DNA from: Penicillus capitatus
Taxonomy: Eukaryota > Plantae > Chlorophyta
Length of the DNA stretch: 64,000 bases
Direction of reading: 5' to 3'
Assembly (NCBI GenBank): GCA_965649825.1
Contig: OZ287707.1
Coordinates: 612,292-676,291, forward strand
Under the pieces are notes generated by a model. The model was not told the origin of the DNA, did no database searches, and worked only from the letters and a program-made list of their open reading frames with translations. The first letter of the stretch is position 1, and each line of letters opens with the position of its first letter. Positions 1-64,000 of the stretch are shown piece by piece. Both the position numbers and the translations under genes were made by a program.

Positions 1-1
1 T

Positions 2-1387
2 GAAAGAAAAAGGATCAAGGCTGCGCCATACGGTCCACATGTGGAGGAGAGAGAACGGACGATTTCGATCCCAGCAATCCCGCAGACTGAGTATCGAGAA
101 ACACACTACGTGAAGACACGTGCAGGCTATGCGCTCCCAATGTTCAAAACGGGGAAATTTCCCGAGTGGTACAAACCGTTGTTACCACCACAGGCGAAGC
201 CGGAGAAAAAGAAGCACCAAAAGAGATGTACATCAAAGAAGAAGAAAGGATGTGGAAGAAAGAAAGGCCCGAAGAAGCATGAGAAAGCTAAAACAGAGCC
301 AAGTCCACTACCAAGTTCAACTCTAACGGCGGAATCCAAAATAGAAACGACAACACTTCCAACAGTCGAGGTGCCGTCCGAGTCGCCCGAGATCGAGGTG
401 GAGCCGTCCGAGTCGCCCGAGATCGAGGTGGAGCCGTCCGAGTCGCCCGAGATCGAGGTGGAGCCGTCCGAGTCGCCCGAGATCGAGGTGGAGCCGTCCG
501 AGTCGCCCGAGATCGAGGTGGAGCCGTCCGAGTCGCCCGAGATCGAGGTGGAGCCGTCCGAGTCGCCCGAGATCGAGGTGGAGCCGTCCGAGTCGCCCGA
601 GATCGAGGTGGAGCCGTCCGAGTCGCCCGAGATCGAGGTGGAGCCGTCCGAGTCGCCCGAGATAGTGGTGGAGCCGTCCGAGTCGCCCGAGATAGTGGTG
701 GAGCCGTCCGAGTCGCCCGAGATAGTGGTGGAGCCGTCCGAGTCGCCCGAGATAGTGGTGGAGCCGTCCGAGTCGCCCGAGATAGTGGTGGAGCCGTCCG
801 AGTCGCCCGAGATAGTGGTGGAGCCGTCCGAGTCGCCCGAGATAGTGGTGGAGACGTCCGAGTCGCCGGCCACAAAGCCAGTCGTTCCTTCGCCGCGCGA
901 ACAGAAAAGAGAGAAACTTCATGCAGTGGCGGAGAAACAACGCCGCAGTGAAGTTCCACGGGTGATTCTCGAACCTCATGAACGTACAGTGTCGCTTCCT
1001 ATTATCAGCGAGCCATCTCAGATCTCACCCGAAAGAGAAAGCGACGAGCATGAATTGGACCACGACAATTACGATGGCCCCGATGGCGATCTGGATAAAG
1101 GGAAAGCCGAGACAGGATTGCACAATACACCAGTCATTGGAGACTTGGAGACACAACACCTTCACGATTTCCTCATCTTAAGATCCGGTTCAGCCGATCA
1201 GGCCGAACTCATCCCCCTTCAGATGAAAAGGCAGAGCAGAACTTCCAGACAAAACTCCGATTTCATACGCTTCGGTCGCTTTTCTCGGACAGGAGAGAAA
1301 ATGGGTGCCATGCAGGCGGCAACAGCAATGCGGTTCGATGGCCGTTCAGAAGTCGAGGCAGAAGAAGAAATCTCTGTTGCAGTCTAG
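2..1387 (+). CDS. Uncharacterised protein with an acidic Pro/Ser/Glu decapeptide tandem repeat; 5'-partial
   Basis: The frame is open from base 2 to TAG at 1385-1387. It has a Lys-rich segment followed by 16 EI(E/V)VEPSESP repeats. No recognisable domain. Confidence 0.6.
   Translation, partial: ERKRIKAAPYGPHVEERERTISIPAIPQTEYRETHYVKTRAGYALPMFKTGKFPEWYKPLLPPQAKPEKKKHQKRCTSKKKKGCGRKKGPKKHEKAKTEPSPLPSSTLTAESKIETTTLPTVEVPSESPEIEVEPSESPEIEVEPSESPEIEVEPSESPEIEVEPSESPEIEVEPSESPEIEVEPSESPEIEVEPSESPEIEVEPSESPEIEVEPSESPEIVVEPSESPEIVVEPSESPEIVVEPSESPEIVVEPSESPEIVVEPSESPEIVVEPSESPEIVVETSESPATKPVVPSPREQKREKLHAVAEKQRRSEVPRVILEPHERTVSLPIISEPSQISPERESDEHELDHDNYDGPDGDLDKGKAETGLHNTPVIGDLETQHLHDFLILRSGSADQAELIPLQMKRQSRTSRQNSDFIRFGRFSRTGEKMGAMQAATAMRFDGRSEVEAEEEISVAV
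368..866 (+). repeat. 30-bp coding tandem repeat, ~16.5 copies
   Basis: Nine units GAGATCGAGGTGGAGCCGTCCGAGTCGCCC, then seven units beginning GAGATAGTGGTG; no spacers. Confidence 0.97.
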
Positions 1388-2511
1388 AAAAAGGATTACT
1401 CGCTGAAACGCAGTGTCACAAAAAAAGCCCAACATTCCCTTTTACCTGTCCTAACAGTATGAGATCTTTTATTTCTCACAAGCAGCTTATTCACGATGCG
1501 TTAAAGTCCGCGCAAGAGCGCTATACGATTCACGAGATAATCGGTCTTTTCGTGGATGACGTATTCGCCAGTGAATCAGGGGCAGGAGTGTACTTTTGCT
1601 GTCTTTGTTATATGACAGGCGTCGCTTGATGTCATTTCCACGTCATATCGAACGGCAAAAATGGAAGAAAGCGTTATGTATGCCTGTGTGAATCCGTTTC
1701 CGCCAATGCCCCGCCCGTCTACGGAGCAGGATATGCACAAGGGCGCCGAGATCTCAACTTAGTCGTCTTCCCGTGACAAACGCACAGAACAGCTTGCGGC
1801 GTAACGTCGGCATTTCTGAAAGTCGTCGGTCGTCTCAAATCGTCGCTCACGTCTGATCGTCGCATAATGAAATGGCAGTCGGTTGTTGTTCAATGGACTC
1901 GTGTAGTGCACAAATCCATCGAGACAAAACGCAAAGATAATCGGTGTTTCGCCATGGACGCAGGAATCTATGCTTCGCCTAATGCTTTAACAAAATACAC
2001 GGAACATAAGACGCGCTTGAAAAGCGTACAATCGTGACGGGCGATGGCAAGCATCTGACGGTTTACCGGCATTAGTATCATAATAAAGTAAAAAAAGAAT
2101 GCACAGAACAACGAGGAATCGCCTTTCAATTCAAGGCGGCGATCGCTCGACGAAGACGCCGTCCCTGATCCTTGAGAGATTCAGAATTTGTCATTGAAAC
2201 GACGTCGTCTCCAATGAAGGAAAGGAATTCTTCGTCTTACAACGCGACTTTATTGGGGGCCTGGTACATAACCGCAATGCCGTCCATCGAAACATTCAAT
2301 CGTTGGAAGATTTTATCCTGGCTGTCTTTGCAAGTTTGTGGAGTGTCGACCATTCCCCCAGCAGTAGCATAATGGAATATCAGTGCCGAAATCCAGACTC
2401 GTGATCTTCATTTCCAGAGGCTGTGTCGTATAAAGAAATTTCTATTGCCGAAAACGTCAATTGACTGTTTGAAAGTACTGCGCCAGAGTCCTCTTGAGGG
2501 ATCTCATCAGA

Positions 2512-4304
2512 TCATGTCACTTTGGTATACTTAACTTGCTGTGCTGTTAAGTCATCAGACGTGACCCCTGGTTCAGCTACTTTGTCGATAAAAGAAGTGT
2601 CTGAAAGGACTTCCGGGGACGGAGAACGCGATCGCATCCATGCGGGAATGTATGTCGAGATAACTTCAGAGACAGCTGGCACAATCTCCGGTAGAACTGA
2701 TGTGGCAACCTCGGCGACCTGTGATACTGTGGGCATCTCCGATCCTTCTGGGAGGACCTCGGGGAGCACAGATACGACTGCCTTAGTCGCATTCGACAGC
2801 GCGGATGCTTCGGATCCTTCTGGGAGGACTGATGTGACGGCCTCGGCGACTTGTGATACTGTGGGCATCTCCGATCCTTCTGGGAGGACCTCGGGGAGCA
2901 CAGATACAACTGCCTTAGTCGCATTCGACAGCGCGGATGCTTCGGATCCTTCTGGGAGGACTGATGTGACGGCCTCGGCGACTTGTGATACTGTGGGCAT
3001 CTCCGATCCTTCTGGGAGGACTGATGTGACGGCCTCGGCGACCTGTGACACAGTGGGAATCTCCGATCTTTCTGGAAGGATTGATGCGACAGCCTCGGCG
3101 ACTTGTGACAAAGGGGGCATTACTGGAATTACTTCAGGGAGGACTGACTTGACGACCTCAGTGACCGCCGACAGTGTGGGTCGTTCTGACAGTCCAGGAA
3201 ACTCTGGGTAAAGAGAGGCTATCCCCTGTTCCAGCCTCTCTTTTAGCTCTTCGTATTGAGGAATCTCTGACGCTGGTGGCAGCAACGATGGCAGCTCAGA
3301 CAAAAGAGGGATCAATGCTGGAAGCGCAGAGTACAACGGCTGCATATCAGACGGATCGGGAAGGGGGAAGTCGATCGGTGGCCACTCAAGGTCCTCTGTT
3401 TTTCCAAACGGCCAAAGACAAAAGCCATAAGTTCTACAGACCTTCTTAACAGATGTTGGATCATGCAGCGTTCCCATAACAACCTAGAGCCGCATAACCA
3501 TCAGTACGCAGGAATGACAATGCCCTTTACCTGAACAGATCTTCTGAACATGTCTCTGAAACAGTCATCAAAATCTCTGAAAATAGAGATGACTCTACAT
3601 AGACGTATTGTGCTCTTTATGATCTGATCCACGTAGAAGTGCTTCCAGACCTCTTCCATGAAACGCACCATTGCTTTCTGCATCACACCTCTTTCTCTCT
3701 GCATTCTTGACTGCATTTCGTAGATCTCTTGCCTGGCAGACATTGCAAAGCCTCCTCTGGACAAATCCAAAGTTTGCTTTGTTGTCCACGACGTTGCATA
3801 TCTGCACTGCACTGCAGAAATCATGACTGGTCATGTCTTTGTTGCGCATTCCCGCTGCCAGCAACAGATCTGCGGGATAAGGGGTGAATATTGCTTGTCT
3901 TTTTGGGGTCTACTTACGAAGATCGGCAGCAAACTTCAGGCAATCTTCTTGCTCATCGCCTGCGAAATGTCGACAGCCCTGTTGACATCCACACAGACCC
4001 CCGTCTTCTCTCCATGGATTTTTCTCTCGGAGCTTTACCTCTCGGACGACGGAACCGATGGAGACTGGTGCATAATCAGGCCTGTTTATTTCCAATTTCT
4101 TAGCATCCAAGATCGTCGTGCAGTAGGCACAGTATCGAGAGACGGCTAAAATAGAAGAGTGCCCCGTCAACTCCGGACATGGAGGACAACCCCAAATGGA
4201 CCTTGAACGTTCTCAACACGCTCGTTCCCAACCTCATACGCCTTTGCTTCGAAGAACGTGAAGGTCAGCACTAGACCGCAGAGGAGCACAGCTGTGTGTG
4301 TCAT
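2512..4304 (-). CDS. Secreted saposin-B-type (two-domain) protein with an acidic repeat tail; multi-exon
   Basis: Signal peptide MTHTAVLLCGLVLTFTFFEAKA (ATG at 4304). Spliced exons give saposin-like Cys patterns YCAYC...CQQGC...EDCLKF...DFCSAVQIC and LCNVCQ...KKVCRTYGFC. GT-AG introns at ~4148-4203, ~3869-3913 and ~3485-3530. Confidence 0.6.
2690..3170 (-). repeat. Coding repeats PEGSEMPTVSQVAEAVTSVL / PEGSEASALSNATKAVVSVLPEVL
   Basis: 60-bp and 72-bp units; a 132-bp higher-order unit occurs twice nearly identically. Confidence 0.9.
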
Positions 4305-4487
4305 CCAGCGCAATACGGAGAAGAAAAACCACGAGAATGCTCAAAGATGTCACGTCAACAACGATTTTCCTGCCGATACACATCCGTCTGTCAACGTCCA
4401 TCGAAGAAGCATTTTACAACGTCGAAGTGTTGGCGGATTTGATTGATTGAAAAGAATGCATAAGTGTGATGCGAAGTAAGAAATCGT

Positions 4488-5939
4488 TTAGCAATAGAAG
4501 AGTGTCGTCATGCCTCCAACGACCAGCGCCATTACGAGACTGGAGAGGAGATTGACTTGATTATTGGAGAGGATATGGACACCCGTAATTCTACGGATGG
4601 AAGAATCAGCCGCCCCTTTGCCAGGGTAGTTCACCACTTTCTGCAGCTTGTCGTCGAAACCTGAGAATTGTAGCGTCGCTCCGAGCAGAGAATCCACAAA
4701 GGAGCCCAAGAGTCCTCCGACAGTTCCCAGTAAAACAAAGGGTAGGTATGGCAGTGCTGCCTGCATGAATCATCCACCTTCTGTCGCAACAGCGATAAGT
4801 GATCAGGGATGGACCTTAAGATGCGGTATGGATGGATAGAAGATCTGTGATGTCATCACGAAGGTGGTCACTCCAATCAACAGTCCTCCAAATGCACTAG
4901 CTCCCAAGCCCAACAGAGAAACGCCACCGTTCGTCCCTTCCATGCTTGAGATGAGCAACGTGTAGATCAACACGACGCAGTGCCTCACCTCTTGGCACTT
5001 TCCTCAGATCGGTGATGAGTCGGGGTTCCGATTTGGAAAGAATGCCAATTTCCGACGCCCATGTATCTCCGCAGCAGCAAGCATAACTTCCCAGACAGCA
5101 GCCAAAGAAGAAGACACTCGCAGTTGACAGGGCGCTACACGGGACACAAACTTCAGCGATGCATTCCTGTGCGCACGCGATCTTTACGTGGCCGAGAGGG
5201 CGATGTCTGGTTGTTGAAAGGCGACGCTCTGGCCAAAGAGCACAGCAAATAGTGTTGGCAATCCTCCATTGCACAGAACTTGTCTCCAGTTTCGTTTACC
5301 ACCCTTTTTGTTCTCCACCGTGAATTTATCTTTTGTCTTGGCTTTGTACTCTGTCCATAGAGAGGAACTGATAAAGAAGGCCAGAAGTTGAGCAAAGACG
5401 ACAGAACTGCTGAAGTGCGTCAAAAAGAAAACAAACCATGCGGCAACGAGGCCTGCATCAGTCAATCGCACACAAGCGCCAGATGCATCTGCGGCCGACC
5501 GGTGGTTGAAAGGGATTCCTTGGCCCAAGAGTAAAAACAAATCGCGGTGGCCAACAGAACGGAAGAAGGTAGTCTAGGAAGAAATCCAACTGCTTGTCCC
5601 CAGACGGTCCCACAAAACACCAGGAGAGCGACTTTGGTCCATCCCTTGCCCTATATCATGATGGAAAAGCACAGAAACAAAAAAGAGAGCGAGTTCTGCG
5701 TTACTTACTTGGAGAGGGGATCCGCCAGAATCGACAGAGATGTCTTCTGCGACGGCATCTCTTATTGTCGCAGAACAGAGTATGGCGGTTCGTTTGTTCG
5801 AGGGCGGATTCTTCGCGACAGGTGTTGGAAAAAGAGGATATATGTATCGATTCGAAGACAGAAAGTGCTGGGGGTGGCCGAGCTTCAGAAATGACGCTCT
5901 TCCAGTGTGCATCTCAGGCACGTTGACGCCGAACTTCAT
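4488..5939 (-). CDS. TMEM19/DUF92-family membrane protein (PGR/VTE6-related family); multi-exon
   Basis: Family motifs [38 protein letters not shown] and [12 protein letters not shown]...[10 protein letters not shown], joined by short introns. The 5' end is uncertain. Confidence 0.85.
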
Positions 5940-6369
5940 CTGTCTGGCGGAGGGAAGGAAAACAGCAGAAGGTTGAATGCTACGGTAAGACGATCGATGT
6001 TCACAGGCGAACGAACAGTCACATCCTTCAGTCGCGACGAATTAACCGCTTCTGTCGACGATCCTATCAAAAACAGCATTGTAAACAGAAATCGCGCACG
6101 AGATATTGAATCCGGAAAGAGGCTAAACGTAGACAACGAATTCTGCAGTTTTCTACCGTGAGTCGAGAGAGAAAGTTGCATATGTCCCATCGACGATGTA
6201 TTCTTTAAGATTCATTTTTCAACAGTGCCAGTTTTCGACCCTTTAAGGTAGTCGAGAGCGTGCCTCGGGAGGAGGGGCTCGTGGACTGCGAAGGGCCTTT
6301 TCTCTCTGAATGTTAGTGCATGCAACTTGGCACGCTCTCGCTTGATGATCATCATTTTCGTTTAGGTTT

Positions 6370-6597
6370 GTCACATCGTATCTGCCCCGTTTTTCGGGTC
6401 CTGTCCACCAAGGGAAGCTCATAAAGGTTTGCGACTTTACAGGGTTGGTTTTCTCTGGCTCTGAGCGTCAGATTGCTCACTTGTCTAGTGAAGTCTTGTC
6501 AATATTAACGTATAAATCTACAAATTCGAACTTTGAAACGCCACTGCTCTGTAAACGTAAAAAGTCTTCCGGTGAATACCTCTGAAGCGCGGCGATT
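6370..6597 (+). mobile_element. Degenerate type-B LTR remnant (B1)
   Basis: Contains the shared promoter block (TTCTCTGGCTCTG...TGCTCACTTGTCTAG), TATAAAT, and the invariant B motif AAGTCTTCCG. No TSD found; boundaries approximate. Confidence 0.55.
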
Positions 6598-6706
6598 ATG
6601 CATGACATAACTCAACCGCATGTTAAAGTTGTCGCCAAGATTTGCTCCGACGAAGTGATCGTCTTGTTCTGAGGAGTCATCTGTGTCAAAGGGCGCTGCC
6701 TGTCTT

Positions 6707-7212
6707 TGTCGCCGAGCGATGTGATATTGCCTTGTTCTGTGGGGGTCAGCTTGCGCAGGGGCGCTGCCTGTCTTGTCATCTGTGTGTCGGGACGATCTTC
6801 TCTGGTTCAGGTGGCGCGATGACTCACTCCTTCGTGGAGTCGCATCACCAGGGCCGTATAAAAGGAGGGGAATGGACGGACTTTTGCCTTACGATTTGTG
6901 TAAGACTTACCGTTTTCCTGCATCCTGGCGGATCATAACGCGGAGCACAACGTTCAACGCGCGCACATTCTCTACACGCCACTTTACCCTACCTTCGAAG
7001 ATCGTCTCAACCGGTTCCGTCAGGCAGAGGCCTCCGACTTGCAACAGCGAGGTGCAGAACGGGTCATCGACAACGCGGAAATCTGCCGTTCACAGCGAAG
7101 TTCAGAAGACGCCAGTGTCGACCTTATAGCGCCGCGCCCAGAAGACGTCCCTCCCCCGGACCATCAGACGCCTCTATGGTGACCAGGCCTCCGAGAATGG
7201 TTTTGGGCGACA
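6707..7212 (+). mobile_element. Type-A solo LTR (A1), 506 bp, nested in B2
   Basis: Ends TGTCGCC...GGCGACA; perfect TSD GTCTT (6702-6706, 7213-7217); TATAAAA at 6857-6863; internal conserved ORF. Confidence 0.9.
6925..7182 (+). pseudogene. LTR-encoded ORF copy A1 (putative CUG start; frameshift near the 3' end)
   Basis: LADHNAEHNVQRAHILYTPLYPTFEDRLNRFRQAEASDLQQRGAERVIDNAEICRSQRSSEDASVDL. An alternative frame PSDASMVTRPPRMVLGD aligns with A3 up to the LTR end. Confidence 0.7.
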
Positions 7213-7698
7213 GTCTTTTCAAATGGAATTAGGCTGCGTCTGGGGACATGGTTCTCTAGTTCTGACGCTCTGATGACTCGACTGCCTAGAAAGTCACGTC
7301 ATGATGCACATGATGAATGGGAAATTCGAACCGTTCTAGAGACCTTGCTCCGTGCACTTGTAAAGAAGTCTTCCGCTGTGAATCGCTTTCGTCCAACCCG
7401 ACCGGCGACAAAAGTGTCGAATTTGACTTCATTGCGAGTCAATTGTGTAATAATCCGATCGAAGCGACACCGAAGAATCGACGACATTATTTACCCTTCT
7501 CTTATCTCAGAACCCTCCCTCGCACTAGTTCTCGCCGGCGACTGTATTGGCTACGGTCTGTCTTCCCCAGCGAAATCCGACCATGCCTATTTCATCCTCC
7601 ACTGTTTATCCGCTAGTGTTCTTCTCCGGTGTCACAGCCTCGTGCTATAGAGCGATGAGAAACAGACGACGGCGAAGGCTTAAAGTTTATAAAAACTG

Positions 7699-8187
7699 TG
7701 TTACCATTTGCTGTTTCCTCCTGTTCTACCTCGATGGCTGTTTCGGACGGCCCAGTCGTTACCAGGTAGGTCCTCAGAGTGGACAACCACGAGCTCAACA
7801 CTTGCGTCTTCGGAATTTCTTTGCGAAGCGTAGATTTCTCCGTTGTCTATGTATAATACGCTCGGCACCCATTGGAGAAGGTCCGATTGTTCTCCCTGAC
7901 GGAAGCGGTTCAAACGCTCCTGAAAGGTAGGTAAAGTGGAGCGTAGTGAACGATCGCACGCGAGATGTCGTGCTCAGCGTCGTCGTTGGCCAGGGTGGCA
8001 ACGCCTCGGAGAAAAGAAGATAAAAATTAGCGGTCAAAATCTTACAAGGTTTCTTTCCTTTTCGCTTTCACAGAACTACTGAATGCTTCAACGTCCCACC
8101 TTTGTACCGGCCCGACGACATGACTTCCTAGGCAGATGAGTCAGCACGTAAGCAGAGCCAGAGAAGAGCGCCCCCTTCACAGAACGG
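7699..8187 (-). mobile_element. Type-A LTR (A2), 5'-truncated; ORF frameshifted
   Basis: Promoter block TGACTCATCTGCCTAGGAAGTCATGTC, GCCACC-CTG-G at 7993, fragments LANDDAEHDISRAIVHYAPLY / NRFRQGEQSDLLQ / DNGEIYASQRNSEDASVELVV, and 3' end GGTAACA. No TSD. Confidence 0.75.
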
Positions 8188-8457
8188 TGTCGCCGGTCGG
8201 GTCGGACGCAAACCGTAAAACAGCGGAAGACTTTACACGTACTCGGAGCAAGGTTCAGAAAGGTCGAGATTGTCCATTATATACTCGCGTGGTGACAATA
8301 CGTTCCTAAGCATATGAGTCAACCTGTACGCAGAGCCAGGTGAAAGGGCCCTTTCACAGAAAAGAAGCCCTTCTGTTGTGACAATAAGCGTCCTTCCCAC
8401 CAAATGACTCACACAGAACAAGGCAGTCAGTCACATCGCCATGACGAATCCCACACA
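8188..8457 (-). mobile_element. Type-B LTR (B3), 270 bp
   Basis: 3' end CCGACCGGCGACA, AAGTCTTCCG motif, TATATAA and the promoter block. The 5' end is diverged and no TSD is recognisable; it directly abuts A2. Confidence 0.75.
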
Positions 8458-8551
8458 GATTCCAAACAGATTCCGGAATCTTCCAAGAACATTCCACTTT
8501 GTTACTAAAAATAGACCCGCGGCCTTGATGCGACATCTCCAAACCCTACCC

Positions 8552-8558
8552 TATAAAA
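8552..8558 (+). promoter_or_regulatory. TATA box upstream of the orphan ORF
   Basis: CCCTATAAAAGCG about 130 nt upstream of the ATG at 8690. Confidence 0.45.
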
Positions 8559-8689
8559 GCGTTGTAGAAGTACAGTTTTCGTCTCTCTTTGTGTTAAGGT
8601 TCTTTTTGCCTTTCAAAAGTTTCGCACTCATACGATTCGAATCACAAACCACCGAACAATCTACTCGACTGTAGTCTGTTTACCACTAG

Positions 8690-9589
8690 ATGACACACAG
8701 CGCGATTTTCCGTAACGTCCTTGGACGGAAAAAAATCAAACGCCACATACTTGACTCTTTTATGAATCGGTTGCAAAATGAACACTGGATAGCTTACAAC
8801 ACGTTGCTCTATGGAAAAAAAGCGCACCGACCCTTCACGGATTGCAAGTCGACAGTGCGATTTTTTTCCGTGTTTTGTCGAATATTTCAGTGGTATGATA
8901 AGGACCCTGTAGCGGAAGAGTTCATATACTATACGAACCAGCAAGGGAGGCGGGTACCTCGTACGTGGGCGGATTTTTTAGACGTGCTCTATGTCGCGGT
9001 CCAGGAAGAAGGGTTCTCACTGAATCTCGAGGAGTCGTTTGCCTACCTTGCTCATGCTGTACTCTGCGTAGCTTGCATGGACGGCGAGGGTTTGTCAATG
9101 TTTGTGTTTTCGCTTGATAGATACAACGTGGCCAATTGGTTCATACGCATCTTCTTTGCTGCGTTAGAAACCTCCCTTCCACCTTCGTTAGTAAATAATG
9201 TGCCAGATCGGGAACCGCAGCCGCGGGCGGAGACGTTGGGCGAGGGGAGCGGGGAACCGCAGCCGCGGGCGGAGACGTTGGGCGAGGGGAGCGGGGAACC
9301 GCAGCCGCGGGCGGAGACGTTGGGCGAGGGGAGCGGGGAACCGCAGCCGCGGGCGGAGACGTTGGGCGAGGGGAGCGGGGAACCGCAGCCGCGGACGGTT
9401 CGTGGGGTCAAAAGGTACCGTTTGCGTAAAACGTATGAGAGGGAGATGGCAAGACGCAGGAGGGTCGGACATCTATACGGTCTAAGGTCTACTCCGGCAA
9501 GAGATAAGAGTTTATCTACAATGGAGGAAGAAAATAAACAGGGACATGCCGAATGTTCTTCGCGTTCTCGGAAGAGGTCGAGGACATAG
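8690..9589 (+). CDS. Intronless orphan protein (299 aa) with a 14-aa repeat and a basic C-terminus
   Basis: Uninterrupted ATG-TAG ORF: globular-looking N-terminal ~170 aa, EPQPRAETLGEGSG x4, and an Arg/Lys-rich tail. Family not recognised. Confidence 0.55.
   Translation: MTHSAIFRNVLGRKKIKRHILDSFMNRLQNEHWIAYNTLLYGKKAHRPFTDCKSTVRFFSVFCRIFQWYDKDPVAEEFIYYTNQQGRRVPRTWADFLDVLYVAVQEEGFSLNLEESFAYLAHAVLCVACMDGEGLSMFVFSLDRYNVANWFIRIFFAALETSLPPSLVNNVPDREPQPRAETLGEGSGEPQPRAETLGEGSGEPQPRAETLGEGSGEPQPRAETLGEGSGEPQPRTVRGVKRYRLRKTYEREMARRRRVGHLYGLRSTPARDKSLSTMEEENKQGHAECSSRSRKRSRT
9212..9394 (+). repeat. 42-bp coding tandem repeat (4 units plus a partial)
   Basis: GAACCGCAGCCGCGGGCGGAGACGTTGGGCGAGGGGAGCGGG repeated identically. 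Confidence 0.97.
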
Positions 9590-10041
9590 TGGAAAATCAT
9601 GATGAAATGAAGCAGTGAGTCGGGTAAGGATGCGTTCGAGGTTGTTTTGAACTCGAATTCGTTGTCACGGGCCCATTGTCGAGGTGAGCGGAACTAAGGA
9701 GAAGCGGATGGTAACGGGGACTTGCCAACTTTGAGCGATTTAGCGACCTAACTCGTTATTTGGTGGCGGATTCTTCACACTTCCACATTCCTTGGCGACG
9801 TGCGGCGCATGACAGTCCACCACATCGCCATGTCCCAGGTCTCCGGAGTCGTCGCACCAGACTAGAGATCGATCGCTGTCGTGGTTCACCGCGTTTTCAC
9901 CGTGTTTTTGTTTGTTTTTGTGTGTTTGCGTAGGCGTCGTGGATTTTTCTTTTTCGCACAGCGAACCTTTTTCTCGTGGGTGTTCTAGGACTGCTGATCT
10001 TTTTCTTCGCCCTTGCGGGATGCTGCTATTCGAAACGTCCA

Positions 10042-10316
10042 TGTCGCCAAGATTCTCCTTGTCGATGTGACTGTCTTGTTGGACAACGGCCAGGTGGTGT
10101 CAAGGGCGCTGACTGTCTTGTCATATTAGCTCATTAGAGGCCAAAGGGCTTTTTTATGGTATAGGCAGCAGCTTTCTGACTCACCTGCCCATGAACGTCA
10201 TGTCACTGCGCGCATATATAATAATAATAGACAAGTTGCATGTTCGCACACCTTTTCTGAACGCTCGTAAAGAAGTCTTCCGCTTGAATCGTTTTCGTTC
10301 GACGCGACCGGCGACA
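10042..10316 (+). mobile_element. Type-B solo LTR (B4), 275 bp
   Basis: Ends TGTCGCC...GGCGACA; TSD GTCCA/GTCCT (4 of 5); TGACTCACCTGCC block, TATATAA and AAGTCTTCCG. Confidence 0.85.
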
Positions 10317-11132
10317 GTCCTGCAAAAAAATGTAGCTCAAAAACTGCAGTTTTGTAACCACCGGAAGTGGTAGAGCCGTAGCATAACCACCCAGGTGTAA
10401 AACCTCGTCTTGGGCCCATGACGGAGCAGACACTATTCGACGCCCCAGAACGAACACGTTACAATCAGTATCGTAAGAACGAACACAGAAAAATCAACAC
10501 AGATCGATCCGACTGTTCGGCTTCCCTCCTTTATTGTTTTGCCGACAATTGAGTTTTACACCAGGCGCGCCGACCATCGGTCGCGACCGATGACGGCTTT
10601 CAAGCTAACTTCCCCATAACGCTAGGGATGTGGTTGGTAAACATGAGCTGAAGTTCACAGATTGATAGGTGAAAAAGTTAGGAAATCCATAACCACTTTG
10701 GGTATTTAAGGCCGACATCCACTTTGTAATAACTCGTGTTCGTATCCAAGTGAATCTGATCGCGTTTGTGACATATTAACACGCGAAGAATCGACTTATA
10801 TTGAAACACATCGTTACATCGATTCCCAATAGATAGGCAAGCGGGTTATGCTCATATATCATCCAGAGGTGCAATACGGAGCAATCGGAGGAGAACGCTA
10901 GAACTCAGATGCTTGTAGGACGGGTAGGCGGGCACTCTGGAGTCGAAATTGAACAAGGGCGTGGAGGAAGGCGAGATCGGGAGGAAGGAGACCAGCGAGT
11001 CCAATGGCTGCCGTGGTGAGAACGGTTTTGTACAAACCAAAATTAAGACGAGAGATGTATGACGGTGGATACGGAAGATGTGTATTTTTCAGGACGCCTT
11101 GACAACTGAAGGAGCCCAGGCAACTAACTAAC

Positions 11133-11799
11133 TGTTGCCGGTGACTGATGGGGATGCGTCGGACATTGCGCGCCGCGTGCGCGCGAACGCGTACAGGCGA
11201 AGCGGAGGAACAAGATTGAGCAAATGCAGATGCTACCGCATGGTGCGGCCTGTCACATAAATACCCCTGGCCCACGCGGACTCCTGTCACGTCAGGAAGC
11301 GGACAGCCTGTCCGGTCTGCGGGGCCAGAACCGTTCTCGCGTACCCGTCAGTGACATTATCCAGAAGGGCCCAGAAAGGGGGGGAGGTAGGTCACAACGC
11401 AACATGAGGAATGACACCATCATAACGTCATGCATGACGCCATCAAAGAGGCCAAATAAAGGGGGTTGTGTAGGTTTTATGTCTTTTGTAAGAAATCTTT
11501 GTTTGGGTTCACCCTGGCTGATAACGGCGCACACAATATTCGACGGGCGACTATCCATTACGCTCCGCTTTACCCCTCGTTTGAAGACCGACTTAACCGC
11601 TTCCGGCAAGGGGAATCTTCGGATCTCCGTCAACGTGGTGCAGAACAAGTCGTTGACAATGCGGAAATCTACGGCTCTCAGCAGAGCTCGGAGGACGCAA
11701 GTGTTGAGTTGGTGGTAGCTTCACCTGAAGACCTGATTTCTCCCGGGCCCCCAGACGCCATCATCGACATGAGACCCACTATCAGAACGTTCGGTGACA
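11133..11799 (+). mobile_element. Type-A solo LTR (A3), 667 bp
   Basis: Ends TGTTGCC...GGTGACA; perfect TSD CTAAC (11128-11132, 11800-11804); intact internal ORF. Confidence 0.88.
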
Positions 11800-11852
11800 C
11801 TAACTGCGTTATACAAGAGGAGGGGCACGCACGCAGCACAGGATTTGACTAA
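11514..11852 (+). CDS. LTR-encoded ORF copy A3 (putative CUG start; reads out of the LTR)
   Basis: TTCACC-CTG-G start; LADNGAHNIRRATIHYAPLYPSFEDRLNRFRQGESSDLRQRGAEQVVDNAEIYGSQQSSEDASVEL...TFGD| crosses the LTR end at 11799 and stops in the flank. Confidence 0.65.
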   Translation: MADNGAHNIRRATIHYAPLYPSFEDRLNRFRQGESSDLRQRGAEQVVDNAEIYGSQQSSEDASVELVVASPEDLISPGPPDAIIDMRPTIRTFGDTNCVIQEEGHARSTGFD

Positions 11853-11998
11853 GGTACGCACGAACAACCGAAGCCGGACCAAAGTGAGGCCGGGCAAGCT
11901 AGTCGATAATGTGGGAGACCTTTAAGAGCTTTGGACGTGACAACGGACAAATGATGAGAAAACGTAGCCAAAGATCAAACCATGCACCAAGGTACTAC

Positions 11999-12300
11999 TG
12001 TCACGATTGTCATCATGATGAAGAGCTGAAGGATGATGGTCCAAGAAATGCCTCATCATCATAAGAGGCACTGATGGCCAACAGCTATTAATGGCCACGT
12101 CAAATCAAACCCAACACTATAAAAGGAAGATTATTGTCACATTAATCATCTTTTGTAAGAAACCCTGTTGCGTCTTCCACAGCCACGTACTTATCCATAT
12201 CAGTACTTAAAGGAAGAGATTCCTTGAGCTGGAAACTGCCCAATGAAAGCAAAGAAGCCTGTTATGGGCCACAAAAACGGGTAAAGCAGGTGTATTGACA
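11999..12300 (+). mobile_element. Additional LTR-like remnant
   Basis: Starts TGTCACG; CTATAAAAGG at 12117-12126 is followed by TTTTGTAAGA and GTCTTCC, as in the A and B LTRs. No TSD found; boundaries approximate. Confidence 0.4.
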
Positions 12301-12476
12301 TTCGGAAGAAGTAAGAAGGAAAAAGTGACTGGAAGCCCAATTCGCGACCAAACAAATGGACTGTTGCATTTCCGCTTGTAAATGATTGTTAGAGAAAGTG
12401 TCACAGGGTTAGCTTCGCTGTCGTATTATCTGGACAGCTGTCCCCCTTCTGGGTCACATCAACACCTAGATACTTA

Positions 12477-13038
12477 TGTCGCCTGGCGATGGGACTAATG
12501 TCTTGTTGTCGTGGGGTTCCACGCGGTGGGGGGACGCTGGTTGAGTCATCTGAGGCGCTTTTCTTTGGTTCTGGCGCTAGGATGACTCACCTGCCTAGGA
12601 AAGTCACATCACCAGAACCGGATAAGAGGTGGAGGACGGCTTGAGTTTTGCCTTTCTGTTGTTCCTTGTAAGACATTCGACTTTGACGTGTGGCCACTCT
12701 GGCAGACGACGACGTTGAGCGAAGCATCACGCGCGCTTACGTGCCTTACGCACCTCTGTACCATACGTTCCAGGAAAGCCTTAACCGGTTTCGACAAGGA
12801 GAACGCTTAGGGCTTCTCCAACGGGGTGCTGAGCGAATTGTTCATAACGTAGGTCTCTACGACACACGAAGGAGCTCTGAAGACGGCGTTGCCGACATTC
12901 CCATATTTCTTGAGGAATTGGTGACCCCTGGTCCTGTCGAGACACATCTAGAAGGAGAGGGTGAGCAAAGCGCCCCATCAAACGACGACGTAGAAGCGCC
13001 TTCTGAAGCAAGAGAGAATCTTCCCCCGAACGGCGACA
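12477..13038 (+). mobile_element. Type-A solo LTR (A4), 562 bp
   Basis: Ends TGTCGCC...GGCGACA; perfect TSD ACTTA (12472-12476, 13039-13043). Confidence 0.9.
12559..12629 (+). promoter_or_regulatory. Shared LTR U3 promoter block (clearest copy)
   Basis: TTTTCTTTGGTTCTG-N9-TGACTCACCTGCCTAGGAAAGTCACATCA followed by a TATA-like GATAAGAGG. Homologous blocks are at ~6452, 6798, 7252, 8115-8167 (-), 8280-8350 (-), 10150 and 13570-13630 (-). Confidence 0.7.
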
Positions 13039-13079
13039 ACTTATACGCGCCCTTGTATGGAACTCTGTCTCGTTTGTAA
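12699..13079 (+). CDS. LTR-encoded ORF copy A4 (putative CUG start; reads out of the LTR)
   Basis: GCCACT-CTG-G start with in-frame TGA at 12684; LADDDVERSITRAYVPYAPLYHTFQESLNRFRQGERLGLLQRGAERIVHN...PNGD| crosses the LTR end at 13038. Confidence 0.65.
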   Translation: MADDDVERSITRAYVPYAPLYHTFQESLNRFRQGERLGLLQRGAERIVHNVGLYDTRRSSEDGVADIPIFLEELVTPGPVETHLEGEGEQSAPSNDDVEAPSEARENLPPNGDNLYAPLYGTLSRL

Positions 13080-13099
13080 TCCATCTCCGTGTTTGTGAC

Positions 13100-13355
13100 A
13101 TCCTACCTCGACGGAAAGAAACACACAGTTTCGTGTTTACGTTTTATGTGCGTTGCTGTGAGATTCGCTCGGAAAGTTGAAGCAGTGCGCGTTCGCGGTT
13201 TGCTGTTTTTTATAGAATAATTGCTTTTACAGCTCCTTTTTGGGAAGATCAGGAGTGCATCTGTATCTAAGTGTAGCTGTGACGGTGCGCCCGCCATCGC
13301 CTCGGGTCTTCTGGCTAAGGACGCTGCCGTCGGGACAACCGTCCCTGTGGCGACA
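13100..13355 (-). mobile_element. Partial LTR-like remnant
   Basis: On the minus strand it starts TGTCGCC and contains GGCGATGG and CTATAAAAA. No matching TSD. Confidence 0.4.
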
Positions 13356-13467
13356 CGCCAGCGGAGGATCACTGGAAAAACGTGACGAGAGGCGTGAGAA
13401 GACACTTACGTAATGATGTGACGTACCTTTCTCTGGGGTACTTAACGCGAGAACTGTTTGCTGTACT

Positions 13468-13739
13468 TGTCGGCGATCGGGCCGGACAAAGATTAACAGC
13501 GGAAGACTTGTTACAGACTGTTTTCAGAGCAAGGTGAAACAGGTGCGGATTGTACCTTCAAATACCCCCGTTGTGACATGACATGCCCAGGCAGGTGACT
13601 CAGCACTGCTCCAGAACCATAGAAAAAGGCCCCTTTCCGGCCCGAAACCTTCACTGACAAGACCCCGAGTGTCCCAGACCAAGGTGCCCCCCCCTCCTCC
13701 ACAAGACAGTCACATCAGCACATCGCCATCTTGCCGACA
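13468..13739 (-). mobile_element. Type-B solo LTR (B5), 272 bp
   Basis: Ends TGTCGGC...GCCGACA; perfect TSD GTACT (13463-13467, 13740-13744); promoter block and AAGTCTTCCG present. Confidence 0.9.
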
Positions 13740-13908
13740 GTACTCGTCCACAGTTATGTAAATAACCATTGCTGACGAGTCCTCTTACGCGGTTCACCAT
13801 CCGGTTCGGACTCGGCCGACAGGTCGACGTTCACAGTAGCAATCAATGTTCGAGAGACAGAGACCGGGAATGACTAACAGGAAAGAGGAAATGAAATGAA
13901 ATAGGCAA

Positions 13909-15296
13909 TCAGGTGTTTCCGCGCGGGGCACTGGAAAGCCGAACGAACGGGCGGATTGGAAGTACCATGTAATCCAGGGTAACAAACGGGGCTTTGTGTT
14001 CTCCAAGAAGTTGCTCGTGAAGTGTCTTCGATATGAAGACTTTCAGGTTCTTACTCGGTGTCCAATCTGGAAGGGGCTGTCGTGAGGTATCGCGTTTCCT
14101 GCGATTCAGTCGGCGCGGGGCGGCGAAGTGCGATTCTTCGAGTTCTGCTGCCGGTATCTTCCAGCGGGCTGCGTTCTGTTCTGCGATGGCTGCTTCTGGG
14201 TCGATGTCCGTGTCGACGTTACTGATGGCTACTGGAATCTTGTCTTTCGTGGGCGACAGGTACGGGTTGTTGACCGTGAAAGTTCCGATGTCGTCGAGCT
14301 CCAGGTCCCATGTGGCACCGGCGCATTCTAGGCAGCGGTCGAGCGATCTCTCGAACTGCTTGACCAGGTCTGTTCGGATTTGCACGTAATATCTGCCGCC
14401 GTGATCAGATCGGATGTCTTCCACATACTCTTTCAGGTTCGTGATCTTCAGCGCCCGTTCTAGGCTGATGCCGAGTGGACGGAATGAAGGACGGTCTCCC
14501 TTCAGGGTCACTGGACAGAGCTGGAAACTGCGTTCGTCGCATCGGATCTGGGCCTTGACCGCTTGGGTTTGCTGCCGGATCGCTCGTGTCTGGGCAGATC
14601 TCTGCACTTGGGTGGGGTTCAGTGGTTGGGATGTCTCCTGGGGCATGGCTTTGCGGGCGCGGCGTCACGGTATGGGCGGGTCGAGGCGCTGGGCACTGGT
14701 GTGTTCTCTTCGGGTGGGGGTGTGAACGGGGCCATGATGCTATGGAACCGAAGGCAGGACTGCATTTCTTCGAGGTGACGGTTGGCTCGATTGTAAGACG
14801 CCTGGTTCTCCTTCGGGATGACGTTGGAGTAGGTCAACAGGTTGCACTGAACTCCTTCGAGGTCTTTGGCAAGGGCTGACAGGAGATCTGATTGAGTAAC
14901 TTTCTCTTGGAAACGAACGATCTGCGAGAGACAGGACACCGGGGAGTTCGAGTCGTAGATGGGCCCTTCGGGAGCCAGCAGAAGCGATTCTCTGGAGCGC
15001 TCGTGTAGGCTAATGAGGCGGAGCTGTTCGGTGTCTCGACGCTCGTGGGCAGTCAGGTATGCTTTGATCTTCTCGACGAGCTGTGCGGAGTCCAGGGTGG
15101 CGGCGACTTGAGTGGAGCAGGCCTTGACAGCGGCGTTGACCAGTATGAGCTCGTCCTTGCTTATAGCCGCGAACACCTCGGAGGACCGGCGCAGGTCGCG
15201 TCGGTACCGAACTGTGTGGGTCGCTTGGGCTACCGCCGTGCGCACGGGGTTGGGGGCGGTGCCAGGGCCTTCGGACGTCGAGCCGGAAGGCTGCAT
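13909..15296 (-). mobile_element. Probable LINE ORF1 (gag-like) remnant, split into two overlapping frames
   Basis: ORFs 14619-15296 and 13909-14646 overlap by 28 nt in different frames. The C-terminal PRRLNRR..TPSKNLKVF..VLPIRPFVR followed by a frameshifted FQC resembles I/Tad-type ORF1 just before a lost Zn knuckle. It is on the same strand as, and upstream of, the ORF2 remnant. Confidence 0.45.
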
Positions 15297-15748
15297 CGTG
15301 CGTTGTTCTCGTGTGCGGACACCGGCGTTCGGCAAGGGAAAGTGGCGGGCAGAACGTAAGTGTCGTACGGAATATCGCGGTTTGCTGTTCGTATGCAGAA
15401 ACGTACAGAACACAGTTACAATCCGGTGATCCAGCGCGTCCGTTTTTATGTTCATTATTTCTAGATTATTATTATGATCGTAGTCCATCTGTCCGAGGAA
15501 AGCTTCGCGTTCTTACAGAGCTAAAGGTAAACATGCGTTCACGTCCATGTATTCATATGCTACAGGTGACATGATACGCCATGTAAGCGCCCCTTCGGAG
15601 ATAGAAGAACCCTTGGATTCCAAGACAGTCACGATGTGACAGTCTTGTCATTCTGACACTATAACAGCGTGCACACATGTTACATAATGAGTCATCATTT
15701 TCACAAATGCCCGATCTGCTCCCATCCCTTCTTGCCCTGCTGTCACTC

Positions 15749-18700
15749 TCAATCATCCCCTCTTGGCCCCTTCTCTCTTCTAGGTCGCTTCCCAGGCCCG
15801 TGAACTACACATAGAAACGATATATGTCGGCGAAATGCAGCATAGCAGTAAAGAAAGCAAGCATACTCTGCCTTGCCCGTCGAATATAAGGTCTGAATTC
15901 TTCAGCCTGTTCGTCCATTATGGTTGTTCTTTGTAGAAGCCTATCATTAGCACCCATGTCTCTCATGTATTTCTCCCAGAACTCCGTATATGCCTGACAC
16001 ACACCAGTCCCGACGAGAATAGAAGATGTCGGTTTACCGTTCGAAATTTTCGAAGATCTTCTCTCCACATGTCTTCGGGACTTCGGGCGCTGATTTCGTG
16101 GACGCACATCTTGAGCTTTTCTGTCTTCTGCCGAAGTTCTTCGATTTTCTCGAATGTCAAATGATCCATCGGCATCTTCAGTAAATAGTTAAATGTTGCT
16201 TTGCGCGTCACGTCTTCTGCTGTTGTCTCGACTTCAAACACGTCATCAACTGCTGTCTCTGTTTGATGCGTTTTCTTATAATCTAGCAGCTGTTTGTCGA
16301 ACTTCATCTGTTCCATGTCTTTGATGACATCCTTTTTCTTCCGATTTGTCAATGCCAGCTTTCCCTCCGCAACTGCTGTGATGAACCGAGCTTCATTCTC
16401 GAGGACATTTATCAACTGTTCGGCATTCTGTACACATACTCTTCCAAAAGCAGCATATAGGAGAGCAACACTTACGGAGACGATGGATGCCTTGCGTTTA
16501 ATGTAATACGCCATTCGAACACGAAAAAATTCAGAAAGAATGTCTGTGACGTTCGCATATCTCTTAATGCGCCCGTCATGACTCAACAACACCATGTTCG
16601 CCGTCGATAGTTTGGTTGTCAGTTTTAGGCTTTCGGCAATCCCTTGCAGTTGTAAACGCTGCATCTGCTCAGAATCCACGTAGATTGTAATGTTGACGCG
16701 TGTATCTGTCGTTCTGTCGAAATAGTCTGGGATAAGTGCTGGCGTATCTGGTCCAGAAGGGACCATAGCTTTCTTTAGGAACTCTTTGTAGTCGTCAGTC
16801 CATTTTCCCAGAGGCAGTTCGGAGATCTCGATAGTTCCTTGCTCTTTGTTCGCTGAATACACCCCAGTCGTTAAGATGGACTCATCCTCAGAATCGATGG
16901 ACTGGATTTTTCCATTGAAGCCCATATACCAGGGCGTCATCTTTCGAGGCTTTTCTCCATCCAGCATTCCTAGTAGATTGTTGACGATACTAAGAGGATT
17001 GTAATTGGGTATGCAGGTACTCCATCCAGTGCCAATGCCTTCGGCGCCGTTTACCAGGACCATGGGAATGATTGGTACATACCACTTCGGTTGAATTGAC
17101 ATGCCATCGTCTAAAAGATACTGCAAAATATCGTCATCTTGTTTAAGAAAGATGGAACGGATCAAAGAACCCTGGGAAGTATACAGGTATCGCGGACTAG
17201 CAGCATCGCTTCCTCCCTAAACAAAATAAACACACAGGCAAATGTTTGTGTTTCTTACCGTCGACATTGCTCACCTGCAACCGTGTTCCAAATTGTCCAC
17301 TGGGTTCCAAAAGGTTGATATTATTAGAGCCGACGTAATTCTGAGCGAGTTTGATGATCGTGGCGCTAAGGCTCTCATCTCCGTGATGATATGCCGCATG
17401 CTGACTAACGTATCCATTGAGTTCGAGTACCTAGATGAACCAATGAACACATGTGTTGGTGGTTTGAGTAAACAGAACCTTCATTTCCGTAGGACCCTTC
17501 TTCAGGATACTGTAAACGATCTTTCTCTGTCCGACTTTTAGCCCGTCCATCAGAGCAGGAATCGATCGATCAATGTCTGTCACAGAGAATAGAATAAGCT
17601 CCTTATTGACAAACTCTGTGTATGTCAGTTGGGATTGATTATGATCGATGAACGTTCCTTCGTGGAAAGATGCCAACCACTCCTTTCGATCGTTTGCGCG
17701 TCCCTTGGAGAAAGCCATGTCAATGGCCTCGTCTGCTTCCCTCCCTGTTATCATGATACAGTCAACAAAAATAGTGGTCTTGTATACTGAATCGGCTAAC
17801 CTTCGTACGCAAACACTCTTGTCTTAGAAGGAAGTGCCTTGAAGATGTTGACGGCATCCTGCCGTGTGAATGCTCCCAATCCCTTGTAATACTTCACCTT
17901 CCACTCTTTGGTTCCCCGTCCAAGGGCTTCCTTCCAGTGCTCATACTCTGGCAGCGTGTAGAAAACCTTCTCCTCTTCTCCCTTTGACGCCTTTTAAAAC
18001 AGGATTCAATTCTTCTTTGGTCAAATAGAAAAATAACACAAATGACCTTTATAATCGGCGTCAGAAAATCCTGGATAAAATTGGAAAGCCGAAGAAGTGA
18101 AGGGTGGTGGTGGTGCAGGAAGTTAATTATCAGTCCTTTGATGTGCGAACCGTCGTAGTCAGGACCAGTCATCATCAAGATACGGTCGTATCTTAGATTT
18201 CTAGTATCTGTATATTCCTAAAAACAATAGATACCGTACAAACAATGCATTAATTTGTTAGACAGTCTTCTATTACTGTGTTATCCCGGAGGCCAATGAT
18301 TTCTTTGAGGTGCTGGATTTCCTTGTTCTTCGAAATCATAGCAATAGTGGCATTTCGCACATTTAAAAGTTTTCCTCTATACGTGTTTTTCGTCTCGTTG
18401 GCAAGAAAACAATGACTTACTTCAGAGGGAAGACCCCGAACTTATCTCTGCCGATGATCCCAATCCCAGCCATTGCTAGGGCTTTTGCTGAATCGCCTTC
18501 AGTAAGAATTAATGTGCGATCTTGCGAGTTTTGAGTACCCGCAAAATTTGCATCGTCAAGTTTTGGAACTGCAAACAACAAACACGTTCGAAGTTTTGTA
18601 CATGAAAGAACTTTGTTTACTTTTAATTCTCGGCGACGCCGTGTCATCAGATTTCTTTAGCGGCTGTGTCGATTGGGTAAAGCTCACCAGCAGATCTTCC

Positions 18701-20109
18701 ACACCACATCGTGCCACCGCGTCGACGAACTCGTCTGAGAGGGCGCATCTTGAACCAAACTTTGCCACTCGGCTTGCCAAGTGTTCCTTTGTCTGACTAT
18801 CGAAGGCCGGATTCTCGATCTTGCAGTTGATGAAAACATGTAGATAGTTCTTGACATGCGGCGCGCGCAGCGTGGTGTCGGTCTTCCTGGCGATCCTTTC
18901 AGCCAAGGCATCGGATACCTGATCAACAATGTGGTTCACATGAGAACCTCCTTTCATCGTGCAGATCGAATTGACAAAACTCATCTGCCACATCATTCCT
19001 TCGATCCACTCCAGATCTATTGTACTGTCCGATTTCACCTGTTGAAATTCTCCGTCCGATCTCGCGACGACAATCTCCCATCGGTCATTAGGCTTGAAGT
19101 GCACTCTGGTAGGAGGTCCTGCTGTCCTCTCCCCCAAGAAAAGATCCACATAGTCTTCGAATGTATGGACGGGGAGCATGAATCCGTTGAAGGAAACGTT
19201 GACATCTTTACCAAATAATCCAGCCATATCGTACGTACGCTTTCTCATGATCGACACAATGTCGTCATCCAAGCGCGTCACACCAAATTTTTGCAAATCA
19301 GGTTGGAAGGAAATGCGGGTCCAACTTCTTGTCGATATGGAAGCTGTGACTTCAGGCACATGTGTGTCACGCATATTGTTCGAGAAGACCTGTCTGTATT
19401 TTCTTCTCCCATCGCTCGTTTCGACTGTAAACTTGGTCGAAAAGATGTTGGCCAGTTTAGCACCGAGTCCATTACAGCCTCCTGTCATCTGCATGCAAAA
19501 AACCATTAGCAGAGATCTGCATGTTGAATAGTTTAATCTGCACAGATTTTACCTTCTTCTCTCTGTCATTGAAGTCAGAACTAGTCAGAAGACTGCCAAA
19601 CATGAGTTCTGGAACGTAGATGTTCTCTTCCTTGTGCATTTCGATGGGCACTCCTGCACCATTATTCCAGATTTCTATAAGATTCTCCTCCTGAGAGAGG
19701 CATTGGCCGATAGACATCGACAATCTGAAAGTAAGAGTTTACCGGGTTGACTTGGACGCGGAGTTCGTTCATCGACGCGTCGCGCACTTTGTTATCAGCG
19801 GCGTTGACCAGAATCTCATCGAAGATTTTGTACAGACCAGGGACAACGCTGACAGCTTTGCACACCATACGTTCACTGTCGTGGACCCATGTTGTGTAAG
19901 ATTGACTCTCCACGCTTCCTAGAAACAGCCTTCGGATCGAAGGCTTTTTCGGAAGACTGGCTTGTACCTATGTACGTGTCTGGTCGTAAGAGGATGTGCT
20001 CTAGATGGGTCTTCTTTTGGAAGACTTCTTCAACAGCGTTCTTGGCCTGCGGCAGAAAGGAAGCTGAGGTTAATATGAGGATATTAAACGGATAGCGAAC
20101 CTGAGACAT
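15749..20109 (-). CDS. TOP2: DNA topoisomerase II, multi-exon, with a very short C-terminal tail
   Basis: QKKTHLEHILLRPDTYIG, FDEILVNAADNK, GGCNGLGAKLANIFS, LILTEGDSAK, GPDYDGSHIKGLIINF, DGLKVGQRK, YHHGDESL, SGQFGTR and ASPRY (catalytic Tyr). ATG at 20109; the last intron (GTATGC...TGTAG) gives a stop at 15749. Confidence 0.97.
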
Positions 20110-20372
20110 CGTTGACAGAAATGGAGCAGCAAAGAACCGTGAACGGACGTGGATGCGAACGAACTGCGAACGAACGGATTCACAGGGGGATGCAATGGAA
20201 TGCAATTACACAAAAATGGAGACTGAATGATGACACATCTATCAACGACGCAGCGGTATTTGTCAAGAAACCAGATATCTCTACAGAGGTCTCGGCGAAA
20301 CCTGAAAGCGAAGAAACTGTTCAGCAGTCAGAAGAGACAAACAAAACGGAGGTTTGAATCACACTTGCATTG

Positions 20373-21801
20373 TCATCCATTTTTTGCAGTCTTTTCACGA
20401 AAACGGACGACAAGTTTTCTCTGATTCGCATCCCAAGGGAAAGATGTTCCATCGAGCTGTTCGATTGCTGCGAGATTCATTTCTTTTGTTTCATACGTGA
20501 TAAAGGCGCAGACAGCCTCTGTGTTTCCCATCTTTTCTGAGGATATTGAGTTCGAGAATTTCGCTAAAGGGACGGAGTATGTCCCATAGTGTATATTCGT
20601 TTACTTGCTGCAGTATCTGACCGATGAACAATGTCCATTCTTTGACTCTGGGATCACTGAATTCTTTCCAATTTTTTCCGTTAGCCCCGACGAGCACATC
20701 ACTCAAATCTCGCACCGTCGACACGCTATCGTGCTGACCCATCCCAAAATTGACGGTCGATAGATGCAGCGACGTACTCGTGGTCGTCAGATTGGAAATC
20801 GGCGCCACAATTGCTCTCGTCTCCTTTCCAAAATCCTGACACGAATTATCTATGCATCAACAAGAAGCCCATCCATCTGTTTCTGTCCTTTTCAGAAATC
20901 GGTGACGTTCTTCCTGAACCATTCGAGGCGGCTCATTCCAATGAGGTTTCCCATCCCCATGCGACTGAAGAGGTATCCCATCTCGAGTGGATCTCTTTTT
21001 CTCTTTGTTCTCCCCCACACAGCAACGAAAACGGTCGCTTGGTGACGTCCGTACGATCTTCTGGTGTCAATGGTCTCTTCTCGCCGATGACTTGTGCTGC
21101 GCTTCTGACGGGATCTGCTGTTTTGGCATCTGCAAATTTCACGACGAGCGGTCGTTTGGATTCTTGAAACAGAAATCTCTCGTTGAGTGTGCGAATGGCA
21201 TCTTCTGCCTGACGCCATTTCTCAAACCGAACGAACGCACAACAAACAGCTACAACATCACGCACGACGCAGATCGATGAGACGCAAACGCGCGAATCAA
21301 CCTGCAAGACGCTTGAGCATCTCGAACTCAGTGATCGCACCGAACTGCGAAAAGAGTCTCTCCACGTCACTCTCCTGAACCTCGCGCGGAATCTATTATC
21401 ACAAATCCGCGAAGAAGTATCGCCGGCAACCAGCGACGTTTCCAGGCGCACTTGTCCGACGAAGAGCTTTCGAGGCTTGATCCCGACGTGACGATCGCCA
21501 CGCTTAAGCGGATCGGCAATGCGTATGACGAGGCGTTTCGTGCTGCCGAGGTCAAGTCGACCCTCTTCCGCACCCTCGAGGATGCGCTCGACGTCGGACT
21601 AGATTTCGAACCAGATCATCGCGCCGCGTGTGGAAACATTGAGTTGACGCGGCGTCAACATGTCAATGAACTGAACGTGGCCAAGAGAGTCAAATCGACG
21701 CCGGAGAGCGTTTTCGTCGACATCGACAGGGACTTGACCGACAAAGAGCTTAGGACTCTAAGAGACACAGTTGTCTTCGACACTCATCCAGACTCCACCA
21801 T
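20373..21801 (-). pseudogene. CELF/FCA-like triple-RRM RNA-binding gene with two apparent lesions
   Basis: Three RRMs (KLFVGQVP, KLFVGQ|IP...CAFVRF, LFIGQI...CAFITY). In-frame TAG at 21599-21601 inside RRM1; 4-nt insertion at ~20511-20514 inside RNP1 of RRM3. Confidence 0.65.
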
Positions 21802-21960
21802 TCAACCAGCCGTCAATAATGCAGAACGCGAATCGTCAATCACTGAACGGAACGGTTAAATGCGACGGCTATCGTGAATAACGCATGCAGTAAGAAATTT
21901 TCTCCTGTTCAAAAAAGATAAACGGTTCTCATCTACACGACGAGCTTTGAAGAAAACCAA

Positions 21961-23938
21961 AATGGCCCAGATGTTCAGACGCCATGTCTGGACGCTCCTT
22001 TGTGTTATGGTTCTTTCGGCTTTGGCGACAGACGACGTCCCGCTGAATCACATTCAAGTTTGTTTTTTTTTTCTGCCCGTATCAACTGACTTAGACCTGT
22101 CTGTCCCCGTGATGAGGTACTTCATGCGCACAACAGCTACCATTTGATTCCCGAAGATTCGGTTCTCGGATTGCTCGACTCGTACGTTAAAATAATCTAT
22201 CTGTATGGATATCTATCTCTAACCTGTGTCTGATGGCACAGGAGAATTGTTCAGTCCATTGCCGTATGGATCACTCCTGTTCGAAAGGGATTTGGTTGTG
22301 TGCACATTTAGAATACTATCTTTGATGTGGCGGCTGAGAACGGAACACAGAGTTTTGAGTACGGGTATCCTTCCATGTACGATTTACTGGACGTATGGGG
22401 AGTTCGATCTCTCGAACTGGACTGTTTTTACGATCCTGACGGAGGTTTCACCAATACCAGCACGCTCATTTCAGAATTACGCTGTTTGCTGAAACAGGTC
22501 ATTATTCCAAACCGGCTGGAAGGAAAATTGCCGGAAGTCGAACGCCTTTCTCCACCGAAGACCTCGATAGGCCTGGGTGCGCCTGATGACGCCACACATT
22601 TTAGACCTTGTCTGCATTGAGTGTGTATCATAGTTGGAAAGTCTTGCACATTCCAGATGTGGATTTCAACAGTACATGCTTCACTCTGTTGGGGTGTCTG
22701 CAACAGATCAAAGACTGGTCTGATTCGAATGAGGGCCACATTCCCATCTTCATTTCCATCGAGCCTTCGGCAAGAATGCACAGGAACTTGCTGTCCTGCA
22801 TTTGAGATGGCGTTCCTGTATTCAGGTATATGATCCAAACGATTTGCTTGGTGAGGAGGCAGTAGGACTTCTGAATCAATTACTCCAACAGCGAGAGGGG
22901 GAGCCAATGGAGCTCACTGTTTCCCGTCCTATCGATGAAGATGCTTTTGGGAGTCTATTGGAAGAAATCTTGAGTGTCTTCAACGTATCCGATATTATCA
23001 CACCGTCTGAAATCAAGGGCAACGACACAACACTAGTGAACGCCGTGACTACAAGAGGGTCGGTCCATCTTCCTTCTGTTACCCCTCGCCATTCACTGTT
23101 TTCGTTCTGTATTCAAAGGTGGCCGTTGCTGTCTGAATTAAGGGGACGCGTGCTGTTCATAATGTCTCCAGTATATACCGATTTTCTACTTTCTGTCTAT
23201 CCAGGGCTAGAGAACTCGCCGATCTTTCCTTCGGCATACGACGATCGTCTGCATCGAGATCACACAGTATTTGTTGCCGTACAGGCCACTGATCCAGCAT
23301 TGCCTACGAACGAAGCTCGCTGGAACAGAACAGTACTTTCGCCGTTTTCTTGAAAAAGCGAAATAACGGGGCATTCTTAGGTCAATGCCTTGACAAGGAA
23401 CTTGACAGAGTTCATCGATCAAGGCTACATCGTTCGTGGATTTGCCGATTATGCAACTTCAGAAGCCCGAGCGTCATACACCAGACGGTCTGCCGTTCAA
23501 GTCTTTCGTCCGGATTCCTAATGTCTGTCTGGTTTTGATCAGGAGGGATCGTGTCATTGCCGCTGGAGCGCACTTAGTAGCCACAGACTATCCAGGCGGA
23601 ATTCAGCCCGAGACATTCGACTCGACATATAGTGTCCAATTAGAAAACGATTCCGTGGTTGTCTGCAATCCAAGGACATCCAATGCGTCATGCCAAAGCA
23701 TCGACTTCATTGCGAGGACTGAACCGCCACAGCCATCGCTTGACTCTGCATGTATGCTTGCATGATCCACTCACTCACTGTTCTTATCTTCATCACCTTC
23801 CGGCCAGCTTCTCCTGAGGTGACTCCAGACGATCAGTTGGTCGATTTAGACGTCGACGAAGAGAGCGCAGCCCATTCCATTCGATATCATTTAATCATGC
23901 TTGGCATTACTGCTATTGCTGCTATTGTGATCCTGTAA
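21961..23938 (+). CDS. Secreted/membrane-anchored PI-PLC-like phosphodiesterase (PI-PLC-C1-like); multi-exon
   Basis: Signal peptide; HAHNSYH, GVRSLELD, HIPDVDFNSTC..CLQQIKDWSDSNEGHIPIFISIEP and WPLLSELRGRVLF; C-terminal TM LIMLGITAIAAIVIL. Confidence 0.75.
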
Positions 23939-23956
23939 TCGTCATACCTAGCCTTG

Positions 23957-26900
23957 ATGGACGATAAACCTTTCTGTCGACAGTACGATTCTGTAATGGT
24001 GGAGGTCGAAACGCCGAGAGAGAGCGGCGGCGGTAGTGGATTGCCTCCTCTGTACTCGATGCGAATCGTCTCGCTGGAACATCGAATGCGACGACCCATA
24101 CCTGGACTGGACTTCTGTTTCAGCGAGCTTTCGGGGACCTGTGTTGAGCGCGTCCCTGTGATGACGGTCTTCGGATCAACATCTGCTGGACAGAGCACTT
24201 GTTTGCATGTCCACAAAGTGTTCCGTTTTTCCCTGTGCCTCCAACTGACAGAAGGACGACGATAGGTTATGCCTTACTTCTATGTGCCTTTCCCGACGGA
24301 GGTCTCGATCGAAACCGATGAAGGTCAGATATCTGTCATGCCAACGCTACAGCGCCAAATGCAGTGCAGTTTCCAGATTTATGAGCTCCTTTGGAACATC
24401 TCTGGAAAGTGCCTTGAACGAATCATCGTCATATCGATGCCAGAGACTGTTTAATCTGCAGTTAGTGTCCGCGAGGGACATCTATGGATTCCATCCCGAA
24501 GACCACGTGTTTATCAAAATCGTGCTGTACAATCCTCGGGACGTGGCAAATGCCGCAGAGATTTTGCAAGTAAGGATGAGATACGTTCCGTGATCGTCGT
24601 AGACAACAAACGTGGGCGTGGATGTCAGAGAGGCGCAGTGAACGGAATTACATTCCAGCCATACGAAACGCATCTGCCCTTTCATCTTCAATTCAAAGTG
24701 ATGCTTGTTATTGTTGAAATGCAAAAGTGTGTTGGTGCTGCGGCAGATTGACTACAATCTTTTTGGAATGGGGATGCTTGATTTGAGAAAGCTCTACTTT
24801 AGACAACCGCTTCCTGAACACCATATCGATCGACATGCCAAGTGGCGAGATTCCGGTGCATCACACCAGGATGCTGAGCAGATCGGTGCCGAAAGGACCG
24901 TTTGGGCAGCTTCGATGGACGGTGGAGCTGCTGGTTTGTTCAATGCGGATCCTGTTTGGACCTGTCAAACAACACCTGTCTCTCTCGTCTGGCCAGTTCA
25001 TGACAGGCAGGACAGATCGTTTGGCTAAAGACGTGTTGGGTGAGAAGTTCCTGTTGTTTTAGATCGATCAGCAGACAGAGTCCGTGTACCTTGGAAGCAG
25101 ATGCTGTTGCTGAAGACATCCTGAACGTGCATCAAGTGCAAACAAGATATCTCATGTTCTCTGTTGTGAATTACCTACTCGTATTCTGTCAGCTAAAGTG
25201 GGAGAGCATTGATGAAGTGGATGAGGACACACGTGTGATGCAGAGTTTGAGTGGATTTTGGCCAGAAGATACATCTTTCATGGACGGTCTACCGATCCAG
25301 CGTGACGTCAAGGGGGAACTCTGTGAAGACATTGTCAGGATCAAAAAGAAAATAAAGGCAAAATACAGAACTTATGAAGAGAATGAACATTCGATCGCCT
25401 TTCAGGATATGCAAAATTCGTACAAGACCTTCTCTTCAGTTAGGGAATCGATTTCTGCCTCTGCCAGCAGGAATCGTTCCGCTTTGCTCAGTGCCTGGAA
25501 GACATCTCGTCGTATGCTGATCACAACGAAACGTGCAGTTTTGAAGGCTGATCGGTTTAGGGCAATGCAAAGCGCCTATATCTCCAGCCAATAGTTTGAT
25601 CGAAAAGCAATCACACTGCGCCTGTCCGTCACCGGTGCACGAAACGGCAACAACTTCACATACCGACCTGCATGATGATAATGGGAGTCTTCGGGTATCT
25701 CTTGTTTTGCTTCTCGGCGTCTCTGTGACTTGTGCCGTAGGAGGATGTTGTTGAAACAGAAGGGGTCTCGGACTGTGGACTCCTGCTCGAATTGGCCGAC
25801 ATCGCAGAGGCAGACATTGCAGTGAACATTGAACAAGACCAGCAAGAGATCCAGGACATCATGACATGCTACGAAGGTCACATGCGTTTTCTGTGTCCTT
25901 TCATGATGTCGAGAATTCTATCCCTGCAGAAGATGAAGAGGCGGATGACTCTGGAGAGGAATCTGTCAAAAAGATGAACAAAAATGCAGTCCTTGGACCA
26001 GACCTTGCGGTTGAAGAAGAGACAAAGCAGAACGACGCTGTGGAGTTAGCAGACATGGCGTATGTGTTCCAAGAAAACGAGATGCTGCGTAACGTCGGAG
26101 CGTATTTGGTACCCATCAGACGACCTCCATCTCATCGTGAGGTCGAACAAGATGTGGAAAAATCGATCGTTGCAACCGACAACCGTCGCCCAAGTTACTG
26201 CTACACATCGCATCTTGATCGACTTGCTTGGAAACAGACGCCGTCCTTCACCGATTCCAGATCTCATTGGGACAGAATCAGGCTTCAACAAACGACAAGG
26301 CCACCTTCCTTTACGGACAGCCAATTTCAAGTGAAGGATCATTTTAGAAAGCGCTCGCTCATTCAAGCTCATCTCGTGTGGAAGGATTCGAGGGGACGTT
26401 GGATTTGGGGAACATGTGCTCAGCCACCAACTCGTCAAGAAATTGATCAATGGATTTCTCAGAACCTGTTGACGGTCGACGAGCCGTCCGATGGAGAACA
26501 AGAGATGGAAGATGTCGAACTGCCGACGATAGCTGAAGAACAGGACTACGGCAAACGGCCAGATTCTCCGGATTACGACGAGTCCTCCAACTTCTTCTTC
26601 ACTCCTCGATCACTCAAGGCTTTGACAACTGCAAGAAAACGTGCACCTCATCAGAGAGGACCTGGCTCTTTATATAAGCGTCTGGTGTAGGGAGAGGATC
26701 TGATCATCAGAAAACAAAAGACAGGATTTCTGTTGGAAGATTCGATCGCACATCGGAGCTCTCTGGTACGAGTGCTTCAGATTCCAGTCGATGGAAGAAA
26801 CAGCGACGCAGTGAGACGAGACTAAAGATTCCTGAATACCAAGCAGCACAGCAGTTGATAGTTTGCTGCATCGAAATCCATGCGGCATCAAGGTGTGAAA

Positions 26901-29843
26901 ACCGCTCCTCGTGTGCTTTCGGTCCAATGCGTGCCATGGACACAGAAACCACCTGCAGCCAGATCCGCGTCACGATGCCGTCCACTGCATCGTGATCTCG
27001 GCTGCCAAAGACGATGCCATAGCCAATGCATTTCACAAGATTCTGGTCTTCCATCAAGATGGAGTCGCTCTTGCGGAACAGGCCGACGTGCTGATTGGCC
27101 TCAAAGATACAGCGGTATCGTTTCTCGACACAGAACGTTTATTACTGGACAGATTCATCAAAGAGATGCGAGTGTTGGATCCTGACGTCCTCACTGGCTT
27201 CGAGATGCAGAAATCTTCGTTGGGGTATCTGGTGGAACGTGCAATTGTGTTGGATCTTCATCTTCTCAAGTACATCGCAATCCTTTCCATTCACTTAAGA
27301 CAGCGATGTGCAGTGAGATCTCGAGGCTGCCGTTTGTCAAAGCACCTGGCGGATCAGAAAGAGCCAATTCCTATGGAGAGCGCCACAGCATTAGTCTGAA
27401 CTGTCCCGGTCGAATTATGATGAACTGCTGGCGGATCTTGCGGCATGAGATCAAACTCAATATCTACACATTCGAAAACTGTGCAGCCGAAGTGCTCAAG
27501 ATTCGGCTACCCAAGGTTCCGCAATGGACACTGCATTCCTGGTTTCTCTCGCACTCTTCCAAGCATGACTTAGAGCGCTGTGTCCATACATACTGGCGTC
27601 GAGCTCGGACTGTACTTGATATGATCGACCATCTGGATGTGATTGGACGAACATCTGAGATGGCACGGATCTACGGCGTCGATTTCTTTTCGGTGTTCTC
27701 GCGCGGGTCTCAGTATAGAGTGGAGAGTATGTTGGTGCGATTGGCACACAGTCAGAACCATATCATGATCTCTCCATCCAGTCAGCAAGTTTTTGAGCAA
27801 CCAGCCATGGAAAGCACTCCCTTGGTGTTGGAACCGTGCTCGGATATTGTGTGTGACCCAGTCGTCGTCCTTGACTTTCAGTCTCTCTATCCGTCACTCG
27901 TCATTGCCTATAACCTCTGCTATACCACTCTCTGTGCCAAAAATATCTATCACCCAGGCACTTCTGTCAAGCTAGGGGTGACGCACTATACCATCCCTGA
28001 TGTATCGCTGGCTCTTCTCTTTCCTTATGCAGATCTCTGTGATGCAGGTTGTCTGCGATGGAACTGTCCGGAGCGATGATTTTACAGTGACACCCAATGG
28101 AATGGTCTTTCTGCCAGCCAAAAAGAAGAAAGGGATCTTGCCCCGTCTGCTGAAAGAGATTCTCGACACGCGTATCATGGTCAAGAAACAGATGAAAACG
28201 CTTGATCCGGACCAGAGAGCACTGATGAGGTCCATTCGATTGTTCTTCTGCCTATCACACAGAGTCCGTCAATAAGACAGGTGCCTAAACTCCCGGCAGT
28301 TCGGATTGAAGATGATTGCGAATGTGAGCTACGGATATACCGCAGCAGGTTTCTCTGGAAGAATGCCTATGGCAGAACTCGCCGATGCCATTGTGCAGAG
28401 CGGTCGACAGACACTGATCAATGCCATAGATCTCATTCAATCGCATCCAGACTGGTACTCCTCAACTTCTCGATTCTTCCCTTCCTCTGTAAAGATCTTC
28501 TTTTAGGAATGCACGTGTCATTTATGGTATGGATTGCCGCGTGTTCTCTTCCAAATATGATGCCATGTCGATTCAGGAGATACGGACAGTGTGTTCGTAA
28601 AACTGCCAGGGAGGAGCAGACAGCAAGCCTTCGTCATTGGCAAGGTGAGCACGGATGTGCATTCGATGACAGTTATCGAGTTTTCCGCAGGAAATCGCTC
28701 AAACAGTGACACGTCACAATCCCTCTCCAATGGAACTGAAGCTTGAGAAAATCTATCACCCCTGTGTGCTGTTGACGAAGAAGCATTACGTTGGGAATAT
28801 GTACGAGTCTCCAGATCAGACAAAACCCACGATCGACGCCAAAGGCATCGAGACAATCCGGCGTGATTCCTGCCCAGCCGTCTCCAAGGTACTGCAGAAG
28901 GTCCTGTCACTCATCTTTAAGACCAGAGACCTCTCGCAAGTACCTTCCAATATCAGCACACCGCGCACTCTATTCTGAGAAAAGACCAGGTGCAGGGATA
29001 CCTCCAGAGGCAATGGAAGAAGATCCTCGCCGGTCAAGTGAGCATCAAGGATTTTATTTTTGCCAAAGAAGTGCGAGTGGACGGCTACCGTTCGCACATT
29101 CTCCCACCAGCTGCCGTCGTCGCTTCCCAGGTCATCCATTTCAACACAACGTCGTTCTTAATGTCTACTGCAGGCAATGAAACGAGACCCTCGAGCAGAA
29201 CCGCAGTATGCTGAGCGTGTTCCTTATGTTGTGGTCTATGGTCAGCCGGGATCGCGTCTCGTCGATTTGGTCGTGGATCCTTACAAGCTCGTGGATTCGG
29301 CAGGAAACATGCGATTGAATGCTATGTACTACATCACACGACAGATCAATCCCACTCTCGATCGTGTCCTGTCCCTCATTGGAGTTTCTGTGCATTCCTG
29401 GTTTGCTTCCTTGCCCCGTCCCATGCGCTCCATGCCACACAAAAGAAGAAATCGGATGACCAAGAAAACAAAAAGGCAACGCACGATCGACAGTTACTAC
29501 GTGTCCCGTCACTGTCCAGTGAGCTGCCTTCTCTGATGCATCTCCGATGATCTCGGCTGCTCAGATATGTGATCAGTGGACCGTTGCTTCGGAGAGAATC
29601 TGTCCAGATTGCCAGACCCATCCGCAGAAGACACTGAGCATTGCCAACGCTCGTTCCGCGAGATGCGAATCTCTGCTGTCCCATTTAAACACTGTCTGCC
29701 GTCATTGCGGCTGCTATCCCTCTCTTCCCTCTCCAGATTTCTGCCGTTCTCTCGACTGTCCCATTTTCTTTGAAAGGGTGAAGATGAGTGAAGAAATGAA
29801 GATTGCCCGTGGACTGTTGCATGAAGTCTCCATTCGATTCTAG
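23957..29843 (+). CDS. REV3: DNA polymerase zeta catalytic subunit; multi-exon
   Basis: RVPV..VFG...GQSTCLHVHKV, YETHLPFILQF, CPGRIMMNCWR, SRGSQYRVESM, VLDFQSLYPS, KMIANVSYGYTAAGFSGRMP, YGDTDS, DAKGIETIRRD and the C-terminal CysA/CysB clusters. Confidence 0.96.
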
Positions 29844-29880
29844 TTGATTGCTTGCATTGATTGGACGGCTCTTTGGAAAG

Positions 29881-30589
29881 ATGCTGCGGAGCGGCTTCGG
29901 GCGTTTGTTGTCACGATGCCACGATCTAAGTTTTCGCGCGATCGCGACGACGCGTCTTGCATTTCAGGAGGGTGAAGGCGAAGTCGCCGTCGGCAAAGAA
30001 GAGTTTATCAAGTCATGGGACGAACGTGTCGCATCAGGACTTAAGACGCCGAATTTCGCGAGTGATTGGACAGAGCCAAAAGAGACAGAGGCTCAGGAGG
30101 AAGCCAAACCGACTGAGCTCCCCAAGAAACTCAGACTTAATTTTTACATGCCATCAGAGATCATCATGGAACAAACGGAGGTATATGGATAGAGAGGACG
30201 AATGGACTGATTGATCTATCTATCTGCTTTAGGTGGATATGGCATTGCTTCCAGCTGTGACAGGCGATTTTGGTGTCATGCCTGGTCATGTGCCCACCAT
30301 GGCTCAGCTGCGCCCAGGCGTTATATCTGTGCATAAGGAATTGGATAAAGACATCAAGAAGTATTTTGTGAGTGGAGGATTTGCGTTTGTCCACGCAGAC
30401 TCCACAACAGATGTCTGCGTTGTGGAGGCGGTGGAGCTGGAACATCTAGACAAAGAAGCCATCAAAGCAGGACTGGCAGAGTACACAGCCAAGTTGGGAT
30501 CGATTCAATCCCAAGGAGACGATTATGAGATTGCAGCTGCTCAAATAGGAGTCGATGTTTATTCAGCCATGGATGCGGCTGTGCCTTAA
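29881..30589 (+). CDS. ATP5F1D: Mitochondrial ATP synthase F1 subunit delta
   Basis: Presequence; KLRLNFYMP, VDMALLPAVTGDFGVMPGHVPTMAQLRPG and YFVSGGFAFVH; one intron. Confidence 0.95.
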
Positions 30590-30932
30590 GCTCTCTGAAC
30601 TACATACAGAACATGCCAATGAGGTGTTAAGAGTGGCAAGATGTTTTCGTCCATGTAATATGTCATCTTCTGGCACTTCTTGCCATAAGGAAGTGACTGG
30701 ACGCGCGAATCTAGACCACAGCATTAGATCGTGCCTTACATCACTACTCTGTTGCATCTTCATCCAAAGCGACAGACATGGCCAGAACTGCATCACAAAG
30801 ACACACGCGCACAACAAAGAAAGCCAACATCTGAGTCTCGTGGTATCATCCATCTCCCTCCTGAAGAGTAAATGAGAAATCGAGGCAAAGCGAGAACACC
30901 GTTCTCTTCCGATAAATGTATACCATATATCT

Positions 30933-33416
30933 TCAGGGCAATGCGCCTTCCATTTCTTTCATAAATCGTTCGTATTCACTCATGACTGTTGTCTCTGCTG
31001 GGTGGCTGACTGGAGGCGGCGGGGGAACTCCAAACGATGCGGATGGATCGCCCGGAAGCGGCGGAGGCGGTGGTGGTACCATTTGCGCATCGGAACTTGT
31101 GGCATTGTACGATTCTGCATTCTGAAAATCAGGCATAGCAAAAGGGGCATACTCTGGCACCACTCCGGGAGGCGGTGGAACGCCGGGTGGAGGCGCATTG
31201 GCCATAGGAGGCAAAACTGGAAAAAACGGATAGGCAAAGGGATTGAATGGCATGGAAGGCATAGACATTCCTGCGGAAGACGATCCTGAAGGCAGAGGCG
31301 GCACAAAACCTGGTGGAAAGCCTGCAGGCAAGGGTGGCTGAACTGTCTGTTCTGATGCCAACGGCGCTGCTGCTGCTGCAGACTTCGAGCCTGTTCCAGC
31401 AATTCTGACAGTCAATGTCTTTCCTGGAGCGACGGTGTATCCGTCCAGTGCAGCCATCGCTTTGCCTGCATCTTCAGCCGTTCTCATATTCACAAAACCA
31501 TAGCCCCTGGCCATTCCCGTTTCTTTATCAATAATGAGCTTCACATCTGTCACATGTCCATAGTCTTCAAAGAGCTTCCGCAGACCGCCTTCCGTTGCAT
31601 CTGGTGGCAGATGGGCCACATATAGCTTCGAATCGTCAGGTTCACTGTTGATCGATCTGAGTCGCTGTGCTCCAGGTGCTTCGGAACGGAGACGCACGAC
31701 AAGTGGACGGCCATCGATCAGCTTGCCACTCATCTCATCTTTCGCAATCTTCGCATCTACGGTGTTTGTGTAGTGCACAAAACCGAACCCTCTGCTCGTT
31801 CCTGTCACTAAGTCCATCAACACCGTTGCGTGAAGCAGCGGGCCATATTTGGCAAACATCGACCGAAGCGTCGCATCCGTCACAGAGTGCGGCAGATTTC
31901 CCACATAGAGCTTACAATCGTCAGGGAGGTCATCTCCAGGTCGTCGAATGGCTCTGTGTGCATTGGCTGTCAACTCGTCTGCTGCTCGCTGCGCGTTGAT
32001 GATACTGGCTAGACTGGACAAAGACTGTGCATCTCTGACGGCACTGGACGGAATGTTGTCAGGCACATCGCCGCCCAATTGTGCCAGGAAAGCTTTGTAC
32101 TCAGTGTCCACCTCTCCAGCTTTCTCCGGGTGGGCCCTGAGAACATCTTTTCGGTACAGTTCATCCACTTTCTCTTGAATGGCAGACGGGAGCTTGTACA
32201 CATCCATTGACTGCTTTGGACATTCGTATGAGCGATGCCCGGGATCGCCACACAGATAACATGTCTGATCATCTTTCAACGTTCCGTTCAATGCTGCCAA
32301 TTCTCTCAACTGCAATCTCTTGTGTTCGTTCTGCTCTTCATCGACAGGTTTCAGCAAACTGTTGACCATCTTTGCAGCCAGATCCACCTAAAACAACAAA
32401 AAACGTGTAAACGGCGCATTCCTTTTTCAGCATCAATGACGTACATCTTCTTGGCGATCGCCGGTGATGAGGACATGAAGCTCCTCCTCTTCGCCGTAGT
32501 CATACTTTGGATCTTTGGTCGCTCCCTCTTTGACGGAACCTTTACCTCGGATCGCAATCTTCGTGTTTGTCTCTTTTTGCATTCTCTTCTGCGTATTTCC
32601 TCGCGGTCCAATGATCAATCCGATAAAATTGTAACCAGGAAAATTGCTCTGCGGAATGGGAATCTTTCGGAATTTTTTCTGTGGCTTGTAATCCGATGGC
32701 GGCTTGTACATCGGATCTTTCATGATGAGTTCCTCGATAATGTGATTACGCGTCTTCACCAGACGCTCTCGAATCCGAACGTCCCTTGTGTTCTGGCGAA
32801 TGCCGTTCTTATCATAGATGGGTTCCGGAGACGGCGAGCGTTCATGTTCAGGAGGGATGTCCAGGATGTTATTCAGCAACTTTCTGTTAATCTCATTCAA
32901 ACGCTCCTGCAACAGTTTCACTTCGGGATCTGCCTCATGGGGTTCCCCTGTCAAATGCGACGGCAGCGTAACCTGCAAGAAAATACTCAGCATCGTATGA
33001 AGCTCGATGATGTGTCTTACCCGAATGCCGCCAGGAAGAGTGAGTTCTTTGGGAAACATGGGTCGGGCGATAATGGCGCCCTCTTCGCCAGGTGGCGGCT
33101 GTTCCCATCGGCTCTTTCGCTTTTTCTTTTTCTTCGCCACAGCAGCGGCCACTGCTTCTTCGACTTCTTTGTTTGCAAAGGCGCCAAAACGCGAAGGACG
33201 TTTCTTTTGTTTTTTGGTGAGCGGTTCGAATGTAACACAGGGTTCTATTGGGGGCTCTGGACGAATGATGGGTCGGCGGATGCGTTAGGGTCGATAGTGC
33301 GCCGCACCTGGCGGAGGGTCGTCCTGCGTTCCGGGAGGAGGGGCGTCATCTTCAATAGGAAAATAAGGTGCCGGTTCCGGCGGCGGAGGTGGTTGGAAAC
33401 TCTGGATGTGGCTCAT
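30933..33416 (-). CDS. SF1: Splicing factor 1 / branchpoint-bridging protein (KH-QUA2, Zn knuckle, two RRMs)
   Basis: [41 protein letters not shown]...[22 protein letters not shown], two RRMs and a Pro-rich tail. Confidence 0.96.
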
Positions 33417-33858
33417 GGAAACAAAAAGCAGATACGATAACGACTTCAGTCAAAACGACTTCATCTTGTACATTAATGAATACAGTCGGATAGACAGCAG
33501 GAAACGCAAGACAAAAAGCTTTCCGCGACATTCTGTCGATATAGCCAGTCTTACACTCTGTCTCTCTTGTATATTTTTGATCGCTATAGTAAAAACTGGA
33601 TCTCTCCGAGATCGGTGTTTTTGATGAAACCGAAACCGGCAGAGGAATCGTTACGAGCTGAAGGTTTAAGGTTGTGTTCGCTGCGAGTGCCATGTTCGTA
33701 TAGACGCTATACAACTGGCTCAATGATCAGTTAGACCTTGGTGCGGGTCAGACGACAACGCCATCGGGATGTGGCGATTTGCCAAAATGGAATTTAGACC
33801 GTCGCACGATTTCGAATACATGCTCCTATTGGTGCCTGATTGATACGACGGCTGCATA

Positions 33859-35118
33859 ATGGGCTTGAACAGGATCCTCACCGTCAGAACGCGCCCGGCC
33901 GCTGACGCTACGCGCAAAAAGAAGAGAGCTGCACGCGATGTACGCTTACGAGTCTGCGGACAGAGTGCACGTCGTGTTGCCGCTCCCCGACCTCGCAGTG
34001 CAGCTGTCAGTTCAGTCGATCGTGTCTTGTCAAGGTGTCTGTCTGACTACGCCTCCAGCTTGAATAGCGTCTTTGTGTGACTTAGGTGTGAGAAAAGCGT
34101 TGTCATTTTGCCCGGACTCGGAAATGCCTCGTCTGATTACACTGCTCTCAAAGCAGATCTCGAGAGGCGTGAGATAGCGACAGAGACCTGTTTTGTCCGT
34201 CGTGTGGACTGGCTGCGTAATGCAGTGGGTCTTGTAGACAAAAACTACTGGAGAGGGACTCTGCGTCCACGTCCAACGGTCGACTGGTGACAGAGAGAAC
34301 GGCATATGGAGAAAAGGATGTGATCCGATCTGTACCTAGGTATCTCACGCGCATCGATGAGGCAGTAGAGAAAGCAAAACGCGCAACCGATGGCGCTCCT
34401 GTTACAATTTTGGCCCATTCTGTGAGCATATCCATGTTCGCGATGTGTGCTCTGGATGGAAGGCATGTTGACAGGCGGGAGGTTGGCTTGGCAGGCTATA
34501 CATGAAAGACTTTGGGACAACAGGCATCGAGAATTTTGTGACACTGGGTTCACCGCATCTACCTCCTCCAGAAAACAAACCTGGAGTTTTTGATCAAACG
34601 CGAGGCATCCTATCGTTCTGCGAGCAAGAAATACCAGGAACTTATCACTCAGATGTAGCCCTCCCTCTATGCATTGCCCCTCTCGCAGATGCTTGCTGAC
34701 CACAGATTCTGTGTAGGTGAACTACGTGACTGTAAGTGGGAAATATGTAAAGGGCTGCGAGTGGGCAGCTGAGGGATCTCTTCAATCGAAACTCGTTGGC
34801 ATGATCTACAAACAAGTGAAATTCCGAATGCCTCGAAAGTGCAGATGTGTGCGAACAGAGTCTGCTGCTGTTCAGGTATGTGGTGATGCAGATGTATGGG
34901 GAGATGGTGTTGTGCCAAACGCCTCGGCACATTTGAAGGGAGCTCTGAACATCGATCTGTCGGATGTATACCATAGCCCCATTGGCAGTAGGGAAACGAA
35001 AGGCAATGGTTCTGAAGAGGCACTAAGAAAGCGCAGACAGTGGTATGGATCGAAAGACATCGTGGAGAAGTGGCTAGGGCACCTTTTCCCGTTGCCAATA
35101 GGAAACAGCTACAGTTAG
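33859..35118 (+). CDS. Alpha/beta-hydrolase (lipase/PGAP1-like), probably plastid-targeted
   Basis: PGLGNASSDY, AHS|AGGWLGR nucleophile elbow, VTLGSPH, GDGVVP and VYHSP; five or more introns. Confidence 0.85.
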
Positions 35119-35809
35119 ATTACATGTTCAAACCTACTACCCCTCGGCCTACAGAAACATGTCTTTTCGTCGAAATCTTGTATTGTTTTATTCGTTGCTC
35201 ACAGCTGGAGAATCTGTCGTTGTTTAAAATCTGAAGTTGCTATTCTTAAGTACATGCGAAGAACGAATGGCCTTGGATTTGAATCGGCGCGAAAGGAACG
35301 GAAAACAGTTCCAACGGCCCAATAATAAGCCAGAGAACCGTCCACTAGTCCAGGGATTCATGAAATCGTCTTCTTCCAAAACTGTGAATATGAATCATCC
35401 GACTGATCCGTGCGCAAACAGCCGACATGACAGACAGCAACTTGATCAGAACCGCTGTTTTCAGCATCAGGCCAGGCAGATATTTTTGTCAGAGAGGTTG
35501 GCAGCCAGCAGCCATCCCCGTTACCCAGCAACATCATCAAAGAACAAAACGATAAGGAGAGCACTTAGGGAGGAAGGAGGATCTGGAGCAGAATGGAGAG
35601 AGGTATAAAAAATGAAGACAGTCGTCAGACAGTCATCATCAATCAGTCGGTCAATCAGTCAGTCCTTCGTTCCATCCAACAAGTCGTCGGTCATCAGCAG
35701 CATTCATCCTCAGCACTCGTTCACGTCTTCTTCTTTGATGCGATGGTTTATGGTGATGTCTTATGACCTTAAAAAGAATACAATCGTGCTCATTTCTTTG
35801 AAGATGGAG

Positions 35810-38130
35810 CTAGTTGTGTAGGAGGAGGTCGTTTTGCCACTCGTGCTCTGTAGAGACAGGAATTGCAAGCGTTGGAAGATTAAGTAAGTCATTTAAACGA
35901 CCTGTGGCTAGTCCATCGAGAACGAGACCATAGAAATTAGAGACAAGGGCAACAAGGGACCCACGCGGCTGGAGAGAGAAGAAAAAAAAAAGACATTCAA
36001 ATGCTACCAAGCGTGATCAGTGGAAAATTGATGTCTGTTCAAGTTGCACGTCATTCCGCCCCAAAGTGTCCTTTTATTATCGTAAAAATAACAGCATTGA
36101 AAAACTTAACGAAAGATTGGCAAACGCCAATGGTTTCTCTGAGCTCGCAGACAACAAGCTGTCTGAGCATAAGACCGACTCCTCCTCCTTCCTTTATTGC
36201 TAACCAATGTTGTTTTGAGAATCCTAGTCTAATCAAAAGACACAAGGCGTTTTCTCGTACCTCGAAGCTCTTGGAGGAAAGCATGGTTATCAGGGTGGGG
36301 ATCCCTCCGTCGCTTACAACGGCACGCTGCACATCCATATTGGAAGACAGGTCATAGATGGTCTTCGCCGCATAGACCTTTGTTTCATTGGAATTCTCTT
36401 TCAACACAGCCAGCAAATCGGTCACACCGTCGAATTGGGTCATCAGCGCCCTCGCATGTCGATTGGATGACAGCACAGACAAGGCTTTGACGGAAGCGAG
36501 AACGGCATCTTCGCTCTTGCTCCGTGCGAGGCGAAGAAGGAGCCAAATTGCCTCGGACTCCACAACATTCCGGATTCCTTGGGGGCTTTCGGCGATGTTC
36601 GTTATAATGTGTGCGGCATAACTGCAGGATATAAGACAAGGAGATCTCAGCGCATGGACGATTCTGGATATGACACTCTTTTCCAGAAACCAAGAAATAC
36701 TGATGTCCACATCGGACAAATGCGCCAGGCATCGAAGGGTGTCCAATCGATACACGGCCGTTGGATCGTCGATTTTGAGGAATTGGACAAGCAAAGGAAT
36801 GACGCCAGATTCCAGAAGCACCAGTCTTTGCTCCTCTACCTCTGAAACATTGGCAACGGTTGTTAAAGCATCTGGACTCTTCTCTTCCAAGAGTCTGACC
36901 AAGACGTTGATGACTCCTTTGCGCATGCAAGGCTTGACTTTCTCTGCATCTTTCGTCAAATTGGCCAGGCATCGCACAGCTTCGGCTGCGTACAGCATAT
37001 CGTCGTTTTTAAGAAGAGCAATGATAAAGGGGATGCCTCCCTGTCGCAAGACATTTCTTCGCATCTGAGCTCGCAACGTAAGATTGCTCAATGCCTTGAG
37101 GGCCCAAATCTTGCATACACGTTCGGACTTTGAGTCCAGTAACTCAATCATTTGCCACACGCAGACCGATCCAAAACGGCACAGGTTCTTGGTGTCCAGG
37201 CTGAGGTTGTAGATAAGCTCTGCTATCCATGCCTTCACAATGTAATCGTCTAGTGTCATTAAACATTCCACAAAGACTTTGACGGCACTCAGTTTTATGA
37301 GCTGACAAGCAACAGACGGGACGGAAGAGAGCTGCACCAATGCACGGACCGCATGGTTTTTCCCACTATCACTTGTTTTCTTGGTGACAGATAAGAGCAC
37401 TTCTAAAAGGCCTTTTTCTTGGACAAGTGCCTCTTTTGCTTCTCGGTTGAGGCACATATTCGCAAGAAACTCCATTCCTTTTTCAACCACAGCCATTTTT
37501 GCGACCTTCATAAGACTCATCACCAGATTGAGGGCTTTTGTCTTGAGAATCGCTTTTCTGAAAACGGCTGTCTGCGAGAGGTTCGTCAAAAGACTCAACA
37601 CATTCGGGACACGAGGGTCAGATTTGTCTGCCAAGAACTGTACCACAACGGGCAATGTGCCTTCCTCCACGATGGCTTTTCTGTTCACTGGCCGACGCGA
37701 AAGATTAGAAATCGACCAGGTGGCCGTTGTGCTCTCTTCAGTTCCTTGACATTGCAGACGGGAAACGAGAGATTTAATCTCCACGTCACCAGGCTCGACG
37801 GGAGAGGTGCGTGGAAGATTCTTCAAAGACGGACTGCCAAACCTTTCGCGCATCATTGAACCAATGACTGTGTCAATCACTTCGTAAGTGATACTCTATG
37901 TGCACAACAACACCCCACTGAGACGAGAGAAAGAACAAAGAGAAGGAACGTCGTTTAAGTATTACGAATAACCATGAAACACGTGGTTGTCTAATGACCG
38001 CAGAGTTCAAAACCGACGAAGCGGTCGAATATTGTGCAATGCTCACCATTCGTCCTGTTGAGGAGATACGCGGGCGTACTCCCAAGTGCGTGCTGCGATG
38101 TTTTTCACTATGTATAAGAGAATCGTTCCA
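35810..38130 (-). CDS. Armadillo-repeat protein; terminal exons uncertain
   Basis: The 609-codon ORF 36051-37880 carries repeated ARM units (G.LP.VV.FL...LTNL, GGIPFIIALL, GGIPTLITML). Flanking acceptor sites suggest extra exons. Confidence 0.8.
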
Positions 38131-38424
38131 CACACAGAAGCCTACTCGGATCGCTTTCTTCTTGCAGGATGCTTCGACGTCGACCGTAATGCTGAAAAGT
38201 GACCTCTTCTAAGAAGGGTTTTGGAAATAGATGTCTAGAGTTTTACGTCGGTACAAGGAGTTTAAAAGCCGTGGCGTGCCATTGTCCACAGTGACGGTTG
38301 GAGACATGACGCATACATGATCTCATCAGCACCTAGTCGTCCTGAATGGGTCACTAAGGTTCATCCTCAGATGCTTGTATCTCTGGAGGTATATTCTCTT
38401 CCACCTCGTCACAGACAGATGCTG

Positions 38425-39741
38425 TCAGAAATGCAAAGATCGTTTCTGGGTGTTCACCATCTGATCGAGTTTATCTAGATCCACTTCTTCAAGACTGACA
38501 ATCCGAAGCTTGCTTTCGTCTTCTTCTGTCGCGCCAAATATCTAACAGGAATAAAGAATCGCGAGAGAAACGTTGTGTTCGGAATGATACCTCCTGCAGA
38601 CTGAGATCTTTGGCCCCTTCGGCTTCCGGATCAAGAAGGGGTTCGTGTTCCGTGAGGTACAGGATTTTGCGGAAGAGTGATTGGCACGTAGCTTTTCTCT
38701 CCACTCCTGCACTCGTCATGCCTTCCGTATTCCTTCACAAACACCATCTCGTGTGTGCTGTCTGCCAACAACGACGTTTACAGCATCAGCGATCCATATT
38801 TTTCATAGATCCGCTGCGCACGTTCCTTCAGTGCGGTTGCAACATCGCTCTCAGATAACTGAAGCGATGTCTTCAGGGCAATGAGATCATCGACTGCCGA
38901 TTGATCGAACTTGCGCTCTCGCAGGACAAACCACAGATACTTCCGAAATACTTCCGTCGGCGTAAATCCCGTTTTCATGCGAATCATCTGCCGCATCCTT
39001 TTTGTCATGATCCCCATACGTTATGCTGTGCTCGTACCCAAACGGCCTTCTCTGTCAACTCGTCGCGTCTGTCTGGCAAGTACTTGATCAATGCCTCGAC
39101 CAGTTCTCTGTTCTTGTTGACCTGACGACACAGAACGTTTCCTGATCCATTCTTCCAAGCACAGATGGACAGCAATGCATTACCGTTCTTTTGCGCTTTG
39201 CCTTGGGCGATAGGAATTTTCGAATCGTCCTGAACAGCGAGACAGCGAAGGTCGCTGCCAAGAAGAGCAGAACGCCGTTCTTTGCAATCACCACAATTTT
39301 CTGAGACGGCATGTACCCAGCAACGTACGATGTGGACTGCACAGCCTCGTGCTGCAGAGGACAGAGGGGATGGATTCAGTTCATCTTTTCCGTGTCACAC
39401 TTGTCACACACCTCGGTTCTATCTGACTGTTCGCCAATGACATCGCGGTTCTCGGCAGAGTCGGACGTGGCATTGGCAATCGACGTGACCATTTCTGGCG
39501 CATTCGGATCGTTCTTGGACACAGGGGAGTCTTCACTCGATGCCCTTGTCATGGCGAAGGGCGATCGTGTCTGCCGCCGCTTCAAAACCACCGTTGTAGT
39601 ACGACCTTCGTGTCTGAAGTATGGCTGGAAGCAATCAGCATATATTCTCCTTCCAGAGATTGGCTGTGATATTGCTTTTCGTAGCGACCACCATCGAGCC
39701 TCACGGAGCAGCGCTCGAGGATCTCCCAGCTGAAACATCAT
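38425..39741 (-). CDS. Conserved plastid-type helical protein (At2g44870-like, from memory)
   Basis: KTGFTPTEVFRKYLWFVLRERKF...LIALK...ERAQRIYEKYG, RKATCQSLFRKILYLTE, IFGATEEDESKLRI; transit-peptide-like N-terminus. Confidence 0.7.
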
Positions 39742-39828
39742 TACTGCTACCGTCAATTGTTGTCATTGAAGCGGACGCGGACGTCTTAGTGAATATCACG
39801 TTGTTGTGGAAGCGACCGTATCGCCTAT

Positions 39829-40767
39829 ATGGGAAGCGTCTTCAGTCACACCCGCAAAAGGCGCGCGCGTGTATCGGCTTCAAGGAGAATTGATTGGACG
39901 AGATGTATTCAGGAAGGCCGAGGTGCCCATAACGGAAGTTGATAAAGCGGTGCTCTCGCTCAGGACACAAAAGCGAAAACTCAACGGAGAGCGAAAAAGA
40001 GTGAGATGGAGTGACCTCTAATTGCACTTAGCAATGGCTGGCTTCAGTTAGAAGATATCTTGGAGAAGAATGTCGCTGCAATAAAAGAACTGTTAACACA
40101 GAAACAAAAGAATAAAGCATTGCTTGCATTAAAAAAGAAAAAGATGCGAGAAGAGCAACTGACGAATGTGGACAATTGGCTCATGCAAGTCGAAGGACTC
40201 GTACGTTTCTTTTCTTTTTTCCACTGCGCCTGATGCTTCGGCGACCAGTTGGGATCTCTCGAATTCTCTCAAAAGCAGAACGAAATCTTCGCTGCCCTGC
40301 GATCTGGCGCTGACGCTTTGAAGGGCATTCAGAACGAAGTCCTCTCATTTCTGTTGCATGTATATGCTAAGTGTAGATGTGTTGATCAGGTACGGGTGGA
40401 AGACGTGGATAAACTGACAGCCGACACCGAAGATGCGAAAGCTTATTTGGTCCACACATCAGGCAGATTGGCAATGACCTGAAAGCGCGCTTGGTGTACA
40501 GGACGAGATATATGAAGCCATGGGTATGGATCCGCCAGAAGTCGTAGCCGAGTTGGAAAAAGAGCTGCAACAGCTCGAAGATGCGATGGCCGAAGAGGAG
40601 AAGCTGGCAATGCCAACTGTCCCAACGGTGCGATCTATTCTCCTGTCGGACTCGACATTCAGTACTGTCTTCAGACGAAGGTGGAGGTCACATCAATTGC
40701 AGTGGAAGAGGAGGACAAGAAGCAACCGAAGGAAGAGCCGCCAAAGGAAGAGCCGCTATTGGCTTAA
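39829..40767 (+). CDS. VPS20: ESCRT-III subunit VPS20/CHMP6
   Basis: MGSVFS myristoylation start; ITEVDKAVLSLRTQKRKL, ALLALKKKK..EEQL and Snf7 helices; acidic tail. Confidence 0.88.
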
Positions 40768-40800
40768 CTTTGATGAAAAAGACACGGAACAATAACATCA

Positions 40801-41650
40801 TCATTCTATCGAATCCTCTTCGATTTTGTCGACAACTGAGGTTCCTGTATCATCATCGAATCCTTCCTCCGGATCTAACCACTTGAGATGTTGAAGTTCG
40901 GTGCGGGCGACAAAGAAATTAAATCCACTGACCGTCCTGTCCCCATCCTTCATCGTAATATCCGTCATCTGTGGAACGGCTATCATATCCATGCCTGCCT
41001 TATGGAGTGTCCGTCTTGCCCATGTCATTCCGACGATGGACCGTCCCACAGCTCGTGGCCCAATGGCAACGACCTTTGCACTTTGAGCAACTTTTAGAGC
41101 GCGTGCTATGCGCCCGCCGATGGCGCGGCCGGACCCAAGAGACTTAACCCATATCTCCTCCATACTCTCTTTGGTGTCCTCCCCGTCAACAGTGAACTGA
41201 TCGGTCGATGAAACGCCGAATGAGAGGCTAGAAACCCTTTCTTTGTCTGATCCTTCTCCGTGGTTGACGCGGAAAGAGAGGCTTGATCCTGTTGTAGCCG
41301 GCGTCTCTCTCAGGAATTGCCGAGCCACGTGCAAAGACTTTGCCGTCTTGTTTACTGCAGCAATGCCTGTGGCTTTCATGCAAATAGGGAATTCGTTGCG
41401 TGGGCTCTTTCGCAAAACCGCGGCGATCTTGCCAGCCAGTTTTCTGATGTCGCCGTCGGCCGGAACAAAAAGGTCTCTTAATGGCTGACGACTGAATAAC
41501 AGGTTCGACATTGAGCCGCCTAAGAAGGACGTACGGGGAAGTCGTCTCTTTAGATTCGGTCTGTGCAGAGGCGACGATGCTCCTTCGCGCCGTCGTCGTC
41601 GCCGTCAAACTTCGTAGATTCATCGATCTCGAAAGTAAAAGACGAAACAT
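40801..41650 (-). CDS. Organelle-targeted protein with two tandem SpoVS-like domains
   Basis: LAGKIAAVLRK...KATGIAAVNKTAKSLHVARQFL and AIGGRIARALK...VVAIGPRAVGRSIVGMTWARRTL..AGMDMIAVPQMTDI match SpoVS. R/S/T-rich presequence; 43-nt intron. Confidence 0.75.
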
Positions 41651-42277
41651 CGTGTTGTGGATCAAACGCGTAACGCTTCACCTTCGAAGAAATGAGTCGC
41701 GTACGGAAAATGCAAACCTTAAAAATGGATGAATGCCAGATGCAGACAGAAAGAAGCCACTAGACCGTTCTCAGTCGGATTGTCGCCGACGGACAGCTGA
41801 TCCGCAACAACAAATATCCATCCATTCCTTCACTCAATGTTAGTCTATAGAAGATCTCTTCTGCAAGGAAGACACCGGATAAAATGCAAAGACTGTTGCT
41901 GATCGCCACCGAAGATTCCCAAGAACCAAAAGAGGCCGATTTGGTCGAGATCTCAATCGAATGTGTAGAAGCCGTTGAGTGTCCGTGTCTCATACCTGCG
42001 AAGACGAGGCGGAAGAGTAAGACGTCTTCGGGGCGAAGGAGCTCTTCATGCATTTGCTAGAAGATGAGGCAACGGAAGGAGCACATCTACGTCGACGTGT
42101 GCCGTTTGTGTCGAGCGAAGATGACGATGAATACGGCTTGCGGATTGTGGCATAGCGACATAATGCGGCGGCGCGCGCGACCTGTCCTTCACCAGCAAAC
42201 TCGCTGAGCATTCGGCCGCAACGATCGCGCTCGTCACATCATTTTTGCAGAAGGATCTCGATCACGTCTCGTCGACA

Positions 42278-44539
42278 ATGAAGGCGAGTGGCCTGGTAGT
42301 TCCCAGTTCGGAGCGTCCCTTCACTCTCCGCCCGACTCGACTCCACAAGTTCGCATACCAGTCCGCCCCTAAACACTCCGATATCTTTTCTGCCAGGCCG
42401 CGTTCGTTTTCTTCATCTCTCGATTGTCGCAGCGACGGCGAATCCGACATTTTTCGCAAATCCAGTGGCTCTTCGCATTTTAGCGGCCGGCCGCTTTCAT
42501 CACAGGGCGTTCTGGAAGGAGGAAGAATACACGCAGGTCACAGTTTTTCCTACGATTACCAGTTGCATCAGAACACAGTACTGGTCTCGCGTTCATGGAG
42601 CAATCTTCTGCTGAAAGACGAAGGCCTGGAGATATCCACAGAGAGACGCAATGACATACCACACTGTGCTGTGTTGCTGTCTGCTATTCGACAAGAAGTG
42701 ATCGATGTTTCCGAGGCTGCGGATGTCGAGGTTCAGATCGAAGACTATGGCCCACTGGTGCGTTTGTCCGATGGATCGGCTTTTCGTCCAGTACGTTTCC
42801 TTCTCACTCCCTCTGCCAATTCACTCATCCATACAGGGGAAATGCGGACGATGAACGTACACTGCTATCGAAACGCGCTAATTCACTTAACTGTGCTTTT
42901 CTGTACAGGGTGGACGGAATTCCGATGTCGAGAAGCTCTCAGGGGGTTGCATTGGCGAAATGCTTAAAGGGCAGCAGGTCATGTTGCGATGCAAAGGTTA
43001 TGCGTCCTTCTATCAAGCATTCGCCGCCCTGAGACGCGTCAATCAACGATTCGCATCTTATGGTCGACAGCTTTACTTTAACATTCTCGCGAGAAAGGAC
43101 TTGATGGAAGGGACGGGTAAACTGGTCGCGCAATATGAATTCTATCTCCACGAGAGGCAGTTGGACGTCGATTTTCGTTTACGCATGTAACAGACGTCAC
43201 ATCGTTTTTGTTCACGATGCGTCTGAACGCTGCGTCGAGATTGCAGCCCTCGAACGTCTGTTGGGGAGGCTCTCCCTTGCAGATCACTCGAAGTGGAAAT
43301 TCTTTCCCTCCTCGAGAAAAACGGAGACGGATCTGCACGCAGGCGGTTCTCCAGGGCATCCGTTTGCCAGGTCTCCTCACATCGCCCACTCCCGTCTTCA
43401 CGGAAGAAGAAGTCGTTCTCCGACTGAAAAGATCCGCAGAATAGCGTAAATGATGAATCTAGGCACTCTACGCTGCGAAGAGGAATACACCCCCTGAGTC
43501 CAACAGACTGCACCGAGCCTTCTATACTTCAGAACTGAATGGCATCATCCGTGATCCACATCTGATGACGATTCCTTGGGACGATCGTCTTTTCCTACAC
43601 GGACACGGAGCTTTTGAGATGTGTCACATGTCACAAGGATACCTCTATCTATTCGACACTCATGTGGAACGATTTCTCCTGTCCGTTTCGAGAGCGGGAT
43701 TGAAATCGCCGATGTCGGAGGCGGAATTAAAAAGAAAGATTCTTCACACAGCTGCTGCTGGTAACAAGCTCAATGGCTTTGTACGATTCTGGATGTCGGG
43801 AGGACGCGGAACTCTAAGTCTAAGTGTCAAGGGAGGAAAGGGTCCTGCCTTCTACGTCCTGACATCCTGCGAGAAACCCTATCAAAACTACGATCTGGAG
43901 ACAGGATTCTCAGCCATAACGACCAAAGTGCCCATTCACGACAGCTACTACACGACCATGATATCGAACAACAATCTGCCAATCGTCTTGGGCCAACTCG
44001 ATGCTGATCAACGGGGAAAAGAGCTGGCAGGGATCGTCCTGAGATGGCACGTTTTGGATGGCAGGTGTGTTTTAGGGTATCTTGGTGGATGAAGACACGA
44101 ATGTCATCAATGCAGGGGAATATGACATCGCTATCATTACTGACAACGATGTCTTGGTCGTTACACCTAATTCTGAGTATTTAACAGGAGCCATACTCCG
44201 CAGAATCCGACAACTGGTCGAACGAGTACGCATCTCCCTCTCTGTTCTGCTGTTCTCATTCTACGTGTTTTGTCTAAGGGCGAGGGCAGATCCATGTCTG
44301 TCAAATCCGTCCAATCGCGATTGTTCTCAGTCGATGAGGCAATTCACGCACAGGAGGTCTTTGTCACACATCCACATCTTCCTGTGATGGGTGTCGTGGA
44401 ATGGGATGGCATTGTGGTTGGAGATGGCACCTCGGGCATCAACACAGCTGCCTTTAGCGAAATGATCGTCGAAGACTCTGAGCCACGAGAGAACTCATAT
44501 GTCCATACAGAGATCCCTTATGGCTACATGACAATGTGA
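42278..44539 (+). CDS. SpoVS-like domain fused to a class-IV (D-amino-acid/ADC-lyase-like) aminotransferase fold lacking catalytic residues
   Basis: FYTSELNGIIRDPHLMTIPWDDRLFLHGHGAFE...HVERF matches plant DAAT/ADCL, but MKSVNYLP is MISNNNLP here. The upstream exon is in SpoVS register. Start codon uncertain. Confidence 0.75.
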
Positions 44540-45010
44540 AGGCAACAGACACTGCCCAGACACTCGACGCTTCTTCGGTGTCGCCCAGAAGAAACCGATC
44601 GATGACAATCGAATGTAAAAATGCAAGCAATTGCGCTTTTCCAGTAGACCGTGTGGCTTTGATCGATATTCCCTCATCGTCTTGGCATCCACATCCTGTA
44701 TTCAGATCGGAATGATCTTGTCCTTTCGGTGCAATGATGATCGACTTTGTGATGCGTGCTTCGCTCGGAAGGCTCTGGATTTGTCTTCTTGAGCGTCTTG
44801 TCGTGTTTGTTGTGATGCGCTTTTCTTGCGATCGCATCCAAATTGCCAAGAGTCTTCTTGGCTGCAGACATGGAGTGTTACTGCACCGTGGTTACAGAAT
44901 GGGGAGATCGGTATCCGACGACGACAACAATTGCAAATCAAAAAATACGAAACAATCGTAACGGAGATAAGAATAAGCAAATATCGGATCGGCATTCGCA
45001 TGTCAACCAT

Positions 45011-46558
45011 CTATACGATCTCCCTTGTCGGAATGACGCTGCCGGTCTTCTGCCAATAATCAATCGCTTGACTTACACCTGACCCAGGGGTAATACTCAC
45101 ACCGGCGTCAATCAAAGCCATCTCTGTGCCACACAGAGCACTGCACATCATCAATTCATCCATATTGCCCAGATGCCCTATCCGGAACACCTTTCCGTTA
45201 ACCTGCACACATCACACTATCGCGCCAGACGTCACACAAGTCGATGCCTGACCTTCAACAGTCCAACGCCCAGAGAGAGATTGTACTTTGCCAGTGCATT
45301 CTTGATGACGACATTGCTGTCAATGTGTTCAGGTGTTTTGACAACCGTCAAGGTATCACTGTTCCATCGTGGATCACTGCAAAGGAGTTCCAGTCCCCAA
45401 CCTTTCACAGCTTTTCTCGTGCCTTCCGCCAATCGATGATGGCGAGCGACAACATTTTTCATGCCTTCTTCCCTCAGAAGCGCCAGGGATTCTTGCAGAC
45501 CATAGAGAAGATGCAGACTCGGTGTGTAAGGAGTGTTTCCACTCGGATTGGTCTTCAGCTGGTCCTGGAAATCGTAGTAGCAACGCGGCAACGTTGCCGT
45601 TTCCATAGCAGCCAATGCCTAAACCGCCATCTCACTGCTGCATGACCATGTGCTTTCAGCAGACCTTGGGAGAAGCGCAGACGACGGTGAGCCCTGTTGG
45701 AAGGGAGAGAGCTTTCTGAGATCCGGTCACGGCGACATCTACTCGCCACTTGTCAAACTGAAAATCCAGAGCGCCGATTGAAGACACGCCATCCACCAAT
45801 AGAAGCGCAGGATGGTTCGCTGCGTCCATCGCCCTTCGACAACCAGCAATGTCGCTCGTCACTCCAGTTGTCGTTTCGTTGTGCACGATGCAGACGGCCT
45901 TGATCTTCTTCTCTGTATCTTTCTTCAGAATCTAATCTCACTCAAAATGAACATCTGCAAAAGAGTGAGATATGCGACCTCTTCAATTTTGGCCTCGTCG
46001 GCGCCGTTGCCCCAGCGCTCATCGAATACAGTGACATTGAGTCCCATTCTCTCCATCATATCGATCCACAAGAGTGAGAACAGTCCATAACGAAACGCAA
46101 CGACGTGATCGCCAGGAGACAAGGTGTTGGTCAAAGCACTTTCCCAACCACCTGTTCCTGTTCCCGAGAAGATGAAAGTGGTCCCCTGAGTCGTGTTGAA
46201 AATCATCTTTGACTCTTCGAGCATTTTTTTGAAGAGACTGGGAAACCATGGCTCTCTGTGATTTTGACCCGGCATATGCATCGCCCTCAACACGCGTTCG
46301 TGGATATTCACCGGTCCAGGAACGTGGAGGTGATTGCGACCAGGAGGGGTATAAGAGAAATCAGCCACGGGCTTCGGCACCGTTCCCGTCGACTCCGCCT
46401 CCTCCTAGAAACATCGCACGGTCGGCGTCATGCATGAGAACACCTTGACGCACAGCAGGAGCAGCCAAGGCGCTCAGACTGGAACGAAAGAGAGCAAGAG
46501 ATCTGATGTTTGTTAGCGTGTTCTTTCGGAGCATCGTTCGCACACCGCCGCTCAACAT
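45011..46558 (-). CDS. AGT1: Serine:glyoxylate / alanine:glyoxylate aminotransferase
   Basis: PGRNHLHVPGPVNI, GTGTGGWESALTNTLSPGD, HNETTTGV, VDGVSSIG, TGSQKALSLP (PLP Lys), PYTPSLHLLYGL and FRIGHLG. Confidence 0.95.
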
Positions 46559-46697
46559 CGCGCTTTGAAGAATGGATCAGAAAGGCTCTAGAGAAATCGA
46601 TCGATAAAACCTCGTATCTACAACGTCCTCATTTCGAAACAGAAAAACGGCGCGCGCACCGTTAAAGGAACATGTGGAGGCATTCAGAAGCATCCAA

Positions 46698-49200
46698 CTA
46701 TTTTGATCCTGTCTGACTCAGCAGCGACTGCCGAGAGGATGAACTCATGCGAAAAGAGCGCCGTCTGCTCATTGTTAAGACTTGAGCAATGCCCATTTTC
46801 CTGAACACCAGATCTCGGTACTCTTCTTCCGGAATTCCGACCGTCATGCGGATTCTCTCAGAAATGCCCTGGCCCTCGAAATCAAAAGAGTGGTTTTTAA
46901 CCAAGAGAGTGAGATGCACCTCGATTCTGGAGAGGATGTCTGCCTGGATCTGACTTAGTAACAGTTCGAAATCTTCCGAAGCTTTGGTCGCCGAATTTTC
47001 AGTGGTGTGTGCTTGATGCCATATCTTATCGAGATTGGCAGATCGCATCGGGATCACTCTCAGAACGTGAATGTAAGCATACGCGTATTTCTGTGTCAAT
47101 TTTCTCGGCAAGGCCGTCTCCATGATATTGATGATCTCAGCTCGACTCAAGTGCACCCACAGTTTCTTCACTTCCATTTGCTGCATATGAACACAGAGCG
47201 ATCCAAAAAGGCATTCGGTGCAGACGATTACTCTGGAATGCGAATCGATGACCATAGCAATGAGCAGATGGTAGAGGAGAATGCTCATCGTCACCATGTA
47301 GATGCACAGAAAGAAGAGGATCGAGAAAAACTCACCTTTTGTTTCAACAATGTTCCACCCTTGGCACGTTTCATCCTTCAATTTGCATGGATCTTGCCAG
47401 TAACACATATTACGCTCGCAGTACTCCGCATCACTGGATTCACAGTCCTTCAGTGCCTTATCACGATCGGCGTTGTACACTTCGTCTTCTACTGAATGGG
47501 TGCCTTTCGTTTCCCAGTACGTTTCGTTGTACTTCGATTCATTGAAGGAAAATGGCTCAGAGTAGTAATTTGCAACTTCTAGCTCTCCCAGCATCAAAGA
47601 GAACATTGACATGATGCTGTGAATCAGATTGGCAAAATCCTGATGCAAGAGATCGCTGCACACAGAACAACATCTGCCGTGCGCTCACTTCACACTCTGA
47701 TAGACGCTTTCTGAAGAGAATGAAAAGGGCACAGGCGAAGGAATAGACGGTCAGAATCAGCAGGAGCAAATACCATCGAATGCTGCCCACAACTGCCTTC
47801 AATGTATCCAACATCGAACTGTCCACAGCAACAAATGCACTGCAAATAACAGAACCGTTTTGGATAATAGACTGGTCACCGAATCGAGACCGTGCATAGA
47901 ATTGTATCTTGGCGATCAGTAGGACCACTTGCGTTCCAAGCATAATGTCGAATCCACGAGGATGCGCACCACACAGATACACCACAGTGCAGACCACTTG
48001 CATGCACTGTGTCACCATGTCGATCATATTCCACAAATTGAACCACTGCCAAGCCGAGGAACGTATACGACTGATGCATAGATAGGTGAATGGAAACATC
48101 AGTAACTGGGCCAACACGACGAGGATGATATTCAAGTTGCCTCTCTCACCCTGTTCCCACACATCGATCGCATTGTTTTCCAGGTCATTCTCCTGCACTC
48201 GATGACATTTATACAGAATCGAAGCTGCTTAGTGGCTTACTTTGAAATTGAGAGCCAGAACAATGAAGGCCAATACCCAACAGACGTAGAGGAAGAATTG
48301 GACAGCAACGTATTTTCTAGCCCAGTGGTTCCATTTGTAGCTCACCAGTGCACGGACGGTGGCTAATCCCCACACTTCGATCGGACAGGCATTTGCCTCC
48401 CATCTCTTGATGAGTGGATACAGCAGTCCATTCTGACGAATGCCTGCCGCATTGCGTATCGTCACCACAAAGGCTTCGACCTTGACGGACTGGGTTTCGG
48501 TATGCAGCTCAAATTTCTTATCCCCCGCCGTCGTCAGATGCTTCCACCACATTTGCTTCCAATCCGTCAGATGCATCGCATCCTTGCCAATGGTCAATGT
48601 CGTACGTCCCTCAAATTCACGCTTAACCAACCATTCTTCAATTTCCATGTCGCCCAGCAACATGACGCCATGACGGCTGATGACTTGAATGAGTTGCTGA
48701 GGATCGTAATCCTGAAACATCTTCTTCAGGTCGAATCCATCGAGGGACATGGAAGAATCGTCCAGGAGATAAGTGGTGGCATCGTCCATGAGAGCAAAGT
48801 CCTTGAGCTGTGAACCGGCACCTGGGGAATACCACGTGTGACGGGTCGGTTCGATCTTCGGTATTTCGTGTGGCTCAAATTCCTGTTTCGCTGCCATCTT
48901 TGTCCAAACGTCTTCCCAGAAGGCTTAGGAACGCCAAAGCTGATGGGAATGACGGGAAGGAAGGCGTACGACGGAGCCGTCGTGTCGGAGCTGATCGTGA
49001 CGTGACAAGACAGACGAGGCGAGTGGCGGCGACCCACAGCGTCTGGGTTGGAAGTTTGCTTTACATATCCCATCCCTACAGCGATTCTGCATGTGTGCGT
49101 GTCTCCATCGTGCGTACATAAGAAATGCGTTTGATCGGTATTGCAGTGCACATCGAGGAGTCATTTCATCTGTCACTCCTCCATGAGCTCGACTCTCAAC
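46698..49200 (-). CDS. TRP-like cation channel (6-TM ion-transport domain); 5' end uncertain
   Basis: LVSYKWNHWAR pre-S1, WNMIDMV, S4-S5 LLIAKIQFYA, pore SIMSMFSLMLGE and S6 LLYHLLIAMVIDSH. Confidence 0.75.
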
Positions 49201-50632
49201 CACCGCCACCAGGCGTCAGTACCCGGTAGCATATCAGCTGCGTGCGATGATCACAGTCATCGCCACATACAGAAACAGTGTTGGAGAGAAGATGGATAGT
49301 TATCATCGATCGATCGATTGATAGTGGTATCCATGAGCGGTTCATTGGAACGGTGCCCACATCATCCATTGGATGTTGACTGTCAATCTGTCATCATCGC
49401 CATCCGTTGACGAACTGAGACAGAATGCATGACTGAACATCCGGAAAGGCACAGATTACCGAATCTTCCACTCATGAGATCAATGCCGCCAGCTATGAGA
49501 TGAGACCATGAGAAGATCATCGACCCCCACGAACACAAATCTGGAAAACAAGAAGACGGATAACAATTCCACAAATAAACCGCCACCATGCATTCCCCAT
49601 TACATGGAACCATAAAACATGTCATCCTTCTCTGCTGAGCAGATAAATTTGCACGTCAACGGTGGGTTCGTCGTCGTTGTCGTATCCGTACGTACACTCA
49701 TGTCATCGTCCGTCACTATGTCAAACAATCTCGCACTAGTGATCAACAGAGAGACGAAATAGAGAGAGGCCAAAGAAGACAGGAAACAATAGAAACTAAA
49801 AAAGGGTCTTCGACAGATTTTATAATGTAAGTCTATCATCAAAGAACGAAAGAAGCAGGTCAACAGCCATGCATACTGCTATCTCATCAGTACGGCGAGC
49901 AACACAGCAGCAGAAGAAGAATAAGAAGAAAAGTGATCATCTTCGTTATCTCGTCAGTTGTTACACTTTTCTGTCGATGGCTTGGGGGATCGATTGGGTA
50001 CCAACAACTAGCAAGAGGCATGCTTTACGAGACAAAAGAGAATGGTTGGTTAGATGGATGTCCATTCAAAGAATCAGATATTCTGTAAAGCAATTCAACA
50101 GCGCCGTACTTGACACCTTCCCCAGTCAAAGACGACAATCATCCGATCTTCTCCCTTCATCAGACCAGAGCCAATATATAGATAATGCTTTTTTTTGAAG
50201 TTCGAACAGAGATAAGGATTTTATATGTGACCGATTGTCTGTTGGACTAAGTTAATTATTTTTTTTTTGGTTAATAAATCCCTCGATCGGATGTCACTTC
50301 TCACACAAAACTCACGAAGAAGCAACCTTGACACATCTCCGAGACTGACACGCACATTCACATGCTCATCAAATCCTTGCCAAGATTGACCTCCTTACAG
50401 ACAACAACAAACTCGACGTTATGGAGAACGAACAGACACAACAAGTAATACAGGTAAGAGATGCTTTGAATGATATCCATCAATGAATACGATTCTACAC
50501 AATATTTTAAGCACACATACACTAGTTGAATCCTCTACTGTCATATAATGCCATAATGGTTTCGCTATAGGTATGGATTTGCCATTAATTTTCAAAATGG
50601 CTTAGACAGGCTTGTGGGAGAGAGGATGCCAT

Positions 50633-52597
50633 TTAATTGAGAACGGGAGTTCTCATACGACGGATGAATCGTGAAAAGGCCTGCCAATTATCAAACATCA
50701 GGCCGCCCATTCTCAAAAACGTAACTTGCTGGAGACTGCACGACACTGCTTTCTCTCCAAACACGCTTTCTGTAATCCTCGAAAATGCATACTCATCATA
50801 CCTAGACATCCACAGACAGATATAATACATACAGCATCCCTGATGCGTGCACGTGCATACCTTTGAAGGGCGTTTTCGCCTGAAAGTGGAATGTTTGCAC
50901 GCCTGGCACCGGCAATGACCTGTTTCAAGAGGCCCTGTGGGGAGCACATGGATTCTGGTGGATGTTCACAGTCACGCATTTCCACACAGGTAAAGCTCAG
51001 CAGTGCATTGTGCCTCTGGACAACATCCATGATGGGCGCATATCCATCCCGTGTCTCGGTATTGTAATACCCAGCCGTTAGTTCTGCTGCATGCGAACGT
51101 GTCTTAAACCACCAATGCACACCGGCCAGTTTTACGCCCAACGGCACACTGGCGACAAAGTGATGCGTTGAACTGCCGTCATGGTTTTTCTTTGTGGATT
51201 TTAATGTCCTTGGCCGTCCAGTCTTGTTCAAAACTTGATGGATCGCTGTCAGAATTCTATCAGCATGTTGGATCAACATGCTACTGTACCACTGCAGAAA
51301 GAACTGGCCATAGCGCGAGTCAAATGTTCCGCAATGGCAATTGAAGAATCCCGTCTCCCATGACTTTGAATTATAGCAACCGGCGTCGTGTGGCCCACCG
51401 AAACCCCTGAAAATGATCGCCTCAGCTTCAAGGCAGATGCCAAAGCACGGCAACAGACGTACCATTCTTCGTGACCCGCCACCAATGCTGCCCTTCGGAG
51501 AGATGCAAGCATGTAGGAGTCGTAGCACTGAAACTCCCCCACTCCCGGAAACGTCCACCGTCCATCTCCCTCTGGATAGGCCGGATAACGCAGTTCTCCA
51601 GCTGGACCTAATCCAACTGTTATTTCGGTAATGACATCCCCGAACATAGACTGAAATTCATTTGCAAAAGCATCAACAAAATCTCTATAGATATCAACGG
51701 GTGTCCGGCCATGGAAAATGGGCTCTTCGTCGCAGCCCAATGAAAGGTACTCCTCGTTGCGATGTCCCTGTTTGTCTGTATAGAATATATCTGGGTTTTC
51801 ATAACCGATATCTAAAACCCATTTAGGAAGAGGAATCTCACAAGTGTCTCCTACATTGCTACCAGCGGCGTGGAAGGACATGACCGCCTGCAGCTTCAGA
51901 TCAGCTTCGCTTATCATCTGAAATAGCTTTCTGTAAGCTGAAAAGTCATAAATTTTGGGACCGTCGCGTTCAGCAATGCCCCACCAGATATCTACCATCA
52001 CTCCATGCACGCCCGTACGCTTAAAACGGTCCAGGGCTTGACGCAGTTCTTTCTCCTTCAACAACTGTGATTCTGCCTTACCCTGTTTCTCAATCACCGT
52101 CACCGTATCCAATGGCAACATGACATAGACAGGACATCCCGTCGACTCTGGCTGCTTCCAGGGTGCCTCATACCCCAGTCGACGAGGACGCAGCAATCGA
52201 GTGGCATTGCTTTGTAATGAAGGGGCTCCGTTGTTTAACGTTTCTTGCAACCTATAGCATGAATGCATAGGGACATGGTTGGTTCAATTTTGCTAAGAGA
52301 TTACGGATGGATGTCGATGGTCGATTGAAGAATCTTTGTATCGTTCCCGAATGGATCTTGTGCAATGACCGTAGCTCTCATTGTTGTGTGAGGAATCTTC
52401 TCGCGCATAGGCATAGGCGATGTCAAACGCACCGTCTTGCCATTTTGGCATCGCAAGCGTGACGGCCCCCGACTCTGAGCACACACCGCAGCGTCTTTAC
52501 GTAGCACTTGAATCGCAGCGCACTCGACCTGCTCAGGTCGACAGTATTTAGCGTGGATGACTGAAGTGCCTCGCGTCACTAAATGAAAAGAAGGCAT
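50633..52597 (-). CDS. Beta-amylase (GH14), paralog 1
   Basis: PVYVMLPLD, GVMVDIWWG, FHAAGSNVGD, GLGPAGELRYP (catalytic Glu), VKLAGVHWW and SGENAL (catalytic Glu). Confidence 0.95.
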
Positions 52598-52804
52598 CCT
52601 TTCAGGCGCGTTTCCACGTTAGACTGAAAAGAAAGGCAATGGGCCACGCACTCGGGCAAAACTGAGTTGGAGACAGCTGAACGAGGGCGAAACTTGATGC
52701 CTTGATGTCGTACGACGGACAGCGCCCACACAATTCAACGCGTCAGCACGACGTAATCTTGACGCGTAGAAAGACACCCCCACTTCCCTCGAACAAATGC
52801 CAAA

Positions 52805-53481
52805 TTTACATGCACCACTTCACACGCATGTCCCCTTTCATCATTGCATAAACCTCCACGACCTATCGCACAACACATGACTCCTGTGTTTGGCCACGGA
52901 TCGTCGTCATCCCACTTGATCGGCATTCTGAACCCAGACAGGACCGACAGTGACAGACAGGTACTTTCCATTCGAAGAGCTTCGCTGGCTCACACATTCT
53001 AAGTGAACGGGACCCAAGTGCTGTTCCACGACGGAGACCATCGAATCCACAAAATCCGTGCCGCCTGATCCGATCGCTGTGAACATTCGCTGACTCGGAT
53101 ACGAATTCACCTGAGGGCAGTCACATCATTCTGCCCGCCTCCCATAGGACAAACGGCATGTACTTTCTTATCCAGCTCACGCCAACCGGACTCCCCCGTG
53201 GCACCACCCATCACGAGATGTCTCCTGTCATTTACGTGGCCCTGCTTTTTCGCAAACTCTACATTCGTTCACTGGCAGATATGGAGAATCTCACGTGTGA
53301 CTGTCTTACCTGAGAGACGGTGTGTGAAAGCGTCTGCTGGATTCGTGTCATCTTCAGGTTCGGCAGCGAATCCTTTGGCGCGCAGGCGATGCTGTGGACG
53401 TCGTCCCCACGGAGTTCGCAGCACTCCAATCCGCACGACGTTGCCGATCGACGTCATAACGCTGAAGATGACGGGCGACAA
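52805..53481 (-). CDS. DUF493/YbeD-like ACT-fold protein, plastid-type
   Basis: YPSQRMFTAIGSGGTDF...SSSNGKYLSVTVGPVWVQNADQV|VEVYAMMKGDMRVKWCM. Confidence 0.75.
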
Positions 53482-53891
53482 TGATCAGCAATGCCTCAGC
53501 GACACGTTGGCGTGAAGACCACTGCGTTGCGACTACGAGGTCACGTCAAATCGCATTCTCAACAAACGCGCCAGTTTTGTTCGCGAAGCCGACATTCGCG
53601 ATACACGATCGAGTTCTTTGTCCTACTGTCGTCCGCTTATTATTTTCACGACGCTGCTGTATTTGTCCGTCTCCTCCGAGGGCGGCACTTTATGCGAAGA
53701 CGACTAGCGACGTCGCTCGTGGGAAATTGTGGACGTGCTGTGTATGCAAGGGGTTTTTGATGGCGTATCATTCTTTACAAGTTATTAAGAGCAACACCAA
53801 CAGCAGCAGTTTTGAGAGATTCTCTTGTCACCGCCGTCCCTTTCTAATGGTATGTGCTTTCTCGGAATGACAACTGGCAGACGAAGCGACG

Positions 53892-55645
53892 ATGCAGGCA
53901 AGATGTTGTGTGAAGAGCAGTCGGTCCTTTACGAGACGTCGACCGCTTAGAAGACTTAGACCTCGCGTCTACATTGAACGCGCCGAAGCAGACGTGTCAA
54001 GAATGGAACGTATTCGAGCGCCGCCTCACTCTCCTGCCCGTGTTAAGTATCGTCGAGGCAGCCCAACCAATGCCGACCATGTTGAGATCAACAGGCACAT
54101 CACAGCACACGGCAGAGTGAATGGTCCGATGATGTGTGTGTGCCATGCAGATTGTTGCATCAGAGTTTTGAGGAAGTGACGTTTCCCGCTTCAGAGGATG
54201 AGGAATGGGAACCCTCCGCTCGAAACTCTTGTGTTCCGCTACGGCCATCGACTGGTGGTTGTCCTGTTTTTGTCATGTTGCCGTTGGATACTGTATGGAT
54301 AACAACAGAACAAGACAAGTCGTTGTCATTCTTGAGAAAGGAGAAAGCTCTGGAATTGGCGCTGCAGACCTTTAAGCGAGCTGGAGTAGAGGGTGTTATG
54401 GTGGACATCTGGTGGGGTATTGTCGAGCGCAATGGCCCACGTGACTATGATTTTACGGCATATAAGCGTCTGTTTCGGATGATTTCTGATGCTGGGTTGA
54501 AGATCCAGGCTGTTTTGAGTTTTCACGCAGCTGGCAGTAATGTGGGAGATACCTGTAAGATCCCATTGCCTCAGTGGCTGCTGAGTATAGGAGAAGAGAA
54601 TCCGGATATTTTCTACACAGATAAAAACCGATTCCGCAACAAGGAGTGTCTGTCGCTGGGTTGCGATGAGGAGCCAATATTTCACGGCCGTACTGCCGTT
54701 GGAATTTATAAGGAGTTCTCTTCTGCTTTTGTGAATACATTTAGAGGACTGGTGGGAACAGTGATCACTGAAATCACTGTGGGATTGGGACCTGCGGGTG
54801 AACTGCGTTATCCCTCATACCCAGAAGGCGATGGAAGATGGAGGTTCCCAGGTGTGGGCGAATTTCAATGCTATGACAGATATATGTTGAAAAGTTTGAG
54901 TGAAGCTGCTGAACGTATTGGACATCCAGAATGGGGAAGAGGAGGTCCCCATGATGCTGGACACTATAACGCATATGCGTGGGATACAGGCTTCTTCAAA
55001 CACTGGGGCAGATTTCAGAGTGAATACGGCGAATTCTTTCTAAGCTGGTACAGCGATCGACTCATCGAACACGCAGAAAGAGTTCTAGGTGCCATATCTG
55101 AAGTCCTTGGAAAAGCTGGCGAGCGAAAGGCATCGCGATCCATAAGTCGTCCTTATGGAGGCTGCTGGATGCACGAATTCGAATCTGCCTGTCACCTGGG
55201 AGTGAAGTTGGCTGGTGTGCACTGGTGGTTCAACACAAACAGCCATGCTGCGGAATTGACTGCTGGATATTACAACACTCGATTTAGGAATGGATATGAT
55301 AAGATCATTGAGAGTCTGAAGCGCTTTGACGTGCATGTGAGTTTTACTTGTGTGGAGATGCGTGACTGTGATCACCCACCAGAAGCTGCCTGTTCCCCTC
55401 AAAGACTTCTGGCTCAGATCATCGACAGCTGCCACCGCCACAGAGTGCATCTAACTGGAGAGAACGCTCTGCAGAGATATGATCGTTATGCATTTGGACG
55501 AATACTGGAGAGTGCTTTTGGGGAGAACTCAAGAGCAGGCACGCTTGATCAAATCACCTTTCTCAGAATGGCAGATCGTATGTTTGATAACTGGGGAAGC
55601 TTCCAAACATTCTTGGATCAGATGAAGGGCACGCATTTGATGTGA
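53892..55645 (+). CDS. Beta-amylase (GH14), paralog 2
   Basis: Same GH14 motifs, both catalytic Glu present; Arg-rich first exon joined by one intron. Confidence 0.95.
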
Positions 55646-55879
55646 CAGCACATCTCTGCATATCCTCCCTCGATCTCTGATAACATGACAAGGCACCGGG
55701 ATTTATATGTTTACGCGTTCGTTTGTCGAAATAATGTTTTGTGGATGGAAGACTTCCTGTAGGAAATTCTGTGGGTTTGCGAACATACTGTCTCGCTTAG
55801 ATCCTTGGCGGGTTTTGCACCTTATGTCGCATCAGCGAGCCAGCTGATGCCTCACGATCTGCTGTTTTTGCACCGCTTA

Positions 55880-58687
55880 TTCTGTCTCTTTGGTTCTATC
55901 CTTTCATTTTGTGTATTCAGTTTTGAAGAAAGAGAGGAGTTTGAGAGTCGCATCTGCTCAACGTCTGTACGAAGTTCTTTGAGACTGCTGTATCTGGAAT
56001 CTTTCTTCTTTGTAAATTTTGTCGACGTTGATTTGACTTTGAAGATGCCATTAACATTTTCAAGTCATAACGTTACCATAAATGTGAATTGTTTGTGCCA
56101 TCGCAGTCATGACGGCCAGTGTGTACCCATCTATCAACACATGTATCTCTACTCCGTACAGTCTGCACACATTCAATCAATGCTTTCTTTCCGTCCCTAG
56201 CCGAATTGTCAGTCTTCCTCCGAATTGTGGATACCTGTCTGCATTCTTTTTTCCATTCTGTGGGTTTCTGTCGTGCGAACGATCACCATCGCATCTTTTT
56301 GTGGGGTTCTCATACTTAGCTTTCTTCGATCTGATCTATCTTGTGTGTCTAGAATAATGTCAATCTCAATTCCGCTAATGTCATAATGTTGTTTTCTATG
56401 TTCAATGGGCTGCATATGCACATGGTAGTAGGACTGGGGCAATCCTCGATTTTTGTCTGTGGCGAGCTTTGTCCGTACCTTGGTTTTTAACTCAGGTAAT
56501 GTGTGATCGATCTCCGAGCAGAGGCAAAACAGAGAGCTCCTGCCTACTGCATGGCTACAAGTGTCAAATACCTCAACGTTAGCCGTTCAAGAACATCAAC
56601 GCTAGAAACGCCACTTTGAGAGTTTGTCTCTTGTCTGTAACTTCGTTATGTATTGGCAATTGCCGAGTCACACGGAAGCGGAAGCTCGATAGACTGCGCC
56701 TATCGACCGGTTTTGATGCGATGCTTTGTCGTTCGGTACAGATCGGACACCGTTTCCGCCAGCGCTTCGCACTTCGCCTCCACCGTCAAGTGATGATCTC
56801 GCACTTCTTTGTAACACTGTTTTAGCTTCTGATATCGCAGATCGACATTTTTCAACGTCGATTTGCATGCTTCGTAAATCTACACTCGCGCAGAGAATCA
56901 ACGACGAGAACGCATACCCATCTCGCATTCACCTGATTGACGTACACTTCGATTTTGGATGTCTTGCCGTCAGCTTTTCTTCGTGCTTCTTCCGTGGCAC
57001 GTAGAGATTTCTCAATAGCAGTCAGCTGCTTAGATAGATCGAATATCTGTCCAGAAATGAACTTCTCTCGACTCTCGGCTGAAGCGTGACACTGAGTCTG
57101 CTCTTCAGTGATCTGCCGGAATCGTTGTCGCGCACGACGGTGGCGCTTTGTTTGAATGTCACGCACGTCGCTGATCTCTAACCAACATTGATGCGTTTTT
57201 TCCTCGAGTTCATCGACCGCTCGTCTCAGATTTGAGATATCGACATCGTGTCTTGCATTCCGATCTGAATGGATGTCTGTCGTCTCGATGGCAGCTGGCG
57301 AAGCCGATAGAGTCCCGCAGACTGATCCCAGTTCCGAAACGATCTTTCCATCGCTGCATCGGAAAACCGAACGCGCATCGGACGAATCACGCATTCTGTT
57401 CACGATCTCGGTCTTCTGAACACCCGAGTTACGAAACGCATCGTCGATTCTCCATGCACCGGCATCGCGCTTTTCTCGATATCCCCGATCGCCACCGTGC
57501 GATTTCGATTTGTTCGAGTGTGAGGAACGCGGACGACGTTTCTGTTGACAACTAGAGCTCCGAAATGGCTTCTCTTTGAATTGACTCGCGAGTTCCTTGT
57601 AGGCGTCTGTCATATCCTGCACTTTATTGCTGACGAGATCGTAAGATTCCATGAGTCCCTGAAGCCCGAGAATTCAATACTGTCACACTGCACCGCACAT
57701 TTACTTTCATCAGCAGTTCCATCTTCTCGTTGGAGACTTCGGACGCACTCCTGCAGCACAATTCACGACCATTGAGTGCGGTGTTACGCGACAGCGGCGG
57801 CTACCGAATTCGCTCGTTCAATTTAAAGACAGCCGTCGTGATGGCCTTGTCTATTCCTTTGCGCAGCTGTCTGCCAGTGAAGTCCTTGATCTCGTCTGCC
57901 AAGTACTCCAGCCTCTTGTCCTTGTGCATACCGTCCTCACACTGTTTCATCATCTTCTTCAGCAGAGCCATATCTTCCTTGCTCGATGCCAGACCTTCGC
58001 TGCAGTGGCGAGATCATTTTGATCGCTTAGAAGAACCGGTCTGACAGACCTGATGGTTTCGAGGATCGTCTGGAGGGTCGTGTCAGGAGTGACGACGGGT
58101 ATTCGGCCTGAGTCCTTTGCTGTCTTCTCTTTTTGAAGTGTGGAGTGGATTGGCCGGTGCGTTCGGTAAGCGAATTTTTCCAAGAGTTTGTTCGTGCGCT
58201 GTCTTGGCGATCGCACGATTCTGTCGGATACCGATTCACTGCGGCTGCTGCATCTTCCTGCCGTGTCCTTTGCGTTTTCTTTCGTCCTGACATCGTCTTC
58301 CTGTCGCATTCCCATGCGTTCCTGCCGCTGCTTTTTTGCATTTCTCTCCAGCAGCGCCCTGCCTTTTTGATTCGAGTATTCAAAATCGGACGATTCGGAT
58401 GAATCGCAAACGCTGTCGTCGACGGCGTGTTCGTCTTTATGAACAGCGCGACGCTGAAGGTGGTGGGTTCCTGCCGAGGACTGGCCTCTTCGACACTGCT
58501 GCTGCTGCTTTATCCACATGGGATCTGTCGCATTCGCAAGGTCATCGCTGCTCTCGTCAGATGCGCTCGACATTTTCTTGACGTCATCCATTAAGGCAGT
58601 CGTTTCCTGTGGTTTGCTACAAAACAGATGCGGCCATTTGTCTGGTACTTCGCGCTGCGAAAAGAGATCGTCGTCTATCGAATACAT
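55880..58687 (-). CDS. Uncharacterised coiled-coil protein; multi-exon, boundaries approximate
   Basis: Consecutive minus-strand ORFs (57959-58687, ~57780-57965, 56852-57652, 56668-56928) have charged heptad-like composition and are separated by GT-AG sites. Confidence 0.45.
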
Positions 58688-58759
58688 TGTAGCTGTCTAC
58701 GAAAACGACGTCGCCGTCGCCGTAGACGTCAATTTCAGATCACACATCGCAGTAATATT

Positions 58760-59644
58760 TCAGTCGTTCTTAAGGCGTTGCGGTGCAGATGTCTCCGGAG
58801 CAACGATATCTGGTGTGCGTTTCTCCTCCACGTAACTGCGACAACAGAAGGCCGCTGCGACAAATACGAAGAACAGAGACCCATCCAGAATGGCTTCCCA
58901 AACTGTCAAAACGATCCTCAGATGATCTGCCAAACGCAACAACCATCTCAACAAGGACGAGGGAGAAGACACATGCTTGCTTGCCTGTATTTTCCATAAA
59001 ACCGACAGCTAAGACATGTGAGAGCAGATGTGGATAGAGTTCCGCCTTTGGATACTTAACGTGATACCAGAAACGAATAAGCATTTGCTAAAGGAACACA
59101 CATCCCGGTAATAAAGCTCATCGTTGTTTAGCAGGGAGGTGACCTCAGCTGTGAGAAAAGTCAGAAGAACGCCGTAGGTTTTCACAAAGACCATCCGTTC
59201 AGTTCGCTGACCGATCGCCGCTGGACACATTCGCTGTCATTACGGCAGAAGGCAGACAGCATACCTAGTCGATAGGCAATAATTGCCAAGACCTCGAGAC
59301 AGATCAAGATAATGGCTTGGTAAGGATAAGGGCCGTTGATAATGGTGGGAACAGCACACCACAATGCAAGGAGCGCCATGAGGGGCACCTGTAGACATTC
59401 CTTATGCCACAACAGAGTTTTCGTACCGTCGGCTCTCACATGGCAGTAGAAGAGGATTCTGGTGTATTTCTTCAGCACCGCAATGCGTTTGTATTTGTTT
59501 TCGATGATCATTCGAAACGCATGGTCAGAGCCATCCGTCCCTTCCTGCACAGCATGGTTCGCTGGATCGTGAGGGGGTGTTTCGATGGCGTGTTACGGGT
59601 CTGGGTCCACGGACAAGTTGTGTGGATTGTTCACGGTTTGGCAT
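58760..59644 (-). CDS. Jagunal (JAGN1)-like ER membrane protein
   Basis: Spliced N-terminus GPRP|EGTDGSDHAFRMIIENKYKRIA matches the jagunal GTDGSD motif; TM segments follow. Confidence 0.75.
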
Positions 59645-59709
59645 TGGAATGGCGACAACATGAATACAGAGATGCGTTTGATGCGCATTTTCACATCGTT
59701 CCGTTTTGA

Positions 59710-60750
59710 ATGCATATCTTTCAGCTCAGACCATCTGCTGCACAGCGATGCTTCTCTGGGCGACATGGCGCTGATCGCGCACTGAAGATGCGTCCTATGA
59801 CACATCGCCTACGCCGTTGCTGGACGCGCTGTTCGGCGGCGCCTGATCCTGAACAGCTCAAAAAAATACAAGAAACGGTCGATGCTGCAATGAAAGAAAA
59901 TCCACAAGTGACAGACACATCTCACTCCGTTGTCCGTTTGTTTCGATTTTTGTGATAAAGTTCCGGGATAAGATGAACCAAATGCAAGAAGCGATGAAAG
60001 ACCCTCGAGTACAGCAGCAGGTGAAGGAGACCGTTGCTTACATGCAGAGTGCAGAAGTGAGTGCTGCCAAACACATAACGACTGGCGAAACAGATACTCA
60101 TTCAGCCTACTCTTTAGGCCAAAGCACGGATTCAGGCGTTGCGAGACGATCCAGAACTGAAAGAAAAATTCGACGCCATTGAGAAAGGGGGCGTCGGTGC
60201 CATGATGAAGGTGATGGGCGATGTCAAGTTCCTTGAGAAAGTTGGGCGTGCCGTGGGACCTCCGCCAGGGATGGGTACCACTCAACCGCCGGCAGAGAGC
60301 GCACCTGTAGATACAACGCCACAGAGCGATCCCGTGGACGACCTCCAGATGCCCGAAATCAACACCCTGCTGGATGCAGCAAAATACGGCGATATCGAAG
60401 CGGTGGAAGATTTCTTGGCGATCGGCAAGGATCCAAACCTCGTCGATGAATTCAATCGCAGTCCACTGCACTTTGCTGTATCGATTCAGCATATGGAGAT
60501 TATCGATACTCTCCTCACGGCCGGTGCAAACATTGAAATCCGCGATTCCAAAGACAACACGCCATTACATTATGCAGCCGGTTATGGGCAAACGAAGGCG
60601 CTGAGACGGTTGCTTGAGGCTGGAGCAGATGGTTCTGTGAGAAATCAGAACGGGAAGACACCGGCAGACGTAGCCAAACTGAGTGATCAGAATCCAGTCC
60701 TGCAGGAGGAAGATCTCATGGGTCAGTTAAACAAAATGGCATCTGTCTAA
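59710..60750 (+). CDS. STI1-like plus ankyrin-repeat protein (AKR2-like)
   Basis: LRDDPELKEKFDAIEKGGVGAMMKVMGD followed by ankyrin repeats (RSPLHFA, NTPLHYAAGYG, KTPADVA). Confidence 0.85.
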
Positions 60751-60795
60751 AAGACATGACCGCGGCGTCTGAGAACTTATTTTGCGAACGAGAGT

Positions 60796-61798
60796 ATGTT
60801 GGTTTGTGCGGAACAAGACCCTTCTTTTGACGCATTCACAAATCCGGAGACCCTTTTGCAGGCCGTTCTATCAGCTGCATGGCTAAAGGCGGCGACCACT
60901 TCTTTTCTTAAACGCGAGAGCGATATCGATCGTCAGCGCAAAGTGGTCGGCGTCGTGCAGAAGGAATCGGCACGTGTCGCGCTCCTCGACGAGCCCGATA
61001 TTGTTCTGTCTTCGAACAGTGCGACAACATGTGTGATTGCGGTCGCCGTGTGCCACCATTCAGGCTATGCTTCTGTGGCGCATTTTGATGAAGGCGTTGC
61101 GACGCGCGCGAACTTTGTGCAATGGCTGCGCGATATGACGCATCCGGATGTGTATCTTGTCGGCGACTTTGCCCTGCCAACGGAATCCAGGGTAAGGATT
61201 GAACTTCACTGTCACAGAATCGGCCGCAGCGTGGTGCTTGGTATAGGTATCGATATCGGCGAGGCTGTTGTGGTTTTTGCATGGCCATTCGACGATTCGT
61301 GCCGTTCTGAAATTGGCATGTGTGCGCGAGGCGAATACGATGGCGGATGGGTTTCCTGCTGCCTACGCGCTGTGCTTCGATTGCCGCCGAGAGTTGGCGT
61401 TTCCCGACGTTCCGCACGTCATCGAGATTCCTGCGTCGATCGAACGCCATGTCAGAATGTGGTGTCAAACGGGACGGAAACTGCAAGACGTGTATGACGA
61501 GGCGAAGCATCAGTTGTGTATTCGTGGATTCCGTATCAGACTTTCTCTCGATCCTTTGTATTATCTCACTCTTTCCGACGCCGAATTGCTGCGACAATGT
61601 TCGACATCACCAGAACACGAGCCGCCAAGCTTCGTCAAAGGCAAAACACCTTTCAGTTGCCGCTTTGTTTTAAAGTTTTCCATAGAGGTGCGAGGGGGAT
61701 GGCAGTGGTTGGCAGACCGACTGTTAGATCCATTGGATCAAGAGGATCAATGGTTTGAATGGCGGAATGGCGTTGGGTGGTGTTGCGTCGATGCATGA
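60796..61798 (+). CDS. NTAN1: Protein N-terminal asparagine amidohydrolase
   Basis: SATTCVIAV...VAHFD, LACVREANT and LRQCSTSPEHEPPSFV. Confidence 0.85.
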
Positions 61799-61922
61799 GG
61801 CGCACATCGACTGGACCATGCATGGGTTTCAAAATGTTGTCAAAAATAACAAATTCTCGGTGCATTTCTCTGGGTTTCTTCACTCAAGAGAGATAATAAG
61901 TTTTCTTTGTCTCGGCACTGCC

Positions 61923-63071
61923 TTACAGAGTGGGTACTCTGTCTTCGTTTCCCAGAATTGTTAGCAGATTGTAGCCAAATGGATCAGCTACATGCTTCGA
62001 CCAGTTGGCGTAGGGTCCTTCGCCTGTAACGGCTGCCTGGACAAAGAATCCCTAGAATCATCCAAACACATGAACCACTGTTCGTAGGAGTCAATGTCAG
62101 AGATCACCAGTGTGGCCATCATTGCCAGTCTTCCATTCTTGATCTCCTTCACTTTGAGTTCTTGGAAGACCTCGGGATCTTTGGCGAAGTCGAACGGATC
62201 GAGGGGTCCACCCGGGTAGAGAGGATCCAATCCTTCGAAGACGGAGGAATCGAATTTTCCAACGCCTGGTGCATAGCCAGATGGTCCCTTTCCTGATCGT
62301 CTGTAGCTCTCGACTGCTGCCATCAATCCCACTTCCACGGCAATGACAGCCACGAGGGGTAAGGGGTTGCCCACGATACCCCAAGGTACAGCAAAGTAGT
62401 TCAGGGTGCCCCCGTCAAGCATACCCGCTCCCGTTTCAAACCATGTGGCCGATTTGATATCTGCACCGTTAGCTGCCAGACCCTCAGGAATGATCATCCC
62501 GGCTACACCCAACATAGCCCAACGGGCATGGATCAATTCAAAAGCGCGGTATTTTTCGACCGTCTCCGCGTCCTTGCCCAGACTCAGGGGATCGTAGCCA
62601 TAGCTGAGAGAAACCCACAATGCGTCAAACAAGACATTGCGTGAATAGGGAGGTATTACTCTCCGGCGAGTTCTCCTGTTAGGTACGGAGCGACTTCAGA
62701 GCTATTTAGGAGACCGATTGGCAGGAAGAGCGCACGGTTGGGTCCTGTCATCAACGGCGTTATCGCACAGAGTGCAGCGAAAGGATGGACGTGCACTCAC
62801 CATACCACTTATTGAGGTTCTGAACTCCACCCTCACCGCCGAACCACCCCTTCGTTTTAACGACGTCCGAGGATCTCGGCTTCGATACGACACGTTTGGC
62901 CGGGGCCGGTTTTCGCGAGGGAGGAGGCGAAGACTTCTTAGGGAAAATCTTTGGAGGCGGAGACTTCTTCGGCAGGGACTTCTTCGGCGGAGATTTTTTC
63001 GATCCTGTCTTTGTGGGCTCCTTCGTCGAAGGAGTTCCAAATCGTTTAAAAAACGCCGCCTGAGTTTTCAT
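61923..63071 (-). CDS. LHCB5: Chlorophyll a/b-binding protein CP26
   Basis: KWYG|[51 protein letters not shown] and [21 protein letters not shown]; chlorophyte-type start MKTQAAFFK. Confidence 0.97.
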
Positions 63072-63406
63072 CTTCGCGCAGACGGGGGTAAAACAGAAGA
63101 GACGGACAAAACGAGGCGAAAGCAAGGCGTTGAGGGTGCAAGAGATTTAGATGATAGATCGTGGTGACGTATGATCGGATCTCAAAGCGTAGGTCATGTT
63201 CAGCGTCGTCAATAATCGTAGACAAAGCACCGTATGTATCTCCTGTCCTTTTCGAAGGGATTTAATGACGTGAAGGATGTGTCGGCATCAAACGAATCAT
63301 CAGAAGAAACGGTTTTCGCTTAAAAGGCTTTCGCGTATCGCAGTTTAGAGAAGTTCTGAATTTTTGGCGCCTCTGAGTTTCGCTTTAGAGCACGCCTTTT
63401 ATCAAC

Positions 63407-64000
63407 ATGAAGAGTCACTACATCTCCCTTTTCTGTCTCCTGCTGTCTTGCTGTGCCGTCTTTGGACAAGAAGGAGAATGTGAAGAATCTGAATTGGGCT
63501 ACGCCTGCAAAAAGCAGATGACAGACTACTATGCGCTGCACTGGTCGTTGGGACCCACGACGAAGGGCGCCGAGGCAGAGGAAGGCGAAATTGCTATCGC
63601 TATGGTTGCTGCGACAGAAGGATGGGTTGGATTCGCTTTCGCCGAGGAGCCAGGTCAGATGGCTCCAGCAGATTTTGTGATTGGCTATGTCGACGGCGAA
63701 GACGTTGTTGTCACTCCATATCGTTCAGAAATACAATCTATCACAGAGGATAATGAAGACGATACCGTCATGCTCGCATCCATTGAAGGAATGGAGGAGG
63801 TAGTCGACGAGAGTACATTTACAACGATCAAATTTGTACGCAGCCTGACAGAAGGCACAACGGAGATTGTGCTGGACGAAGAAATTCCAGTCAACATTGC
63901 CACAGGTGCCGCGGACGTACTCGGGTACCATGGGCCTGTGACACGCATGGCGACGACAGTGATGTTGAGCCTTGCAGACGATGGAACGGAAAAAACAGGT
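63407..64000 (+). CDS. Secreted DOMON-domain protein; 3'-partial
   Basis: Signal peptide MKSHYISLFCLLLSCCAVFG; LHW...GWVGFAFA...MAPADFVIG...IKFVRSL; open to the window end. Confidence 0.8.
   Translation, partial: MKSHYISLFCLLLSCCAVFGQEGECEESELGYACKKQMTDYYALHWSLGPTTKGAEAEEGEIAIAMVAATEGWVGFAFAEEPGQMAPADFVIGYVDGEDVVVTPYRSEIQSITEDNEDDTVMLASIEGMEEVVDESTFTTIKFVRSLTEGTTEIVLDEEIPVNIATGAADVLGYHGPVTRMATTVMLSLADDGTEKTG

Follow-up and report, generated by a model that had tools for sequence, protein, structure and literature searches.

Only a few codons of GAG lie within the LTR in Ty1, an element of the Ty1/copia type, and translation of that frame starts at an AUG. A different case is the mouse mammary tumour virus (MMTV), in which the superantigen ORF sits in U3 and has its own start and stop. 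The glyco-Gag of MLV is a CUG-initiated N-terminal extension of Gag which begins 264 bases upstream of the Gag AUG, and its CUG, at nt 357, is found in the leader downstream of the PBS at 146-163 (PMC3265304). Cellular genes also harbour conserved N-terminal extensions that are initiated at non-AUG codons (PMC3105428). Here, we have analysed a 64,000-nt stretch of DNA (the window) whose LTRs carry an ORF in a new variation on the arrangements seen in Ty1 and glyco-Gag, an unusual, though not an unprecedented, layout. We consider it probable that this ORF is a CUG-initiated, LTR-encoded N-terminal extension of the Gag-protease protein in a family of Ty3/gypsy-order LTR retrotransposons from a chlorophyte-like genome.

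The first-pass annotation of this DNA had described four type-A LTRs sharing an ORF downstream of a TATA box. All four are present where it had placed them (Table 1), and a profile search of the six-frame translation of the window revealed no others. A1, A3 and A4 are solo LTRs, each ending in the short inverted repeat TG..CA and surrounded by perfect 5-bp TSDs, and A2 is a truncated LTR. Across the copies the termini read TGTCGCC or TGTTGCC on the 5' side and GGCGACA, GGTGACA or GGTAACA on the 3' side. Each solo LTR harbours a TATA-like sequence and a downstream TGTAAG (TATAAAAG at 6857 and TGTAAG at 6899 in A1; AATAAAGG at 11455 and TGTAAG at 11487 in A3; GATAAGAG at 12621 and TGTAAG at 12667 in A4), and by eye the promoter block of A2 aligns to that of A4 only from around 65 nt into the LTR. 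No internal region adjoins the LTRs of the window: tblastn searches of the window with ORF1 and ORF2 (described below) matched the LTR domain only, and the PBS 12-mer is absent from it.

Table 1. Type-A LTRs of the window, with the proposed start codon and the ORF1 5' segment of each copy
Feature	Position	Strand	Details
A1, type-A solo LTR, 506 bp	6707..7212	+	within type-B LTR; TGTCGCC..GGCGACA ends; TSD GTCTT at 6702-6706 and 7213-7217
A1, conserved CTG, proposed start	6925..6927	+	ATC|CTGG context
A1, ORF1 5' segment, broken	6925..7212	+	profile match E 4e-41; starts at CTG
A2, type-A LTR without 5' end	7699..8187	-	adjoins type-B LTR at 8188; 3' end GGTAACA; 5' end not TG
A2, conserved CTG, proposed start	7991..7993	-	ACC|CTGG context
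A2, ORF1 5' segment, broken	7699..7993	-	profile matches two pieces in different frames
A3, type-A solo LTR, 667 bp	11133..11799	+	TGTTGCC..GGTGACA ends; TSD CTAAC at 11128-11132 and 11800-11804
A3, conserved CTG, proposed start	11514..11516	+	ACC|CTGG context
A3, ORF1 5' segment, unbroken	11514..11799	+	95 codons and first base of next; profile match E 1.3e-45
A4, type-A solo LTR, 562 bp	12477..13038	+	TGTCGCC..GGCGACA ends; TSD ACTTA at 12472-12476 and 13039-13043
A4, conserved CTG, proposed start	12699..12701	+	ACT|CTGG context
A4, ORF1 5' segment, unbroken	12699..13038	+	113 codons and first base of next; profile match E 3.5e-52

In A3 and A4 the frame is open from the CTG to the last base of the LTR, which it reaches in the same phase. 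A3 contains no in-frame stop, against 3 and 8 stops in its other two frames, while A4 has no in-frame stop and no ATG in any frame, and the open frames of the two exit into flanking DNA as far as 11849 and 13076, respectively. A1 has a single frame change that leads to one stop before the LTR end, and a three-frame comparison of A2 found at least four frame changes. The arrival of all copies at the LTR end in one phase, allowing for frameshifts in A1 and A2, had been proposed from the sequence previously and holds on this evidence, and our recount of the earlier alignment of A1 with A3 returned exactly the same figures (30 identical residues over 37 codons, 16 of them encoded by different codons). 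Taking the window and its relatives together, the 1192 codons between the CTG and the LTR end in 12 diverged copies contain no stop, whereas the remaining two frames have 27 and 47. The open frame spans 75-113 codons in these copies, and 83-113 codons in those that are unbroken. As in the MMTV superantigen, a protein-coding frame lies inside an LTR, but here it is located 3' of the TATA-like box, has no stop within the LTR in the 12 copies and forms the start of ORF1.

The pattern of substitution shows that this ORF is under purifying selection and, like the lack of stops, goes far past anything that chance would give. Pairwise differences at codon positions 1, 2 and 3 are 0.28, 0.23 and 0.61, and Nei-Gojobori estimates give pN values of 0.18-0.35 against pS values of 0.57-0.88, the latter being saturated; for the closest pair, dN is 0.023 and dS 0.374, a dN/dS of 0.06. 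Both the selection and the coding share of the LTR were anticipated by the first-pass annotation, with dN/dS proving to be well below 1 and its estimate of roughly half of the LTR comparing with 47-65% in 11 copies.

Full-length relatives provide the wider context for this frame. Elements L005-L008 have 100%-identical LTR pairs, a 5-bp TSD, the PBS TGGTTTCGGAGCGAGG and a purine-rich GGAGTTGGCGGGAAGCGTGG ahead of the 3' LTR, and in each of them the frame is free of stops from the LTR through the PBS into an ORF1 of 663-734 aa (P0041, P0038, P0069 and P0071). This is the continuity expected from the earlier proposal that in an intact element the LTR ORF would supply the N-terminus of Gag or of an accessory protein, and a stop right after the LTR, which had been named as an observation that would count against it, occurs in none of the intact L005-L008. 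P0041, P0038 and P0069 are 42-43% identical over their full length, and in all three the LTR domain is followed by MVSER and then by a hydrophobic helix. ORF1 as a whole encodes two hydrophobic helices, coiled coils and, at its end, a Cys/His knuckle (C-X2-C-X3-H-X3-C) and a retropepsin (Asp_protease_2). The sequence AAAAAAC precedes the ORF1 stop, and in 4/4 full-length elements ORF2 is open across it in the -1 frame, encoding RVT_1, RT_RNaseH, Integrase_H2C2 and rve domains in that order. The resulting gene order of protease, RT, RNase H and integrase is that of Ty3/gypsy elements (Metaviridae). Membership of Ty1/copia (Pseudoviridae) was considered and rejected, as RT precedes integrase in ORF2. 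Searches of ORF1 for a capsid gave no Pfam or PDB capsid match, and its AlphaFold2 model has a pLDDT of 51.6; given that no capsid domain is recognisable, the label 'Gag' is based on the position of the ORF, its knuckle and its protease. These full-length elements are members of sister families and not of the window's own subfamilies, with no intact full-length member of the A1/A3 and A4 families among the matches.

The likeness to Ty1 is that the ORF1 frame is already open before the LTR ends and extends across the PBS, which is both primer site and codons, as seen in L005-L008. The two differ in scale, with few LTR codons in Ty1 compared with 83-113 in the unbroken copies here, and in their start, which is an AUG in Ty1 whereas 13/14 copies of the present LTR have no in-frame ATG from the upstream stop to the LTR end and an invariant CTG at the start. 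They also differ in their class, Ty1 being a Ty1/copia element and the order here being RT-RNase H-integrase.

With no AUG in frame ahead of the LTR-coded part, a non-AUG start is needed. The first-pass annotation had missed that the ORF lacks an ATG, and hence this need as well. Nor had it seen that 'algal' is a fitting term only insofar as the host is chlorophyte-like. The invariant CUG is most likely to be the start codon, judging from several features of its sequence setting. The CTG has an A at -3 and a G at +4 in 14/14 copies, is positioned 68-95 nt 3' of the TATA-like box in the eight copies where that box was located, and is the sole near-cognate codon common to all copies, while elsewhere in the LTR ORFs CTG accounts for 9 of 71 Leu codons. 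Amino-acid conservation starts exactly at this codon, and in A4 and L008 an in-frame stop lies only 4 codons upstream of it. The conservation of GTCAC(C/T)CTGG could also reflect a DNA or RNA signal; a conserved RNA hairpin was not found 3' of the CUG. As for the extensions of cellular genes (PMC3105428), the argument draws on conservation of a coding type that lies 5' of the first AUG, is in frame with it and has a near-cognate codon at its own 5' boundary, but those extensions belong to host genes, whereas this one comes with a mobile element, each LTR of which holds a copy.

The LTR-coded stretch also avoids ATG in all three frames. None occurs in 2742 nt from nine unbroken copies, compared with 15.8 +/- 3.4 expected from synonymous resampling, in which 0/1000 resamples reached 0 ATG. 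NAY codons end in T or C at a ratio of 1:79 when followed by a codon starting with G, compared with 47:65 before other codons (Fisher p = 2e-12). In the rest of ORF1, used as a control, the corresponding ratios are 26:33 and 65:82 (p = 1), and ATG occurs 13.7 times per kb. In L001 and L005-L007 the final A of the LTR joins with the TG of the PBS to create an ATG at the junction, in the context GAC ATG G. L008, which belongs to subgroup II, has no junction ATG, and the next one is 15 codons further on.

Other readings of the LTR ORF need to be weighed against these data. It is unlikely that the domain is translated from some other start, whether a different near-cognate codon or an AUG spliced in from upstream. 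Several copies do have GTG, TTG, ACG or ATC in the interval that separates the CTG from the nearest in-frame stop on its 5' side, but in A4 and L008 this interval has room for just 4 codons, no other near-cognate codon is shared by all copies, and residue conservation begins at the CTG; in addition, the promoter-like block and TATA-like box are inside the same LTR and there is no AG acceptor ahead of the CTG. Very improbable, in our view, is a separate small leader protein or upstream ORF which ends just past the PBS and is not part of Gag. Such a protein might be suspected from L001-L003, three other remnants with a 5' LTR and PBS in which the frame falls short of a long ORF1, and from the first round of database matches, since 36/36 were short (95-197 aa). 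However, L001-L003 are decayed, their ORF1 being disrupted in each case (nested insertion, premature stop, or frame change together with nested insertion), and the short matches are solo LTRs, with TSDs, read into flanking DNA. The continuous frame in 4/4 elements with 100%-identical LTR pairs, and the lack of any stop within the LTR-coded part of 12 copies, argue against a separate protein.

We give slightly less credence still to the idea that the stretch is an untranslated 5' leader, kept for RNA or DNA functions such as U5, packaging or primer contacts, with Gag starting at the LTR/PBS junction ATG and the absence of ATG reflecting the needs of a leader. The junction ATG of L001 and L005-L007 is in keeping with this, ATG-free stretches are typical of leaders, and disorder is predicted for most of the domain. 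Against it stand the three-base periodicity of substitution, synonymous sites that are saturated where pN is 0.18-0.35, and a single frame in which 12 diverged copies show no stop over 75-113 codons, compared with 27 and 47 stops in the others; L008 does without the junction ATG, and no conserved RNA structure was found. That the core might be a captured fragment of an ordinary host gene had been raised earlier as a result that would count against a retrotransposon protein, and we regard this as extremely improbable. We found no point in its support: the core matched no host gene, no Pfam family and, up to an E of 10, no PDB chain, and the 53 homologues among 1.84 billion representative proteins are all short LTR ORFs except for two ORF1s, which carry the domain at their N-terminus (residues 3-106).

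If the LTR ORF is a CUG-initiated extension of Gag-protease, its expression could be envisaged as follows. The genomic RNA of an intact element would begin in the 5' LTR, and the downstream half of the LTR, presumably U5, would constitute the 5' end of ORF1 from the CUG to the last LTR base. The frame would open at the CUG, cross the LTR end, read the PBS as the codons (M/V)-V-S-E-R-G and enter the protein of about 700 aa with its two hydrophobic helices, coiled coils, Cys/His knuckle and retropepsin, before a putative -1 shift at AAAAAAC gave access to RT-RNaseH-integrase. As the LTR-coded stretch is free of AUG in every frame, ribosomes scanning past the CUG would reach the next AUG, and in one subgroup the junction AUG may give a second, shorter isoform with the first hydrophobic helix at its very N-terminus. 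The green-algal UGUAA polyadenylation signal would be matched by the TGTAAG located 3' of the TATA-like box and 5' of the CTG, but L001, L006 and L007 lack this sequence or have it in altered form, so the U5 assignment is weak.

In structure prediction the 85-113 residues encoded by the LTR look mostly disordered apart from a short helix (the AlphaFold2 model of the A4 ORF has one helix and a pLDDT of 59.8), and they include a few short motifs that are near-invariant; these features would suit a cytosolic tail preceding a membrane anchor. Among the motifs are a Y-x-P-L stretch, which fits a generic tyrosine sorting pattern, and an R-R-S-S-E-D-like stretch. The parallel with glyco-Gag lies in an in-frame CUG in a favourable context, some 250-340 nt upstream of the next in-frame AUG, and, on paper, in a long and a short form of one polyprotein, with the long form tied to membrane insertion. 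The MLV CUG is downstream of the PBS, whereas the CUG proposed here is upstream of it, inside the LTR; the MLV extension supplies a signal sequence, whereas the hydrophobic helix here is 3' of the AUG and would be common to both forms; and in subgroup II the junction AUG is absent. Pfam, PDB and protein searches gave no named match that would relate the sequence to gammaretroviral Gag. It is a tentative suggestion, and one we would not yet favour, that a green-algal Ty3/gypsy-order lineage independently evolved a glyco-Gag-like device, in which an LTR-encoded, mostly disordered and CUG-initiated tail of about 100 residues precedes a structural protein that is anchored in the membrane, has two transmembrane helices and lacks a recognisable capsid fold, and leaky scanning to the junction AUG sets the ratio of two isoforms.

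LTRs are normally taken as non-coding. Here, constraint on a protein acts on around half of each, which allows relationships between LTR families to be traced through the peptide even where their neutral sites have become saturated. Each solo LTR additionally gives rise to a spurious small 'gene', as exemplified by the 36 short ORFs in public protein sets. The PBS is under multiple constraints: it doubles as primer site and coding sequence, and in one of the subgroups part of the first AUG comes from it as well. The combination of an invariant CUG with an avoidance of ATG that is specific to this stretch (1:79 compared with 26:33 in the rest of ORF1) represents a green-algal signature of leaky scanning and initiation at a non-AUG codon that is unusually clean at the sequence level. 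Finally, solo LTRs keep both the promoter-like block and a frame that is open into host DNA, and may therefore be a source of chimeric transcripts and proteins.

The cluster of LTR remnants at 6.4-13.4 kb of the window includes four copies of the type-A LTR (A1 to A4), and these are real: when a six-frame translation of the whole 64 kb was searched with a profile built from the database relatives, they were the sole matches. The window contains no copy of the 12-mer of the primer-binding site (PBS) and, apart from the LTR domain, no ORF1 or ORF2 sequence, so that the type-A copies here are solo LTRs, two with the frame intact and two with it broken. The unbroken frames of A3 and A4 both read on into flanking DNA, A1 meets a stop before the LTR end because of one frame change, and A2 carries at least four frame changes.

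Several measures agree that the LTR frame is coding and goes beyond a chance ORF. Across A3, A4 and ten LTRs from public assemblies, twelve copies whose frame is unbroken, there are no stops in the 1192 codons between a conserved CTG and the LTR end, compared with 27 and 47 in the other two frames. Mean pairwise differences at codon positions 1, 2 and 3 are 0.28, 0.23 and 0.61, and Nei-Gojobori estimates give a pN of 0.18-0.35 vs a pS of 0.57-0.88, the latter meaning that synonymous sites are saturated between families; the single close pair (L001/L002) gives a dN of 0.023 and a dS of 0.374, a ratio of 0.06. The hand count of A1 against A3 in the first-pass annotation was exact, with 30 of 37 residues identical and 16 of these encoded by different codons.

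A profile search of 5.8 billion proteins returned 36 clusters, all of 95-197 aa, devoid of Pfam domains and drawn from two ENA long-read assemblies. These short clusters are solo-LTR read-outs, of which L004 (TSD CTGAC) and L009 (TSD GCGGG) are examples. With HMMER, an exhaustive search of 1.84 billion representatives found 53 matches. Two of these, P0038 (724 aa) and P0041 (670 aa), are long proteins in which the domain occupies residues 3-106, and P0041 as query then brought in P0069 (734 aa) and P0071 (663 aa); all four are Gag-protease (ORF1) proteins of full-length relatives. P0041 and P0038 are 42% identical over their whole length, with the LTR-coded domain among the better conserved parts. 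A metagenome scan with a 19-mer spanning the LTR end and PBS yielded only two unrelated chance matches.

The four full-length relatives (L005-L008) each have a 100%-identical LTR pair, with TGGTTTCGGAGCGAGG after the 5' LTR and GGAGTTGGCGGGAAGCGTGG before the 3' LTR. In all four the LTR frame crosses the PBS, read as (M/V)-V-S-E-R-G, without a stop and continues into ORF1, which supports the earlier proposal that the LTR ORF encodes the N-terminal portion of Gag; we consider it very likely to be the N-terminus of ORF1. The accompanying suggestion that about half of the LTR is coding is likewise supported. Past the PBS, ORF1 encodes a strongly hydrophobic helix, with a Kyte-Doolittle mean above 2.4 over 19 residues, then a coiled coil and a Trp/Cys-rich stretch; another hydrophobic helix and another coiled coil come next, followed by a C-X2-C-X3-H-X3-C knuckle and a retropepsin. 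All four ORF1s end in CAA AAA AAC and a stop, and in each element ORF2 (RT, RNase H and integrase) runs open across the AAAAAAC heptamer in the -1 frame, which looks like a conserved -1 frameshift site. Residues 106-135 and 253-283 of P0041 are strongly hydrophobic and resemble transmembrane helices, as do their equivalents in P0038, P0069 and P0071; two such helices and no recognisable capsid domain are unusual for a Gag.

Other readings of the LTR frame were considered. Three loci that retain a 5' LTR and PBS (L001-L003) might be taken to encode a short leader protein, but ORF1 is broken in all three, one by a nested insertion, one by a premature stop, and one by a frame change with a nested insertion, and this reading was rejected. 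Their post-PBS pieces share no similarity with one another and, being decayed and interrupted, these loci are misleading as to where the frame naturally ends. The RT-IN element beside the L003 LTR is not the type-A internal region, but a different, nested element with 108-bp LTRs lying behind the type-A 5' LTR; of its 575-aa ORF1, which begins downstream of the PBS, only the protease is shared with type-A ORF1. An LTR-borne accessory gene of the U3 type does not fit either, the frame being 3' of the TATA-like box and free of stops inside the LTR.

Where this frame starts is a separate matter. In-frame ATG is absent from the LTR-coded part of 13 of 14 copies, and amino-acid conservation begins in all 14 at a CTG that always has A at -3 and G at +4, the nearest in-frame stops lying four codons 5' of this point (A4, L008). 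CTG is used at only 9 of the 71 other leucines of these ORFs. Between the CTG and the LTR end, 11 of 14 copies lack ATG in every frame; in the 2742 nt of nine unbroken copies, 15.8 +/- 3.4 ATGs would be expected from synonymous resampling, and none of 1000 trials reached zero. This absence results from a choice of C over T in Asn, Asp, His and Tyr codons before a codon starting with G, where 1 ends in T and 79 in C, against 47 and 65 before other codons (Fisher p = 2e-12). The rest of ORF1, used as a control, has T:C ratios of 26:33 and 65:82, respectively (p = 1), and 13.7 ATG per kb, with its first ATG 43-60 nt past the junction of LTR and PBS. No base pairs emerged from a consensus RNA fold of 13 copies over the 70 nt that start with the CTG. 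As an inference from sequence, the LTR-coded frame probably starts at the CUG, from which translation of ORF1 would begin, and ribosomes scanning past it would meet their first AUG at the junction or slightly past it.

The elements fall into two subgroups at this junction. Subgroup I comprises L001, L005-L007 and, judged by phase, A3 and A4; here the PBS abuts the LTR directly and the first ATG is formed by the last A of the LTR and the TG of the PBS, in frame and in a G-A-C-ATG-G context. Subgroup II (L008-L010) has a 2-nt spacer, seen in L008 and deduced from reading phase in L009 and L010, with the PBS in the same frame and no junction ATG. Since there is no AUG between the CUG and the junction, subgroup I may make a long and a short form of ORF1; that both isoforms are made is a tentative proposal, to which we give slightly less than an even chance.

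Upstream, the TATA-like box lies 68-95 nt before the CTG in the eight copies where it was located, and most copies have TGTAAG between the two. This motif would fit the green-algal UGUAA polyadenylation signal and, as such, would place the coding part in U5, a step weakened by the three copies that lack TGTAAG, which for the same reason was rejected as a universal signal. No primer tRNA was found in the window or in L001-L004, and an initiator-Met type of PBS was rejected on reading of the DNA.

The LTR-coded domain has no match in Pfam or, by sequence, in PDB, and no relatives outside these elements were found in Pfam, PDB or 1.84 billion proteins. The AlphaFold2 model of the A4 ORF (39 sequences, pLDDT 59.8) contains one predicted helix (residues 27-46), the rest being of low confidence; this model and that of ORF1 (five sequences, pLDDT 51.6) are both too poor for a fold search. 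Few columns reach 90% identity among 36 sequences, and they lie in clusters (Tyr, Pro, Leu and Tyr of Y-x-P-L-Y; Phe-Arg; Arg-Gly-Ala-Glu; and further on Tyr, Arg, Ser and Glu), after which a variable tail of 30-50 residues, acidic and rich in proline, extends to the LTR end. This suggests that a disordered tail bearing short linear motifs precedes the first membrane helix. Any particular function, for instance sorting or phosphorylation-dependent regulation, is a lead rather than a result.

Other features of the window and loci are listed in the table, among them a CP26-type light-harvesting protein whose best match is a Chlamydomonas chain; the host thus looks like a chlorophyte. Besides type A there is a shorter LTR, type B (about 275 bp, TGTCGCC..GGCGACA, with flanks GTCCA/GTCCT at the complete copy), which has no conserved ORF and shares a TGACTCA..CCTAGGAAAGTCACATCA promoter-like block with type A. 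A1 is inserted into a type-B copy, and in L001 a 99.6%-identical type-B pair surrounds only about 1.2 kb. A 299-aa ORF without a Pfam match lies head-to-head with a type-A LTR, both in the window and at one of its homologues in L003. Two long ORFs consist mostly of short tandem peptide repeats, and two divergently oriented paralogous ORFs are, by eye, what we take to be beta-amylase-like. Part of the region beside A4 recurs in L002, which probably marks it as a further repeat family.

Coordinates of type-A elements, their relatives and neighbouring features (window or locus positions)
Feature	Location	Strand	Details
Type-A LTR A1	window 6707-7212		TGT(C/T)GCC..GG(C/T)GACA ends; perfect 5-bp TSD GTCTT
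Type-A LTR A2	window 7699-8187	-	3' end kept, first part of LTR missing; abuts another LTR type
Type-A LTR A3	window 11133-11799		TGT(C/T)GCC..GG(C/T)GACA ends; perfect 5-bp TSD CTAAC
Type-A LTR A4	window 12477-13038		TGT(C/T)GCC..GG(C/T)GACA ends; perfect 5-bp TSD ACTTA
Profile match	window 12687-13076		E 3.5e-52
Profile match	window 11460-11849		E 1.3e-45
Profile match	window 6904-7179		E 4e-41
Profile match	window, two pieces of A2	-	
Full-length element	L005 9694-15671		LTR 623 bp; TSD CATGG
Full-length element	L006 9800-15682		LTR 541 bp; TSD GTCCC
Full-length element	L007 9820-15743		LTR 545 bp; TSD ATAAG
Full-length element	L008 9743-15380		LTR only 386 bp, second half of domain missing; TSD GATAT
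AAAAAAC before ORF1 stop	L005 12004-12013		
AAAAAAC before ORF1 stop	L006 12166-12175		
AAAAAAC before ORF1 stop	L007 12196-12205		
AAAAAAC before ORF1 stop	L008 11983-11992		
Subgroup II LTR	L008 9743-10128		
Subgroup II LTR	L009 7748-8344		
Subgroup II LTR	L010 up to 8338		
Type-B LTR	window 10042-10316		
Type-B LTR	window 6632-6706 and 7213-7411		
Type-B LTR	window 8188-8340	-	
Type-B LTR	window 13573-13636		
299-aa ORF	window 8690-9589	+	42-bp tandem repeat, ~4.5 copies, 9210-9400
Homologue of 299-aa ORF	L003 8007-9209	-	head-to-head with type-A LTR
Homologue of 299-aa ORF	L003 20090-20507	-	
Duplication holding both homologues	L003 6175-8424 and 18516-20507		94-97% identical
Repeat-peptide ORF	window 41-1387	+	10-residue units
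Repeat-peptide ORF	window 2512-3477	-	longer, imperfect units
Paralogous ORF	window 50713-52268	-	split over two frames or exons
Paralogous ORF	window 54134-55645	+	
Adjoining ORFs beside A4	window 13909-15488	-	245 and 289 aa; no significant Pfam match
Repeat of part of the preceding	L002 1546-1795		
LINE-like element	L002 3603-8446	-	endonuclease-RT ORF (Exo_endo_phos_2, RVT_1) and 521-aa upstream ORF
Other RT-IN element	L003 11025-16004		108-bp 100%-identical LTRs; PBS as in type-A elements
CP26-type light-harvesting protein	window 61988-62632		best match Chlamydomonas PSII-LHCII chain, E 2.6e-86

Known systems offer partial parallels. Ty1 opens ORF1 ahead of the LTR end and carries the PBS within GAG (PMC4974528), so that both the 5' position of the start and the PBS within the coding frame are as in type-A elements; in Ty1, however, only a few codons fall in the LTR, the start codon is AUG and the gene order is that of copia. 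The nearest known case of such logic is the glyco-Gag of murine leukaemia virus: its start is a CUG, in a favourable context, that precedes the Gag AUG by 264 bases (PMC3265304). It has the CUG/AUG arrangement in common with type-A ORF1, although its start is downstream of the PBS and its sequence is unrelated to the type-A domain. Non-AUG extensions of human genes detected phylogenetically (PMC3105428) are a second precedent. We found no description of this layout for algal elements in the literature, which is weak evidence of novelty as coverage was incomplete. Beyond what the first-pass annotation had recognised, type-A elements combine a missing AUG, an invariant CUG and a frame-independent avoidance of ATG with translation of the PBS, two phase subgroups and an ORF1 of membrane type.

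What the first reader, a model, noticed from the sequence alone, without database searches (positions are those of the whole stretch)
6919..12702. Invariant CUG in Kozak-like context as the apparent start of the LTR ORF
Seen: conservation begins abruptly at TGCATC-CTG-GCG (6925), GCCACC-CTG-GCC (7993 minus), TTCACC-CTG-GCT (11514) and GCCACT-CTG-GCA (12699). All four have A at -3 and G at +4. The Leu codon never varies while the next Ala codon uses all four wobble bases. Each copy has an in-frame stop within ~18 codons upstream and no in-frame AUG, and upstream spacer lengths are not conserved modulo 3. Known: CUG initiation produces MLV glyco-Gag. Inference: programmed non-AUG initiation, perhaps keeping this product low while scanning ribosomes reach a downstream AUG.
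Basis: partly seen in the sequence, partly recalled or inferred. Interest (0 to 1): 0.8.

Follow-up and report, generated by a model that had tools for sequence, protein, structure and literature searches.

The report
CUG start of LTR-encoded Gag domain
Four decaying retrotransposon LTRs in a protist genome carry the first ~100 codons of the element's Gag-like polyprotein, and this coding region has no AUG and begins at a CTG that stays fixed across the family, so it most likely starts translation at a non-AUG codon as some retroviruses do.

Summary
The four repeats are LTRs of one retrotransposon family. c1 and c4 are solo LTRs with TG..CA ends and 5-bp target duplications.

The "LTR ORF" is not a separate gene. 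It is the N-terminal ~96-114 codons of the element's Gag-like/protease polyprotein. It stays open to the last LTR base and continues through the primer-binding site.

- **Start codon.** In 14 DNA-verified independent copies (down to ~45% protein identity), the first conserved codon is CTG in 14/14. Three other invariant Leu columns use 3-6 synonymous codons.
- **Context.** A at -3 (14/14), C at -4 (13/14), G at +4 (14/14).
- **Coding signal.** Median dN/dS is about 0.16 and synonymous sites are saturated.
- **ATG depletion.** Sense-strand ATG is about tenfold rarer from the TATA-like box to the LTR end than in U3 or on the antisense strand.
- **Next AUG.** In a young element it lies 384 nt downstream and in frame. 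In two full-length proteins the first in-frame Met lies over the primer-binding site.

Best reading: initiation at CUG, with leaky scanning to a junction AUG. This resembles glyco-Gag, PEG10 and RTBV. It is a new variant of a known mechanism and is inferred from sequence only.

The parts
6707..7212 (+). c1: solo LTR (506 bp), ends TGTCGCC...GGCGACA, 5-bp target-site duplication GTCTT at 6702-6706 and 7213-7217
6925..7212 (+). c1: LTR-borne 5' part of the polyprotein ORF, starting at CTG 6925-6927. Broken by one frameshift that gives a premature stop.
7699..8187 (-). c2: LTR remnant. The 3' end GGTAACA lies at 7699. The 5' edge is unclear or cut where another LTR-like terminus starts at 8188.
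7699..7993 (-). c2: LTR-borne ORF part, starting at CTG 7993-7991. Broken by at least three frame-breaking indels.
11309..11800 (+). c3: LTR. The 3' end ...GGTGACA is at 11800. The 5' edge is uncertain and no target duplication was found.
11514..11800 (+). c3: LTR-borne ORF part from CTG 11514-11516, open to the last LTR base (287 nt)
12477..13038 (+). c4: solo LTR (562 bp), ends TGTCGCC...GGCGACA, target-site duplication ACTTA at 12472-12476 and 13039-13043
12699..13038 (+). c4: LTR-borne ORF part from CTG 12699-12701, open to the last LTR base (340 nt, 1 mod 3). It runs on into flanking DNA.
6857..6865 (+). c1 TATA-like box, 68 nt upstream of the CTG. Equivalent boxes: 11455-11462 (c3), 12621-12629 (c4), 8098-8106 minus strand (c2, weak).
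6899..6904 (+). c1 TGTAAG motif in the leader. Equivalents: 11487-11492 (c3), 12667-12672 (c4), 8041-8046 minus strand (c2). Function unknown.
12583..12606 (+). c4 U3 promoter-like module TGACTCA..CCTAGGAAAGTCA. Equivalents: from 6820 in c1 and 8121-8143 minus strand in c2.

Best explanation
The four repeats are LTRs of one family of LTR retrotransposons in an unnamed protist. U3 carries the promoter. The transcript probably starts near the TGTAAG motif, leaving a leader of roughly 20-50 nt that usually has no AUG.

The first conserved codon is a CUG with A at -3 and G at +4. I infer that it is the initiation codon of the Gag-like/protease polyprotein. The first ~96-114 codons of that protein lie in R/U5 of the LTR. 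The ORF runs through the last LTR base and the primer-binding site into the internal region.

CUG is a weak start, so many scanning ribosomes would pass it. The following ~290-385 nt are almost free of AUG in all three frames. Ribosomes would therefore reach the next AUG, which is in frame. In many copies it would be formed by the terminal A of the LTR plus the TG of an abutting primer-binding site. This AUG sits just before a hydrophobic segment.

The predicted result is two N-terminal isoforms: a long form with the LTR-encoded domain and a short form that starts at the hydrophobic segment.

Shown: LTR identity, coding constraint, codon and context invariance, ATG depletion, and the in-frame next AUG. 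Inferred: the transcription start site, actual initiation at the CUG, leaky scanning, and the two isoforms.
For: **LTR identity.**
- L004 carries two 100% identical 614-bp repeats with TGTCGG..CCGACA ends and a GGAAG duplication. A PBS-like TGGTTTCGGAGC and an integrase ORF lie between them.
- c1 and c4 are solo LTRs with 7/7 terminal inverted repeats and 5-bp duplications.

**The ORF is the polyprotein N-terminus.**
- In L004 it reads through the LTR end and the PBS, giving 209 aa.
- P0168 (724 aa) and P0170 (670 aa) have the domain at residues ~4-105. It is followed by hydrophobic segments, coiled coils, CX2CX4HX4C knuckles and an aspartic protease.
- L004 ORF1 aligns with P0168 residues 3-180, E = 6e-26.

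**It is coding.** Median dN/dS is 0.16, with median pS 0.74.

**Start site.**
- CTG 14/14, -3 A 14/14, -4 C 13/14, +4 G 14/14.
- The Ala codon varies: GCA 3, GCC 7, GCT 3, GCG 1.
- Other invariant Leu columns use 3-6 codons.
- The leader has no ATG in 10 of 14 copies, and the upstream frame and spacer lengths are not conserved.

**ATG depletion.**
- In the first 240 nt of 13 copies there is 1 out-of-frame ATG, against ~17 expected from codon shuffles or synonymous resampling.
- ATG density is 0.16 per 100 nt from TATA to LTR end, 1.73 in U3, and 1.36 for antisense CAT.

**Next AUG.**
- In L004 it lies 384 nt after the CTG and in frame.
- P0168 and P0170 read Met-Val-Ser-Glu over the PBS.
- The CTG-to-LTR-end length is 1 mod 3 in c4, L002, L005, L011 and L012.

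**Precedents.** MLV glyco-gag CUG (PMC3042739), PEG10 CUG (PMC2800197), RTBV AUU start with an AUG-free stretch (PMC5902531), and the Ty1 PBS inside GAG (PMC4974528).
Against: - There are no transcript, ribosome or protein data. The transcription start is unknown.
- The conserved C-A at -4/-3 also fits an initiator-type element.
- No conserved RNA structure lies downstream of the CUG.
- One copy (L003) has an in-frame ATG two codons upstream.
- One predicted protein (P0171) starts with ATG, GTG or TTG at the site itself. One (P0183) has Arg there.
- DNA for the two full-length proteins could not be read, so their first codons are unknown.
- The 14 copies are related, so counts overstate independence.
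Confidence: 0.65

Rival explanations
1. The conserved C-A at -4/-3 is an initiator element and marks the transcription start (the U3/R boundary). TGTAAG would act as a box about 30 nt upstream. The abrupt onset of conservation would then be the start of the RNA, not a translational context. The CUG would lie only 3 nt from the cap.
For: Columns -6 to -1 fit an initiator-like pattern: non-A, non-A, C, A, non-A, and T or A in 8/14. TGTAAG lies 23-33 nt upstream of that A in most copies.
Against: This does not explain the invariance of all three CTG bases. The spacing from TGTAAG ranges from 26 to 53 nt. A better TATA-like box lies 59-113 nt upstream. The domain is under protein-level selection and so must be translated. 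That would be hard from a CUG 3 nt from the cap.
Confidence: 0.12
2. Translation starts at assorted near-cognate codons (GTG, TTG, ACG, ATC) a few codons upstream that differ from copy to copy. The CTG would then be just an internal Leu codon.
For: Most copies have some in-frame near-cognate codon 1-7 codons upstream. Examples are GTG three codons up in c4, L001 and L011, and GTG five codons up in L004 and L008.
Against: None of these codons is conserved in position, and c2 has none. An internal Leu codon should drift as the other Leu columns do. Position -4 is invariant although it would be a third codon position beside variable first and second positions. That pattern is not typical of coding constraint.
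Confidence: 0.08
3. Active master elements start with ATG at or next to this site. The CTG copies would be dead descendants.
For: L003 reads ATG ACA CTG. P0171 begins with a called start exactly at the site.
Against: The youngest element seen, L004, has 100% identical LTRs and an intact target duplication, and it has CTG and no ATG for 384 nt. CTG occurs in all subfamilies down to ~45% identity. P0169, from the same subfamily as L003, has no Met there.
Confidence: 0.06
4. An AUG is supplied by cis- or trans-splicing of an upstream exon onto the ORF.
For: The only conserved AG in the leader lies in TGTAAG and is preceded by a pyrimidine run. The host's best named topoisomerase II hits by local identity include dinoflagellates, a group that trans-splices.
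Against: The distance from that AG to the CTG is not conserved modulo 3. Some copies have in-frame stops in between. No AG lies next to the CTG. No conserved ATG lies between the TATA-like box and TGTAAG.
Confidence: 0.04
5. The LTR segment is not translated. Its conservation would reflect RNA or DNA functions such as packaging or strand transfer, and the real start would be the junction AUG.
For: ATG depletion alone would also fit a long untranslated leader.
Against: dN/dS is about 0.16 with saturated synonymous sites. The frame is open to the last LTR base with conserved phase. No conserved RNA structure was found.
Confidence: 0.03

Closest known systems
Glycosylated Gag (glyco-gag, gPr80) of murine leukemia virus
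   Same: A longer Gag form is made from the same unspliced RNA, from an in-frame CUG upstream of the Gag AUG. It adds a unique N-terminal domain (PMC3042739).
   Different: Here the extension is ~96-114 codons encoded inside the LTR (R/U5), upstream of the primer-binding site. It is the most conserved part of the protein. The hydrophobic segment lies after the AUG rather than in the extension. No sequence similarity was detected, with no Pfam or PDB hit. The host is a protist.
PEG10, a Ty3/gypsy-derived mammalian gene
   Same: A Gag-like ORF of retrotransposon origin is initiated at an in-frame CUG upstream of an AUG, and both starts are used (PMC2800197).
   Different: PEG10 is a domesticated single-copy gene with a 34-codon extension. 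Here the CUG belongs to a multi-copy mobile family, lies in the LTR and has no experimental support.
Rice tungro bacilliform virus ORF I (AUU start) with leaky scanning
   Same: A non-AUG first start codon is followed by a long stretch without AUG, which lets ribosomes reach downstream starts (PMC5902531).
   Different: RTBV reaches its AUU by ribosome shunting over a long structured leader with short uORFs, and its downstream starts open separate ORFs. Here the leader is short and free of uORFs, and the next AUG is in the same frame.
Ty1 GAG of Saccharomyces cerevisiae
   Same: GAG starts upstream of the primer-binding site, so the PBS lies inside the GAG ORF (PMC4974528).
   Different: I know of no non-AUG GAG start in Ty1 (from memory, not checked in a paper). 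Here about 100 codons lie in the LTR and no AUG is present.

Membership tests
LTR retrotransposon long terminal repeat | TG...CA termini forming a short inverted repeat | tested here: met
   c1 and c4 have TGTCGCC...GGCGACA (7/7). L004 has TGTCGG...CCGACA.
LTR retrotransposon long terminal repeat | Target-site duplication of 4-6 bp flanking the LTR or the element | tested here: met
   GTCTT for c1, ACTTA for c4, GGAAG for the L004 element. Five further loci also show one. Not found for c2 or c3.
LTR retrotransposon long terminal repeat | Two direct copies flanking an internal region with a primer-binding site after the 5' LTR, a purine-rich tract before the 3' LTR, and retroelement genes | tested here: met
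   In L004, identical LTRs flank TGGTTTCGGAGC, a purine-rich tract and an rve integrase ORF. The element is internally deleted. The primer tRNA was not identified.
Ty3/gypsy-type (Metaviridae-like) element | Gene order gag-protease-reverse transcriptase-RNase H-integrase | tested here: inconclusive
   P0168 and P0170 show knuckle plus protease, and L004 shows integrase. No reverse transcriptase was seen joined to an A-type LTR.
CUG-initiated N-terminally extended Gag (glyco-Gag type) | In-frame CUG upstream of the first AUG with no stop in between | tested here: met
   L004 has its CTG at 8220 and its first ATG 384 nt later in frame. P0168 and P0170 are open from the domain to the Met over the PBS.
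CUG-initiated N-terminally extended Gag (glyco-Gag type) | Favourable start context (purine at -3, G at +4) | tested here: met
   A at -3 in 14/14 and G at +4 in 14/14. A rough context from 33 putative host start codons gives purine at -3 in 72% and G at +4 in 39%.
CUG-initiated N-terminally extended Gag (glyco-Gag type) | Protein shown to start at the CUG | not testable with these tools
   No RNA, ribosome or protein data are available.
CUG-initiated N-terminally extended Gag (glyco-Gag type) | Homology of the extension to the gammaretroviral one | tested here: not met
   No Pfam hit on family members or the full-length proteins. A profile of 25 family members finds nothing in the PDB sequences. 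The AlphaFold2 model is poor, with pLDDT 61. It works like this system but is not a member.
RTBV-type leaky scanning | AUG depletion in all frames between the first start and the next | tested here: met
   1 out-of-frame ATG against ~17 expected. Density is 0.16 versus 1.73 per 100 nt.
RTBV-type leaky scanning | Long structured leader with short uORFs and ribosome shunt | tested here: not met
   The leader from the TATA-like box is 59-113 nt. ATG is absent in 10/14 copies.
Ty1-type gag start inside the 5' LTR | ORF open across the LTR end and the primer-binding site | tested here: met
Ty1-type gag start inside the 5' LTR | AUG start codon | tested here: not met
   There is no in-frame ATG before the LTR end in 13 of 14 copies.

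The most novel reading that the evidence does not exclude
A protist LTR-retrotransposon lineage has independently evolved a glyco-Gag-like dual-start system in which the two starts are built into the element's replication signals. A fixed CUG in R/U5 opens a conserved, mostly disordered ~100-residue cytosolic domain. The second start is an AUG created by the LTR's terminal CA abutting the TGG of the primer-binding site, directly before a membrane-spanning segment. The same RNA would then yield a membrane-anchored long Gag-like protein and a short form led by a signal-like segment. The ratio would be set by CUG leakiness across an AUG-free LTR.
Probability: 0.3. Interest if true: 0.65.

Novelty: new variant of a known kind. 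Interest (0 to 1): 0.5.

Why it matters
Non-AUG starts of retroelement Gag proteins are documented for a gammaretrovirus and for one domesticated gene. Here a whole mobile family appears to depend on a CUG for its best-conserved protein domain, and that domain is encoded in the LTR itself.

If this is right, three things follow:
- Dual-start Gag expression is older or more often reinvented than thought.
- It gives a clean sequence signature for finding such starts in unannotated genomes: a fixed near-cognate codon, fixed -3/+4 context and an AUG-free stretch.
- Standard gene callers mis-start or miss these ORFs. The database proteins of this family all carry artificial bacterial-type starts.

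Tried and rejected
- **TGTAAG as a poly(A) signal.** TGTAA is not enriched downstream of 88 long host ORFs (1.16-fold). Rejected.
- **TGTAAG as a splice acceptor or donor supplying an AUG.** The frame to the CTG is not conserved, some copies have stops in between, and two copies lack the GT. Its role remains unexplained.
- **A conserved hairpin downstream of the CUG.** RNAalifold found no pairs in -5 to +80 of 14 copies.
- **Rfam and tRNA scans of the window.** No hits.
- **Relatives in IMG/VR and JGI metagenomes.** None. The family was seen only in two ENA assemblies plus the window's own contig.
- **Naming the host.** Exact look-ups gave no names. The best named topoisomerase II hits are only 36-42% identical.
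- **Fold of the N-terminal domain.** The AlphaFold2 model is too poor for a fold search (pLDDT 61, pTM 0.25).
- **L010 (P0019).** It looked like an exception with TTG, but its upstream sequence is unrelated because the copy is 5'-truncated. It is uninformative.
- **L009.** The reverse transcriptase and integrase downstream of its A-type LTR belong to a separate young element with 108-bp LTRs inserted there.

Full report
**What is in the window.** The window is eukaryotic and about 50% G+C. It carries topoisomerase II, an armadillo-repeat gene, an RRM/zinc-knuckle gene and two GH14 beta-amylase genes. Between 6.7 and 13.1 kb lie four copies of a repeat with a conserved reading frame: c1 from 6925 (+), c2 from 7993 (-), c3 from 11514 (+) and c4 from 12699 (+). 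No further copy is in the window.

**The repeats are LTRs.** A profile of the three open copies found 36 short proteins, almost all from ENA assemblies. Their initial M residues are artefacts of a bacterial-type gene caller. In the loci I read, the called starts are GTG or TTG.

Locus L004 carries two 100% identical 614-bp copies with these features:
- ends TGTCGG...CCGACA
- a 5-bp target duplication, GGAAG
- a primer-binding-site-like TGGTTTCGGAGC two bases after the 5' copy
- a purine-rich tract before the 3' copy
- an integrase-core ORF in between

In the window, c1 (6707-7212) and c4 (12477-13038) have 7/7 terminal inverted repeats (TGTCGCC...GGCGACA). Their 5-bp duplications are GTCTT and ACTTA, so both are solo LTRs. 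The similarity of c4 to L001 stops at the terminal ...GGCGACA. c2 and c3 have recognisable 3' ends at 7699 and 11800 but unclear 5' edges.

As for breaks, c1 has one frameshift and c2 has at least three frame-breaking indels. c3 and c4 are open to the last LTR base.

**What the ORF is.** In the 5' LTR of L004 the frame runs through the LTR end and the PBS into the internal region, giving 209 aa. An exhaustive profile search found 54 family proteins. Two are long: P0168 (724 aa) and P0170 (670 aa). They have the LTR-encoded domain at residues ~4-105. Then, in order, come:
- Met-Val-Ser-Glu-Arg, which is the PBS read in frame
- a hydrophobic segment
- coiled coils
- a second hydrophobic segment
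- CX2CX4HX4C knuckles
- an aspartic protease

L004 ORF1 aligns with P0168 residues 3-180 at E = 6e-26. The L004 element is therefore an internally deleted copy. The "LTR ORF" is the N-terminal domain of the element's Gag-like/protease polyprotein. The variable C-termini of the short database proteins are simply flanking DNA. The arrangement recalls Ty1, whose PBS lies inside GAG (PMC4974528).

**It is under protein-level selection.** Over 73 aligned codons and 91 pairs, median pN is 0.26 and median pS is 0.74. Median dN/dS among the 46 unsaturated pairs is 0.16. Synonymous sites are saturated between the window's own copies.

**The CTG.** I read 14 independent copies with an alignable 5' region: the four in the window plus L001, L002, L003, L004, L005, L007, L008, L009, L011 and L012. 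They go down to about 45% protein identity.

| Column | Count |
|---|---|
| +1 to +3 (C, T, G) | 14/14 each |
| +4 G, +5 C | 14/14 |
| +6 | C 7, A 3, T 3, G 1 |
| -3 A | 14/14 |
| -4 C | 13/14 |
| -5 pyrimidine | 13/14 |
| -15 to -6 | no base above 8/14; A about 9% |

The three other invariant Leu columns use 6, 3 and 3 codons. None of 13 other conserved columns of fourfold or higher degeneracy is limited to one codon. The codon is therefore constrained as nucleotides, not only as leucine. Position -4 would be a third codon position beside variable first and second positions, which is not how coding constraint looks. The upstream frame and spacer lengths are not conserved, and in-frame stops lie 5-19 codons upstream in the window's copies.

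**AUG avoidance.**
- The stretch from the TATA-like box to the CTG (59-113 nt) has no ATG in 10 of 14 copies.
- The first 240 nt of the ORF in 13 copies hold 1 in-frame and 1 out-of-frame ATG. About 17 out-of-frame ATGs are expected from codon shuffles, and about as many from synonymous resampling of the same proteins.
- In eight LTRs with mapped ends, ATG density is 1.73 per 100 nt in U3 and 0.16 from the TATA-like box to the LTR end. Antisense CAT in that stretch is 1.36.
- In L004 the first ATG in any frame lies 384 nt after the CTG and is in frame.
- In P0168 and P0170 the first in-frame Met lies on the PBS.
- The CTG-to-LTR-end length is 1 mod 3 in c4, L002, L005, L011 and L012, although lengths range from 289 to 343 nt. 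The terminal A of the LTR plus the TG of an abutting PBS would therefore give an in-frame ATG. L004 and L008 have a 2-nt spacer, and L004 reads CTG there.

**Interpretation.** The domain must be translated, has no AUG, and begins at the only positionally conserved near-cognate codon, in a -3 A/+4 G context. The AUG-free stretch and the in-frame next AUG fit leaky scanning, with two N-terminal isoforms as the outcome. Known parallels are:
- the CUG-initiated glyco-gag of murine leukemia virus (PMC3042739)
- the CUG start of PEG10 (PMC2800197)
- the AUU start plus AUG-free ORFs of rice tungro bacilliform virus (PMC5902531)

No homology to any of these was found. The AlphaFold2 model of the domain is poor and mostly unstructured apart from one helix.

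**Caveats and rivals.** No expression data exist. The C-A at -4/-3 also fits an initiator pattern, with TGTAAG about 30 nt upstream. If transcripts start there, the scanning model fails, although that would not explain the fixed CTG. No conserved hairpin follows the CUG.

There are exceptions. L003 has ATG ACA CTG. P0171 starts with a called ATG, GTG or TTG exactly at the site. P0183 has Arg there. At protein level, 45 of 49 members that cover the site read Leu-Ala. Splicing-in of an AUG is unlikely, because the frame from the only conserved AG is not kept and some copies have stops in between.

**Host and distribution.** The host could not be named. The best named topoisomerase II hits are 36-42% identical, and dinoflagellates are among the best by local identity. 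Relatives of the family were not found in IMG/VR or JGI metagenomes. A sister LTR type (B) shares the LTR termini but places its gag-pol ATG after the PBS. The coding U5 therefore looks like a derived feature of this family.

**Verdict.** It is a new variant of a known mechanism. Interest is moderate at 0.5.

Noticed in passing
window 6600-13900: The region is a nest of LTR pieces. Besides the four A-type LTRs there are B-type fragments: a + strand piece ending at 7410 with a promoter module near 7270, a terminus at 8188, 10264-10316, 10353-10832, and a minus-strand piece at about 13400-13740. These are related to the LTR in front of a capsid/RT/integrase gag-pol in L004, whose ATG lies after the PBS.
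   Followed up: partly
window 6899-6904, 8041-8046 (-), 11487-11492, 12667-12672: A TGTAAG motif preceded by a pyrimidine run lies 26-53 nt upstream of the CTG and is conserved in 12 of 14 copies. It could be a start-site element, an upstream box or a splice site. TGTAA is not enriched 3' of host ORFs.
   Followed up: partly
L009 11025-16004: A young 4980-bp LTR element with only 108-bp identical LTRs. It has the same PBS (TGGTTTCGGAGC) and a short target duplication, and encodes gag-protease and RT-integrase ORFs. It is inserted downstream of a decayed A-type 5' LTR.
   Followed up: partly
L004 7944-10353: A recently inserted, internally deleted A-type element about 2.4 kb long. It has identical LTRs, the first ~200 codons of the polyprotein and an integrase-core ORF, but no protease or reverse transcriptase. 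It is presumably non-autonomous.
   Followed up: partly
P0168 and P0170 (no DNA held): The Gag-like polyprotein has two strongly hydrophobic, membrane-span-like segments and long coiled coils upstream of the zinc knuckles. No capsid domain was recognisable in Pfam. This is unusual for a Gag.
   Followed up: no
window 250-969; 2687-3082; 9168-9419: Three tandem repeats: a 30-bp unit inside ORF 41-1387, a 132-bp unit in three copies, and a 42-bp unit in about six copies inside ORF 8690-9589, which has no Pfam hit.
   Followed up: no
window 50713-52268 (-) and 54134-55645 (+): Two GH14 beta-amylase genes lie in inverted orientation, with 75% complementary inverted repeats between them.
   Followed up: no
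window 12080-12200: A promoter-only LTR fragment with a TATAAAAGG box and TGTAAG but no CTG-ORF, just upstream of c4.
   Followed up: no
all family proteins in the public protein collection: Their N-termini are artefacts of a bacterial-type gene caller. GTG or TTG was called as Met, and reading started in U3 or the leader. Any annotation built on them will mis-place the start.
   Followed up: yes

Follow-up and report, generated by a model that had tools for sequence, protein, structure and literature searches.

Fructokinase-like proteins of the plastid RNA polymerase complex are dead enzymes that have been repurposed as non-catalytic subunits. For the fold-type IV PLP enzymes, such as D-amino-acid aminotransferase, BCAT and aminodeoxychorismate lyase (PF01063), we know of no described family that is Lys-less and strongly constrained, and the literature searched contains none. 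SpoVS (PF04232; structures 2eh1 and 2ek0), of the Alba-like superfamily, has been characterised as a small, single-domain bacterial protein whose own binding of nucleic acid is a prediction only (PMC2732212); throughout the literature searched it is described as a bacterial protein only. Polycistronic nuclear loci are known from green algae (Gallaher et al. 2021, PMC7896298; PMC11291117), and inter-ORF distances at bicistronic loci have a median of 40 nt in Auxenochlorella, against 183 nt in Chlamydomonas (PMC11291117).

A locus that recalls each of these systems lies in a 64,000-nt stretch of nuclear DNA from the siphonous chlorophyte Penicillus capitatus, hereafter the window, whose affinities are with the Bryopsidales. 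The first-pass annotation had treated positions 42278–44539 of its + strand as a single gene, a dead class-IV aminotransferase fused to a SpoVS/Alba-like domain, and the long + strand frames there do give exactly the peptides that it quoted. We give a probability of about 0.55 to another layout, in which two genes abut and the dead class-IV enzyme is encoded downstream of a gene for a SpoVS/Alba-like protein, not within one fusion gene. The upstream or module gene would occupy 42278–43190, with two exons and a product of 286 aa, and the aminotransferase-like gene 43217–44539, with four exons and a 389-aa product that would be a fold-type-IV pseudoenzyme (Table 1). Related loci are designated by number, L007 being Caulerpa-like.

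Table 1. Features of the locus, in window coordinates, with the evidence or remarks for each.
Feature	Positions	Strand	Evidence or remarks
Divergent gene, 236-aa protein with two tandem SpoVS domains	40801..41511	-	PF04232 on record; PDB 2eh1 E=4.6e-5
Module exon 1: S/R-rich presequence-like N-terminus (~95 aa), then alpha/beta region	42278..42856	+	ATG at 42278; homologous frames P0004, P0005
Module intron, 52 nt, GTACAC...ACAG|G	42857..42908	+	Same position in L004 (40 nt), L002 (GTAGGA...TTTCAG) and L008
Module exon 2: putative SpoVS-like domain, tail VDFRLRM, TAA stop 43188-43190	42909..43190	+	hhalign, Foldseek, orthologue alignment
Candidate poly(A) signal: TGTAA overlapping the stop codon of the module	43186..43190	+	Conserved
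Spacer between the two reading frames	43191..43216	+	26 nt; 23/26 identical to L008
Aminotransferase-like exon 1: opens with its own ATG and a basic presequence-like start; includes conserved AVLQGIRLPGLLTSPTPVF	43217..43411	+	First ATG after an in-frame stop
Intron, 51 nt, GTCGTT...CTAG|G	43412..43462	+	Removal gives exact Caulerpa spacing (6 + 19 residues)
Aminotransferase-like exon 2: N-domain and Lys-less motif MISNNNLP	43463..44026	+	PF01063 on record; PDB alignments
Intron, 49 nt, GC-AG (GCAGGG...TTTTAG|G)	44027..44075	+	GC donor: gap-free Caulerpa agreement (..DLGVLVD..)
Aminotransferase-like exon 3: Ala 44112-44114 for pyridine-binding Glu, Ile 44193-44195 for G-x-T Thr	44076..44225	+	Alignment
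Intron, 53 nt, GTACGC...CTAAG|G	44226..44278	+	66% identical to L008, 2-nt indel
Aminotransferase-like exon 4: highly conserved C-terminal tail EDSEPRENSYVHTEIPYGYMTM, TGA stop	44279..44539	+	Alignment
TGTAA, candidate poly(A) signal	44614..44618	+	Lies 75 nt past the aminotransferase-like stop; L008 has it too, at +72

A class-IV fold without its Schiff-base lysine

Sequence alignment confirms the aminotransferase-like protein as a class-IV-fold pseudoenzyme that has neither the Schiff-base Lys nor the pyridine-binding Glu. The match to the fold runs from end to end, in line with the earlier claim of an intact fold: profile positions 91–351 align with residues 20–275 of a 290-residue BCAT (E=9.7e-25), and among solved structures the nearest relatives are BCATs from archaea and bacteria and the DAAT of Bacillus (profile E=1e-24 to 3e-17). 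The likeness to fold-type IV PLP enzymes extends over both fold domains and includes the phosphate-binding Arg, which is kept in THVERF as in EHIDRL (E-H-x-x-R). The three motifs singled out earlier were located at 43958–43981 (MISNNNLP), 44106–44126 (INAGEYD) and 44181–44195 (LTGAI). In the first of them an Ile codon (ATA, 43961–43963) aligns with the K of 'IKSLNYL' in 5mqz and 5e25, and at this position Caulerpa, P0007, P0009, L004 and L008 all have Q, whereas Bryopsis has L. In the second, BCAT 'SEG' aligns with 'NAG', which reads 'STG' or 'SAG' in relatives. These replacements, with I, Q or L standing for K and A, S or T for E, are seen in all seven family members and set every one of them apart from the fold-type IV PLP enzymes, from which the family also differs by an added N-terminal extension (GIRLPGL..PTP) and C-terminal tail (EDSEPRE.SY.HTEIPYGY), both conserved. 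The loss of the G-x-T Thr, replaced by Ile in LTGAI, was likewise borne out for the window; the Thr is kept in Caulerpa (SVT) and Bryopsis (GLT).

Catalytic-residue loss and protein constraint are both direct observations at this locus. Against L008 the aminotransferase-like gene has a dN/dS of 0.15 (0.13 without the N-terminus), which indicates that the protein is functional despite the catalytic loss; a pseudogene was rejected on this value and on the 0.49 of the module. Strong constraint, the retained phosphate-binding Arg and the G-x-T Thr of Caulerpa and Bryopsis would also suit a protein that is still an enzyme, working through non-covalent PLP, another lysine or a different chemistry. 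We consider this very improbable, since the five-sequence family alignment has no invariant Lys column, the Lys position itself holds chemically unlike residues (I, Q, L), and the pyridine-binding Glu is gone as well. Scores against NCBIfam also lie far under every curated cut-off, the best of them reaching 84 bits where PRK06680 demands 320, and all 15 models stay far below theirs.

The closest relatives are in Caulerpa (58–61% identity) and Bryopsis (45–47%). The search for chlorophyte orthologues that had been suggested found them in both suborders of the Bryopsidales, and as far as our searches reach the family is restricted to this order. The first full-length protein search gave a single match above the cut-off, and two metagenome scans returned distant bacterial enzymes only and no further orthologous loci. 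All deposited members of the family are either labelled 'hypothetical protein' or left as gene models without a name. They add a pseudoenzyme branch to the well-studied PLP fold, and a small, soluble-looking protein of this kind offers a clean case for what that fold does without cofactor chemistry.

The intron positions of the gene were weighed against its relatives. At the position of the window's GC donor (44027) L004 has GTAATG. A GT donor at 44034 was rejected for this intron, because L008 has GCC there and the GC donor fits Caulerpa gap-free, and a short intron at 43234–43282 within the first exon was rejected because it shifts out of the conserved frame.

The junction between the two reading frames

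The exon that the first-pass annotation placed at ~42910–43170 does begin with GGRNSDVEKLSGG, at 42909, but its frame runs on to a TAA, and joining it to the downstream frame needs an unproven, atypically long intron. The stop falls in the same column of a gap-free alignment in the window, L008, L004 and L002, and the C-terminal tails that precede it read VDFRLRM* in the window and VPIRLPM* and ISLDLKK* among orthologues. Around it, the window, L008 and L004 share an identical ATGTAACA, which contains TGTAA. In UTC chlorophytes UGUAA serves as the poly(A) signal, with cleavage 15–27 nt downstream (PMC1868727); the module gene would end at the conserved TAA within this conserved candidate signal. 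At the far end of the pair, the aminotransferase-like stop of L004 is itself overlapped by a TGTAA. The motif also overlaps or trails further stops in these loci.

The second frame opens on the same strand after a gap of 26 nt in the window and L008 and of 33 nt in L004. Equivalents of its ATG at 43217 are found in L004, L007 and the Caulerpa and Bryopsis models, and its first seven codons are 100% identical to those of L008. Conserved stop and conserved start are both observed directly, and we infer that the two frames give separate transcripts. Between positions 43167 and 43237 the junction matches L008 at 67 of 71 sites (94%) without an indel, more than expected from neutral sites (~68% identical; P=5e-8) or from the module exons (~80%; P=6e-4). 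Real introns are 65–86% identical to L008, mostly with indels: three of the four in the gene pair carry one, among them the module intron (65% identical, 2-nt indel) and the intron at 43412..43462 (2-nt indel), and the junction has none.

Gene content around the junction varies among relatives. L007 has the aminotransferase-like gene without the module, starting at the equivalent Met, and in L002 and L003 a convergent DUF92 gene comes next to the module on its downstream side, so that the module is an autonomous protein there. The fusion architecture does not recur in orthologues: the Caulerpa (379 aa) and Bryopsis (386 aa) models come without the upstream region. Such stand-alone orthologues, together with the conserved stop in TGTAA and the conserved ATG of the second frame, count against the proposed fusion of a SpoVS-like to an aminotransferase-like protein, and with two separate proteins the remark that no described protein has this architecture would become moot.

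A single gene would nonetheless result if an intron running from GAC|GTCGAT (43167) to 43246 or 43282 removed both the stop and the ATG, to give a fusion of ~650 aa either constitutively or as an alternative to TGTAA polyadenylation. The window, L008 and L004 all offer phase-compatible GT...AG pairs that remove the stop, and in each the donor falls on the same Val codon, GTC; the candidate in L004 runs from GAA|GTCCCA at 6560 to 6622 or 6676, and this genome does use GTC donors, as in the introns of the AGT gene and at 43412. A spacing of 26 nt, which leaves almost no space for a conventional promoter or 5' UTR of a second gene, is also simpler to account for inside one transcription unit. Feasible donor and acceptor pairs are, however, common by chance, with 20 in the window, and the joining intron would measure 80 or 116 nt (63 or 117 in L004), compared with 46–53 nt for the introns modelled in the window, of which there are seven, four belonging to the gene pair and three to the AGT gene. 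Most of this would-be intron also behaves unlike one: it has the indel-free identity to L008 described above, the tail past its donor is kept as protein up to a stop column shared by four organisms, in one of which the gene stands alone, and TGTAA is conserved at that stop. Since the downstream frame in addition retains its ATG and a presequence-like start, and stands alone in the Caulerpa and Bryopsis models, we judge the single gene unlikely. Another joining donor, GTAACA at 43187, was discarded because a compatible acceptor is missing in L004 and its acceptor is not conserved in L008.

Two proteins could also come from one bicistronic mRNA of the green-algal type, with the second frame reached by leaky scanning or by termination-reinitiation. 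The host is a chlorophyte, the frames share a strand, and their distance of 26–33 nt, a few tens of bases as in the polycistronic loci, is within the range reported for bicistronic ones. The nucleotide conservation of the junction fits as well, and a predicted hairpin over the second AUG varies in its loop only, where all three spacer differences to L008 are found. The upstream frame, in contrast, has the opposite of the hallmarks of those loci. At 861 nt it is long against reported medians of ~300–600 nt, and it is not depleted of ATG, holding 18 (seven of them in frame) where 12.9 +/- 3.4 are expected, which by the published criterion blocks leaky scanning (PMC11291117). It also carries the conserved UGUAA, which is missing from the upstream cistrons of true polycistrons (PMC7896298). 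Junction folding energies are ordinary, with no unusual stability of the RNA (z -0.2 to -0.6), and an Rfam scan of the window gave no match. A bicistron is in our view improbable, and two abutting genes with their own transcripts remain the preferred layout. For the annotation of very compact algal genomes the locus calls for caution: frames 26 bases apart mimic a fusion here and yet carry all the signals of separate genes.

The upstream protein and its candidate SpoVS-like half

The module protein would begin with a presequence-like N-terminus, continue with an alpha/beta region and close with a C-terminal domain whose fold is most likely SpoVS/Alba-like. Its first exon uses the donor GTACAC at 42857. 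An earlier exon end at ~42790, with a donor at 42791 and a 118-nt intron, was rejected because VRFLLTPSANSLIH, which lies beyond that donor, is conserved in three relatives.

That the region of exon 2 has a SpoVS/Alba-like domain is plausible though unproven, judging from profile comparison and predicted models. The domain was first proposed from the spacing G-x5-QA-x2-A-x11-G-x2-L, which is indeed present in the window, but its 'QA' is specific to the window, with PT, RT and RT in the orthologues. An hhalign comparison with the SpoVS profile recovers the very register that had been proposed, with P=6.6e-5 to 1.3e-4 and a probability of 53–64%; the match is sub-threshold. Its score of 29.0 was not reached by any of 100 column shuffles (mean 10.2, sd 2.3, maximum 18.7). 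In that register the C-terminal half of the module aligns with the SpoVS order beta1-alpha1-beta2-alpha2-beta3, and the module differs from SpoVS by an extra alpha/beta region of ~100 aa and by its long presequence-like N-terminus.

Structure prediction points the same way at low confidence. AlphaFold models of the upstream protein, from the single sequence and from a five-row alignment, have a pLDDT of 43–44 (~60 in the SpoVS-like half), and for residues ~195–286 this poor model predicts beta-alpha-beta-beta, not helix 1. A Foldseek search with it gave no match at E<=1e-3, and the only low-rmsd matches were SpoVS structures, 2eh1_A, 2ek0 and 9a7h_B, the first with an rmsd of 2.7 A over 62 columns (probability 1.00, E=0.08).

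The upstream protein may instead be an alpha/beta protein peculiar to this lineage that resembles SpoVS by convergence or by accident, an alternative that we hold to be the less probable one and still a substantial doubt. Pairwise phmmer found no match between SpoVS and the module, Pfam has no SpoVS match on record for the exon-2 frame, the QA motif is unconserved in orthologues, and both the hhalign probability and the structural model leave room for such a reading. Two independent methods nevertheless converge on one very small family and on one register, no column shuffle comes near the observed score, and the upstream protein also aligns, weakly and colinearly (P=6.5e-3), with both domains of the neighbouring tandem-SpoVS protein. 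NCBIfam is blind even to the true SpoVS domains of that neighbour, so it provides no test of the SpoVS claim. We continue to favour a SpoVS-like domain in the upstream protein.

The tandem-SpoVS neighbour and a possible partnership

The divergent gene at 40801–41511, absent from the first-pass annotation, encodes a protein of which both domains match Thermus SpoVS. It adjoins the dead-enzyme locus, in divergent orientation, in the window, L008, L004 and L007, so the pairing of tandem SpoVS and dead enzyme, and with it the gene neighbourhood, is conserved in Caulerpa-like algae. A tblastn search of the Bryopsis locus with the module and SpoVS proteins gave no match. Unlike bacterial SpoVS, the genes described here belong to the nucleus of a eukaryotic alga.

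Any partnership between the proteins and their localisation, like the upstream-domain fold, are inferred. The Lys-less protein would keep its fold and act non-catalytically, as a ligand-binding or scaffold subunit, and its partners would probably be the adjacent Alba-like, presumably nucleic-acid-binding proteins of SpoVS type, with an organelle as the possible site of action. The fructokinase-like proteins introduced at the outset offer a parallel, in that a fold stays under selection after catalytic loss and the gene lies near putative nucleic-acid-binding genes; the parallel is an analogy only. True and degenerate SpoVS nuclear genes beside a pseudoenzyme across siphonous green algae do make for a concrete partnership hypothesis. 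In its fullest form, which is speculative and improbable, the genes for tandem-SpoVS, SpoVS-like and Lys-less class-IV proteins would make up a conserved, lineage-specific set of three in the Bryopsidales, and their products a complex of an organelle that binds nucleic acid or has a regulatory role and whose dead enzyme senses an amino acid, a keto acid or PLP, and in the lineage of the window a choice between TGTAA polyadenylation and splicing could yield free and fused forms.

Extreme compaction is normal in this lineage; the two divergent ATGs of L007, for instance, are separated by only ~45–70 nt.

A class-IV fold that has lost its catalytic residues

The window is eukaryotic in character, with short spliceosomal introns. 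As a template for intron appearance, we used the three introns (46-50 nt) of an alanine-glyoxylate-type aminotransferase (AGT) gene, which have donors GTCGCA, GTCTGC and GTCAGG and acceptors that are mostly AG/G; donors here seem usually to have C or A at position +3. The exon/intron model of the aminotransferase-like gene was guided by Caulerpa and by L004 and L008, two homologous loci on other contigs. The orthologue of its GC-AG intron is also GC-AG in L008 (GCAAGC) and begins with GTAATG in L004.

Gene features of the locus, in window coordinates
Feature	Coordinates	Strand	Remarks
Tandem-SpoVS gene	40801-41511	-	PF04232 recorded; 2eh1 match, E=4.6e-5; both domains match
Module gene	42278-43190	+	two exons, 286 aa
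Module intron	42857-42908	+	
Aminotransferase-like exon 1	43217-43411	+	own ATG
Aminotransferase-like intron	43412-43462	+	51 nt
Aminotransferase-like exon 2	43463-44026	+	
Aminotransferase-like intron	44027-44075	+	49 nt, GC-AG (GCAGGG...TTTTAG)
Aminotransferase-like exon 3	44076-44225	+	
Aminotransferase-like intron	44226-44278	+	53 nt
Aminotransferase-like exon 4	44279-44539	+	TGA stop
AGT gene, alanine/serine-glyoxylate-type (class V)	45011-46380	-	convergent with the Lys-less gene

Protein searches limited the close relatives of the aminotransferase-like protein to four: Caulerpa lentillifera EP00210 g850.t1 (58-61% identity), Bryopsis sp. KO-2023 BSKO_01851 (45-47%), one JGI metagenome protein and one ENA fragment. 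These relatives place the organism, a green alga, in or near Bryopsidales and nearer to Caulerpa than to Bryopsis. The databases hold this family solely under unnamed or 'hypothetical' proteins. Fold-type-IV enzymes were matched over their whole length both by the largest exon, in a phmmer search against the PDB, and by a profile of the five-member family. The top PDB match is 5mqz (profile E=9.7e-25), in which profile positions 91-351 pair with residues 20-275 out of 290.

The first-pass annotation had read one gene here, a SpoVS/Alba-like domain fused to a catalytically dead class-IV aminotransferase, and all the peptides it quoted were found in the frames it gave. Its catalytic replacements are borne out by the PDB alignments, in which the Schiff-base Lys of 'IKSLNYL' corresponds to Ile (ATA, 43961-43963), the Glu of 'SEG' to Ala (44112-44114) and the Thr of 'GIT' to Ile (44193-44195), while the Arg of E-H-x-x-R is kept. 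The Lys position is Q in Caulerpa, in the homologous proteins P0007 and P0009 and in L004 and L008, and L in Bryopsis, so the loss of catalytic residues is a trait of the whole family. An alternative active-site Lys was also looked for, and the family alignment holds no invariant Lys column at any position. Invariant stretches include ILHTAAA..LNGFVRFW..GGRGT, HD.Y, SN..LP and EWDG, and dN/dS against the close relative L008 is 0.15 (dS about 0.42). These many invariant positions and this low ratio bear out the pseudoenzyme that the annotation had proposed, and show it to be under constraint rather than decaying.

The SpoVS-type neighbour and the upstream module

The divergent neighbour of these genes, omitted from the first-pass annotation, is a genuine two-domain SpoVS protein encoded by a nuclear gene of a eukaryotic alga. 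Its orthologues hold the same divergent upstream position in L008, L004 and L007. In L007, a Caulerpa-like contig that lacks the module altogether, the tandem-SpoVS and aminotransferase-like genes are immediate neighbours; the pairing of SpoVS-type and Lys-less genes therefore predates the module at this site. Searches of the 18-kb Bryopsis locus detected neither the module nor a SpoVS gene.

Several other genes lie close by. A + strand frame with a Snf7/CHMP-like C-terminal sequence (40520-40795) ends 5 nt from the SpoVS stop at 40801; provided that neither end is mistaken, this convergent pair must have overlapping 3' UTRs. Synteny with the SpoVS gene in the window, L004 and L008 extends to a gene for a large armadillo-repeat protein and to two small ARMH5-like frames (36051-37880, - strand), the comparison set being the flanks of L001, L004 and L008.

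In an exhaustive HMMER search covering 1.84 billion representative proteins, the upstream region matched only its own reading frames and the homologues P0004, P0005 and P0006; a later profile search added P0010. Contigs with module homologues yielded the loci L008 (a close relative), L004 (more distant) and L002/L003 (most distant), all of which share the two-exon structure and intron position of the module. Exon 1 reaches 42856 rather than the end at about 42790 first assigned to it, because VRFLLTPSANSLIH is conserved in relatives. The 286-aa product of this region, here called the module, is thus conserved as a separate protein; its dN/dS against L008 is 0.49. Owing to one extra C in a C-run at about 4505-4512 (window about 42360-42366), the module ATG of L008 is not in the frame of the remaining module sequence; the cause is either a homopolymer mistake in the long-read assembly or a genuine change of start codon.

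Pairwise searches with the module gave no match, and Pfam has none recorded for its frames, but weaker evidence of three kinds favours a SpoVS relationship. Profiles of four module orthologues were compared with those of nine SpoVS domains (Thermus 2eh1 and, from four algal neighbours, both domains of each). Residues 101-170 of the module aligned with SpoVS 1-73 (P=1.3e-4; C-terminal half alone, P=6.6e-5; probability 53-64%), with a score of 29.0 against 10.2 +/- 2.3 (maximum 18.7) in 100 column shuffles. The alignment falls in exactly the register first proposed for the SpoVS motif, although the 'QA' of that motif is not conserved in orthologues. AlphaFold models of the module are poor (pLDDT 43-44), with a beta-alpha-beta-beta arrangement predicted in the C-terminal half (pLDDT about 60), and Foldseek against 350,542 PDB chains returned nothing at E<=1e-3. 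SpoVS entries are the sole low-rmsd matches among these chains: 2eh1_A at rank 4, which superposes at 2.7 A over 62 columns with probability 1.00, followed by 2ek0 and 9a7h_B, a model of B. subtilis SpoVS. When the entire module is aligned with the entire tandem-SpoVS neighbour, the match is weak but colinear (P=6.5e-3), a hint that the module may be a very diverged paralogue of that gene. We consider a SpoVS/Alba-like fold fairly likely for the module.

Two tightly packed genes or one fusion

The module frame terminates at TAA 43188-43190, a stop whose column in a gap-free alignment is shared by the window, L008, L004 and L002. It is part of a TGTAA within ATGTAACA, a sequence that does not differ between the window, L008 and L004. 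In L002/L003 a convergent DUF92 gene directly follows, so the module there is an autonomous protein; the last module codons in L002 (1593-1603) overlap the end of the DUF92 frame by 11 nt. In the ulvophyte-trebouxiophyte-chlorophyte clade, TGTAA/UGUAA serves as the poly(A) signal and cleavage occurs 15-27 nt downstream of it (PMC1868727); the module mRNA would then end shortly ahead of the following ATG. The motif recurs elsewhere in these loci: it lies 75 nt (window, 44614-44618) or 72 nt (L008) past the aminotransferase-like stop, within conserved CGAATGTAAAA, overlaps that stop in L004 (GTG TAA, about 7900-7906) and follows the AGT stop, a placement consistent with UGUAA as poly(A) signal in this lineage. 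The aminotransferase-like ATG (43217) is the first after an in-frame stop and opens a basic presequence-like peptide (MRLNAASRLQPS...); in L004 the equivalent ATG lies 33 nt past the module stop. The Caulerpa (379 aa) and Bryopsis (386 aa) gene models, and the gene in L007, stand alone and start at the equivalent Met.

To splice both frames into a fusion, which might be an alternative isoform, would take a joining intron of 80 or 116 nt (in L004, 63 or 117 nt), whereas the seven modelled introns span 46-53 nt; feasible donor/acceptor pairs are frequent by chance (20 in the window). The seven residues past the sole conserved candidate donor are kept as protein (VDFRLRM, VPIRLPM, ISLDLKK). From that donor to codon 7 of the aminotransferase-like frame, 67 of 71 bases are identical to L008 without an indel, which is unlike an ordinary intron. 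Neutral identity is about 68% (introns 1 and 4, 3' UTR, dS about 0.4), so the excess has P=5e-8 relative to neutral sequence and P=6e-4 relative to the exons of the module. Two of the three aminotransferase-like introns and the module intron carry 2-nt indels relative to L008, as expected of non-coding sequence. Genes are normally packed very tightly in this lineage, as in L007 (1816-1890), where only about 45-70 nt separate the divergent SpoVS and aminotransferase-like start codons. With so little room, 5' UTRs in these compact genomes must be very short, or promoters must overlap.

A bicistronic green-algal mRNA would fit the inter-frame spacing, but the upstream frame bears UGUAA and has 18 ATGs against 12.9 expected, where ATG depletion and UGUAA absence upstream are published hallmarks of such loci (PMC7896298, PMC11291117); we regard it as quite improbable. 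Because of these nine observations, on the stop, DUF92, TGTAA, the ATG, the junction, introns, bicistron hallmarks, packing and orthologues, two separate proteins appear the best reading (probability roughly 0.7), with most weight on separate, abutting or overlapping transcripts. The same observations make the fusion unlikely, and that architecture is probably an artefact of two tightly packed genes read as one.

A hairpin is predicted around the aminotransferase-like AUG in the window (43192-43227) and L008 (5344-5379), CAGACG(UCA)CAUCG-loop-CGAUGCGUCUG, and all three spacer differences between them fall within its loop; the L004 spacer has a different small predicted hairpin, CCAUC-UUUU-GAUGG. 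Junction folding energies were not significant (z -0.2 to -0.6).

Possible function

The sequences show that the catalytic residues are lost, that the protein is nevertheless under strong constraint, that stop and start codons and poly(A)-like signals are conserved, and that the gene neighbourhood is conserved as well. The Lys-less protein is probably a non-catalytic ligand-binding or scaffold subunit and would probably act with the Alba-like proteins encoded alongside, a functional reading that as a whole is tentative and rather doubtful. Nucleic-acid binding by SpoVS is itself predicted only (PMC2732212, PMC11621453). The presequence-like N-termini of both + strand proteins and of the L007 SpoVS copy suggest organellar targeting; in the latter the extension is 60 aa long.
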